Positions 1-64,000 of a stretch of 64,000 nt of DNA are shown here, one piece after another. The first letter of the stretch is position 1. The number at the start of each line of letters is the position of its first letter. The position numbers and the translations under genes are program-made. Origin of the DNA: Octopus vulgaris (Eukaryota); the NCBI GenBank assembly GCA_951406725.2, contig OX597821.1, positions 15,314,001-15,378,000 of the forward strand, written 5' to 3'. The notes beneath the pieces were generated by a model, which did no database searches, had not been told where the DNA came from, and saw only the letters and a list, made by a program, of their open reading frames with translations.

Positions 1-649
1 GGATTTGTTTTATGCAGAAAATTTCGTTAGCATGAATAAAATTCGATGAACATAGAGAAAACTATCTTTTAAGGTGTGTCTGTATTACTGATATATTCTT
101 ATTCCACTTGATCTCGCTTCTAAATATATCTGATTAGCATTGATATAAATGTAACTTGTAAGACATCGGGGAATCCATATATGTGCGTATAAATACATAT
201 ATATATATATACTCGATCTTTCTACTGATACTGAGTTCTAGCATATATTTCAAACAGAATTAGCATTGGTGTCATGTTCAAAATATATTTCCACCATTTT
301 CAATTATACATACCATAAGCCACCTGATAGTAAGATATAAATAGTAAGAAGTGCAATAATATTTCCTTTACACTGCAGTTTTACAAGTATTATGTAATAT
401 TGATTTTTAAACTTGCTACAATTTTACACATTTTCTTATTGACAAGTGTAACTGTGTGTATGTATGTGTGCGTATGTATGCATGTGTGTATGTATGTGTC
501 TATGTATGTGTGTGTATCTTGGGGTGGGTTTGTCGGTTAATTCTACCAACAAACCTGACTAGTGTTATAGATTTATAATCTCAGAAGGATGAAAAGTAAA
601 CTTGACATCGCTAGGATTGAAACAGAATAAAATTGTCCGTAGCTAAACA

Positions 650-840
650 TTGGTTTTAAAGGTTGGCACTTTCGTTTCAATCAGATACATTGGTCCTAGT
701 CTTCAAGTGGTGCGTATTTATCGACCCCAAAAGGATACAAGGCAAGGTCGAGCTCGACCGAATTCGATTTCAGAAGGTAAATATGGACAAAATGCTTCGC
801 GGCATTTTGTCCGGCTGTTACCGATTCTGCAAACTCACCG
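650..840 (-). mobile_element. Degraded SINE family B copy
   Basis: tttatcgaccccaaaagga...aaggcaaggtcgagctcg is the reverse complement of the family B core seen intact at 58431-58658. Confidence 0.6.
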
Positions 841-1297
841 AGTTATCTGTATCTAAATCTTGCAATAGAGTTGAGTTATCCCCACCCACTATCAGCAGCA
901 AGAGGTATTACAGAATTATAGCGGGAGGAATCATACGATAATCGCTAGTCAAACCTAGCTTCATTGAGCAACGATCCTAGTCATTGTTAAAAGGTGTCTA
1001 CATACACACACAGACACACACACGCATACACACAAACACACACACACAAACACATCTGTATCTTGTACTTGTTTCAGCCACTTGGCTGCGGTCAAGAAGT
1101 CCGATATTTACACTATCAGGACTTCAACCTAGATGGATTTACACAGGATTGCACCTAAGAACTTACGGACTTACTTCTACACGATCGGGAATTTGAACGG
1201 TGAACTTTTATGCTTCTTTTTTCTTATTCCTTATTCCTTTATTTCTGTCCTGTATGTTGTCATTTCAGTAATCTATACCCTTCTAATTTTCCTATTT

Positions 1298-1353
1298 GTC
1301 TCCGATGATGGAATATCCCATAAACTTGGATATCCCAGAAACAGCTGTAAGAC
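1298..1353 (+). ncRNA. Minimal type-I hammerhead ribozyme motif, U4->C degenerate
   Basis: stem I gtct/agac; core CCGATGA; stem II tggaatatcc/ggatatccca; GAAA; C-AGCT-G palindromic stem III; GTA triplet. Confidence 0.65.
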
Positions 1354-1548
1354 TTTGAATTTTTTTCCAATAATAATAATGTATATGACTTGAGATGTTT
1401 CCCTTGGCTTAACTTTTGTTGTCTTCTTTAACAATTATATATCCGTTATATCGGAAATCTGCAATGGCTCCATGAATACCGTCTTGGCTATAACCTTGGA
1501 GCCGTTATAGCATCTACCTAGCGTACCGAATCGTTAAGTTCTCCTGTG

Positions 1549-1598
<50 letters not shown>

Positions 1599-2260
1599 GG
1601 AATTTACAGAAGATAAAAGACGAAGACAAGTGAAGAAAGAACAAGCAGGTTATTAGTTTGACACTCTTTGACGTTTGGAGCAGAAGCACTTCGAGAAAAA
1701 GAATGGAGAGGAGGAAAAGGGAGAGAGAACGAAAAAATCGAGAGAGAATACATGTCAAAATGCTTCCTGGTGAGGTGTGTGTGTATTTAGATGGAGTTGT
1801 CAGTTAATTCTATTTTCATACTTAATATGCAAGATAGTAAATGGACTTCACTAGACATTTTATTCAGAAACACTGCGCTAGTTTCACCTCACCATTCTCC
1901 CATACCTTACGTCTGAAGCACTGTACAGTCGTCTGTCATTATAGTTGCAGATGCATCCCGTCAGGTCTCTTTATGATAATTCTTCGTGCATAACTTGTAG
2001 TTTCGCTTATTTCTATAACCATACATTTTAATTAGTGCAGCATAATATTCGTCTCTATACTACATGGCCTATACCCGAATATTAAATTATTACTATATCT
2101 ATAAGAGAAGGTAAGATCCAGACATCAAGGTGTAGGAAGATAATAAGCTTGGAGAAATCCGTAGAAGGTATAAGAAAGAACTGCCAGGAACAATAGTGGA
2201 TTATTGACCTTGAAAGTTGTACATTTTTCCCGTATTGAAGTGCGATAAGCTGAAAAATTG

Positions 2261-2300
2261 CTATATATATATATATATATATATATACATACATATATAC

Positions 2301-2353
<53 letters not shown>

Positions 2354-2610
2354 CATATATATATATACATATATACATACATATATATATACATACATAC
2401 ATACATATATATACATATATACATACATATATATATACATACATACATATATATATACATACATACATACATATATATATACATACATACATACATACAT
2501 ATATGTATACATACATACATACATATACATATATACATACATATATACATACATGCATATATATACATACATATATACATACATGCATATATATATATAC
2601 TTACATATAT
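2261..2610. repeat. Compound (TA)n/(TACA)n microsatellite
   Basis: Seen directly; source of the YI/HTYI-type ORFs. Similar arrays at 3040-3316, 3860-4058, 13800-14135, 38455-39078. Confidence 0.95.
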
Positions 2611-2808
2611 ATTACAAAATTAGAGAATGGAGAAACATACTTAAATCAGTAAAACATCAACTATCCGATGATACTCAATCCATACTTTAATACACCATTA
2701 CATATGAGTAAAGGCAATATATAAAATGAAATGAGATATACAGTAATAGTAAAAAGATAAAGAGATATAAGTAAAAAATTTCAAATATAATATGCAAATA
2801 AATCAGAA

Positions 2809-2916
2809 CTGACAGCTGTTTCGGCAGTGAGGACAGTCATACCTCATTTAACCTATAAGCCATAAAGGCAGGTATAAATGAGGCATTAACAAGGATGCCC
2901 CACGGCCTCTTCAGAG
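2809..2916 (-). ncRNA. Hammerhead ribozyme motif with long stem II, inside a TA-embedded element (~2611-2950)
   Basis: Minus strand reads CTGAAGA-ggc...tgcctcattta...taaatgaggta...gcc-GAAAC-AGCT-GTC; core intact, stem I only about 2 bp. Confidence 0.65.
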
Positions 2917-3069
2917 AATTAAATTAAATTTGTTATAATAGTGAAAAATATTATATAATCATATACATATAAATATAAAAATATAAAAATGTAAAATATA
3001 AAAACTTATACATCATAATGCTACACTTATATAATATAATACACATACATATATATATATATACATACA

Positions 3070-3116
<47 letters not shown>

Positions 3117-3128
3117 GTATATATATAT

Positions 3129-3185
<57 letters not shown>

Positions 3186-3196
3186 TATACATATAC

Positions 3197-3227
<31 letters not shown>

Positions 3228-3236
3228 CACATATAC

Positions 3237-3316
<80 letters not shown>

Positions 3317-3318
<2 letters not shown>

Positions 3319-3857
3319 GAAGAAGATAGCCTCTATGCAGAATGTAAGCTACTGGGAAAGACTCAAGAGATTAAAATTATATTCCCTGGAGCGTAGGCGG
3401 GAAAGATATGCCATAATATACATCTGGAAGATCCTGGAGGGAAGTGTCCTGAACTTTGGCATCGAGAGTTACGCAAATGCCAGAACTGGGCGCCACTGCG
3501 TGGTGCCTAGGACTCCAAACCTGCCATCAAGATGTAGGACAAGATTCTGTGATAGCCTGGGCTTCCGAGGCCCACAGCTCTTCAATATCCTCCCGAAGAA
3601 CCTGAGAGACCTGCATGGGGTGGATACAGATGTCTTTAAAATGAAGCTGGATCTCTTCCTGTCAGGTGTCCCAGATGAACCAACTTCACGGCAGGAGGGG
3701 CAGATGAGGGCAGCTGCATCGAACTCTCTCATGCACCAAATAGCAGTTGCTAGAAAGCCTCCATGAAGTGAAACCAAGTAGCAACACCAAATGGCGGTGC
3801 CCCAGCATGGCCACAGCTCATAAGCTGAAACTAGAATCAATCAATCAATCAATCAAT
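3317..3857 (+). mobile_element. 5'-truncated CR1/L2-group LINE: ORF2 C-terminus, 3' UTR and (TCAA)n tail
   Basis: [21 protein letters not shown]...GPQLFNILP...FKMKLDLFL...NSLMHQ (stop at 3766) is the post-RT C-terminal region of CR1-group ORF2; 3' stem-loop cagct-cata-agctg; microsatellite tail. Confidence 0.88.
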
Positions 3858-3926
3858 CATATATATATACATACTTATATATACATACATATATATATAC
3901 ATACATATATATATATACACATACAC

Positions 3927-3959
<33 letters not shown>

Positions 3960-3989
3960 CCTATGTATATATAAATATATACATACACA

Positions 3990-4059
<70 letters not shown>

Positions 4060-4064
<5 letters not shown>

Positions 4065-4340
4065 AAAAATGGGACAAGAACGCAAAACATCCGGACAGTT
4101 AAGTGATACAAAAGAGGGACAACAAAACATCCAGATAGACGATACAAAGAAAACAAGGACGAGTCATTCGAAGTCTTCTTTCCTCAGTCTAGTACCAGAG
4201 AATCTTTGCAATTTCTGCTGATTATACTCGGCCAGTCCCAAGGAAAAAGTAATCTAAGAGCATTAGATTCCTTGGAAGAAAGCAGCGAATGTATACAAAA
4301 ACAAGGACGGGAAAAAACGGATAATGTTACACAAATACAA
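4060..4340. repeat. Unclassified TA-embedded interspersed repeat
   Basis: Shares blocks (aaaacatccggac, gacg.gtcattcg, tttcctcagtc.agtaccaga, ctaagagcattaga) with 14135-14460. Confidence 0.6.
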
Positions 4341-4389
4341 TAATATATATATATAAATAATAATAAACATAGACATACACATATATATT

Positions 4390-4799
4390 CTTTTATTCCT
4401 TAACTCTTTTACACGTTTCAGCCATTTGATTGCAGCTATGCTGGAGCACCACCTTAAGAGGTTTCAGTCGAACAAGCGGACCCCAGGACTTATTCTCTGT
4501 AAGCTTAGTACTTATTCTATCGCACTCTTTTTGGCGAATCGCTAATTTACGGGGACATATAAACACCACGCGATGTTGTGGGGACAAAGACAGACACAAA
4601 GACAGACACACACACACATAAATACATATACACACACATAAACACGATGGGCTTTTGAGGTTTCCGTCTATAAATCCATTCACAAGGCCTTGGTCGGCCC
4701 GTGGCTGTAGTAGAAGACACTCACCTAGGATGCCACGCAGTAGGACTGAATCCAGAACCATGTGCTTGAGAAGCAAGCTTCTTACCACAGAGCCACGTC
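4390..4799 (-). mobile_element. SINE family A (tRNA head, CORE-like ccttgggcaagtgtctt segment, internal microsatellite, CR1-like tail)
   Basis: Colinear with copies at 5976, 7140, 45418 and 55125. Confidence 0.85.
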
Positions 4800-5010
4800 T
4801 TATTATGCATATAACAAGAACAGCAATGAAGAAAATCACATCTTCAATTAATGATTACAGCATTGATTACCGGTGATCGTTAGTGCTGGGCCAGCATATG
4901 TAGATACAGAGAAAAGATATAAAAGACCATATATTCAAAAATATATGCTAGCATAAAGGTATCAAGGCAATTCAAATGGGCTAGATTCAAAGTGAACTAA
5001 TTATATATAT

Positions 5011-5940
5011 TGTTGTGGTTCAGCTTAAGGACAGAGCTGGTGACCTACTTTTAGGATAAACCCTTTGTCCTGTCAGATTCAGATGGATTGATCTGTTCTG
5101 GGTGGACCTGTGACCCCTTTGGGGGTGAACTAGAGGTCGTTCTAAACACCCCTTGAAGAAGAGGAAGAGGAAAGTAGTGAGAAAGATAGAGTAAGGAATC
5201 TGAGAGCAGATAGAGAGGATGACGGCAGCAGCGCCGATAAAGATAGGGACATAGGACCAGGCGGGATAGAGAGAGTATAAGGCTAAGAGACAGATTGAGG
5301 GTAGTGATAAAGACAGTCGGATTTTGGAAGTCAGGGCAAGCGGTTGGGATTCAGGAGCTTGGCAAGTTGGAGTTAGCGGTACAGAGAGAGATGAAGTGCA
5401 ATATGGGACACTGGCTATTCTAATTAGGAATTAAGGTATTTAATTGTATTGATACGTGTTACGATGTAAAAGAAAAAAAGAGAAAGAAGAAAGAGAAAGA
5501 AGAAAGAGAGAGAAAAAGAAGGACTCTGATGTAGTCGTTAAAGACTTTGAATTGTAACGTGAATTGTTGTGATACGAACATTGTATAATGAACAATTGAA
5601 CTGTTAGGCCTTTAATGTGTCTTCGGACGTGTACCTTTGAAATAGAACTGTTGTCTCCGGACTGTTATATTGTTACTTGCATGTTTAAATGCTTTGATCT
5701 GTTGTATGATGTATTGAGTTGTCACGTGCATGTCCTCCTTTAAATGTTTCCTTTAAATGTATTTGATGTGTAACAATTGATTGTCATAAACTAGTGTTAA
5801 ATGTAAGCAAGTTGTGCTTTGCCTCTTTGTGTCTCTCACGGTTGCCTCTGTATCTCTCTGTGCTGCTGCGATTGTTGGTGTTGTATCTCTCCTCTCTCTG
5901 GGTTCCGTTCGGGCGAGCGGCGACGGGTGATTCCGTAACA
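5011..5940. mobile_element. Probable solo LTR (930 bp)
   Basis: Begins TGTTGTGG and ends CCGTAACA (TG..CA, 6/8 inverted match); flanked by atatat on both sides; non-coding and more GC-rich than its flanks. Confidence 0.6.
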
Positions 5941-5975
5941 ATATATTAAACCGTTTTACTTCTTGTATATGTATA

Positions 5976-6368
5976 TACTCTTTACTATGTTACTTGTTTC
6001 TTTCATTTGACTGTGGCCATGCTGGAGCACCGCCTTCAGTCGAGCAAATCAACCACAGGACGTATTCTTTGTAAGCCTAGTACTTATTGTATCAGCCTTT
6101 TTGCCGAACCGCTAAGTTACGCGGACGATAACCACACCAGCATCGGTTGTCAAGCGATGTGGGGGGGGGGGACAAAGACAGACACACAAACATATACACA
6201 TACATACATATATACGACGGGCTTCTTTCAGTTTCCGTCTACCAAATCCACTCATAAGGCTTTGGTCGGCCAGAGGCTATAGTAGAAGACACTTGCCCAA
6301 GGTGCCACGCAGTGGAACTGAACCCGGAACCATGTGGTTCGTAAGCAAGTTACTTACCACACAGCCAC
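5976..6368 (-). mobile_element. SINE family A, near full length
   Basis: Minus strand: gtggctgtgtggtaag (A box), ggttcagttcc (B-box-like), ccttgggcaagtgtctt, tail ggcggtgctccagcatggcc. Confidence 0.9.
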
Positions 6369-6386
6369 ATGTATTTATGTATGAGT

Positions 6387-6444
<58 letters not shown>

Positions 6445-7139
6445 CACAGTAAATATAGACCTCTACATGTATATTAAATTAGGAATTGCTATAATTTATT
6501 CCTTCCTAATAACTGCTTTTGTTTATCTTTCTAAAACAGTTTACTGTAAATAAAATTCTAGAAGATTCCTTAACAAGTGCAATAACAGGACAGTTGCTAT
6601 TTGTATCTCATGCCAAACACCCATATTTAGTAATATCTACAAAGACTTTAAGGTAGCTATAGCAACTAGAGATTTTCACAAATCAAACCACACATAAATA
6701 ATTTCTTGAATTATACGTGTTGAGCTGTGAATATCTCATTTACACGCTGAAATAACTTAGATGTAATAGTGAAGTATTTAAACATCTTTTTCATTTTACA
6801 TTCGTTGATATTGCGTGAATGAAAGAAAATAGCTAACAGAATAGACAAACTATAATGAGCCTACTCTGTAGTCATGCAATACGCAATATATGAAAACTTA
6901 CAGGAATCGGTGACACAGATATGAATATTTCCACGGACAAATCTGTCTTGGATATCTTGAGATATAGATCGTTATGTTTATAAAAGGGTGAAGATTGAAA
7001 ATCTTTTCGCTAGTGAATTGAAAATCCAATTGTTTATGGCTAAGAAAGGCATTATTAACAGGTGTGGAGTCACGTGTATCTGCTGCAAGTGGTAATCGAA
7101 ACGAAGTAATAAATCGATTCTGCCGAAATAAATCACGTT

Positions 7140-7365
7140 TTCTTTTATTATTTTACTTGTTCCAGTCATTTGATTGTGGCCATGCTGGAGTACCGTCTTT
7201 AGTCGAGAAAATCGACCACAGGACTTATTCTTCGTAAGCCCAGTACTTATTCTATCGGTAGGTTTTGGCTATGTTACGGAAATGTAAACACCCCAACATA
7301 GGGTTGTCAAGCGATTTTGGAGTGGGACAAATACAGACTCACAAATACACACACCCCAACATACG

Positions 7366-7416
<51 letters not shown>

Positions 7417-7573
7417 GACGGGATTCTTTCAGTTTCGGTCTACCAAAACCATTCACAAGGCTTTAGTCGGGCGGAGGTTATAGTGGAAGACACTTTCCCA
7501 AGATCGTGCGTAATGGAACTGAACCTGGAACCATGTGGTTGGGAAGCAAGCTTCTTACCACACGTCCGCTCCT
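7140..7573 (-). mobile_element. SINE family A with expanded internal (TA)n
   Basis: Same head and tail modules as 5976-6368. Confidence 0.85.
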
Positions 7574-7800
7574 TTGACTTAGGGAAATAATAACCTTAGA
7601 TGCCTCAGTTCATAAACAAGTATTTGTTTTAAAACTAATAGTGATTTGTAATTTACGTTCCTATTTCAAATTTCACCGTGGCCTACTTTGCCTTTCCTCC
7701 TTTCAGGGTTTGCAAAATATGTACCAGTCAAGTTCTAGGATTTATCTTATCGATTCACCCAGTCCTAAAAACCGTCTGGGCCGGTGCCAAAATTTAAAAA

Positions 7801-7858
<58 letters not shown>

Positions 7859-9195
7859 AACAGATTGAACATTTCTGAATTTTTCCTCAGACTGTTCCTT
7901 TCTTCTGAAGATGGACTTTGCGCCTGAAATTCAAAGGCTTTATTAAACTTCCACGTAGTCAGAAGCTTTCTATTTTCTCTCTATTTGCTTTCATCGATAT
8001 TACAATGCTCCAAGCGAACTACAACGCTCTTATAGACTGAAAATTATTGAAGTCGGGGATCTAAGACTAATTCTTAGTACATTTCAGCGTGATGTCGAGA
8101 AGCTGATATTCTTGCACAATGTATATCCATCGCACTAAAAGTACGTAAACAACATGGTTTCTGGTGAGTTGTAAATGTGCACTTTCATATTGTAAAAACA
8201 TCAAAATAATGAGTTAATTACGTTTGATTCTAATTTGTGAAATACAGTTACTTTAAATTTTCGGTAGAATGAAGTCTACGTTAGTGGTGATGTGTCGGGG
8301 AGGGAGCGATAGGAATATGAGCTATTTTACGAGGAGGCAGCTATCCGAAATAATTTCGGAATAACATAGAATCTATGTATTCTTCCGTTTTTATGATGAC
8401 AGCGTATCATGCCGAGTGAATAACAAATACGTTTGCTTTTAGGAAATTTCGATGCCAAAATGGACAAATTAAACAATCGAAACACGAAACTAAATACTTT
8501 ATAAACGCTTCAAGGATAATATTTCAATTGTTCACAGATTTGGTCTTAGACTGAATCCCAAGGGAATAAATCTATTTATCATTACAAAACAGATCGACAT
8601 ATTTTTTAAAATATATATTTTGATAAATCTACTCTTCATAATACAATCACTTGGAGATGCTATCAAATATTTTTGCACACTAAATTCCGTGAGGAATATA
8701 ATAATACAAATTTGCTCTCACAGATATGGATAATGTTTTGACACTTGTGTGCCATGAGCGATAAGGTTTTTGTTTTTTGTTTATGAATATGAAACAAGAA
8801 TTATTAACAGTCCTTGGAACATTGGAGGAATTGAGAAATTACGAGGTTCAGTAAATCATTTTACTTGACAATTTTAGTTGCGGTAAGTTGTACTATGAGA
8901 TAGGGCTGCAGGGAGAAACTGTGTGCTGCATCGATTATTTAGAAGGAGGGAGTTGTTTGGAAAATTGAAGCAAACTTGCTATTTTTACATTATCTACCTG
9001 TCTCTCTGTGCCTGCATCTCTGCTCATCTGTATGTATGTATGTATGTATAAATATAAATATATACACATATATGTATGCATGAAGATTTCTTCTTCTTCT
9101 TATTATTATTTTTCCTTCTTTCTTCAAATTTTGCGTACACCTAGGGCAGAGAAGCTCATTGTATGCATTCCCAGATTACACATGCAAATTCACAG

Positions 9196-9294
<99 letters not shown>

Positions 9295-9324
9295 TCCTGA
9301 CCTCACCTGTTTTAATTCTTATTT

Positions 9325-9743
9325 TGTGAGAGAGCAGCGCATATCAAAGTGAAACTGGGGTACAAGTATAGCCATCATAACTATCCGTCTGATAAGAGTG
9401 AACTAGGCTCGTGCATCACAACCATACATACACGACATGGTGATGTTATTGAAAGATTAACAGCACAAACTTGCAGGTGGGGCCCAGTTAGAATTTTCTT
9501 CGGGTCGAGTAGCCCATCCCGCTCAAAAGGACACTTAATAAGAGTTTTTTTATGGCTGTTGAACGAAACACCCATGTTTACAGAGGTCATTTATTCAAAC
9601 CCCAAAGAATCCCTCTCAACACATGGCTATGATGCTACCCTACTACTTCTGCTCGTGACCAGAGATGCTCATATCGTCAGCCACTAAGGGACATGCTCAA
9701 CTGGTTAAGGTCAAACAACTGACAAGCAAATCTGGTATTGAGC
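9325..9743 (-). mobile_element. Non-coding element inserted in (TAA)n, copy 1
   Basis: Reverse complement of 56446-56921 (shared gaagaaaattctaactgggccccacctgcaag and ttgcttgtcagttgtttgaccttaaccagtt); TAA-type runs on both sides. Confidence 0.8.
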
Positions 9744-9770
9744 TATTATCATCATTATTATTATTATTAC

Positions 9771-9982
9771 GGCGTCGAGCTGGCAGTATCGTTAGCACGT
9801 TGAGCGAAATGCCTTGCGGAATCTCGCTCGTCGCTACGTACTGAGTTCAAATTCCGCCGAGGTCGATTTTGCCTCTCATCCTTTCGGGGTTGATAAATTA
9901 AGTACCAGTGAAACACTGGTATCGATGTCATTGACTATTCCCCCTCCCCCAAATTTCAGGCCTTGTGCCTATAGTAGAAAGA
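9771..9982 (+). mobile_element. SINE family B, tail type 2
   Basis: ggcg.cgagctggcag head, gagttcaaattcc B box, gcct.tcatcctttcgggg core; tail ccccaaatttcaggccttgtgcctatagtagaaag followed by (ATT)n. Confidence 0.85.
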
Positions 9983-10012
9983 ATTATATTATTATTATTA
10001 ATATTATTATTA

Positions 10013-10061
<49 letters not shown>

Positions 10062-10373
10062 CATCATTATTTAAATAAACTTGGTACAACGAAGCAAGAA
10101 AACTTATAAGCTCTCCAAACCTTTTCTACTGGTATCGGTCAATGAATATTATCATATAATAGGACTCCTCCTTCGTGAAAATTCGTAGATATCCGTAAAG
10201 TTTATAGAAGAAGAATACTAAGAGAATATGGATTGAACATGCGGACAGCTGCTGGTGATGTCTTGAAACAATTATAATGGTATATATTGGATCACTTCCA
10301 ATCCTTCTTCTCTTATTAAGAATTTGATATATGCAAGTGTGTTTTCGTGTATGTCTGCATGTATGTATGTGCA

Positions 10374-10454
<81 letters not shown>

Positions 10455-10458
<4 letters not shown>

Positions 10459-10745
10459 AAATATTAGGGAATAAATCCAAACTTACAGGGAAAAATCAGA
10501 TTTAGGATTGAATCCAATTTTATAGTAAAATATTATATTATATTAAAATAGAGATAAAACCACTATTAGGCAAATCATACAATGAAAAACTTAAGCCAAT
10601 ACATAAAATTAATTAATTTATATTATTTTAAATATATCAAAATTATTAAAAAAAGATAATAATTTTAATAATTTTGATATATTTAAAAATTAATTATGTA
10701 TTGGCTTAAGTTTTTCATTGTATGATTTATCTCTAATTTAATATA
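10455..10745. repeat. AT-rich foldback element inside (TA)n
   Basis: aatcatacaatgaaaaacttaagccaatacataa and its reverse complement flank an inner aaatatatcaaaattattaaaa inverted pair. Confidence 0.8.
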
Positions 10746-10812
<67 letters not shown>

Positions 10813-11246
10813 TGTGCGTGTGAATGTGCGTGTGTATATGTATACTCACTTTTTCTATAAACTCTCTCTCTCTCTCTGTCTCGCTCTTTCCTACACACAC
10901 ATACAAACATATAGACATAATCTCTGATTGTAGTTAACAACCGAGGAAGAAACCAATGCATGGAATTGATTCTAATTAAATCGTTTAGGCTGAGGCTGGT
11001 TGCCGTCACTCCAAGTTTCACAATAATTCGATCAATCAGACTACGACATGTTCTCCAATTAAACACGTCTCTTCATTTGAGATAGTTTTGGGGAACTCAA
11101 TATTACCATGTGTATAATAGGACTATGTGTATGAAAATATGTTTCTTAACGACACAGTTTTGGAAATCATTTCTGGACAACTGATAAGATAAGATAATCG
11201 TCTAAATTGACATTTTGATTTTTTATGCAAATAAATTTATAGTTTA

Positions 11247-11565
11247 TTTCTTTCACTTGTTTCAGTCATTTGACGGCAGCCATGCTGGAGCACCGCCTTT
11301 AGTGGAACAAATCGATCCCATGACTTAGTCTGTCAGGCTCTCATACCGAACCCTAAGTTACAGGGACATAAATACGTCAACATATATATATATATATATA
11401 TATATATGACGGGCTTATTCAGTTTCTGTTTTTTTAATCTACTCAAAAGGCTTTGGTCGGCCCCAGGCTATAGTAGAAGACAGTTGCCCAAGATGCCACG
11501 CAGTGGGACTGAATCCAAAACTGTGAGGTTGTGAAGCAAGCTTCTTACCACACAACAACTCCTGT
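11247..11565 (-). mobile_element. SINE family A, internally deleted
   Basis: Head and tail modules present. Confidence 0.8.
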
Positions 11566-11759
11566 ACCTACAGTTTATTTATATTTTATATTTAACACGT
11601 ACATACTTGAGCGATGATTCCTAGAAGAACTTTCTGATGCTGTGGGGTTTAAGGAAATGAATATTGAGCAAAGACATAAAATGAAACTTTGAAAGATTCA
11701 CAATAGGATAAGCATAAGTAGTTGTTCTCATGTAACATCGCTATTTTACATTGTCTACC

Positions 11760-11974
11760 ATTTCTACCATTGGCACAAAGTCTGAAATTTGGTGACGTGG
11801 GGAGGAAATAGTCAATTATATCGACTCCAGTACTCAACTGGTACTCAGTCGATCGACTCCGAAATTGAGGAAACGCAAAGTGAATCTCGTTCGCATTTGA
11901 ACTCAAAACGTAAGGACGGACGAATCGTTACCAAGCATTTTGCCAAGTGTGCTAACGAGTCTGCCACCTCGCCG
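11760..11974 (-). mobile_element. SINE family B, tail type 2, diverged
   Basis: ggcacaaagtctgaaatttgg tail; tttgaactc and gccacctcgccg head on the minus strand. Confidence 0.7.
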
Positions 11975-12450
11975 TCTTTCATTTGTTTATCATTAATTAT
12001 ATCAGTTATCGTATATATTCTTATATGAGATATCGATAACGAGCTGTCTTAAAGTGTAAAATGTCACTCACAACATAATCTTATAAACATGTAACAGAAA
12101 GCAATTACCACTCAAGGCACGAAGAAATTATAAACAGGAGTAAATTGTATAGTTTTCATTGTGATAAATTAAAAGAAAATGTTCCCCTGAATGGTACAAT
12201 GGATTATCGTAGATGATAATCTCAGCAGATTTGGTACAATTCCGCGTGAGCTACATTAAAGGAAGCAATGTAAGTTGGAGTGTTTTATCAAGAAACACGC
12301 CTATCTCTCAGGAGATAATTTCAAAATCATGGTTAAAACTTAATGTAGTGGATTATACAACAAATTAACTCGGCTCTATATCTATCTGTCTCTACATCGT
12401 TCTCTCTCATACTTAGTGTCTCTCGCTTTGTTACTGTTTCTTACACACAT

Positions 12451-12489
<39 letters not shown>

Positions 12490-13827
12490 CATCACGCGTG
12501 TGCACCCTCTTATGCATAGGGATAATCTTATTGTGATGGATATATATCAACGAAAATGCAAGCATCAATGGAGGTTTACTTTCACATTCCTAAATCAACA
12601 TGGAAGTGTAAATTTGATTCACACGGAATGGATATTTTATTGATATATGCTAAGAAACAAAACGAAATTCGAGAAAAATATTTATTTTGTAAACATTTAC
12701 CATTTAAAATATAAATGATTTTTTCTTTTTTTCAGAATTTTCAATGTATTTAATATTCATAAAGTGACGCAGTTTGAAACATAATATCCATCAAAAAGAA
12801 ACAAAATCGCATACACATAATGTTTCATAAAACTGCAATGAAAAGAAATTGTTGTGTTTCTGTTATTGAATTTGTGTATAAAATTAAATTGCAAATTATT
12901 TGGGATGAAGCTGAATATTTTCACCAGAATAGGATAAGAAAATCATGAGATTAAAAAAGTGTTAAACATTTTAGTCGACAATAACTGTGACAAATTAATG
13001 CTTTATCGCAAATGTGTTGCTTTTTTGGGGGTTTTCATTTTGGTTCTCCAACATATGCGGCAGAGCCAGTTTTCTTTGAATTTAAATATACAAGTGACGG
13101 GGCCTACATAGCAGGTTTTCGTAATTAAGCAGCAAATATAGAGAATTTATATATCGATAAGAAACTTAGGATTAATATATGTACAAATGCAAACACACAA
13201 GCACGCGCACAAAGACACACATGCATATAAAGCAAAAATGTTCTCGGAATAAATTTGCATATGACTCGGTGGGAACCAATAAAGGCAACTCTGTGTATAA
13301 TACAAAGGTACACATTAAACATGACGTAGTTTACAGAATTATTTCAAGGGACACGAAAAACAATTACCTCAGTGCAATAAAACTGAGACACTTTGAATGA
13401 GAAAGAATCAGCTAGCGATTTCGTGCTTGGTTATAGAAAAGAAAGTAAGGTTTTTCTTTTGAATGAGATATAACGTATTCGAAACCAGTCATAGAAAAAC
13501 ACAACACACATCAATACACACACGCGTGCACACGAACCCACATATACACACTCACACAGACACACATACAGAGAAATAAAAATTTCATGTTTATGATCAA
13601 TTTCACTGTTCTCATGTTCTTATTAACCGACCCAGACTGACACAGACATAGCAGAGAGAAATCGAGACTATCAATTACTTATAATGTTAACTATTTCAAA
13701 CATCAAAACGACGCAGTTGAATCCGGAGAAAATAATGATGCCATCAGATGGGCAATTAGTAAATACTGGGTATAGTTAGTTTGTTGTGTGGAAAATATGC
13801 ACAGATGCATACATACATACTTTTATA

Positions 13828-13869
<42 letters not shown>

Positions 13870-14134
13870 CATACATACATATATATATATATACATATAT
13901 ATATATATGTATGTCTATATGTATACATATATATGCATATGTACATACATACATATATATATATATGTATATATATATAATATATATATATAATATATAT
14001 ATAAATATTTATATATATATATCCATGTAAATGTATACATATATATGCATATGTACATATATATGTATATGTATATATATATATGTATATATACAATGTA
14101 TATTTATATTTAATATATATATATATTATATATA

Positions 14135-14720
14135 TTAAAATGGAGCAAAATCGCAATAGAGGACAATAAAACATCCGGACGAATAGACGATAGAAAGTTT
14201 GACAAGAGAAACAACAATTGGGACAGGCAAAAAAAAGACGGGTCATTCGTGGCCGTCTTTCCTCAGTCAAGTACCAGAAGTTACGACCGTTTTGAGCAGT
14301 TACATTTGAGACAGTTCAACCTGGTTGTCCCAAAAAAAAGTCGAAGCTAAGAGCATTAGACACCTTTGTAAGAAAGCTAGCGACAAAAACAACAACAAAA
14401 AAGCAGAGAACATCGTGCAAAAAAAAAACGGAAAACATGGTACATAATTAGGGATACAAGTAACACGAAAATATCTTGTGTCTTTCGACTGAGAACGAAT
14501 CCGATTGAGCTGGCGTGTGTGAAGTGAAAGCCTAAAGGCGGGAACATTGGAGATGGGCATAAAAGCTGTTGGCGTTCGGCAGCGAGTTCAAGAAAGAAAG
14601 GTCATGACTGGCTGGATGGACACCGGTCACGTGGAAGAAGGAGATATGGGTAGGAGGCAGCGGGATTGAAAGATTAGAAAAAAGTCAGAGACAAAGAGAA
14701 AAGTACAGGGAAGATAAACG
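14135..14720. repeat. Unclassified TA-embedded interspersed repeat, longer copy
   Basis: Homologous to 4060-4340 over its first ~300 bp. Confidence 0.55.
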
Positions 14721-14784
14721 AATGAAATATGTATGTATGTATGTACGTACATATGTAAATGCGGATAAGTCAAAAATTATACGC

Positions 14785-15090
14785 ACTTCTGTTTCTGTAA
14801 GTGGATTTGGTAGATGGAAACTGAAAGAAGCCCGTCAAATATGTGTATGTGTGACTGTGTGTGTATATGAATATATTTATATGTGTGTGTGTGTCTTTGT
14901 GCCTGTCCTTGTCCCTGCATCACTGCTTGGCTACTGGTGTTTGGGTGATAACCTACCCGAAAAAACACTCGACGGAATAATTACTAGGCTAAAAAATAAG
15001 TTTAAGTCGATTTTTTTGACTAAAACCTTTCAAAGCGGTGCTCCAACATGACCGCAGTCAGATGACTGAAACATGTAAAAAATAAAAGAA
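14785..15090 (+). mobile_element. SINE family A, 5'-truncated
   Basis: gtggatttggtagatggaaactgaaagaagcccgtc...gcggtgctccaacatgaccgcagtcagatgactgaaac. Confidence 0.8.
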
Positions 15091-15126
15091 CAGAATACGT
15101 GTAATTTCATAACTTCAATCATAATA

Positions 15127-15493
15127 TATTTCTTTATTGCCCACAAGGGTTTAAACACAGAGGGGACAAACAAAGGGATTAAGTCGATTACTGGTAACTG
15201 ATGAAAGGCAAAGTCGACCTCGGCGGAATTTGAACTCGGAACATAGCAGCAGACGAAATACCTATTTCTTTACTACTGACAAGGAGCTAAACACAGAGAG
15301 GAAAAACAAGGACAAACAAACGGATTAAGTCGATTATATTGATCCTAGTGCGTAACAGGTCCTTAATTTATCGACCCCGGAAGGATGAAAGACAAAGTCG
15401 ATCTCGGCGGAATTTGAACTCAGAGCGTAACGGCAGACGAAATACGGCTACGCATTTCGCCCGGCATGCTAACGTTTCTGCCAGCTGGCCGCC
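15127..15493 (-). mobile_element. SINE family B, tail type 1, partial tandem dimer
   Basis: Full copy 15264-15493 plus a second 5'-truncated unit 15127-15263. Confidence 0.85.
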
Positions 15494-15659
15494 TTATCAT
15501 AATAATGTGCTTCGTCATCACGCATGCGACCGGCATTAACATCATACTTTACATTTTATTATCTCTCGTGCAATATTGAGGATATCATCATGATAGTGAA
15601 TACTCTCATCATAACCATCATTCTTCCATTACTATAATCGTTCTTGCCTTTACTTTGAT

Positions 15660-15935
15660 ATTGTCACCATCATCATCAACATCATCATCATCACCACCAC
15701 CACCACCATCACCATTATCTTCATTATCACCGTCGTTGTCGTCATCATCATCATCATGATCACCGTAGTCGTCGTCATTATCATCGTCATCATCTTCGTC
15801 GTCACCGTCATCATCATCATCATCGTCGTCGTCACCGTCATCATCATCATCGTCGTCGTCACCGTCATCATCATCATCATCATCATAATCATCGTCATCA
15901 TCACCGTCATCGTCACCACAGTCATCATCACCATC
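15660..15935. repeat. Degenerate (CAT/CGT/CAC)n trinucleotide array
   Basis: Seen directly; gives the poly-D, poly-M and poly-I ORFs. Confidence 0.9.
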
Positions 15936-16528
15936 ATGTTCCTTAACATCAGTCATCGTAATTCTCCTCTTCCTCCTTCTCGTCCTCGTTATCCTCCTCT
16001 ATTCCTCGTCATTACTGTCATCGCTTTCATTATCATCATTGCCATAATTTTCCTCCTCATCCTCCTCCTCCTCCACTTCACCCTCATCGTCATTCATCAT
16101 CGACAATATTATCAATATTTGCCATTACCATTCATCATGAGTATTTGGGTCACAGTCGTTGTCACAATTTCAAGCATATCAATTTTTAAACTCATCATCA
16201 CCATCACCACAACCACCACCACCACCACCACCAAAACCAAGTTACCAACCAACTTCACAAAACTCATTCAGCTATATTTGTCTATTTTCAATTCCTTTAG
16301 TTTGTTTTACGTTTTACACGGAGTCTCACTTAGCCGCTTGCACGTCCTGATGGAAGTGGCAGGTAAGTCTCTCCCGCAAACCACAACTTGCACAACAGTG
16401 ATCTTAACTACAATATCTCAACAACAAAAACGAAGAATGTTCGAGACTAGCATAGTTTATCATTAATGACTAAGAACTTCTAATCTCTCTATGCCGATCA
16501 TTTATTGTACAGATACGACATTCTTTGC

Positions 16529-16913
16529 GTGGAGGCGCAATGGCCCAGTGGTTAGGCCAGCGGACTCGCGATCGTAGGATCGCGGTTTCGATTCCCAGAC
16601 CGGGCGTTGTGAGTGTTTATTGAGCGAAAACACCTAAAGCTCCGAGAGGCTCCGGCAGGGATGGGTGATCCCTACTGTACTCTTTCACCGCAACTTTCTC
16701 TCACTCTTACTTCCTGTTTCTGTTGTACCTGTATTTCAAAAGACCGGCCTTGTCACTCTCTGGGTCACGCTGAATATCCCCGAGAACTACGTTAAGGGTA
16801 CACGTGTCTGTGGAGTGCTCAGCCACTTACACGTTAATTTCACGAGTAGGCTGTTCCGTTGATCGGATCAACCGAAACCCTCGTCGTCGTAACCGACGGA
16901 GTGTTTCCACTCC
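16529..16913 (+). mobile_element. SINE family C, tail 1, full length with 14-bp TSD
   Basis: tRNA head (tggcccagtggttagg A box, ggtttcgattcc B box); TSD acgacattctttgc at 16515-16528 and 16914-16927. Confidence 0.93.
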
Positions 16914-17083
16914 ACGACATTCTTTGCAGCAACGGATTGTTTGGGATTTTCCATTCAGTTTAACAATATTTTACCGTCCTACAGAAGAGAATTCATCTGG
17001 ATAACTGGCAATAAATACCCTCCACGCGTTCATGGTTCTCCCTTCTCCTTCTAAATATTAAACGCATACAATACATACATACA

Positions 17084-17085
<2 letters not shown>

Positions 17086-17171
<86 letters not shown>

Positions 17172-17185
17172 AATCTATCTATCTA
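17086..17185. repeat. (CTAT)n tetranucleotide microsatellite
   Basis: Seen directly. Confidence 0.95.
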
Positions 17186-18056
17186 TTCGTGTGTGTGTGT
17201 GTGTGTACCTATAAGTATGTATGTTTATTTGTAGCGGGTAATACATGGATTATGTGACAATGCGTGAAGAAAAGGAAACAGAAATGAATATATAAGAAAG
17301 AAATGAATTAGAAACCAAGAATTATGTATATGCTGTTATACATTGGCCAGTAATTACAATATTTTTTTCGCCGCTGACAGATAATTGAATAGAGTGTTAA
17401 TTGTCAGTTCTTGAAACTAATTATGCCAATATTTTGCACTATATGACATCTGAACTATAGCAAGTTGTATTTTTATCTTCACCTTAAGCTAATCAACAAT
17501 GTTATCACGCTTAACATTCGATTGTTACACTTTCTAATAGCTTGGACCAAGAGTAAAACGAAATTCTAAAAAACTGTAACGAGAGGAATGATTCTAAGAA
17601 ACAAATAAACACAGTAATATTTAGTGGAAACGTAAACAGGTATATACAAATAATAGAATAAAATAAGAAAGCATTATAATTCTGTCTTTTGTGATTATAG
17701 TAATCAGTTTAAGGAAACTCACATAGGCGAAAAAAATATTATGCAGAACGATAACGAGATTCTACCTGCTTCATTGACGTGTGAGAATAGAAAAGGTAAG
17801 AGAGGGCTGTTACAATTGCTACTGCTGCTACTATTACTACTACTACTGCTGCTGCTGCAGCTGCAGCCTTGCTGCATTTATTTCTCCCTCATTTTCTTTA
17901 TAAGTTAAGGTTGAGAAATACATGAAGAATTTCCTTGTTTTTAACAAGACCTACGTTTCGTGAATACATTTGCCAAATTGAACATTTGTTGAACCAGATG
18001 TTAGCTTTCAGAACATTAATGAAAGCTTCAAAAGATATATTGTCTCTTTCAATTAC

Positions 18057-18182
18057 CAGAGGGGAACTCAGACCACTGGCAACTAATTGTAATACATCGT
18101 CAAAAATCGCAAACGTGTGAGCAGCATTTTGTGTCAGCGACCTTTGATCAATGGCTGAAAGCCCGTGACCTCTAGGATGTTT
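18057..18182 (-). CDS. Candidate internal exon of an unidentified gene (KHPRGHGLSAIDQRSLTQNAAHTFAIFDDVLQLVASGLSSPL)
   Basis: tttatatttgcttcag acceptor, 126 nt open only in phase 0, gtaatt donor; no recognised homology. Confidence 0.3.
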
Positions 18183-18299
18183 CTGAAGCAAATATAAAAT
18201 CAACCTCACAGTTCTCAAAATCATTCTCTTACTGCCTCCGCCTCCACATCATCATCATTATCAATATCATCATCATCATTGTTGTTATTACTGTATTAG

Positions 18300-18712
18300 C
18301 AGACCAAGTGTATCGGTAAAATGCCTTGTGGTAATTGTTCCGTCTTTTTTAGTTATGAGTTCAAATCCTGTATAAGTCAAATTTGTCAGCCGATCAAATA
18401 GTGTTGGAGATGTAAATGACTTTCCTCACCCCGTAAAATCGTTGGCCTTTTTCCAAAATTTGCGAAGTAATTATTACTTTCGCTATTGTGAACTGAGGTT
18501 AAGGTTGCGAGCCAGCAGAATTGTTAGTGCGCCAAACAAAATGCTTAGTGGCATCTCGTCTGCCTTTACGCTCTAAGTGGAAAATTCATCTGCGGTCGAC
18601 TTTGATTTTCATCTTTTCGATGTCGATCAAATACGTAGAATAGATACCAGTTCAGTACTTGAGAAGCCCCCTTTCCGAAAAACCCAGGTCGTGTGCCTAT
18701 TACACAAAGAAT
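18300..18712 (+). mobile_element. Two degraded SINE family B copies
   Basis: gagttcaaatcc near 18357; gcgagccagcagaattgttag...ggtcgactttgattttcatcttttcg near 18508-18620. Confidence 0.6.
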
Positions 18713-19530
18713 TATTTTGAACTGAGAGTGAGATCTTGAAAGGGTTTTGATACTTAAACGTCCTTGACACCGTTAATACCCTTAGAATGCAAGTGAATGC
18801 CAATATTTCCTATATCACAAGCCATAAAGGTCATTCGAATCTGGATAATAAAATCAATATTGGAAACACAATTTCTGATTGAATATATACAGTTTTTCAA
18901 TTTAATAACCTCCATAATTTTCCCATATATCTTAATTAGGATCAATTGTTACAAAAAGTCTAATAAAAAATTCTATAAAAGATAATAAATTCTAATAGAG
19001 TTAATCATTCTGCGACATTTATGAGTGTTCTTTCTACTAAATAAATGACTGCATACCTTGTTAGAATAAAAAGTTCATATTTTATGCTAAAAATCTCAAT
19101 AATCCATTTCAGCGATTGCATTTAAAACAATTAGCTAGAAAATCATTAAGGTAATTTTGAATGTATAAAAATGGATATAGTGTAATCTTATTTCTGATGA
19201 GGTCTTTTTGTTAACTTCGGGAAATTATCTTATTGCCATTAAAATACAATGTAATTAAAATATGTACCTATGTTTAAGCAATTAAGTAAATACATACACC
19301 TACACATACACGCACACATATGTATATATCCATGCGTGTGTGGGTGTGTGTGTGTGTGTGTGTGTGTGGACGTGTAGTGCATTACAGGATAAGTGTAGAC
19401 CCTAAGGCTTTAAGCATATGAGACTAATCATAACCGAGAAATCATCGCAAGTCGATCTCTATAGTACTTGATCTGTATTCATAACGCTAATGTTGAAACT
19501 ACGACAGGTCAGTCGGAGTTCTTGTGGTAC

Positions 19531-19626
19531 CTCTTGATACATTCGCTCAGTAAATGAAGTCCAATGACTTCTTCATTTGCTTTAGCTGTTATAATTTTTT
19601 TGCGATGCGGCATGTTTTCAAACCCT
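19531..19626 (-). CDS. Candidate internal exon (GFENMPHRKKIITAKANEEVIGLHLLSECIK)
   Basis: gttttcttttcag acceptor, 96 nt, one open frame (phase 2-2), weak gtacca donor. Confidence 0.22.
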
Positions 19627-22600
19627 CTGAAAAGAAAACACGACGGCTGTTTACCAATTTACCCGACGGCGATTCTACCATGCAATAGAGTACTGAGTTA
19701 CCTATATGAATATACCATAAAACTGCTTAGATATTTCACCCGTAGTTCGTAGTATCATCTTATTGTGTAGCTGTTTTCAACAGCTACATATAAGAATAAT
19801 GTCATTACATTATGCATTGACAAAAAGTAGGCATCATTGTTAAGTGCAACCGGCTGCGTCACCGTCTCTCTGCTATCGAATAATCCTCTCAACCTTTTAA
19901 AACCTCAAATCGAGTGTTAAGGAAGCTTTGAGTAGCAAGCCTTGTAAGGGCTCTACACACACCTTTTTGTTCACATCAAACAATTTCCTTTGAATTGCAA
20001 TTGATTAACAACCCATCCTTTATAGCCGAATAAAGTATCATGAAGATTGGCGAAGATTTGATTTGAACTACATGTACAAAGATTAGCGATGAACATGCGA
20101 AAATCATTTTTATGATAAAGGCAACATCCGATTACGACAGATTTATTTTGACTAAAGATTCCTATTTATAGAAATTGTTGCTTCTCACGTGCTGTAACAT
20201 CATGTTGAAGAAATATGTTAAGGATCAGAGAAGAACTTATTTCATAAAGGTATTCATTTTTGGATAGCAAAATTCGTTCATGAACACAAGCAGTTGCTTT
20301 AATCACAGGAATATGGAAGCTGAATATCAGGAGTCTTGAACATCGAAATATTTTTGTTGCTCAACAACAGGCAATATTCAAAGTTGATATCGTTATATTT
20401 GCTGACACTAATTAAGTAAAGTCAAGTAAGAAAACAAAATGGTGTCTTCGATACATTTTCTTCGGGAAGAAAATTACAAAAAGATAGATGTACCCACGGA
20501 GAAGGAGTCACTGTAAAACTCTTGAGGTCTGTCGTTGTCAACGAAAGGAACATATCATTATGAATAACTTAAAGGAATTAGTTACCTGTCTGTATTCAGT
20601 GTATTCAGTTCATCTACACCAACGATCAAGCTTCTTCACCCCCATTTTGCATGTTTTCTTACCAAGTTGTAACTTTTTCCACGTGAATATCAATCCCTAA
20701 CTGGGTACAATAAAGACACAATGTGCGATTAATCTGCCCATCATTTTCAAACACATACATCTATAAACTTGATCAGTGAGTTTCAATATACCGAGAGGAG
20801 AGCAATTGTGGCCCATCTTTAACTTAATCCAATCTAGAAAATAAGACCATTGGAATTTTTCTATTTCTTTTTGCGCTGATATCATTTTGGTGTTATTGTC
20901 AACATATCAAATACAAACGATTTTATCTGGCTTTTCGTATCTAACGAGTACTACAAATGTACAAAACTGTGCAGACTGGAAACAAGACTGCAGGTATGTT
21001 TCCGCTGATGGCAATCGCATTTTACATTTTCCGTCAGCATACTGCTAAGAACAAACAAAAAAAAAAATAATAAAAAAACATAAGTGTTCCAGAACATTTT
21101 CTGGACATTCTTTGTAGGTTAGATGACGATTCTTTGACCAATAATTTATCTCAAACTTCGGAAGATACAATCAAGATAAATGGAAACTTCAGCAACATCG
21201 ATAAACAAACATAGAGACATGTCTGATGACGGAGTGAGAAGGGCGGTAGAAAGAGTGATAGAGGAGGAGAGAAAGAGAGAGGGAGAAGGAGAGAGAGAGA
21301 CAGAAAGCTAGATGTATGTCTATACATATGTATATGCATGAAGCCAAATATTATTCACAAAATAGAAAACTAGAGAAAAGCATAAGATTCATCTCTTACA
21401 GAATATTGTTAATGCAAGTAATTGTTGCACATCATATACACTGGAAGACTACATCCTACTTACACCTGGACAAAGACAGCGGTAAGAGAAAATATAATTT
21501 AATCATGTTTGAGACAATTTAATCATGATGTCGTTTACGCTTCACGTGTTAGATAATCAAGATTGACTTTCAATCTACTTTCAATCTAATTGTTTTCTTT
21601 CATTAATTTCCACGTACGTCGGACAGACTATTGTACCTCCTGACAGAATACAAAACATATTAATCTCAAGATACCAAAGTATTATCCACATGGTCCGTGC
21701 ACATTTATATATTATATAAGAACTGGTTTTGAATAGCTGTGTATCCTGAAAATAGCGATAGAAATGAAATTGAGAGGTAGTCATGTTTATGGGAAAAAAA
21801 AGAAAGAAAAGAAATACCACAATCAGGTACAAAAACGATGCCAGAGTAGTTACCGTGTCTTTCTGCTATATTCTATTCCATCCAGATTAGTTATTAACCA
21901 AATGCTGAATTATATAATAGAGAGGATTTTAATGACATCGCTAATGTAGAATCTTATTAATTAAGCCACATACTAGAAAGAACCCTATCTAATTTCCAGT
22001 AATGCAGAAAAATCGTTATTTAGTTAATATTTTCAGAGTAGCTAATATACAGACGTGCACAGAATACCTTATCATAATTAGGTGCATTGTGATATTGATG
22101 CGTTTCGAACACGAGTGCATATTCTTCGATTTTTATCTTCATATATGACAACTGACATTTGAGATTCAGGCAGTCGCCATTTGTTCAGTAGGTAACATCA
22201 TAAAACCATTTCTAAATGTCAACATCAAACGATGTGTGAACATTTGGTGGCGGCTGCTATAGGATTTTTATAGCATTCTTTGAACTGTATGGAATTTGTT
22301 GCGTCATTTCTATATTCTGTATTAAATTCGTAGTCAGCCATGTAGATACAAGTGTTAATGGAGGGTAAAACTTACTTGAGAGATCCATGATTCCTTGTCA
22401 TTTGATAAACAGATATTAATAGCCATGAACGTCTAGAGTATCGAAGGAGCAGGATAGAGCAGCATATCAGTGAGTAATTGTTATTGATGTTAGGTCGAGT
22501 TGGCTGACATATCTGTCACCTTCATACGCCTATCTACTGCTAAATGAAGGCTTTCTAGGTAACTTAACGATATTAAAGCTATGGATGTAACACAAGCGCA

Positions 22601-22659
22601 TCTATCTAGAGAATCGTTCTTTGCGGTTGTAATAACAATAATGCTAGTAGTAGTAGTCC

Positions 22660-22850
22660 TTTGTACTAAATACTCAAGGCCTGCAAATTTTTTTGAGTGT
22701 GTGTGGAGGAATCTAATCGGTTATATCGGCCCCAGTACATATTGGTATTTATTTCATCGATCCCGAAAGGCTGAAAGGCAAAGTCGACACCGGTGGAACT
22801 TGTCTAAAGAAACAGGGCGAAGCATTTTCTTGACGCTCTAACGATTCTTC
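22660..22850 (-). mobile_element. Degraded SINE family B
   Basis: atcgatcccgaaaggctgaaaggcaaagtcgacac. Confidence 0.65.
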
Positions 22851-23054
22851 CATTCTCCCAAATTTTAGTAATAATATTTTTGCATTAAACACACTAGATT
22901 TGAGATTTGATGAAAAGAAATATGTTGTCCTCCGTACTTCATTTTATAGATCCATTCGGGGTGCATAGTAATACACAATCAGTTTCGTAAAGCCTTTGAA
23001 TAGTTACCTATAACTTTTGACATAATAAATTCCCGGTAGTATTAAGCTCTGTAA

Positions 23055-23287
23055 GGCGGCGAGCTGGTAGAGTCGTTAGCACGCCGGGCGAAATGCTTAG
23101 CGTATTTCGTCTGCCGCAACGTTCTGAGTTGAAATTCCGCCGAGGTCGGCTTTGCCTTTCATCTTTTCGGGGTCGATAAATTAAGTACCAGCTACGCACT
23201 GGGGTCGATGTAATCGACTTAATCTCTTTGTCTGTCCTTGTTTGTCCCCTCTATGTTTAACAACTTGTGGGCAATAAAGAAATAAGA
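23055..23287 (+). mobile_element. SINE family B, tail type 1, full length with 14-bp TSD
   Basis: TSD attaagctctgtaa (23041-23054) / attaagctccgtaa (23288-23301). Confidence 0.93.
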
Positions 23288-25002
23288 ATTAAGCTCCGTA
23301 AACTGTTTGAATATTTTCTCACATCATTTGTTAACATTCAATGATTTATGCAGGTTTTTCTTTTCCTAAATCTAAAATGCGTTCAGTCTTACTTGAAACC
23401 AAAAATGAATCACTTTATGTATTTTCGATAATACTTGAGAGATGACGATGAACTACCTCATCAGCATTGAAGAGGCATTTTGACTGTATTTCATAAAACA
23501 AATATTAGTTTCTTATTTTATTGAAACACTTTATTACTGTGGTTAATTCTTGATTGTTGGTGGCGAAGTTCTCTATGAAGTGTTATTCTAACTTGAAATT
23601 TAGTATGACATAAAAGCCATTCATTAAGTACACCAATTTCCTTTGAACAAAATGCAGACATCAGATTTCCTAGTTTGCATTTAATAACAGTATTACTTCA
23701 ATCTTAACTTAGTAAACCTTATTGGACAGCTTTCTTCAGTTAGCTTCTTTTTCTTAGAAGCTGTTCCCTGAAGAATTTTATTGAAGAATAAGACGATAAA
23801 AATATTTCAGATATTATATTGGATAATATAAAATTAGTTCATTAATCCTTTCTCAAATACTAATAATAGCACTTAATCAAAGAGCTGATGCCACTGGCAG
23901 AGAATCCGCCATTCATTCAGTTTCCCAGCGATATCCGTAATGAGAATTTAGACTAAGGTGGGTGTCATTAACTATGAATTCCTGTGCTATTAAAAACCTG
24001 CTATAAAAAACTGAAAGAGGCAAATTGGAATTCTTGCATCCATTGTGGAGTCCTATTTCCATTCGCATTTTGTCTTTTTCCTGATTAACCGCAATTATTC
24101 AAAAGTAATTTACTCAGAATAAATCACACTCTATAGAAGATGCTTCGAAGGACATATACTGTAATAATTCTTTACTCATATGGAAACATGAAATGATTAA
24201 ATCCGAGGAAATTTCCGCAGGAAATTAGATAAATTTTTTGTGCATCACATGTATCATGCATTTGCCTGGAAAAATAGTGGAAAATATATTTAAAATGCAA
24301 ATAAACAATTTGTTATTTAACGCAGACGAAATGGAATCAAGTATTAAATAGATACTTTTTATAGGTTATAGGTTCGAAAATAGCTCGTTATTAGCTCTAT
24401 TTGTGGAAGAGACGAAATGGATTTTTGTAATACTTTGTTCTACGGCAGTTAATATAAAGAAAACATCGTAGCTACAATCGTGAATTGCATAGAAGTCAGT
24501 CGTTACAATACATATTATTTTAAACATTAAGCGCAGATTTATTGCTAGACTCAAAGTAAGAACTAGTTCGTGTCTCTGCCGTTCGACAAAGAGGCTTCGG
24601 CTATATGGTCAGCTGAATAACTTGCTACTGGAATAACGAGCGATTTATCATTCTCCAGACAGGAGTACCGTTAACGTAATTTTCAGGTATGATCCGTGTA
24701 ACACATCTTTTAATTAGTAGTTTCAATCCGTCCGGGGAGTTTCTATACTCTTCTGTCTCCCCAACTTTATTTACAAGCTTAATACTGCTGACAATGTATG
24801 GGCAACATCAAATGACGTTTAACATATACAGAGCGATCCTGGGGCCTAGTGATTGTGATGCAGAGTTCTTAACTCTTCGACCATATTGTGCTGTTCTCGA
24901 ATATATATGTACAGTAAATAGAAAAAATACCTATAGACACCTTCTCCAAGGAGAACTCATAGCTATGCTGGCATTAACATATTAGAATTGAATGAGGTCA
25001 AA

Positions 25003-25450
25003 GGCGGCGAGCTGGCAGAAACGTTAGCCCTCCGGGCGAAATGCTTAGCGGTATTTCGTCTGCCATTACGTTCTGAGTTCCAATTCCGCCCAGGTCGACT
25101 TTACCTTTCATCATTTCGGGGTCGATAAATTAAGTACCAATTACGCACTGGAGCCTGTGTAATCGACTTAATCCTTTTGTCTGTCCTTGTTTGTCCCCTC
25201 TATGTTTAGCTCCTTGTGGGCAATAAAGAAATGAGAAACATTAGCCCACCGGGCGAAATGCTTAGCAGTATTTCGTCTGCCGTTACATTCTGAGTTCAAA
25301 TTCCGCCGAGGTCGAATTTGCCTTTCATTCTTTCGGGGTCGATAAATTGAGTACCAATCACGCACTGGGCTCGATGTAATCGATTTAATCAGTTTCTCTG
25401 TCCTTAGTTGTCCCCTCTATGTTTAACCTCTTGTGAGCAATAAAGAAATA
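25003..25450 (+). mobile_element. SINE family B tandem dimer inside one 17-bp TSD
   Basis: TSD agaattgaatgaggtca at 24984-25000 and 25451-25467; second unit starts near 25235. Confidence 0.93.
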
Positions 25451-26271
25451 AGAATTGAATGAGGTCATGCAATGACTATCAACGTGATTTTAGGTGAGTA
25501 CACCGAGAATTACAAAAAACAAAGAGAAAATTATCCTGAGTCAACACCTTATTCTAATTGATCTAATCTAATTTAATTTGAATTTCTATTTGTCTTCTGT
25601 TACTCTTCACTAAAATTGATCTTTGAGCTAATAAAAAAAATGTAATCTTAATAAATAAATTTATATTGGCTCTCACTATATTAAATATGTTAGCATCAAT
25701 TTCACTAAGTACTCACTATTCTAAATTTTATGTTGATTTACGTACATGAAAAGTGTCTAGAATTTCATTTAAGGTAAATTCATGCGTTTGATATTTTTGA
25801 AGGAATATGTAGCTCAAGCTTCCATATTGGTAGGCAATGAATGTTATGTTCTTAAGCAGAGTTGTTATTCATGACAATATATTCTTTAACGTTCCGTTTA
25901 TAGCTTTCAGATTAAACTGTTATTAGCACCCTTAACTTAATCTCTCTCATATATTTTAGAGAAAATAAATGCTCAGTTGCCTAAGTTGCCCTTAATTACA
26001 AGAAATATCATTAACGAAAATGTTTTCCATTTTTGTTTCTTTTTTTTTTCAATTATGAGTGTATTTTCCAGTGATTTGAAAAGCTGGATCTCTAAATCAC
26101 AAAGGATAGTTCCTAAAAAAGGAAAGAATAAAATAAAAATCCTCATGTCATAATGTTGAACTTTGGGATCTCTTCTTCACATTTCATACATATCCAATAA
26201 AATTTCTTTATATTTCATGATGGTTATCAACGGCATTTCTAAATAAATTTCTTGAAATATATAGAATCTTT

Positions 26272-26465
26272 ACGGAGATGTACTCGCATAGCAAGTATTT
26301 TGATCTGAGATCGTGTGCTGGAACGAAAACAATGGCAGCATGGAAGGTGTTTGTAAGACATTTAAGAAACACACAAAAGCCGTTCGATTCGCTTCAACAT
26401 TTAAGTTTAATTTGTCAAAATATTTTCGTCGCTAAAATCCGCGACCTGTTCACTGACAAAAATCC
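26272..26465 (-). mobile_element. ~190-bp TSD-flanked element with a hammerhead-like 5' end
   Basis: Direct repeat atagaatc at 26261-26268 and 26466-26473; more GC-rich than its flanks. Confidence 0.65.
26411..26460 (-). ncRNA. Hammerhead-like motif with G3:C8 core swap
   Basis: Minus strand: tttgtca-GTGAACA-g-gtcgc-ggatttta-gcgac-GAAA-atat-TT-tgacaaa. Confidence 0.5.
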
Positions 26466-27494
26466 ATAGAATCCTTGTATTACTGAATGAACTTATTTTT
26501 TATGGTATTTTAAAATGTATTTATAAATTTTCTTGTTCTGTATTTCGGTCACCTAAAAGCTATGTTCCAAACTTCTCTCCATTCTGGGTTCATTAATATA
26601 TTGTGCAAAAAGAAAGGCTTTCTAATTTATGTGCATCGAAATTTTGTTTTTCTTTATTCTATGCGTCCTTAACGTAGTCTATTCTCTCAACAAGATAGCT
26701 TTATCCGAGATACGCATTTTGACTAGTTTTCTAATGACTCAATAATAATGTATATTTATGGACACAGACAGAACTGACATTTAGCTCCTTGTCTAAACTT
26801 TCATTAATAGGTCAAGTACACCATTCAAGTTATTTTCACGGCTTTATAGAAATGTGGTGTTTCCCTACATAATTAAGGTTGTTCATAGTTACACTTCTCC
26901 CAAACTTTCTTGTATAATCGTTTTGTTCTTATCCCCCAGAGCAAAATAAAACATCTAATATCTATTAATATAAATTATCTTTATATGACCTATACTAAAA
27001 TAGAACAATTGGAATTGCATAAACTACAATCAAAACTGGAAATCTATTAAGAAATATTTCGTGGATTTATGGGCTGCTTTCAAAATATATTTCAACCATA
27101 AGAATATCCTAAGATTAGCAAATATACAATGAAACAAATATGAATAAAAGGACGGCATTGTTATTTTTAATGTAGTTCTTAATGTACATCAGTCACAACA
27201 ACATAAACGAGAAACAGCAGTAATGAGAGACAAAATATTTTACAGTTTTAAAGTTATTACCAAAAGCAATAATATTTCCTCAATAATATTTCCCCCCTTG
27301 CTTTATATAGAATTCAAATAATTTATAGATTCTATAGTGAAATGACATCACAGATCTTATATATCAAATTGAAGTATTTTAATGAAAGATTCGGGAATGG
27401 ACAATATGTAAGGAAAATTGAATATAATTAGGACTAACGAAAGTGATGTATTTTCTGTAGAACTATTTCTGAAATGACCAAGCCAAATTCTATC

Positions 27495-27837
<343 letters not shown>

Positions 27838-28419
27838 GCGTGTCTGTCTGTGTGTCTGTCTGTTTATCTATTTTTTCTGTGGAAGAACAAATCAGCAAGA
27901 CAAACCTAAATTACGCTCGCAGCCTGTATTGAACAACGGGATATATCATAGATATCCTACCTTGCTTCTAACGGGTGAATATATCAAATATCATTTATTA
28001 CGAAGTCATTTCTATAGTGCTCGTGTAATATTTATGACTTTAAAATCATATTAATTATTAATGACATATTAATAACCATTAAAATAATATCACAGCGTTT
28101 TCTCTTTATAACTTTTCGTTTTATATCATCTAGATATCAGCAGGACATCAAAGTAATAGCAATCTGATATGAATGACGGCTTTGCCTCCCTACGTTTAAT
28201 TGATTTTTCTTTAAATTCAAAATTTGTCGCTTTCTCTCATTTGTAGGTCAAAGTCGATCCTGACAGGTTATCATAAATATCAAATCATGTATCCATCCGT
28301 CAATGAAAAGTCCGACACGCACGCGCGCACATACATTCGTGAGCGCGGACACACGCACGGTCACACAACACACATACTAACACACACTCCGAAATTCACA
28401 AACGCGCGCGCGCACACTT

Positions 28420-28483
<64 letters not shown>

Positions 28484-28484
<1 letters not shown>

Positions 28485-28790
28485 TGGAGGCGCAATGGCC
28501 TAGTGGTTAGGGCAGCGGACTCGCGGTCGTAGGATCGCGGTTTCGATTCCCAGACCGGGCGTTGTGAGTGTTTATTGAGCGAAAACACCTTAAAGCTCCA
28601 CGAGGCTCCGGCAGGGGGTGGTGATCCCTGTTGTACTCTTTCACCACTCTTTCTCTCACTCTTTCGTCTGTTGGCCTGCTCGCTTAGCCAGCGGGGTGGC
28701 GTCATTCGAAGGGTAAAACAATGCGAACGCATTGTGACCAGCGATGTGTAACAACATCTGATGGTCTGGTCGGTCACGTGATCACGTGAT
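28484..28790 (+). mobile_element. SINE family C, tail 2, inserted in (TA)n
   Basis: First ~175 bp nearly identical to 16529 onward, then an unrelated tail ending gtcacgtgatcacgtgat. Confidence 0.9.
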
Positions 28791-29516
28791 ATATATATAT
28801 ATAGAGAGAGAGAGAGTGAGAGATAGAGGGAGTGTGAGAGACAGAGATAGATGGACAAATAGACAAATAGATAGATAGATAGATAATCGAGAAGACCAGT
28901 GTTGTTTGTGTTTATGTATATTGCTGATCACATGAATATATATCCATCAAAAGCCGTACCCTCGTCTCACACGCACATATACATATGTAATAAATATATA
29001 TATGTAATAATGGTAAATATCATAATACGATTGGTGTGCGAGGGTTGGTAGGGGTGCGTGCTCGTGCTAATGGTACTGGTAATAATAAATATAAAGGGAC
29101 CAACGAGAACGTGTACAAAGAAAAGAAAAAAAAAGAAAATACATGACTCATATTCCTTTAACCACATCGTGCTAAATATCTACATTCTTATGTATCTATG
29201 TATAAAAACAATTTATCAGGCTATTTTCGAAAGAACGTTTCACATGGATATGTTCTGTTATATTTCCTTATGAGGATTTTGATACGTTCTATATCTGTGC
29301 ATCAATGATTACGAGTAAGGTACACCACCTTGAAAAATATAAAACTCCAGAATGTAAATACATTTGTAATTCCACAACTGAAAGGAAGCAATCTGGTATC
29401 AATTTATATACACCCGTGTATATTTATATATCTATATATATATGTATATGAATGTGTGTGTGTGTGCGTGTTTGTGTGTGTGTATATATATATGTATATA
29501 CATATATATATATATG

Positions 29517-29611
29517 AATTCTCTCATGCACCAAACATCATTTTCTAAAAAGAATTAGTGAAGAAAAATTATGCAGCAACACCAAATTGCGGTGCCCCAG
29601 CATGGCTACAG
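29517..29611 (+). mobile_element. Short 3' fragment of a CR1-group LINE
   Basis: tctctcatgcaccaaa...gcaacaccaaattgcggtgccccagcatggctacag matches 3726-3816. Confidence 0.75.
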
Positions 29612-29792
29612 TATATATATATAGGTACTGGTAACCACTATAAGCTGTAGTGGAGAACAGTTCACACGTGTGCTGAGGCTGACCAAAGGATTTTATATAT
29701 AGATATATCTGGGGTAATTATATGTACTCATGATTTTTCCTTCGGCTTTTTCCATGGGCGTTTGTAAGTATTTCATTTATGTCTGTTCGTAT

Positions 29793-29849
29793 TTTCTACT
29801 GAAGAGGAAAAATTCTATTATCAATTCCGAAATTGATTCAATATAGAAA
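29793..29849 (+). ncRNA. Intact minimal type-I hammerhead ribozyme motif
   Basis: stem I tttcta/tagaaa; CTGAAGA; stem II ggaa/ttcc; GAAA; stem III ttga-t-tcaa; ATA triplet. Confidence 0.72.
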
Positions 29850-30012
29850 TAACGAAATTTTTAAAACAATTCTGTTAGCCAGTTTTCCTCGATTTCAGCT
29901 CTGCGTATTTTCTGTAGCGAGTAAATAATATGTGGAAATTGACGATTTAAAAGTCTGTTATCAGCATATTGGCATAGAAGTAATTTTCTTTAGCCCTTGT
30001 TTATAAGTTATA

Positions 30013-30073
<61 letters not shown>

Positions 30074-30382
30074 ATATTTCGGGACGGTAATTTTTTTCTT
30101 GCCAAATAAATACACGCACAATATATTCCTTCTTCAATCGTTTATTATTGTTCTTCTTTCATTTCATGTACATTGTCTGGAAAACTTTTGTTACATACTT
30201 GTGACCGCTTCAGTGACCCTTTCTATTCAAATATATGCTCCTGCTCCACCAACCACATCTGCTTTAACACACGAGTTCACATCAGAAATCTTGCAAAACA
30301 AATTCATAAGCATAGTTATATATGCCTACATGCATATGTGCGTTTTTAGTTTTGTACATATTAAAGAATGTATGTATATATA

Positions 30383-30830
30383 TCTCTTATTATAAAAGGC
30401 AGATTTTATCTGCCTCCCTTTGGGAGTTATACAAATCTACAATATAGGATTTCTTCAATTACAATTTACCTAGCATTTTTAAGAGTACAATGCATCGCGT
30501 CATGCCAGGTCCAGTTTTTAAAATTTAAACTCCAATTAAGCAAAATTTACAGAAAACTCACATTCTGGTGTGTGTGTCAAATGCTTTTCTTAGTCTGGTT
30601 TACACCACATGCAAACGCACACACACAGTGTGCAACCAATAAAGTGAAACTAGATGTAGTATTTGTTTCTGTCTATCACGCTGATAGATACATGAGTAAA
30701 ATGTATGGGAAGCTAACCCATAAGAGTGAGTGAAAATGTTTTTGGAAGAGAGTAAATTAGCGATAGAGTGATTTGAGGAAGACTAAACTGAAAGTATGAA
30801 ACAGTGTTTATGTATAAACAGACGACACTT
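30383..30830 (+). mobile_element. Probable Helitron 5' fragment
   Basis: Starts tctcttattataaaaggcag, resembling the 5' end at 43020 (tctctctatatataaacggcag); no 3' end of its own found. Confidence 0.4.
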
Positions 30831-31164
30831 ATATAAACCCTTTCGTTACCAAACAGTCCGAATTTACCTATTCATATTTAAATGAGAATATCAGAGTAAA
30901 TCTCTTTAGTACATTCGTGAAAACACGTATTATACTTCGTAAACACTTCAAATACAGTTTTGTACAAAAATCGAAGTGTAATTTTAATTCCGTGAATTAT
31001 GGGAGATTTTTTTCCGAAATTTGTTCCTATTGTGTTTTCAAAATTTGTAATTCTGACAAAAAATGGATACGAATTTCATTATATCAAGCAGCGAGTCACA
31101 ATTCGAAGGATTTTCTACTGAAGACCTTCATAAATCTAACTCTATGACTGAAAAAAAAAAACCA

Positions 31165-31558
31165 TCTTTATATAAGAGTGAAGTTGTGTGTCTGTCCCCT
31201 TCGATTTAGATTCGTAACTACTCCCACATTTTGCGGTGCAGTTTAACCAAAAGCGGGTATCTTATAGTCGTGATTCATATCGAGCCCTTCTGGGTATTAG
31301 CGCGCGTCTACGATGAGTCTACGATTTAAAAAAATTTACCATCATATTTTTCCATTTTAATGCATTTTTTCGCTTTTATATAAGGGAAGTAACTCTCTAA
31401 AAATATCTACGATGTGTCAACGATTTAAAAAAAAAATTTACCTTAATTTTTTTTTCAATTTTTAATGCATTTTTTTGCTATTTTTGGCTATAACTCTCTA
31501 AAAATGCTTATATAGTTATTTCCCTTACAAACCCGAGCAACGCCGGGCGATACTGCTA

Positions 31559-31559
<1 letters not shown>
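31165..31559 (+). mobile_element. Non-autonomous Helitron
   Basis: 5' TC, subterminal hairpin cccgagcaacgccggg, 3' CTAG, inserted between A and T with no TSD; homologous to 44285-44679. Confidence 0.88.
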
Positions 31560-31608
<49 letters not shown>

Positions 31609-32479
31609 GAGCATCCATTCTATATAGAAGTATATACATATATTTAATATCATCTGGGTAATAACCTCATAAAACGCATTTCACGCTGCCAAAATGTCAT
31701 TATTTACCATATTTCTTCATACAACATGATTATTCTTTTTACTGGAAATACCTGTAGGAATTCGTTTGTGTACGCAGAATTCATAGCAAAATTTATAAAA
31801 CAAGAATATTCAATACACACGCTTTAATTACAATTTACAATAATTTCTTCAGTGCATTGGCAACAGCTGTTAGTTGCTGAGTTTTCCATATCATAATGTA
31901 ATATGAATATTATATAAATAAATATTATCCAACTGTGCGCACATCATCAGGCGAGTGGTTCTGAGTGCAAGGAAAGCATTGCTGCAATGTTTGATTAAAC
32001 CATGCTCATTACATCTTAATTTATAACTTTATATATACATATATATATATACAAAGAGGGAGAGAGAGAGGCAGACAGGTAGAGAGATAAATAGGTAGAT
32101 AGATAAATAAATAGGCAGATAGATAGATCTTGCAAGCGAGATACGAAATCAATAGATCTAGACGCCCTGAGATGTGAGGAGGTTGCAAATGCTCGCCCAC
32201 GCTGGAGACAAAGGGGAGAGAAACTGAAACTTGCCGCCCCCCACCAAAAAAAAAATGCGCTCGGGGGAAAGGAAATTCGGTAAAGCAGGCAGACAACTTT
32301 TCAAAGGCTGTCGCTGCATAGCAGATGGCCACTAACTTGTGGTCCTCTTCAGACACAGCAAGCACTGCATCACTGTCAGCAGCTGACACAAATTCTCCAG
32401 GCGCAGGTCCATGGTCTCTCGAGATCGACGGGTGCCTAAGCGTGATAGCAGGTTAGATAGATAGATATATAGATAAGTT

Positions 32480-32915
32480 TCTTTATTGGCCACACAGGGC
32501 TGCACACAGATGGGACAAGTTACAAGGTAGAGCTTTTCTTTTGGGGGATGAAGAGAACAAAAAACAAAAGAAAAAAAGGGGGTGGCGTAGGTTTTCGATC
32601 AAGAGGGATCGTAAAAGGGAAGAAAAGAAAAAAAAATTGAATAAAATAAAAAGAATAAAAAGAAAAAAAAAAGAAAAGGAAAAGGAACAAAAGGAAAGAG
32701 AAATGAAAAAAAGAAGAAAAAAGGGGGAAAAAAGGGGAAGAGGAAAAAAAGAACGATCAATAGGGATCGTGTATCACAGTGTTATGATATATGGTGTAAA
32801 GGGGAAAGCAAGTAAGGTTTATCCGTGGGAAGAAAAGACTACGAAAAAGACCACGGTAACCTTGGTCAATATTGTTATATGTTACCACATTTGTTACCAC
32901 ATATGTTACCACATT
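32480..32915 (-). mobile_element. 3' end of the unidentified LINE-like element, copy 2, flanked by (GATA)n
   Basis: tttctttattggccacacagggctg..., cgatcaagagggatcg and cgatcaatagggatcg; GATA arrays on both sides. Confidence 0.7.
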
Positions 32916-32916
32916 T

Positions 32917-32988
<72 letters not shown>

Positions 32989-34214
32989 TAGATAGTAAAT
33001 AAATGTGCCATGATAATTCTGATAGAAACGAAATCTCACATGAAATTGAAATTTTATCGCAGTAATTATTAAGGATTAGCTATGAAAACGCTTTAAAATT
33101 GTCAGCATATCCATGTTAGTAGCAGAAAATTATCTTTTCGACACACACGCGCACGCACACACACACATGTATGTATGTATTATGTATGTATGTATGTACG
33201 TATGTATTATGTATGTATGTATGAACGTATTTATGTAGGAGAAGTCATCGTTGTTTATTTTCTATAGAAATATGAATTTCGCAAGGGAACTCTGCAACTG
33301 CAAATAGAATTGAATTTTCTAGTTCTCTAAATGCATTAAGGTCAGAAGGTGAGATAGCAGTAACTTTGACTTTTTAATACTTCCTTTGCAAGACGTTGCT
33401 ATAATTTCTCTTGGGATTCCTTAAAGGTTATGACCTTTTCAGACTATGCGATATTTTCATTAGGTAATCTTGGAGGGTGCCATTATTTATGATCAATAAC
33501 CAGAGATTATTGGGTGAAAGCGTGGTCGCTGTAGAATAATTCATTCGGTAACATGTAATGTCCTGCTTTCTTCTCATTCACAAATTTACTTTTGATATTA
33601 TATAATGATAAAAGAATGACAATATTATCAGTTTAAACTGTTACTTTACTTTTACAGCCAACGAGCGTTTGCTCCTAACATGTCATTTATGACAAGAAAA
33701 ACTAACGTAATATCTCATGACTTAATACTCTAGAGACATCTTTATAACGAGACATTTTACTTTCATTCTTTGGCATCTCTATTATTATTTTGACTACAAA
33801 AGAAAAACTGTCTATTAACTGAATTGATCACTTAATATCATTTTATATCCCGGAACCTAAAAATACACATCAAGATTTCGACCCAGTGAAAAGTTCTTTC
33901 TCTTTATGATTTTATAAGCGTCATTTTGAGGCCAATAATGTTTTCACTGGCACAAATATTCTATCAAAAGAATATTTTCATACACACACTTACACAGAAC
34001 GTAGCGGCAGACGAAATACTGCTAAGCATTTCGACTGGCGTGCCAACGTTTCTGCGCCATATATATATATATATATATATATATAGCAATTAAGGACAAC
34101 TACTTAATAAGGAAAACTTAACAAGAAATTGTCAGGTAGATAGCGTAAAAACCTCATAAGAGAAAAAATTTCGAAAATAATTATTTCTTATTGAACATAT
34201 TAATTTATATATAG

Positions 34215-34350
34215 AGGGCATTATACATACATGCCAGAAGGCATTATACATACATGCCAAACGCTAAGAGGGACAATTAGTCAATGACTAATTGTCCCTC
34301 TTAGCGTTTGGCATGTATGTATAATGCCTTCTGGCATGTATGTATAATGC

Positions 34351-34353
<3 letters not shown>
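34215..34353. repeat. Perfect palindrome, 69-bp arms with a 1-nt spacer
   Basis: 34215-34283 is the exact reverse complement of 34285-34353. Confidence 0.95.
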
Positions 34354-34410
<57 letters not shown>

Positions 34411-34471
34411 TTCGCTCTCGGATATGATCTGCAAGATTGTTTATGTGAATTCGTGTGTTGAAGCATATTCA

Positions 34472-34678
34472 GTTGCGTCTGGGGAGATTCTTTTTCTTTT
34501 TGTGCCTTATGATTTAACACACTCACCGATAAAATTTCAATAGTCTTGGCAATTGTAAAGGTTGCAAGACGCAACGAAAGTTTTAGGAAAATAAAAATCA
34601 GAGATAAGTGGAAATTTTACCGATGAGTGTGTTAAAGTATAAGGCACAAAAGGAAAATGATTCTCCCCAGACACAACA
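34472..34678. mobile_element. Foldback/MITE-like element with ~67-bp imperfect inverted arms
   Basis: gttgcgtctggggagatt...ttaacacactcaccgataaaatttc versus gaaattttaccgatgagtgtgttaa...ttctccccagacacaac. Confidence 0.75.
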
Positions 34679-34679
34679 C

Positions 34680-34791
<112 letters not shown>

Positions 34792-34848
34792 CATATACAT
34801 ATACATATATATATACACACAAACACACACACATATATATATATATAT

Positions 34849-35120
34849 ATGAGAATTTTTTTGCGTAATGAGATAAAAAACCCAAGGTAGTGTAGATATT
34901 AGAACATCTATAGATAGAAGGTCTTACAGATGTTTCCAGGATATTTATTAATTATATCCCTTCACATCTAAACTATGAGTTAATCAACTTCTCACACCGT
35001 CTCCATGGAGGGATATAATTAATAAATATCCTGGAAACAACTGTAAGACCTTGTATCTATGAATGTTTTAATATCTACGCTGCCTTGGTTTTTTCATATG
35101 ATTACGCAATAAATTCTTAT
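34849..35120. mobile_element. Inverted Penelope-like terminus with degenerate hammerheads in both arms
   Basis: ~115-bp imperfect arms; gggatataattaataaatatcctggaaacaactgtaagac and its reverse complement; same family as 1298 and 60184. Confidence 0.65.
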
Positions 35121-35583
35121 GTACAGACGCTGACATAGAACCAATGTTGAATCCCTTATTCGCAAATTTACCGAATCTGGAACTTAACTATGGTCTGTCT
35201 ATAGCACTTATTCAGCATTACCTGACACCTCTGCGTCTCAATGACTCCATTATCTTATATATATATATATATTTTTTTTATATATATATACCTATATAGT
35301 AGTTTATATATACCTATATAGTAGTTTAGATTAATCACAGAATTTAATGGTGGGATTGACAATTGAAGGGAAGATAAAATGGAGGAGAGAGAATGGGGAA
35401 ATATTTTTGATCGTAGGGCAGAAAGAGAATGTGTATGAATAAAGTAAGTTAGGGCGGGGGATTTAAGCATGGCTAGTGGTTGTTTGTAGTCGAGAGGTTT
35501 CTGTGGCTGAAAGGTATAAATTGGTACACACTCGGCAACCCTGGTGGCCTACCGCGGAATATAAAAGAACTTTTTTCTGATCC

Positions 35584-35688
<105 letters not shown>

Positions 35689-36530
35689 ACATATGCATAT
35701 GTATATGTATATATATACATATGTATATGTGCAATTTGTATGTTTTGCTTTATTTATATATTCTCATGCAAATAGTTGGATATCTAGACATGCTCATATA
35801 TATTTAAATGATAAACTTAGGAAAACAATCTACACGAAAGAATAAATAAATAACGTACGCACATTAAGGGAAAAAAAGAAATATTGATAGGACATTGCCA
35901 ACAAAACTTCCGCAAAGTGCAACCATAATCTTCATACAAGTGTTTTGATAGAGAAAGGTAAAAAAAATACAATTATTAAGATCAGCTTCTCTGTAAATGT
36001 GAGCATTTGAATCACAATCACTGAAATCGAAAACATTTAATTGCATCTGCTTTCAAATTCACAGTTGAATACCTATATGGTACATCTAAGCCTGTACCAA
36101 TAATTATCGGTTCATATGTCTAAGCAGATGCATGTCTCAGTGGCAAGTTAAAAAGCTGTTATGTTCAAACACACAAAAGATCCAGTCGACACCCATTTTA
36201 ACTATGCATTCTTTAACCTTTTACTTGCCCTATGTACCACATATGTTACACGGGAAATATTTTCCTGGCGTCTGTGCATATATAATACACGTTCCATTTT
36301 TTTCAGCCAATAGAGTAAACTAGAATTTATGAACGGAAAGCTTAATATCATCAGAACCTATGAAATTGGGCTAACCTTGAAGTATGAAAACAAGCGTAGA
36401 CGTTTAGTACAGACTTGTGAAAATAAGTTGAGCAGGGAAATGGTTACGAGTGCCAGCATGAATATTTAAGACTGTTCTAAGGCTAAACATAATTAACTTC
36501 ATTGATATTTACCTAAATTCCAGCGATGGA

Positions 36531-36788
36531 ATTAAGTACCAGCATTACAGTATATAAATTGGTTGCACCTATTCCACTCCTCAAATATTCTTTTGATTCC
36601 ATAAGGCTTTTATTCCAACAAACATATTCCCCTCGATCATAGATCAATAATTTTTTAAGCATAAAATAAATACTACAATATATAACAGGAAATGATTTTC
36701 GAACAACGATCAAATTCTGCATGGTGTTATTGAACGATGGCCATTTCTTCGAAATCTGTCAGTCAGTTAATTTTCCTGTCTGTCTGTC
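36531..36788. repeat. Left arm of a ~258-bp long inverted repeat
   Basis: Near-exact reverse complement of 39175-39433. Confidence 0.92.
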
Positions 36789-37099
36789 TATAAAAGAAGT
36801 ACAGTGTTACAGGGAAAATTCACATAATAAGAAATCCCCGATAACATAAATGAATTATAAGTGAATATTGCTTGCTACACCATATTCTTATTTAGTACAC
36901 ACTGTAGGTTTTAAGAGTTGATCACTGTTGAAATAAGAGGTGAATGAGTTTTCGTTCAACGAACTCTAACGTGATTACCTAGACGGTATGGTAATATTAT
37001 CTAGTAAAATCTAACCCCTCTACGTTTTTGAGAATATTCAATAAATGTTTTAGTTATTTTCATAAATTAGGTTATTCAATGCATTGATCAAAACGTACG

Positions 37100-37206
<107 letters not shown>

Positions 37207-37308
37207 ATTTACAATAAATTATTTATAAATTTAACCTTTAAAGGTATTTTTTGATATGCTGGCTATTGATGAAATTTTTTTCCCGAAAAATATTTTATCC
37301 TAAATTAG

Positions 37309-37386
<78 letters not shown>

Positions 37387-37614
37387 TACTGATCTGCCCA
37401 ATTCCTCCCTCCTCCCTCTCCCTTATAGTTTATTTCATTTTATTTTATTTACTAATTCATTTTTCCTTTCTCTTGTTTCTTCTAATACTTATTTCTCCCT
37501 ACATTTATATACTTCACTCATACTGTGCTCTCTACACATTCTGATTGAATCCTTCCGTCGATAGGTACCTCCTTACGACAATGTCACCTTTAATCTCATC
37601 AAGATATCCTTCTC

Positions 37615-37691
37615 CCGAAGAGTAGCCAGTGGTTTACACCTCATTTGGATTTAGCCATTTCTGCGGTTCTACTCGCTATGAAACATATGTA
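37615..37691 (+). ncRNA. Degenerate hammerhead motif in a TA-embedded element (~37384-37730)
   Basis: CCGAAGA-gtagc...gctat-GAAAC-ATAT-GTA; stem I not recoverable. Confidence 0.4.
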
Positions 37692-37857
37692 GCCTGGGTT
37701 TTCATATTCCATCCCGTAACTCTTGTACATATATATCAGTGACGTATGATAGCTGATGTATTGGGTGTGATGCCACACCCAATGCCACCAAATTTCAAGC
37801 AGTGGTATAACAAATGTTTTCTATTATGATTTGTGTTTATATTAATGAGTAAGGTTG

Positions 37858-37896
<39 letters not shown>

Positions 37897-37898
<2 letters not shown>

Positions 37899-38453
37899 GG
37901 GTTGTCCGGAAAGATCGTGCCGATTTATAGTAGCTCACATTTCGACTTATTTTAGAACATGGTCGACTCCATAAAATAGGATTTGACTACACCTCCATTT
38001 AGAGCACAGTTTAAGCTATCTTTTTCGTGGAAAAAGGTTTATGCACCTATAACCTGTGTTAATTCTGTAACCCTTTAAAATGGAGGATAAGAAAGTCCAT
38101 TTTCGGCAATTGTTGCTTTGGGAACCAGACAAAAATTGCTGCAGCTCGGCTGGGATGTTACCCCACCCTCTATATTCACCAGATATTGCTCCTTCGGATT
38201 TCCATTTATTCATGTCTCTGCAGAATAGTCTTCATGGTAAAAATTCCTTGGATGACGTAAAAAGATACCTTGATGAATTGTTTGCCATGAAACCACTTCA
38301 GTTCCGGGAAGAGGGTAGGTAAAATTAAAGGAAAGATGGAGACGCATTGTGCAACAAAATGGTTCATAATTACTTCATTAAAAATGTAATGGCAAGTATT
38401 CATTGACCCTTTTCTTTCCTTTAAAAATCGGCACGAACTTTCCGGACAACCCA

Positions 38454-38454
<1 letters not shown>
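37897..38454 (+). mobile_element. Internally deleted mariner transposon
   Basis: ~30-bp TIRs (tgggttgtccggaaag.tcgtgccgattt), TA flanks; N-terminal MEDKKVHFRQLLL joined to [16 protein letters not shown], the mariner YSPDLAPSD motif. Confidence 0.95.
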
Positions 38455-38521
<67 letters not shown>

Positions 38522-38819
38522 ATATATATGTATATATATATGTATGTATGTATGTATGTGTATATATATATATGTATGTATATATATATATATGTATGTA
38601 TGTGTATATATATATGTATGTATATATATATATATGTAAGTATATATATATATGTATGTATATATATATATGTATGTATGTGTATATATATATGTATGTA
38701 TATATATATATATGTATATATATGTATATGATATATATGTATATATATATATATGTATGTATGTGTATATATATATGTATGTATATATATATATGTATGT
38801 ATATATATATGTATGTATG

Positions 38820-38884
<65 letters not shown>

Positions 38885-38999
38885 GTATGTATGTACATAT
38901 ATATATGTATGTATATATATATATATATGTGTGTATATATATATGTATGTATGTATATATATATGTATGTATGTATATATATATATATGTATATATATT

Positions 39000-39078
<79 letters not shown>

Positions 39079-39174
39079 ATTATATAATGTATGTGCAGGG
39101 TTTAGAAAGTTACTCCTGTGAAGGTAAATAGAGTGTGACCATGTGAGTGTGTATGTCTGTTTTAGGTAAAAAGG

Positions 39175-39433
39175 GACGGACAGACAGAAAAATTAACTGA
39201 CTGACAGATTCACAAGAAATGGCCATCGTTCAATAACACCATGCAGAATTTGATCGTTCTTCGAAAATCATTTCCTGTTATATATTGTAGTATTTATTCG
39301 ATGCTTAAAAAATTATTGATCTGTGATCGAGGGGAATATGTTTGTTGGAAGTAAAAGCCTTATGGAATCAAAAGAATATTTGAGGAGTGGAATAGGTGCA
39401 ACCAATTTATATACTGTAATGCTGGTACTTAAT
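39175..39433. repeat. Right arm of the ~258-bp long inverted repeat
   Basis: Near-exact reverse complement of 36531-36788. Confidence 0.92.
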
Positions 39434-41189
39434 GAATTCTAAATAATGGATGGGAAAATGTTCAATGCTAGTAATTGATAGAAAATTCTGAAAGGAGAAA
39501 AAGAAACTGAAATTTAGAGAGAATCTAAACCCAAGGAAAATACAGTTGTATATTCTACAAATAGAAAGAAAAACTTATTGAGTAATGTAATGGGTACAAT
39601 AATCAAAGAACGCACTGGGGAAAACCATCATTAAGAAGAATCGACTCTCAGATGCATTTCTCAATTGACTCTAATTGTGCCAAGCCAAATAATGTATAAA
39701 GTAACGGTGAAAAAGACTAAACCGAACGCCCCTACTCTGTCAACATCTATAGGAACTGAACAAACACGCGGATACACTCACATACATACATACAAACACA
39801 CACACACTCACACACACATATGTATACGAAACCTTTGCAAGTAGAGGGGTGACAGTGACCTCGATGTTTCCGATTGTTAGCCCGTGTTCGAGAGTCTAAT
39901 GACGGTTAAGAGTTCAAAACTGTGCAGTGACTGTCCCCTCTCTCCTTGTAAAAGTTTATTAAACATGTACTTACCTAAAACGCATTAAGTAATTTTTCAG
40001 TTTAATGTTAATTTGACATAATAGTAATCGTTAATATATATTGTTGATCTCATAAGAATTTAGACTCTTCGAGGGCAGGTACACAATTTGTTTAGGAACG
40101 GTGAAACACGACGGTTGTAAGTAATTCCAGCTATAGATTGGTTAACAAAAACCTTTGCATGGGAAACCCTAAGGATATCTTTGAGACACGAATCCACATA
40201 ATTTGTAAACATTTTATTATGTCATTGGATCAAGGATTTCGTCGAATGTCTCTATCCGTTTTAGATATTCTTACTAGAATTGCAAACTATTGATGTCATA
40301 CGTGTCTTGAAACTTCGAAAGTAATTCATTTTGTAATTCATGGATTAATTCATTTTGGGAATGGTGAAATTTGAAGTCGATCAAAATATAATTTATGTAT
40401 GTACATATATGTATTACAGTGAATCTATCCGCTCCTTGTACTATGTATTTCGCTCAAATAGTTGATTTGGCCAGTTTTAAGCGGGAACATACAAGTATTA
40501 TAAATACACAGTAATTTTGCTTCTTTGATTTCCTCTAATTAAAATATAAATGTATGTTGATCAAAGACTATTTTTATTCTTGATCATAAAAATTTTAATG
40601 TGTAGCTGTCAACGTTGCATCTTACAAGCATATGGCAACAGATACATAACACGCATTAACTACATTGATCATTAATAACTTTGTTATCGTCCGATTGAGC
40701 CTAGTAAATGGCTCACACTACTTAAAATATCAACCTAAAATTGAGATTGCCGTAACGTTTTAAATGTCAATAGACAACACGTAATCTTTTTAAGAGATTT
40801 AGATTATCATATGACAAATAGTGCTCTACTATGTCTGGAAAAATAAAGTAGATTTTAGACAAATAATCCTTCAGTCTTCGTAGGAAGACTAGAGATAAGA
40901 TTTGTTTATACAAGCATAGTTACATAAATATTATGTCAGTTAAGTGTCCGCTAAGTTTATTATTCTTCTCATGTGTTTTTAGTACGATAAAAGCTTTATT
41001 CATTTATTTGGAGATGTGTATTTTGTTCGTTTTTGAACGGCATAGGTGATTTTAAACAGAAGCCATGTCAAGCCGACTGATTTGATTTTCCATAGAATTC
41101 TTGGTTCATCCTGTGGCTGAAAAATAGTTTAAGTGGGAGGAGATAACGGTCCGATCAGGGCATGGTAACTATCACTTGCTACTGGTTGT

Positions 41190-42410
41190 ATGGAAGGTAA
41201 AGAGCGAGCCTTTATGTGCTAGAAATACAAATCAAATCTCACTGAAATTATGCATTGCATCTTAATAATAAAAAAAACGCATTTCACATTGTAATCTAGA
41301 TACTTCAAATGATCGGGATAACCCTATGTGGATTGAATTTAATCACAGATTTTCTCAGTTAGGGCTAACCTGGTGACGCACGAACAGAAGACGTTAGCCC
41401 GTATGATTTAAGTCCTGTTTCCACTCATCTAAAATTGATTTCAGACAGCCACGAGTAGAAAGGCAAGCATCAACTGACATTTTATCCACGCAAAAACGCA
41501 AGATGCAGCAATGAATTTGTAGTGGAGAAGTTCGCTTGGTAGTCACATGGTTTCTGGTTCAGTCCCACACCATGCGGGGTGCCTTGTCCGACAGCATGTA
41601 ACATCAACTGTAACTACTAGTGACCAAAGTCTTGTGTGAGTGAAATAAGCAAATGATAAACGCTTAATTAACTGTCAGTGGATTGCACTAATATCATGAA
41701 TATAACTTAAAAGCAAGTAGTTTTACGACCGCGTCTAGTGATGGAATATAATCGTGGCAACCTTTGTGATCCTCGACAGCAAATTAATTATATTGAATAT
41801 AATCCTGTAGCTTTTATGAGAAAATGATACATTATACTATTTATGATATTCTGAACCATTTTAAGTAATAATACATGGTTTTAATAATGGAATGGAATTT
41901 GGCTAAAAAGCTTGATAGTTTTAGAACTTGACAACATTTCAGAATATCCTATTAACTCGTTCTTGCTTTTTTTTCTCCAATTATGCAGAATGATCTATAC
42001 TGAAGAGCATATAATAGCAGGATTTAGAAGTAAGGATTTCGAGCGTAAGTACCATATAATGTAAAGGGAGGGGGTTATCTGGTCGCTCAATCTATTATCA
42101 ATAACAATCTGAAACTTCACCATACTGTCTAGAGAAATATATGAATGTATTGGATAATGTGGTCTAGCTTAGTCTTAAAACGTTAAAATGACTGGATAGT
42201 CACGGAATGAAAGGCGCTGATCATAGATTTCCTTAATCAGAGCTGGTCTAAGACTAAACAACCGCAAAAACTGCATTCGAGAGTAACTGTGATGTTGTGT
42301 AGTTGCTAATATGCCTCATATCACAACTTAAAAATGGAATGGTTACCTTACACAATCTTAGGTATCCAGTGTCTACAAATCCATGGGATGGTCATGACTG
42401 GAATACATTT
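41190..42410 (+). repeat. Cluster of old, degraded SINE-like copies
   Basis: Recurrent aaatctc.ct.aaat.a..c and agggct.acctgg.gct.aacaac-like blocks near 41230-41380, 42070-42262 and 42300-42410; related to 62050-62265. Confidence 0.4.
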
Positions 42411-42791
42411 CATTGTAGCACTGCTCACACAATTGTAACTGATTACATACTAAGAATGAATGATAAACATCTTAATGCTCTTGTATTTATACTAAATATA
42501 TTTACAGAAATGTAACCTGCAGGTAATTTTCATTAGAGTTAATGAAAGTTAGAGGTCAAACGTATATAAGATAAAACCAGTAATGTAATAAATTTGCATA
42601 TATTTCGCAGATAATGAGAGAATATACAATAATTTCATTGCGAACACTGGCGATCATTTTGCTGTGTCTAGGGAGAGTCATTAGACCAATATCATTTACA
42701 CACGCACCGTTTCAAATTCACTATTTTATCATTAGTCAATCCAACTACATAATCGATTGCTTGTTTAACTTGGTTAAGCATTAAGTATCAT

Positions 42792-43561
42792 TACTCTTTT
42801 ACTTGTTTCAGTCATTTGACTGCGGCCATGCTGGAGCACCGCCTTTAGTCGAGCAAATCGACCCCGGGACTTATTCTTTGTAAGCCGAGTACTTATTCTA
42901 TTGGTTTCTTTTGCCAAACCGCTAAGTGACGGGGACGTAAACACACCAGCATCGGTTGTCAAGCAATACTAGGGGGACAAACACAGACACACAAACGTAT
43001 ACACACACACACACTTATATCTCTCTATATATAAACGGCAGTTTGTCTGTGCGTGTTTCTGTGTGTCTGTTTGCTTGTACCCTCACCCTGACCACGGCTT
43101 TCAACCGATTCTGATGAAACTTGACACACACATAGCCCAATGTCATAATTCAAAACTAACGCAGCGACAATTTTGAAAAGTTCCCCCAGTTCTGAAAAAA
43201 ATCGATAAATTCGACATGGGGTCGAGAATCAGAAACACAAACCGCAAACTGTCTAGGGGACGCAACTCCACCTTTTTTAACTAAAAAAAAATTTACCATC
43301 ATTTTTTTCCATTTTTTTGCTATTTTTTGGCTATAACTCTCTAAAAATGCTTTATAGTTATTTCCCTTACAAACCTGAGCAACGCCGGGCGATACTGCTA
43401 GTATACATATATACGACGGGCTTCTTTCAGTTTCCGTCTTCCAAATCCACTCACAAGGCATTGGTCGGCCTGGGGCTATAGCAGAAGACACCAAGATGCC
43501 ACGCAGTAGGACTGAACCCGGAACCATGTGGCTGGTTAGCAAGCTACTTAACACACAGCCA
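42792..43561 (-). mobile_element. SINE family A interrupted by a Helitron
   Basis: Tail half 42792-43019 and head half 43402-43561 rejoin to match 45418-45789. Confidence 0.9.
43020..43401 (+). mobile_element. Non-autonomous Helitron nested in the SINE A microsatellite
   Basis: A|TC...cctgagcaacgccggg...CTAG|T; 3' ~120 bp shared with the 31165 copy, 5' part different. Confidence 0.9.
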
Positions 43562-43812
43562 TTTAAAAATTTTGTCGTATATAAGAATATTTTTTGTCTC
43601 GTTCATCTTTACACAAGGTGTAACTGCGGCTGTTTATTTTAAATTTAAAGTGCTCACTTCGAATCCACGTGAATTCTGGTTCAATTCTACAGCGTAGTAC
43701 CTCGGAGTACGGATTTCAGCTAAAGCCCCGGGCTGACCGATACCTTCTGTGTGTGAATGTAATTGACGAAATCATATATAAATATATATATATATGTGTG
43801 TGTATGAATGTG

Positions 43813-43843
<31 letters not shown>

Positions 43844-44284
43844 GTGCGTGTGTGTTTAAGTTTGTGTACATGTGTCTTTGTGTTTGTATGTGTAGTTGTG
43901 TGTATGTTCGTTCGCATGTGTGTGTATGTATTTCACTGTTTGACAGCCGGTGGAGTTTTTTTTTTATGTGACCATACATCAAACTGAGAAATCAAAGAAA
44001 TCGTTGGAAAAAGCAACCCGCTGAAAATGAAAATAAAACAAACATATCAAGTTAGTGCCCCAGAATGGCCGGCATTCACTAGCTGTAAATGTAAATGATC
44101 ATCATTTATAGTTATTGTATTACGCCTCAAGAAAAAGTATATTTATCTCACCAGCACAGAAACAGAAACATCTGTATTATATACAATAACAAACAGGTAT
44201 CGATCTTGGTCAAATCAAATCTTTACAAACATTAGCTCCTGTATTATAACCTCTGCACAGAATTACAGCAGGCGCTTAAGAAAA

Positions 44285-44679
44285 TCTTTATATGAAAGTG
44301 AAGTTGTGTGTCTGTCTCCTACGATTTAGATTCCTAACTACACCCACATTTTGCGGTGCAGTGTAACCAAAAGTGGGTATCTTATAGTCGTGATTCATAT
44401 CGAGCCCTTCTGGGTATTAGCGCGCGTCTACGATGAGTCTACGATTTTAAAAAAAAATTACCATAATTTTTCCCCATTTTTAATGCATTTGTTTTGCTAT
44501 TATATAAGGGAAGTAACTCTCTAAAAATGCATTATTAAATCTCAGAACGTAAAAAGCTACAGTAACACACCCTCCTTTGTGGTTAGCATATTGAGATGGC
44601 TATTATACTTTACATCTCTAAAAATGCTTATATAGTTATTTCCCTTACAAACCCGAGCAACGCCGGGCGATACTGCTAG
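44285..44679 (+). mobile_element. Non-autonomous Helitron
   Basis: A|TC start, cccgagcaacgccggg hairpin, CTAG|T end. Confidence 0.9.
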
Positions 44680-45417
44680 TGAAATAGAAATCCATATTAT
44701 AACAAGGGAGATTGGCTTATTCACTTCTTTAAAGGACTGCGTATCAACGAGTTTACCGACTGTAAATGAGGTACTTGAATTCTGAATGGCTAAGAAACGA
44801 GTGAATTTAGATAGAAATATTTTTGGGAACCAATGAATGAAATATAAACACGCTATCTCAGCAAGGTCATGCACACTGTTAATGGCCAGAAATCAAATTT
44901 CATCTTCGTGAAGTTTTAACATTATGTGACAACGTACACGCTAACACATGTATAGAATATTCTTATAAGAAAATCCAAGAAAAAAAAAAAGCAGTAAAAA
45001 AAAAAGCAAAAATCAACAAAAGACAATCTAAAACAACAGTCTATTTAAATATCCGCAATGTTTATCTACTTACAACCATATGTTGACTAGTATTATAAAA
45101 CTATGAATGGGTAATTTCATTCCCGGCAGCAGCTTTCAGCTGAGTGGGGAATCTATCGATTCTGCACACGTTTCACGCAACTTTGAAAGACACACAACAG
45201 ATTTGTACGTCATGGTCATTTTGTGGGGTCATTAATGGTGTCAGTTTGAACTAATTTCTAAACAGTGATTCTTCTCACCGCACATAATACTAACAAAATA
45301 ACTCCAAAACATACAAACATTCGCACACACACACACACACACACACACAATCACACACATTCGCAGATATGCCTGTGCACATACATACATTAATATATAT
45401 ATATATATATATATATT

Positions 45418-45789
45418 TACTCTTTTACTTGTTTCAGTTATTTGACTGCGGCCATGCTGGAGCACCGCCTTTAGTCGAGCAAATCGACCCCGGGACTTAT
45501 TCTTTGTAAGCCCAGTACTTATTCTATCGGTCTCTTTTGCCGAACCGCTAAGTGACGGGGACGTAAACACACCAGCATCGGTTGTCAAGCAATGCTAGGG
45601 GGACAAACACAGACACACAAACATACACACACACACTTATATATATACATATATACCACAGGCTTCCTTCAGTTTCCGTCTACCAAATCCACTCACAAGG
45701 CATTGGTCGGCCCGGCGCTATAGCAGAAGACACTTGCCCAAGATGCCATGTGGTTGGTTAGCAAGCTACTTACCACACAGCCACTCCTG
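45418..45789 (-). mobile_element. SINE family A with a small deletion in the tRNA head
   Basis: Near-identical to the 42792 and 55125 copies; gatgcca|tgtgg junction removes the B box. Confidence 0.9.
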
Positions 45790-46011
45790 TATATATATAC
45801 GTTTATATATATATATATGTATATGTGCATATGTATATGGGGAAAGATAGAAAACATGGTCTCTTGATTCATTCAGTCTAAGGAAGCAGGCAATTAAGGC
45901 AGTTACCGTACAAAATAAATACATGTTTTGTGGTGTTTGAATTCATATATCCTTACATTCGCACAGCCATGCTGCAATGCTGTAGTTTTATCTGCAATTA
46001 TATATAAATCC

Positions 46012-46014
46012 CAT

Positions 46015-46045
<31 letters not shown>

Positions 46046-46460
46046 TACACACACATACACACACACACACACATACACACACACATACACACACATACAC
46101 ACATATACACACACACATACACACACGCACATACACAAACATACACAAACACACATACACACACATACACACATACACACATACACATACACACATATAC
46201 ACACACACATATATACACACATACACACACACATACACACACGCACACATACACAAACACACATACACACACATACACACATACACACACATACACATAC
46301 ACACATATACACACACACATATATACACACATATACACACACACATACACACACATATACACACACACGCACACACTCACACACACATATATATATATAT
46401 ATACACACACATACACACACACATATACACACACATACACACACACACACTCACACACAC

Positions 46461-46492
<32 letters not shown>

Positions 46493-46630
46493 GCACACAC
46501 TCACACACACACACACATACACACACACACGCACACACTCACACACACATATATATATATATACACACACACATACACACACACACATACACACACACGT
46601 ACACACACACGCACACACACACATACACAC

Positions 46631-46695
<65 letters not shown>

Positions 46696-46698
46696 CAT
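46012..46698. repeat. Long compound (CA)/(CATA)/(TA) microsatellite
   Basis: Seen directly; source of the HT/CV ORFs. Confidence 0.95.
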
Positions 46699-48514
46699 AT
46701 TGCTGCTCGTTTCGTCTTAATTACTGTTCTTTATCACTCGCGCCTTTAAGTACTTAAATAAGCAATACTAGCCTCAACAATATCCATATCATATCACGCT
46801 CACCATGTGGTATGAGATAAAAGGAGAAATGCAAGAAGGCAAAACATGATTATGGATTTTTTTTTTTAATGCTGCTCAATGAGATGTGGATCTGTTTGGG
46901 TGGGAAGGTACCAAGAGGTGTCGCAAGGTTTCCTGCCATTGATATTTTATGACTGATTTTGCGGGGTTGTTCTAATATGAAAAAGAGTAATGCAATAACA
47001 ATAACAACAATACTAATCGCTACAAATGAAAATTCAAGAGGCGTATGCATTGACAATTTTTGAAAGGGTTATTCGTTGCCAGTACAGGGTAGAGTAGATT
47101 TGGAGCGGACATTTTCGACTCTTATGAAGGGGTAAATTTTAGGTCACTTCTATAAACCTGTACAGGCGTGTGGACCCAGTGGGGAGATGGAAGCGAAAAC
47201 AAGTGTGGTCTCTGGCAGTAAACACTGAAGTTACGCTACTCTGACAGCATTGATACCATCCATGTAAAAGCTGACACTTGACCCACCGCGTTTTTTTCTG
47301 CTCTTAGAAATAAATAAATGAATAAAAACAAAAAGATTTCTGTATTATTTTTATGGCAAGGCATTCGGATAAGAAAATAAAGATTCTCGTTTAAAATGGC
47401 TGTCCTTTCTAAATGTGTGAGAAATAAATAATTAGACAGGTCACATAATTTGAAATCCAGAATATGAACTGTTAATAAACGAGTAATCAAAAACTGCTTT
47501 TCTCCTGTGGCTGAGATTTTCAGAGAAATTACGATCTTTGGTAAATTTACATGACGACACTGCCACTTAATTAAAAGCTAAATTATTGACTTGCCTTTAT
47601 GGCTATGATCTGATGGAATTACAATCATCCGGGGAGAAGGAAATGTAGAAAGGATTGCCCTTGGTAAAATAAAATTGTTCTTGATTGACTCTGTGCGAGA
47701 TTGCGAGAAGAATGGAATTGGATTATTGCATTGATTATGATTCATCTTATTACTATTTCATTTTAAATACTGAATGTTTGAAACAATTTAAAGTACTTTC
47801 ATACACACGCCTAAGACATTGAAAGCAATTAGCAAATACCAGATGAAAATAAATACTACAATTATCGAACTTCACTGGGCCACCCAGTATAGGCAATTAC
47901 TAAGTCTGAAATTATACAAAACGAGGCACCACATATACTAATGAAACTAGTTGTCGTTATAAGAGTTTTGATAAACTTCGAAAGAACGTTAAAATTTTTT
48001 GGAACAGTGGATCTCGAAGCAGATAAAACTGCAAGTAATAGCGTATAAATGGGGGTAAAAGCACTTAGAAAATGTTGAAAAAACTCGAACACACATCTCT
48101 AAATATGACAGGTGTTCTACTAGACGAAAGACAAATTTAAAGGATTGGTTAGGTCCAGAGGTAGAACGCTTCTCATGTTTACAGAAGATGCAGTTCGACT
48201 CCCACGCAGTGTCTTCGCACTTTTTCTATCCAGAGGGATCTTTATTTTAAAATTTACATGTTATGAACTATAGCATTATATACGTCGAGATCCATTGCTC
48301 GAAAATAAGGAGTTATTTCACTGATAAAACTTGCTAGAGCGATATTCGCTACTGCAGCACTTCTCACTTGAAGACTAAACATTTAAAAATCCCATTAAAC
48401 AAATAAAATATGCTGGAGATGTATTTATTGAAATAGCATTTTCAACATTTACTTTATATGTAATATGGACTGATACGCTCTTAGGATTGCCTTGAACACC
48501 ACAATGCTTCAAAG

Positions 48515-48597
<83 letters not shown>

Positions 48598-48700
48598 TAA
48601 ATATAGAAGAAATTCTCCGCTACCAGCGGTCTAGCGAGAAAGAAAAGATAGTCAAAGACTATATAATATACATTCAACAATATATACTCGTCCTTGGCTT

Positions 48701-48793
48701 CTCTGCTGACGAGGCACGCCAGTTGTAAATAAATTTAATTTAATTTAATTAATTTGTTTACAAAAGTTTACCGAAACTATGCATAGTCCAGAG
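48701..48793 (+). ncRNA. Type-I hammerhead ribozyme, copy 1 (intact core)
   Basis: ctctg-CTGACGA-ggc...acc-GAAA-ctatgcatag-TC-cagag; GTC triplet, predicted cut after 48788. Confidence 0.8.
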
Positions 48794-49170
48794 ATGAAAG
48801 GGGTAAACGTTTTTATTTCTCTTTCAATTTCAGAATTACAACTATTTAGCGGTTTGAGTTTGGCTGCTCTTTCTAGTGAGTCGAATGTCTTATTATGGTC
48901 ATTCCTTATATTGTTGAATGTATATTTTATAGTCTTTGACTATCTTTTCTTTCTCGCTAGACCGCTGGTAGCGGAGAATTTCTTCTAGAAATTTTTGCTA
49001 CCCTTATATTTATTAATTAATGATTTTTTGGCTAATTTTGAAATTAAATCAGCAGTTTATATTTGCTGCTGAGAAGACCGCGCGATTGCGGTAAAATTTT
49101 GAAAATTTAGAGCATATAGACTGGAGGCTTCCTTATCACCGCCTCGTGGATATATGCTCGTCCTAGGCTT

Positions 49171-49263
49171 CTCTGATGACGAGGCACGCCAGTTGTAGAT
49201 AAATTTAATTTAATTTAATTAATTTGTTTACCAAAGTTTGCCGAAACTATGCATAGTCCAGAG
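49171..49263 (+). ncRNA. Type-I hammerhead ribozyme, copy 2 (C3->A)
   Basis: ctctg-ATGACGA-ggca...tgcc-GAAA-ctatgcatag-TC-cagag. Confidence 0.7.
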
Positions 49264-49431
49264 ATGAAAGGGGTAAACGTTTATTTATTTCAAACATTCA
49301 TAAATATACGAATAATGTGAAAACGAATGAAAATGGATTACAGATTGTATGTGTTTGAATGGAAATTAATCGATATTTGGCGATAACTTTGAATATAGAA
49401 ATACACATACTACAAAAATATGCAGGTATAA

Positions 49432-49534
<103 letters not shown>

Positions 49535-49757
49535 TGTAGTAGTAGTAGTTTCTAATTCAGGCACAAGGTCAGCGGTTTTGATGAGAGGTCATTATTGATT
49601 ACATCGACACACTGATTGACTTGTATTTTATTTTTTCGGCTCCCGTTAGGTTGAAAGCCAAATCTAACTTCGACAGAACATGAGCTCAGATAAATTTCAC
49701 CTTTCCCCCGTCCGGTTTCAACAAAATAAAATACCGATTCGATACTATGCTCAATGC

Positions 49758-49809
<52 letters not shown>

Positions 49810-50025
49810 CTTTTCTACTATATGAACAAAGCCTGAAATTTGGGGAGAGAAAACTAGTCGATTATTGATTACATTGACCCCAGTGCGTAAATGGTACTTA
49901 ATTTATCGACCCCTAAAGGGTGAAAGGCAATGTCATCTTCGGTAAACTTTGAACTCAGAATGTAAAACGAGAGGAAATGCTGCTGAGCATATTGTGAAAC
50001 GTGCGAACGATTCTGCCACCTCACC
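49810..50025 (-). mobile_element. SINE family B, tail type 2, in (TAA)n
   Basis: ctttctactata...gcctgaaatttgggg...ggtacttaatttatcgacccc. Confidence 0.8.
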
Positions 50026-50043
50026 GGTCTAATAATAATAACA

Positions 50044-50540
50044 ATTTCCAGTGAAATGCAGTCAACATCTGCAAATGGATCCAGATTAACCGACCAGACA
50101 TAGTCATTAAAGATTGGGAAGCAGATATTTTTAGACCAATAGATGTAAGTGCTTCCACTGATGAAAATATATTTGTAAATGAGTTTGACAAATTAAGTAA
50201 ATATATTGAAATGCAAAAGATAAGGAATCTTAAAGTGAAAACTGATCCTGTTATTGAAGGTGCCCTAAGTATGATATGAAAGAGATAAGAGAAACATATG
50301 GGTAATATTCCAGAAGAACTTTGTCTCAGAGAAATCCGAAAAATTGTGCTGACAAGTACTGTCCACATCCTTAGAAAACCCCATCAATTTAAATATCTGA
50401 AGATATTTGGCAACTGCCCCTGCAAACTCCCCCCCCCCAAGCTTTCAGTCATACTGTAACATCTTTCATCGTTCACTCACGCTAGGACGCTGGATGTGTC
50501 TCGGCAAACGATTGTAACAAATATGAAGATTGAAAGTAAA
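50044..50540 (+). mobile_element. R4/Dong-like LINE 3' fragment with stop codons
   Basis: INRPDIVIKDW...IDVS...EFDKLSKY...PVIEGAL...IRKIVLTSTVHILRK is a restriction-like endonuclease C-terminus; flanked by TAA runs. Confidence 0.85.
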
Positions 50541-50548
50541 TAATGATG

Positions 50549-50607
<59 letters not shown>

Positions 50608-50608
<1 letters not shown>

Positions 50609-51185
50609 TGGAATGCTTGTAAATACTACAAAATTAAATCCCATGATAAGTGGTACAGGCACCATCCAGAGGATGTAGTAAATGGCGAGGGTGTCACCAT
50701 CCTATGGAACGTCCCAATACAAACAGACAGAAAAATTGACACCAATCGACCAGACATTGTGATCAAGGAGTACAAAAGAGGAATTTGTCTGTTAATAGAT
50801 CTATCTGTCCCACAAGATGAAAATGTCTCAAGAAGGAAATACGAAAAGCTTTCTTACTATGAAGTTCTGCAAGTTGAAATCGCTAAATTGTGGAAGCTTA
50901 GTACTACGATAATACCAGTAGTAATGTTGCATGGGAAGGATAAAGAAGAGAGCTGAGAAGTATAGTAAGCATCTCCCTAATAACTCCAATCTCCGTGAAC
51001 TACAAAAAATAACTTTGATAGGTACATCCCATACACGACGGAAAGCACTCTCCATCTAAAATAGAATAAATGTGGTGATAAATTTAGCATGCATAGCATA
51101 ACAAAAGTCCCTTGCAACTCTTGGCCTCCGGAGAATGCCCGGTACTAAGGCAGCTGAAATAAAGTTATAATGAAAAGAAACCATA

Positions 51186-51186
<1 letters not shown>
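50608..51186 (+). mobile_element. R4/Dong-like LINE 3' fragment, a second family
   Basis: WYRHHPEDVV...ILWNVPIQTDRKIDTNRPDIVI...LIDLSVP...EKLSYY; ORF ends near 51058; (TAA)n on both sides. Confidence 0.9.
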
Positions 51187-51244
<58 letters not shown>

Positions 51245-51986
51245 TGATGATGATGATGATGATGATAATAATAATAACAATAACAACAACAACAACAAAA
51301 ATAAAAACAGCAATAATAATAATGCTTTTTAGTTCAGCTTACATACGTGACTGAGTTTGTAATTTATTCGTTTTCTAATTCATTTAAGTGAACAGACTGC
51401 AACGTATTAGTAATATTTATTTTATCAGTTTCGAAAGATAGAAATCAGCATTGACACCGTAGAGGATTGGATTGCAAACAATGGAGGAACGAAGTAGATA
51501 GCTTAAGGTATAGTATAAGGCCATCACTTATATCGACCATCTCTTGTTGTTGCAATGACAGTTATTTTAGATGATTTTTGTATTAGATTAAGTGTCGACC
51601 TCGTTGTATTCCTGACGCCTGAATCATTGACTGCAAGCGACATCATTCACTGCGATCACCTTTTCTGCCTCCATTATGTCCGCCATCAGAATCAACAGAC
51701 GTACACGAATAGGCTGGACAATGGAGAAAGCCCATGTCGAGATTGTCACACTGCATCTCATACATGCTAAATACTGTTTATCGTTGTAAGCAACATAGCA
51801 ACATAGTTATTTGTCTACTCCTTCGGAATTGACCATGGGGCAATACGATAAAACATGAGAATACTTCTGCTTAAACGAATACAGACGAATGAATAAAAAT
51901 ATTATGTGGCATTTAGTTTAAGGCCAAAATAATAATTTCTGGAGATCCCAGTGAATTTAATGTAAATAATAATGATGATATAATAG

Positions 51987-52018
<32 letters not shown>

Positions 52019-52022
52019 GTAA

Positions 52023-52228
52023 TCACTCAAGTACCAGCATGACTAAAAAAGATCGGTGCAAGTGTGAAGGTAGAACACCCACAAAAATCAGCTTTGCTTG
52101 GAACTGCAAGAATTCTTCGCAGTGTTCTTGAAGTATGAGCAGTAAATAAGTGTCACCTTAGTCTGCTGGCTGTGGACAGCTGACACTTTCCATCGAACCC
52201 AGCAAACTAAGCCGTGGTTTTTCATCAC

Positions 52229-52229
<1 letters not shown>
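52023..52229 (+). mobile_element. R4/Dong-like LINE extreme 3' end, a third family
   Basis: QKSALLGTARILRSVLEV* followed by a short 3' UTR; (TAA)n on both sides. Confidence 0.8.
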
Positions 52230-52283
<54 letters not shown>

Positions 52284-52317
52284 TGATAATAATAATAATA
52301 ATTATTATTATTATTAT

Positions 52318-54268
52318 TTACTAGCCACCAGGGACGAACACGAAACCTAGAAAATGATACACAAAGGAGGGAGAGTGAGGTTAAATGTGTAAACAACCAA
52401 CAAGCACAATGATTAACGAAGGGATTACATCAGCAATATGCTTCCCCAATAAGGGGAGTCCAACCGTAAGGTGACCAAAAATATCTTACACACTTTTGAC
52501 CCCTTCACATCAAAGGCTACTCAGGAAGGCACCGTCTCTTCTTCCACCCGGCCTTCAGCACACACTTGTAGTAGGTCCATTCACGCCACATTCACCAACC
52601 TTTCAACGAACTTACTGGGTGACAGTACCTCCCTCACCAGCCTCAATTTCCTTTTCAGGTGGAACCTGGAAAATTCAATGAAGCCTTAACTAAAGAAGAA
52701 GGCACCCGTCTTCAAACATTTCAATCGCGTCTATAACACAACCACTTCTGCCATAGTCACGAGACAGTGAAAAGTTGCCCTCCCTTCCCGGCCAAAAGAA
52801 GGAGATAGGACGATATTCACTATGGATATGGTCGATAGCCGAATCCATCTTACACACCACAATAACTGCTCTACAAACCTCCACATGTCAGTAATGCGCG
52901 AACACTGTACGAGAGCATGCAGAATGTTTTCATCTTTCCGCATACATCTCGGACAAGCCAGAATGACTGTACACCCCTACCTGTAGAGTTTATCTCGAAC
53001 CGGCAGTGCCACCTTGTGGCACTGCCAGTCCATGGATTTCTGGAAGTTGTCCATATCTCTCGGCCCACAAGTCCCCCGGAAGTGACCAGCCAGTTGATGC
53101 CCAGGACATCTCCGAGTACGTCGTCGCTCTTGCGCTCCACTAATACCCTGTAGAACTACAAGGTGGAATTTCCACCGACCGAACTGACCGACTGGCCGAG
53201 GGCTATGAGCATCTTTCGACACTCTTTGTGTGAAGCGCCCTTCTTTGATCTACGCCTGATCCTCGACTGTAGCTCCGTCAAGGAGATTAGCTGCGGGAAA
53301 GCGCGTTCAACAAACGGCGACCACACCTGCTCACTGTTAAGGTATCACTGAAAATCACGCAGCCCCAGTCACAGCATGCCCAGTCCTCCACACAACGTAT
53401 GCTGACAGCTAATAGACTGTGTGACAAGCGGTATCTGTCCCCTCCACAGGAAGCGAAAGAGCAAACAAACCAGCCAGCTCAGCCATGCAGAGGGGCAAAG
53501 GATGACAGTCAGGCGGTAGTATATGACGGATGCGGTGTATACATTCACCACCTCCGCCTGACCATTCAGGGACAGCTTCCTCTCGGTCCATTTCTGGATG
53601 AGACTGGCCAACCTGTCACCTCGCCCCAGTTCTTGTCCACTCGGATATCCGGACCGAAGCAGACCCCGAGCAACTTAACAGATACTTACGTCCAGCGCCC
53701 CACAATGCATGGCAATGGGCCTGCCTCTCCAGGCACCGAGTTGCAGGCCCACTGACTTCAGGTCGATCATTGCTCCTGTAAGCGCTTCGTTTTTACCTTA
53801 GGGTTGTGCTGACCATCTCGATTTCTGACATGTCCGACGCTATCACAGTGACGCCGTCCGCATATGCCGACACGAACCTTTCGCATCGCAGTTCACGTGG
53901 GATGCTTCTCGAAACCTCCAGCTTCTGCAGTAATGGCTTGAGTGCTAGTACGTAGAGAAGGGGTGAGAGTGGACATTCTTGACGGACCAAATGTGCGATA
54001 CTAAACGATTCCGAGAGGTGGTCATTTACTTTGTCCGCTGAACATATGTCACTGTACATTGCAGCGATCCAGTCTCTGAAAATGGGACCGAAACCAGCCA
54101 ATTTGAGGACAGCCTGCAAGTACAGGTGGTCGAAACTATCAAGAGTTTTCGATTAATACAAATGGACCAGGGCTCTACCCGTGCATGCTTCTTTACCAAC
54201 CCTCTTTATGATCTATTGCGTGAGATGGAATTTGTCATGTATAGTTCAGCTGACACTGCAGTACACCT
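52318..54268 (-). mobile_element. 5'-truncated, decayed L1/Tx1-like LINE (RT, zinc knuckle, 3' UTR)
   Basis: VRQECPLSPLLYVLAL, SAYADG (YADD), WTERKLSLNG, FRFLWRG and ENILHALVQC motifs across frameshifted ORFs; (TAA)n tail. Confidence 0.9.
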
Positions 54269-54334
54269 CTAGCGTTAGAAGCTGTGCAAAGGCAATAAAT
54301 AAATAAATAATAATAATAATAATAATAATAGTAA

Positions 54335-54860
54335 TTTTGAGGGATGGGGCATGTCGATAACATCGACCCAGTTGCTCAACCGGTACTTATTTTACTCACC
54401 CTGAAAGAATGGACGAAATGCCGCTAAACATTTTGTCCGGCGGGCTAAAGAGGCTGCCAAATGAAAATAAATCTTTTTAATTTTTGGCACAAAGCTAGCA
54501 GTTTGGAGGAAAGAGGAAAGTCGATTACATCGGCCATAGTACACAGCTGATACTTGGTTTACCGACTTCGAAATAACTAAAAGCGAAGTCGACCTCGGTG
54601 GAATAGAATTCAGAAAGTAAAGATTTGAAAGAAATACCACAAGATATTTTTTTCCTGATGCTTAAACAATTCTGCCAAAATAACACCCTAAGTAATTTGA
54701 AATGTGGGCACAATGCTAGAAGTTTTGTAGATGGGCGAAGGATGAGGAGTCAGCATCAGTTAATGCAGATTTTTTTTATCCATCTCGTTGGAATGTAAGG
54801 CAAAATTTAACATCGGCGAAATTGAACTCAGAACACTAAAGGGCTGTGGTAATATACTGC
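54335..54860 (-). mobile_element. Three degraded SINE family B fragments
   Basis: Repeated ggcacaa.gctag...gtcgat.acatcg...aaagtcgacctcgg blocks. Confidence 0.55.
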
Positions 54861-55124
54861 GAAGTATTTTCACCTCAGCAAGTAGCCGAAGGAAACGGCT
54901 GTGGGCATGATGTTTACTATTTATATATTTTAGGATTCGTTCCCACTGACTGAAGTTTTAGGCAAGTATTATTTGCCTTAGACTCGCATCAATGAAAGCC
55001 ATTTTGGTAAAAATTTATAAAACAATAACTGTACAGAAGCCTATGGGACGAAGTATTTCTTTTCTTGCATGTCATTCTGTTTAACATTACTTCCCAGCTG
55101 TTGGGAGTATTTGGTGGAGGACAA

Positions 55125-55541
55125 TCTCTTTACTCTTTTACTCTTTTACTTGTTTCAGTCCTTTGACTGCGGCCATGCTGGAGCACCGCCTTTAGTCGAG
55201 CAAATCGACCCCGGGACGTATTCTTATTCTAGACCAGTACTTATTCTATCGGTCTCTTTTGCCGAACCGCTAAGTGACGGGGACATAAACACACCATTAT
55301 CGGTCGTCAAGCAATGCTAGGGGGACAAACACAGACACACAAACACACACACATACATGTATATTTATACATATATACGACGGGCTTCTTTCAGTTTCCG
55401 TCTACCAAATCCACTCAGAAGGCATTGGTCGGCCCGGGGCTATAGCAGAAAACACTTGCCCAAGATGCCACGCAGTGGGACTGAACCCGGACCCATGTGG
55501 TTTGTAAGCAAGCTACTTACCACACAGCAACTCCTGCGCCT
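55125..55541 (-). mobile_element. SINE family A, full length
   Basis: Head ggcgcaggagttgctgtgtggtaag on the minus strand; (GAGTAAAA)n-type tail. Confidence 0.92.
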
Positions 55542-56445
55542 GCTGCATTTATTCGGTCATCTTGTTTGAGACTAAGTTCCCTTCAGTAATTTTTGAGGTA
55601 CTGTAAAACGATTAAAATTGCAAACTTCTTCCCCAAACTATACCATGTAACACTGAATAAAAATGGCTACAAGTTTATATGAGAAGAAAGTAAAGTCGAT
55701 TGTATATAATTGGTTTTTATTTCATCGATTTCAAAGAAGTCGGAAATCACTCAAACACGGTCCATATTGAAATGAAGAAATAAAATTAAAATGCAATCCA
55801 ATATTTTAATACTATACATTTCTGACACTCTGTATGGAAGAAAGTTCGTACTGATGTGGTGTACATACTTTTTACATCTCAGTTGAGACTAAGACATAAA
55901 TATAATGATTGTATATTTATTAGGTTACAAAATCTATGTTGGTTTTTTTTTATATATTTATTTTTAGTTAATTTATATCAAGTAATCTTTACTAATAGCA
56001 GCATTGTCTATATTTGCGATGACTTATACAGCGGTTAGTATTATCATTGAACAAATAATTCTGTGTCACTCGCGTAAAATAGAGACGTCCTTATTTTCAA
56101 CTGTATCGCTTGCACTTAGCGATATATGAGTTGGTAGGATATTCATTCACTCATTCATTCGTTCATATATACATACATACCTTTTAACCAGAATGTCACG
56201 TATTAAAATTGAACCAAAAGCAAGTTTATTTATTTAAGACGCGTGTTCTCTGTTAAGATCTACAGCGAGAAAGAATGTTGAGTTGTTGAGGTCAAATGTT
56301 ATGTCATCCTTCCTTGTTAAATGAGCGTTTAAGTGACCTAAAATCCTACAGACATGTGTAACCTTAATGTCATTTACTGGTTGAATAAGAGTGGCACAAT
56401 ATGATAATGTGCTCATGATGATGATGATGATGATGATAATAATAC

Positions 56446-56920
56446 TAAAGCAAATATTCTGCTCAATAGTTTTGTCTTGGTATAAAAGATGGGCTACAGC
56501 AAATATTCTGCTCAATACCACAGATTTGCTTGTCAGTTGTTTGACCTTAACCAGTTAAGCATGTCTGATCACGAGCAGAAGTAATGGGGGAGTATCATAG
56601 CCGTGTGTTAAGAGGGAATCTTTGGGGATTGAATAATTCACCTCTGGAAACATGGGTGTTTCGTTCAACATCCTTAAACAACCCTTATTCAGGGACCTTT
56701 TGAGCGGGATGTGTTATTCGACCAGAAGAAAATTCTAACTGGGCCCCACCTGCAAGGTCATGTGCTGTTTATCTTGATATGAGATCACCATGCCGCGCAC
56801 ATATGGTTGTGATGCATGTACCTAGTGTACCCTTATCAGACGGGTAGTCATGATGGGTACACTGGGCTTCGTATAGTTTACCCCAGTGTCACTTTGATGA
56901 CATGACCTGCACTCTTACGC

Positions 56921-56921
<1 letters not shown>
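56446..56921 (+). mobile_element. Non-coding element inserted in (TAA)n, copy 2
   Basis: Homologous to 9325-9743; duplicated gcaaatattctgctcaata at the 5' end; followed by (TAA)n. Confidence 0.8.
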
Positions 56922-56959
<38 letters not shown>

Positions 56960-56991
56960 TATAATAATAATAATAATAAAAATAATAATAA

Positions 56992-57553
56992 TCCTTTCTA
57001 TTGAAGTCACATGACCAGAAATTTGTGGAGAGGGGTCGAGTCGGTTATATCGACTCCAGTGTTTCACTGGTATTTAATTTATCAACCCCGAAAGGATGAT
57101 AGGCAAAATCAACATCGGCTGAATTTGCCTTGCTCAATACGGTAACGATTCTACTAACTCACCCATTTAGTAATGGCTTCAAATTTTAGCACAAGGCCAG
57201 TAATTTCGAGGGAGTGGATAACTCTTTTGCTTCCAATTCAGTGCCCAACTGGTACTTATTTTATCAAACCCGAAGGATGAAAGGCAAAGTCGACCTTGAC
57301 GGAATTTGAATACAGAACATAAAGACGGACGAAATGCTGCTAAGGATATCCTCCAATGCCTTTTACTCTTTTATCTCTTTTACTTGCTTCAGTCATTTGA
57401 CTGCGGCGATGCTAGAGCACCGCCTTTAGTCGAGCAAATGGACCCCAGGACTTTGGAAGCCTAGTACTTATTCTATCAGTCTTATTTGCCGAACCGCTAG
57501 GGGACGTAAGCACACCACCATCGGTTGTCAAGTGATGTTGGTGGGGACAAACA
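56992..57553 (-). mobile_element. Two SINE B copies followed by the 3' half of a SINE A
   Basis: B cores near 57075-57120 and 57250-57340; A tail 57360-57553. Confidence 0.75.
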
Positions 57554-58430
57554 CCAAAAGTAATAAAAATAATACATAGAAACGCCCCAGTCATAGACAG
57601 ACACATTATTTATCGATATCAAAATCATGAACGGCAAAGTTGTTCTCGGCAATATTCGAACTCAAAAGCACAACGTATACGAAAATGTCTAATATCCAAC
57701 GAACAGACGATCCCACCAACTAGGTTGCCGTGACGTTTACTCATAAGATTGCTTCTGTATGAATACCATAACACTCGTTAGGTATTTAAGTTCCAGCTAA
57801 GATTTAAGTCTCGGCAGCAGGAGGGCTGTAGCGTAGTGGGAAGTGGGGTGAAATCTGAATGGAAATATGATGCGCGTGATGATGTAGTGAGAGTAAGAAA
57901 GAATGTTGGTTAGAGGCAAAAAACAGCGTGTCAGTAACAGGTTACGAGAGAGTAAAATTAGAAAAGCACAGCGTGTAGAAAGATCCTGGGGTAAAAAAAA
58001 GAGAGATGATGAGTGAGAAAGAAAGGTTTTGTGTATGTGTGTGTAAGTGAGGGTGTGTAGGAATGAAAATGAAACAAACGAAAAAAAGTGTACATGTAAT
58101 ATTATAGATAAATGAACGAAATATTTTACTGTAAATACGGAAGATACAGGGAGAAATACAAAGACAGAGAGAGATAGAGTGTGTGTGAGTGAGTGAGGAG
58201 AGGGAGAGAGAGAGAGACATAGAGAGATTCAGAGAGAGAGAGAGAAGGAGAGAAAGGGGAGGGAAGAAAGGAAGAAAACAGAATAGACGTGTGCAGTAAA
58301 AGAAATTGCAAACAAACAACGAGACACACAGTAAATGTGTGTGTGTGTGTATGTACGTATGTGAATAGGCGGGTGGGGGCGTGGTGTGTACATGTGTGTG
58401 TGTGTATAAGAGCGTGTTTATATATATATA

Positions 58431-58658
58431 TATTTCTTTACTACCCACAAGGGGCTAAACATAGAGGGGACAAACAAGGACAGACAAACGGATTAAGTCG
58501 ATTACATCGACCCCAGTGCGTAACAGGTACTTAATTTATCGACCCCGAAAGGATGAAAGGCAAAGTCGACCTCGGCGGAATTTGAACTCAGAACGTAACG
58601 GCAGACGAAATACGGCTACGCATTTCGCCCGGCGTGCTAACGTTTCTGCCAGCTCGCC
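58431..58658 (-). mobile_element. SINE family B, tail type 1, young full-length copy
   Basis: Near-exact reverse complement of 59040-59270. Confidence 0.93.
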
Positions 58659-58659
58659 T

Positions 58660-58710
<51 letters not shown>

Positions 58711-58817
58711 ACATACATGCATATATGATATGTAAAGATAGGAAGGCTGCGTGTGGTAAGAGAGATTCTAAAGTAAGACACTGAGAGAAAAACAGATTGC
58801 TTGTTAGTGTCTACGAC

Positions 58818-58866
<49 letters not shown>

Positions 58867-59039
58867 TGGAATACGTAGGGGCGGAAGTGACGGAGGCATA
58901 GTTATGTTGTGCGTTATTACTCATGAAGTTCACACATTTAGTTCGATCCTTCTGCATGACATCTTCGGTAAGTGTCATTACCAAAAGTTCATGCCGACCC
59001 ATCATATGTGAATTCAAGTGAGTCAACAGAAACTGTATG

Positions 59040-59270
59040 GGAGAGCTGGCAGAAACGTTAGCACGCCGGGCGAATTGCTTAGTGGTATTTCGTCTGCCGC
59101 TACGTTCTGAGTTCAAATTCCGCCGAGGTCGACTTTGCCTTTCATCCTTTCGGGGTCGATTAAATAAGTAGCAGTTACGCACTGGGGTCGATATAATCGA
59201 CTTAATCCGTTTGTCTGTCCTTGTTTGTCCCCTCTGTGTTTAACCCCTTGTGGGTAGTTAAGAAATAAGA
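59040..59270 (+). mobile_element. SINE family B, tail type 1
   Basis: Flanking direct repeat atgggaga (59037-59044, 59271-59278). Confidence 0.92.
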
Positions 59271-60183
59271 ATGGGAGATAGTCATGAACACTACCTGTAA
59301 TCAAAAGGTGTAGTCATTTTTCTATATTGTGTCACGCTGATACAGAATTGAACTACACATCTCTATGGTATACGCAACCAACAACCAATTGCACGTTAAT
59401 TCAAATAAAAATCAGACAGTTTCGTACATTCAACTGGCTGATCCATGGACGTAAAAATTCATCGTCGTCATCATCATCATTATTCTTATCATCATCACCA
59501 ACCTCCCCTTACTCATCATCATCATCATATAAGATGATTAGTCTCCATTATTATTCATGATACGCGAAGGCACTAAACAATGGGTTGAAGACAACAAATG
59601 AAGTACAAATTAATAAGAGTCTTATGCCTACTTACTCCTTAATTTATAGACGGACAGCAGAGAATCCGATATTACCCCGCCGCATTAGCAGAGCTCTATT
59701 TTTCACTAGAACACATTTTGAATAAGATCCAACCTCCACGTTGTGGTTCCCAAGTCTACTTGTAGCGGTAAAAAACACTCCTAATTTACTGCATACCACT
59801 AAACTGGAATCATTATATCATGCAACATATAAAATGCCCGAAAGTAAGACAAAGTTGCTCAATGTAGAATTCGTTTTGGTAATGGGCACAATACAAGCAA
59901 CAGGTTTTCACGTAGTTTCTGTCCAGGCAGTGTTCCTCATAAGGTTTAGAATGAATATTGTGACAATAATAAATGACACTAGAGACGCTGTGTGATGCAG
60001 TTTCAACTCAGGATTTTATGATTGTAATCCTAGCACCTTATTCAATCGTGGCTGCGTCTAAGACATCTTAGCGCTCGCGCACTCACACACACACATACAC
60101 GCACACACACGCATGCGAAATAAAGTAAGATAACAAAGCCAAGGCATTTTAATATTCCTAGGGCATTTGTAAATAGAAAGGTG

Positions 60184-60286
60184 GTCTCACAGCTGTTTCA
60201 GAGTAATAAACGGTATCCCCTCATCAGAGACGAATTAAAATCTCTGTTAACTCGTCTCTGAGAATGGGACAGCATTTATTTCCCTG

Positions 60287-60290
<4 letters not shown>
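60184..60290. ncRNA. Inverted pair of hammerhead motifs
   Basis: Minus 60184-60231: gtct-CTGATGA-gggga...tct-GAAAC-AGCT-GTG-agac; plus ~60254-60290: gtct-CTGAGAA-tggga...tccct-GAAAC, truncated by (CA)n. Confidence 0.65.
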
Positions 60291-60347
<57 letters not shown>

Positions 60348-60984
60348 AACACACACACACAGACACACACACACACGCACACACACATATATATTTACAC
60401 ACACAAACTCAGGGAGTGGACAGGTAAAATCCAGGTTACACAGGTTTCTTAGCTAGCAGATCATCTGACGTAATAATTACTCAACGAGGGGTACTCAAAC
60501 AGGTGCTCATTTGGTTGAGGATATCAAAATCATATGAAGTTTACACTGTCGTTTGGTAATCCAAAGTTAAGACACTGTCGATGTTATTCGAAAATCCATC
60601 CGTTTATACACATATAAGTGCATCACACAATGCAGATACTCACACAAAGACACAGACACACGCGCATATATATATATATGGATGTGTATATATTTAATCC
60701 TTCAGGAATTAGACTATGGCTTTGATGTGTCACCGCCTTCATGCGTTTAGTTGATCAAAGGGGTTCCTGAACTTATTTTCGTATGTAAGTTTGGTACTTG
60801 TTTATTGAATTTGGTAGTCGATCCGTAAGAGTCTGGATATAAAGGGGCGTCAGCATAATCCACACAGGATTAAAGACGAGTGAAAAACGTTGTAAACATA
60901 AACAAAGACACACCCATCATAAGCACAAACACAGACTGTGTTTGAGTGTGTGTGTGTGTATGTGTAAGTGTGTGCGTGTGTGTG

Positions 60985-61345
60985 TGTGCTTGCTCATATT
61001 GTCTTCATTGTGGAAGTATGGATTCGGAAACCAGGGTGTAAACAAACACATACTCGTGTGTGTGTGTGTGTGTATGGCTTGCCCATATTGTCTTAAACAA
61101 TTGTGGAAGTATGGATTCTGAAACCAGGGTGTATACAAACACATTCTCATGTGTGTGTGTGTGTGTGTGTATGTGTGTGTGTGTGTTTGTGTTTGTGTAC
61201 TTGCCCATATTTTCATAAAGAATTGTGGAAGTATGGATTCGGAAACCAGGGTGTACACAAACACGTGTTCGTGTGTGTGTGTGTCTGTGTGTGCGTGCGT
61301 CTGTATGTGTGTGTGCATGTGTGTGTGTGTGTGTGTGAGTGTGTG
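60985..61345. repeat. Three-copy minisatellite with (TG)n spacers
   Basis: cttgc.catatt...ttgtggaagtatggattc.gaaaccagggtgta.acaaacac near 60989, 61078 and 61200. Confidence 0.9.
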
Positions 61346-62049
61346 TAGATACCGTTGTTGCATATATTGCTATCATGCCGAATCTGCTAAGTATTCTATA
61401 TACATACCTATAACTAAAAACATAAACACAAACGTAGGCTATTTCTCCACCTACGACTCTGATTTCACTCAATCGTTGTTTTTCAATCTAAGATTAATTT
61501 AAAGAACAAACTCCACAACTACATGATGTCATGCTGCTTCAACAATAGAATTATCACGAAGTATATTTATCATCTTTGATAAGTAAGCTGTGCTCATCTA
61601 ACTCTTTCACTAGAGCAACACACTCACCCTCTTTATTACATGCATATATCAACTATTGTGCATTTGTACAGCCATGCAAATCTATTGATTTCTGTGCATG
61701 TGAATGTATTTATGTATGTTATTGATTTGTGAACTTGTGCGTGTATTTATATATTAATTTTGTATGTGTGTGAATAATCTGTTAGTTAGAGAGGAGAAGA
61801 CGGAAAAAGAGCGAGAAAGAGAGAGAGAAAGTGTGCGTGTATGGGTGTGCGGGGGGGGGATAGAAAGATTAGGAGAGACAGAATGTGTCTGTGTATGTAA
61901 CGTGTGTGCATGTTCTTTCAATTATGTTAACGTGATATTCTGGGAAGATTTGAAGTGAAAGGAAAGTAAGTGATGGCATGATATTTCTGGTGATATCACT
62001 TGTGACATTTTACCTGTCATACAGATATAAATCCTTGGCATGCTTAATC

Positions 62050-62635
62050 AAGGATCCTCTACGTGATTTTAGTGACTTGGTTAGAAATAGCAGCGGAATC
62101 TCCCTCAAATCATACCGTAACATCTTCAAAGACACGACACATTGTTCAGCGTGTCAATACAGTCCAAGGGACACTATAACATACCAAAAACAGCTTGTTG
62201 ATCATGGATTTATTGGGATTAATGAAACAACATCTCGATCCAGGGGCTGATGTGAGGTTAAACAACAATAATATGAACAACAGCAATAACAACAGCAACA
62301 ACAAAAAGAACGACAGCTCCCATGTAAATTCAGTTAAAATGAAATATAATGGCATTGAAAGCATGAAATATGATTAATGAGTCAATAAGGGAGCCTAAGT
62401 GGATTTAATAAATATTTAAAAATTCAAAATAAAGAAAAAAACATGCGTAATGTTATTGCTGTTTAACCCCAAGTCAGACCTTATTGAGCATATTTTTGAG
62501 TAAAAATGTAGTTTCAGCCAGGTTATGACGTCTGTTTAGTATGATCTTGCCTTAGATTTACATTATACAACATATGTTTTTGTCATTTATCTCAAGACGG
62601 TATGATTTGAGGGGAATGCATGTGGCTGCAATTTT
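62050..62635. repeat. Two old SINE-like copies in tail-to-tail orientation
   Basis: ccctcaaatcataccgt (62102) versus acggtatgatttgagggg (62597); ggttaaacaaca versus tgtttaacccc. Confidence 0.5.
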
Positions 62636-62883
62636 TAACTGATTAAATGTCCACAAAAAAAGGCTCTCTCGGTGCATTGGGGTAGATTTGGTCGATCTAC
62701 CCCTCTGAAAAGAGTGGGTTGTGATTTTATTGATCTCGTAAGGATGAAAGAGTTAGTGATTTCAAATTCAGAGACATAAAACTTAATACCTGTAAGGATT
62801 TCCCTCGGTTCTAGCATTTCTGTCATCAGATAAAAGAAGGAAATAAAGCGAATAATGAGCGCGGCTATTTAAATATTTAAATG

Positions 62884-62938
<55 letters not shown>

Positions 62939-62968
62939 CGAGAGATAGATAGAGAGAGAGAGAGATAA

Positions 62969-63006
<38 letters not shown>

Positions 63007-63271
63007 AAGAAGAGTTATAGAATAAAAGAAACTTTCAGAAAACAAAGGCAACAAGAAAAAAAGAATTAAAATAACGGAATTTAAAAAAGAAATTAAATCA
63101 AAGAATAAAAGTATTTAGATGATCCAGAACATGCATAATAATTCTTCCTAATTTTGTCACAATGCTTGGAATTTTAAAGGGAAGGGAACATGTTGAGTAC
63201 ATTGACCATAGTTCTTCAGTGGCACTATACTTTATTTATCCCGAAAGGAGAGCTTGCACCATAATAATAAC

Positions 63272-63477
63272 GGTTTCAAATTTTGACTCAAGGCCAACAG
63301 GCCAGAGGTAGGGGACAAGTTGATTACTTCGATCCCAGTGCTATAATAGTACATATTTCATCGACCCTTACTTGACGAAAGGCAAAGTCGACTTTGGCGG
63401 AATTTGAACGTAGAAGGTAAAAGCGGACGAAATGCCGCTAAGCATTGTGTCCGACGTGCTAACTATTCTTCCAACTG
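63272..63477 (-). mobile_element. SINE family B, diverged
   Basis: gaaaggcaaagtcgactttggcggaatttgaac. Confidence 0.75.
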
Positions 63478-63635
63478 GTGGAGATAGTGTATCTATAGAA
63501 AGCAGTTCTACGTGGAACATCACAAATGCTTTTCATATTTCGAGAAGCCTGAACGAAGAGCGTAAACTTTAATCTTCTGGTTGTGGACAGCTGACACTTG
63601 TTACATTCTCCAGCAAGCTGCTGTGCTAAAACACG
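63478..63635 (+). mobile_element. Degraded R4/Dong-like 3' end
   Basis: L*KAVLRGTSQML; ctggttgtggacagctgacactt...ccagcaa matches 52166-52205. Confidence 0.6.
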
Positions 63636-63724
63636 ATAACAATTGTTTCAAATTTAGGCACACGGCCAACAGTTTTAGTGGGGCAGGAGTTAAGTCAATA
63701 CTATTGCCTTGATTAGCGTTCATT

Positions 63725-64000
63725 TATTCTTTTACTTGATTCAGCTATTTGACTGGGACCATGCTGGAGCACCGCCTATTAGTCGAAGAAATCGACCCAT
63801 GGACTTATTCTTTGTAAGCCTGGTACTTATTCTATCGGTGCCTTTTGCCGAACCGCTATGTTACGGGGACGTAAATACACCAACACTGGTTGTCAAGCAT
63901 TGGTGGTGAAGGCCACACACACACACACACGCTAACACGCATATACGATGGGCTTTTTTCAGTGTCCTTCTACTAAATCTACTCACAAGGCTTTGGTCAG
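63725..64000 (-). mobile_element. SINE family A, runs off the window end
   Basis: Tail and central modules present. Confidence 0.85.

What the first reader, a model, noticed from the sequence alone, without database searches (positions are those of the whole stretch)
26272..26465. Short TSD-flanked element headed by a hammerhead with a swapped G3:C8 core pair
Seen: the minus strand folds as a 7-bp stem I (tttgtca/tgacaaa), GUGAACA in place of CUGANGA, one extra G, a 5-bp stem II (gtcgc/gcgac), GAAA, a palindromic AATATT stem III and a UUU triplet. It sits at the 5' edge of a ~190-bp insert bounded by atagaatc repeats. Known: positions 3 and 8 form a Watson-Crick tertiary pair, and swapping both can retain activity. 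Inference: two substitutions at exactly these positions suggest compensation rather than decay, so this may be a ribozyme-headed retroposon that canonical motif searches miss.
Basis: partly seen in the sequence, partly recalled or inferred. Interest (0 to 1): 0.72.

Follow-up and report, generated by a model that had tools for sequence, protein, structure and literature searches.

The report
Swapped-core hammerhead in Penelope retrotransposon stub
This 197-base insert is one of thousands of short front-end stubs of a Penelope-type jumping gene, likely in an octopus, and it carries a hammerhead-shaped RNA, predicted but not shown to cut itself, whose central paired letters are swapped (G-C instead of C-G) relative to sister elements, a form that motif searches for the usual core would miss.

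Summary
The motif, the 8-bp target duplication and the insert (26269-26465, 197 bp) are real. The insert is not an independent ribozyme-headed retroposon. It is the 5' UTR plus the first 30 codons of a Penelope-like element (PLE) whose full-length form (RT, Cys linker, GIY-YIG) is in the same genome. Over 7,000 copies match, with PLE hallmarks: two alternative 3' ends, head-to-head pairs, AT-rich targets. G3:C8 is the family norm (79 of 83 copies chosen without regard to the core). Older relatives and a sister PLE (57% protein identity) have C3:G8; a distant PLE has U3:A8. This supports compensation. Against a strict need for cutting: about 140 mismatched G3:G8 copies exist (about 8 times the C3:C8 count), most copies keep the sequence upstream of the predicted cut, and I found no clear excess of copies starting at the cut. 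Cleavage is untested. I found G3:C8 in print only as a lab double mutant, but two key papers were unavailable. This scan has noted the same swap before, in this genome and others. Verdict: a new natural core variant of the known PLE hammerhead.

The parts
26261..26268 (+). Target-site duplication, left copy (8 bp)
   Evidence: identical to 26466-26473
26466..26473 (+). Target-site duplication, right copy (8 bp)
26269..26465 (-). 197-bp stub of a Penelope-like element: 5' UTR (about 11 nt short of the usual start) plus ORF start and tail
   Evidence: 95.8% identical over 191 nt to the 3' pseudo-LTR and 95.0% over 180 nt to the 5' end of full-length copy L262; family ends
26411..26460 (-). Type I minimal hammerhead motif (stem I 26460-26454 with 26417-26411; stem II 26445-26441 with 26432-26428)
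   Evidence: pair counts
26447..26453 (-). Core strand GUGAACA with G3 (26453) and C8 (26448)
   Evidence: family frequencies
26446..26446 (-). [quoted passage not shown]
   Evidence: also in C3:G8 relatives; described as conserved in PLE minimal hammerheads (PMC4209133)
26419..26424 (-). Six-base palindrome that could form stem III between two hammerheads
   Evidence: closing it within one molecule costs 5.4 kcal/mol, the two-molecule form costs nothing extra
26417..26418 (-). Predicted cleavage site (after U17)
   Evidence: inferred from hammerhead numbering; not shown
26272..26361 (-). First 30 codons of the PLE ORF (MSYKHLP...MRVHLR), open to the end of the insert
   Evidence: the same frame continues into the long ORF in L262 and L261
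26270..26326 (-). Optional tail of about 60 nt between the family's two 3' ends
   Evidence: 3' ends of 111 arms: 40 at columns 123-131, 54 at columns 181-186

Best explanation
The insert is a short reverse-transcribed copy of the front end of a Penelope-like retrotransposon, and the hammerhead motif in its 5' UTR is likely a slow, partner- or protein-assisted self-cleaving RNA whose C3:G8 pair was replaced by G3:C8 in this lineage. Shown: the stub is the element's 5' UTR plus 30 codons; the full element (ORF of roughly 1,070 codons with RT, Cys linker and GIY-YIG, then about 1 kb of 3' UTR and a second copy of the stub) is in the genome; G3:C8 is the family norm; relatives have C3:G8. Inferred: the RNA starts at a capped A about 59 nt before the cut; the element's own protein nicks AT-rich DNA and primes reverse transcription at two sites inside the ORF start, as shown in vitro for the anole element PAc; priming on the RNA's front end gives stubs, priming on its 3' repeat gives long copies, and priming on both DNA strands gives head-to-head pairs. 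A lone stub would not cut (no stable stem III); the two copies in one full-length transcript could pair through the palindrome as a double hammerhead. Cutting would remove the cap 56 nt before the AUG or trim tandem transcripts, and is probably not required for insertion. The swap probably went C3:G8 to G3:G8 to G3:C8.
For: Full-length element and continuous frame; GIY-YIG match E = 1.6e-5; 168 homologous proteins at E <= 1e-20. At least 150 endonuclease-bearing copies, most over 90% identical. Two 3' ends and clustered 5' starts. Extra G before the usual start in 13 of 21 informative copies (hand-sorted; about 20% expected), as expected from a cap. G3:C8 in 79 of 83 core-unbiased arms. In contigs of three other coded organism labels no variant of 2% or more was listed at core positions 26441-26460 while many were listed elsewhere (7 rows not shown). 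Subfamily differences sit in loop II and outside the motif, not in the core. C3:G8 in 31 older relatives (control 3); 12 of these 31 plus the sister match a profile of the sequence downstream of the motif, against 0 of 62 controls (only 5 at E < 0.01). Sister PLE has C3:G8 and a homologous ORF start, 34% over 182 aa. A distant PLE has U3:A8 (16 of 30 loci). Lab data: C3G/G8C partly restores cutting in a PLE hammerhead, which needs the element's protein (PMC11167929).
Against: No cleavage data. About 140 G3:G8 copies against about 18 C3:C8 (scaled from hand counts of the first 100 rows of 359 and 182 matches), spread over several subfamily backgrounds: sources with a broken pair may have been mobilised. 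103 of 111 arms start upstream of the predicted cut. Copies starting at the cut are about 1% of arms against about 0.5% per position elsewhere (rough denominator). The young sister family has C at the normally invariant position 9, so core changes are tolerated in this lineage. The swap is a single evolutionary event here, and the C3:G8 relatives were found with a pattern that fixed C3 and G8. In PAc, ribozyme mutants did not affect insertion in vitro.
Confidence: 0.68

Rival explanations
1. The motif is a catalytically dead or nearly dead descendant of the PLE hammerhead. The fold is kept for another job (binding the element's protein, internal promoter, translation control), and G3:C8 spread by drift or hitch-hiking with a successful source element.
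For: Excess of G3:G8 copies across subfamilies; sister family with C9; no clear genomic footprint of cutting; PLE minimal hammerheads cleave weakly in vitro (PMC4209133) and PAc mutants still insert (PMC11167929).
Against: Of the conserved core positions only 3 and 8 differ from the C3:G8 relatives, and the second change is the one that restores the pair (about 1 in 36 by chance, my estimate from 12 other core positions x 3 bases). The core stayed intact while flanking DNA diverged until only a profile search detects it. The youngest loop variant had no G8 copy among 39 examined.
Confidence: 0.26
2. An independent short retroposon or retrozyme whose RNA ends are made by the ribozyme, possibly through a circular RNA.
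For: Short, high-copy, TSD-flanked, with a type I hammerhead near the 5' edge. Animal retrozymes are proposed to derive from PLE pseudo-LTRs (bioRxiv 10.64898/2026.07.22.740005).
Against: The sequence is collinear with both ends of an autonomous PLE and carries its first 30 codons in frame. No head-to-tail stub arrays or copies permuted at the cut were seen in the 60 loci read; neighbouring arms are head-to-head. Copies start upstream of the cut.
Confidence: 0.05
3. A chance look-alike or a single decayed copy.
For: Rfam gives no match; hammerhead cores are short.
Against: 7,079 matches against 1 control; same position and fold as canonical hammerheads in related elements.
Confidence: 0.01

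Closest known systems
Minimal type I hammerheads in pseudo-LTRs of metazoan Penelope-like elements (Cervera and de la Pena 2014, PMC4209133)
   Same: Type I topology, extra nucleotide between 9 and 10.1, G10.1-C11.1 pair, small palindromic stem III, position in the pseudo-LTR, thousands of solo copies, opposite-strand pairs close together.
   Different: Core pair G3:C8. The parts read report C3:G8 and a U3:A8 variant (Schistosoma), not G3:C8. No octopus entry in the supplement file searched; one supplement file could not be searched.
PAc, the Poseidon element of Anolis carolinensis (Frangieh et al. 2024, PMC11167929)
   Same: Hammerhead next to the ORF start; two 3' ends inside the ORF start defining an optional tail; AT-rich targets; inserted copies come from uncut RNA.
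   Different: PAc has C3:G8 and G3:C8 there is an engineered double mutant. Its ORF starts inside the hammerhead, here 56 nt after the cut. Tail about 60 nt here against the 30-40 bp quoted for PLEs. This ORF has a Cys-rich RT-EN linker, which points to the Neptune or Nematis clades (PMC8557442).
Natural U3:A8 hammerheads (Perreault et al. 2011, PMC3088659)
   Same: Natural covariation at the 3:8 tertiary pair.
   Different: U3:A8 keeps pyrimidine 3 and purine 8 (two transitions); G3:C8 inverts the pair (two transversions).
Animal non-LTR retrozymes (PMC7229834; bioRxiv 10.64898/2026.07.22.740005)
   Same: Short non-coding repeats with a type I hammerhead, related to PLEs.
   Different: Retrozymes are head-to-tail tandem units; these stubs are solo or head-to-head, hold the ORF start and are collinear with an autonomous element.

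Membership tests
Penelope-like element, endonuclease-bearing | One ORF with PLE-type RT and C-terminal GIY-YIG endonuclease | tested here: met
   998-aa open stretch in L252 with RT motifs seen by eye and PF01541 over its cut-off; the stub's frame runs into it in L262 and L261. Pfam RVT_1 was not hit.
Penelope-like element, endonuclease-bearing | Pseudo-LTR: same sequence at both ends of the ORF | tested here: met
   L262 carries the stub at 3582-3761 and 8536-8726; the 5' copy is truncated inside the core
Penelope-like element, endonuclease-bearing | Optional 3' tail and inverted 5'-truncated neighbour copies | tested here: met
   bimodal 3' ends 40 and 54 of 111; head-to-head arms
Neptune or Nematis clade of PLEs | Cys-rich linker between RT and endonuclease | tested here: met
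   Cys motif before the GIY-YIG domain in P0002; feature named in PMC8557442
Neptune or Nematis clade of PLEs | Placement in an RT tree with named clade references | not tested
   no named reference proteins were available from the tools (one search hits are nearly all unnamed)
Hammerhead ribozyme, type I minimal | Three-way junction with stems I and II and an A15.1-U16.1 pair | tested here: met
   stem II 93% paired in 13 selected sequences
Hammerhead ribozyme, type I minimal | Literal core CUGANGA | tested here: not met
   GUGAACA; no Rfam match
Hammerhead ribozyme, type I minimal | Watson-Crick pair between positions 3 and 8; other core bases U4 G5 A6 A9 G12 A13 A14 and NUH intact | tested here: met
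   family counts
Hammerhead ribozyme, type I minimal | Site-specific self-cleavage | not testable with these tools
   needs an assay; the genomic proxy was inconclusive
Non-LTR retrozyme | Head-to-tail tandem units each with a hammerhead | tested here: not met
   none among the 60 loci read; no genome-wide search for arrays was run
Non-LTR retrozyme | Circular RNA joined at the cut | not testable with these tools
   only assembled contigs were available

The most novel reading that the evidence does not exclude
An active natural hammerhead with an inverted G3:C8 core pair, fixed in a high-copy retrotransposon, with the route preserved in the genome: C3:G8 ancestors, a G3:G8 intermediate that still moved, and a G3:C8 sweep. 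With C3:G8 and U3:A8 in other PLE families of the same genome, this would be natural evidence that PLE hammerheads are selected for catalysis though cutting is not needed for each insertion, and that core-literal searches miss whole families.
Probability: 0.42. Interest if true: 0.66.

Novelty: new variant of a known kind. Interest (0 to 1): 0.5.

Why it matters
What PLE hammerheads do is stated as unclear in the literature read (PMC8557442; PMC11167929). A natural series in one genome (C3:G8, G3:G8, G3:C8, U3:A8) on otherwise near-identical scaffolds makes the question directly testable: if only the paired forms cut, the pair is kept for catalysis. It also shows that descriptors demanding CUGANGA miss a family of more than 7,000 copies, so hammerhead counts in animal genomes are underestimates. 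The element class and its mechanism are known; the new part is the core variant and its population history.

Tried and rejected
Rfam scan of the window: no match. First candidate partner, the 781-aa GIY-YIG family: rejected, no DNA homology to the stub apart from unrelated nested stub insertions, 20% protein identity, and a different U3:A8 motif. Splice-acceptor reading of the common 5' start: the long form has a branch-point-like and pyrimidine-rich stretch ending in AG, but bases upstream of the extra G are not shared between copies, so I prefer a capped start; not settled. Genomic footprint of cutting: of the first 100 of 126 matches, by hand 46 were point changes at position 17, 41 began at the cut, 12 were fold-back joints on stem I, 1 other; at most about twofold over background, inconclusive. 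Tree test of G8 clustering: 17 label changes against 27 shuffled, but rows came from two alignment methods and the tree is star-like, so I do not rely on it. One search's count (89 G3:C8, 5 G3:G8 of 94) was not de-duplicated and is replaced. The shuffled-window control (0 hits in 40) is not used: its scanner stops at the first NUH and scores the real motif's stem I as 1. Expression: no RNA holder listed on record; runs guessed to be RNA are contigs and show nothing about ends or level. Pair-count shuffles on a 13-row, motif-selected alignment were mostly not beyond the control (covariation score 5 of 500, other measures 35-228 of 500). No tRNA gene in the window. Literature: nine searches found G3:C8 only as an engineered variant. 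Lunse et al. 2017 and Martick and Scott 2006 are not held, and the Terminon paper did not come up, so a prior natural report cannot be excluded.

Full report
1. Observation. The minus strand reads as described: stem I 26460-26454 with 26417-26411, core GUGAACA at 26453-26447, an extra G, stem II 26445-26441 with 26432-26428, GAA, the palindrome AAUAUU and U17, with the predicted cut between 26418 and 26417. The 61-nt stretch folds into stems I and II (z = -3.24, 2 of 200 shuffles), and these stems stay in the fold of the whole insert. An 8-bp duplication at 26261-26268 and 26466-26473 bounds a 197-bp insert. Rfam has no match in the window.

2. The family. The genome is 2.8 Gb. A BLAST search had 1,360 candidates, 40 scored, at 95-97% identity. 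The pattern TGTCASTGANSAGGTCGC has 7,079 exact matches against 1 control; of the first 100 listed, 98 are G3:C8, 1 G3:G8, 1 C3:C8. To avoid selecting on the core I anchored a pattern in the body of the element (3,729 matches) and fetched 90 loci around the first 100 rows. They hold 111 arms, a few of them local duplicates. Of 83 arms that cover both positions, 79 are G3:C8 and one each is G3:U8, G3:G8, A3:C8 and A3:G8. The 3' ends are bimodal: 40 arms end at columns 123-131 and 54 at 181-186 (column 3 = G3), an optional tail of about 60 nt. 5' starts cluster at columns -24 to -17 (40 arms); 16 alignments reach the upstream limit of the reference; only 8 arms start downstream of the predicted cut at column 39. 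Many arms sit head to head and in (TA)n or other AT-rich targets. The family is abundant in contigs of three other coded organism labels, with no listed variant of 2% or more at 26441-26460 (40 rows shown, 7 not).

3. The parent. 422 copies match a longer 5' form exactly. In several, the upstream sequence runs through about 1 kb of microsatellite-rich DNA into an ORF with RT motifs, a Cys-rich linker and a GIY-YIG domain. Of 20 regions fetched around RT matches, L262 has the stub at both ends and L261 has the tail end in front of the ORF. In both, the frame that starts inside the stub continues without a break into the ORF; the window copy has the same 30 codons. L252 gives 998 uninterrupted residues with a GIY-YIG match over the cut-off. 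L262's own ORF is interrupted by stops. At least 150 copies carry the endonuclease region. The best named homolog is labelled Octopus vulgaris (57% identity) and its peptide is found unchanged in this genome, so the host is likely an octopus (inference). The window insert is 95-96% identical to both ends of L262. It is therefore a stub of an autonomous PLE, not a separate element.

4. Is the swap compensatory? For: the canonical pattern in the same context has 31 matches against 3 controls. Most are older, decayed elements with the same extra G and stem II; 12 of the 31 match a profile built only from sequence downstream of the motif, against 0 of 62 control and shuffled stretches (weak scores, 5 at E < 0.01). 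The family of the 57% homolog is young (150 matches at 98-100%); in the 2 of 30 loci printed it has C3:G8, C at position 9, and a homologous ORF start. A distant PLE family (20% identity) has U3:A8 with a palindromic stem III (16 of 30 loci). So three Watson-Crick forms occur in three PLE families of one genome. Against a strict requirement: in the family context, 182 matches lack G3 (first 100 by hand: 63 A3, 27 U3, 10 C3; none C3:G8 or U3:A8, 4 A3:U8) and 359 have G3 without C8 (first 100: 41 U8, 39 G8, 20 A8). Transitions are about balanced (about 115 against 147), but G3:G8 (about 140) outnumbers C3:C8 (about 18) roughly eightfold. The 39 G3:G8 copies fetched are mostly of older type (30 old, 6 young, 3 unclassed, against 11, 11, 2 for 24 G3:C8 copies), lie on several subfamily backgrounds, and none has the youngest loop II. 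G8 is the ancestral base, so the simplest reading is that C3 changed first, mismatched sources were still copied, and C8 then took over. Recurrent back-mutation or recombination between sources is not excluded. This is one evolutionary event, so it is suggestive covariation, not a statistical proof.

5. How it likely works. In PAc, reverse transcription starts at two sites inside the ORF start, these define the tail, both DNA strands are cut and extended, AT-rich DNA is preferred, uncut RNA is the template, the hammerhead cuts only with the protein, and C3G/G8C partly restores cutting (PMC11167929, parts 1-2 of 4 read). The anatomy here fits that model (inference). An extra G precedes the usual start in 13 of 21 informative copies after I set aside 28 with the genomic C and 8 explained by an inverted arm or the target, which suggests a capped RNA starting there. 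The cut would then fall at +59 and the AUG at +116. Closing stem III in one molecule costs 5.4 kcal/mol, whereas the double-hammerhead form scores -27.2 against -26.6 kcal/mol for two open monomers, so a partner copy or the protein is probably needed; a full-length transcript carries two copies. Cutting would uncap the message or trim tandem transcripts. A report that 5' UTR hammerheads of fungal viruses drive cap-independent translation (PMC13725137, passages) offers a further possibility, untested here. My genomic test for cutting was inconclusive.

6. Comparison with what is known. PLE minimal hammerheads, the extra nucleotide, the palindromic stem III and a U3:A8 variant are in PMC4209133 (parts 1-2 of 4 and passages of one supplement file). 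Natural U3:A8 is in PMC3088659 (passages). G3:C8 appears as an engineered variant in PMC11167929, PMC8495972 (passage) and PMC3884650 (passages). PLE tails, inverted copies and the Cys linker are in PMC8557442 (passages). Retrozymes: PMC7229834 (passages) and bioRxiv 10.64898/2026.07.22.740005 (part 1 of 5; supplements not seen). PMC6765202 and PMC10085705 (passages) added nothing on G3:C8. Nine searches found no natural G3:C8 and no octopus PLE hammerhead. Lunse et al. 2017, the most likely place for such a variant, could not be read. Hammerhead numbering is from my own knowledge.

7. Earlier scan notes. A look-up by sequence found nothing. A look-up by words after my analysis found 60 notes in at least 3 genomes, several describing this same family and reaching the same reading. 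They are not independent evidence.

8. Verdict. Observation confirmed; interpretation partly supported. A known kind of element with a natural core variant that I did not find in print, activity unshown. New variant of a known kind; interest 0.5.

Noticed in passing
window 30066-30217, minus strand: A decayed stub of the related C3:G8 lineage, with core CUGAAGC (C at position 9) and a damaged stem II, ending in (TA)n; 84% identical to L115 over 152 nt. Both core forms lie within 4 kb of each other in this window.
   Followed up: partly
window 34422-34468, minus strand: A 47-nt match (85%) to the ORF-start region of the sister PLE family, with no hammerhead upstream.
   Followed up: partly
L326 2662-2720 and L327 (G000:C26, 27.48 Mb): A very young PLE family (98-100% identical copies, open frames up to 1,312 codons, tandem units of about 4.6 kb) whose hammerhead has C in place of the normally invariant A9.
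   Followed up: partly
L091-L103 (for example L093 237 and 5787): A young PLE family with a 781-codon RT/GIY-YIG frame, a long A-rich upstream region, a 3' UTR with repeated CCAAT- and TGACGTC-like motifs and a U3:A8 hammerhead near its 3' end.
   Followed up: partly
G000:C28, loci L228, L229, L258, L259: Long RT-bearing copies of this family that carry the mismatched G3:G8 core; several similar copies cluster on this contig.
   Followed up: no
window 26438-26540: Contigs from two other coded organism labels (runs X4, X8) cross from the stub into this flank, so this insertion appears to be shared with them.
   Followed up: no
window 25017-25450: Two tandem copies of a 217-nt unit at 87% identity.
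   Followed up: no
window about 28483 onward: A sequence after a (TA)n run that resembles the head of a tRNA-derived SINE (resemblance recalled, not tested; ARAGORN finds no tRNA).
   Followed up: no
window 23464 minus strand and 29799 plus strand: Two canonical CUGANGA...GAAA cores with a possible stem II but little or no stem I as scored by my scanner; probably chance or remnants.
   Followed up: no
L250 2127-4560 and L264 minus strand: Another PLE-type RT region lies upstream of the family copy in L250, and L264 has a C2H2 zinc-finger array frame next to the element.
   Followed up: no
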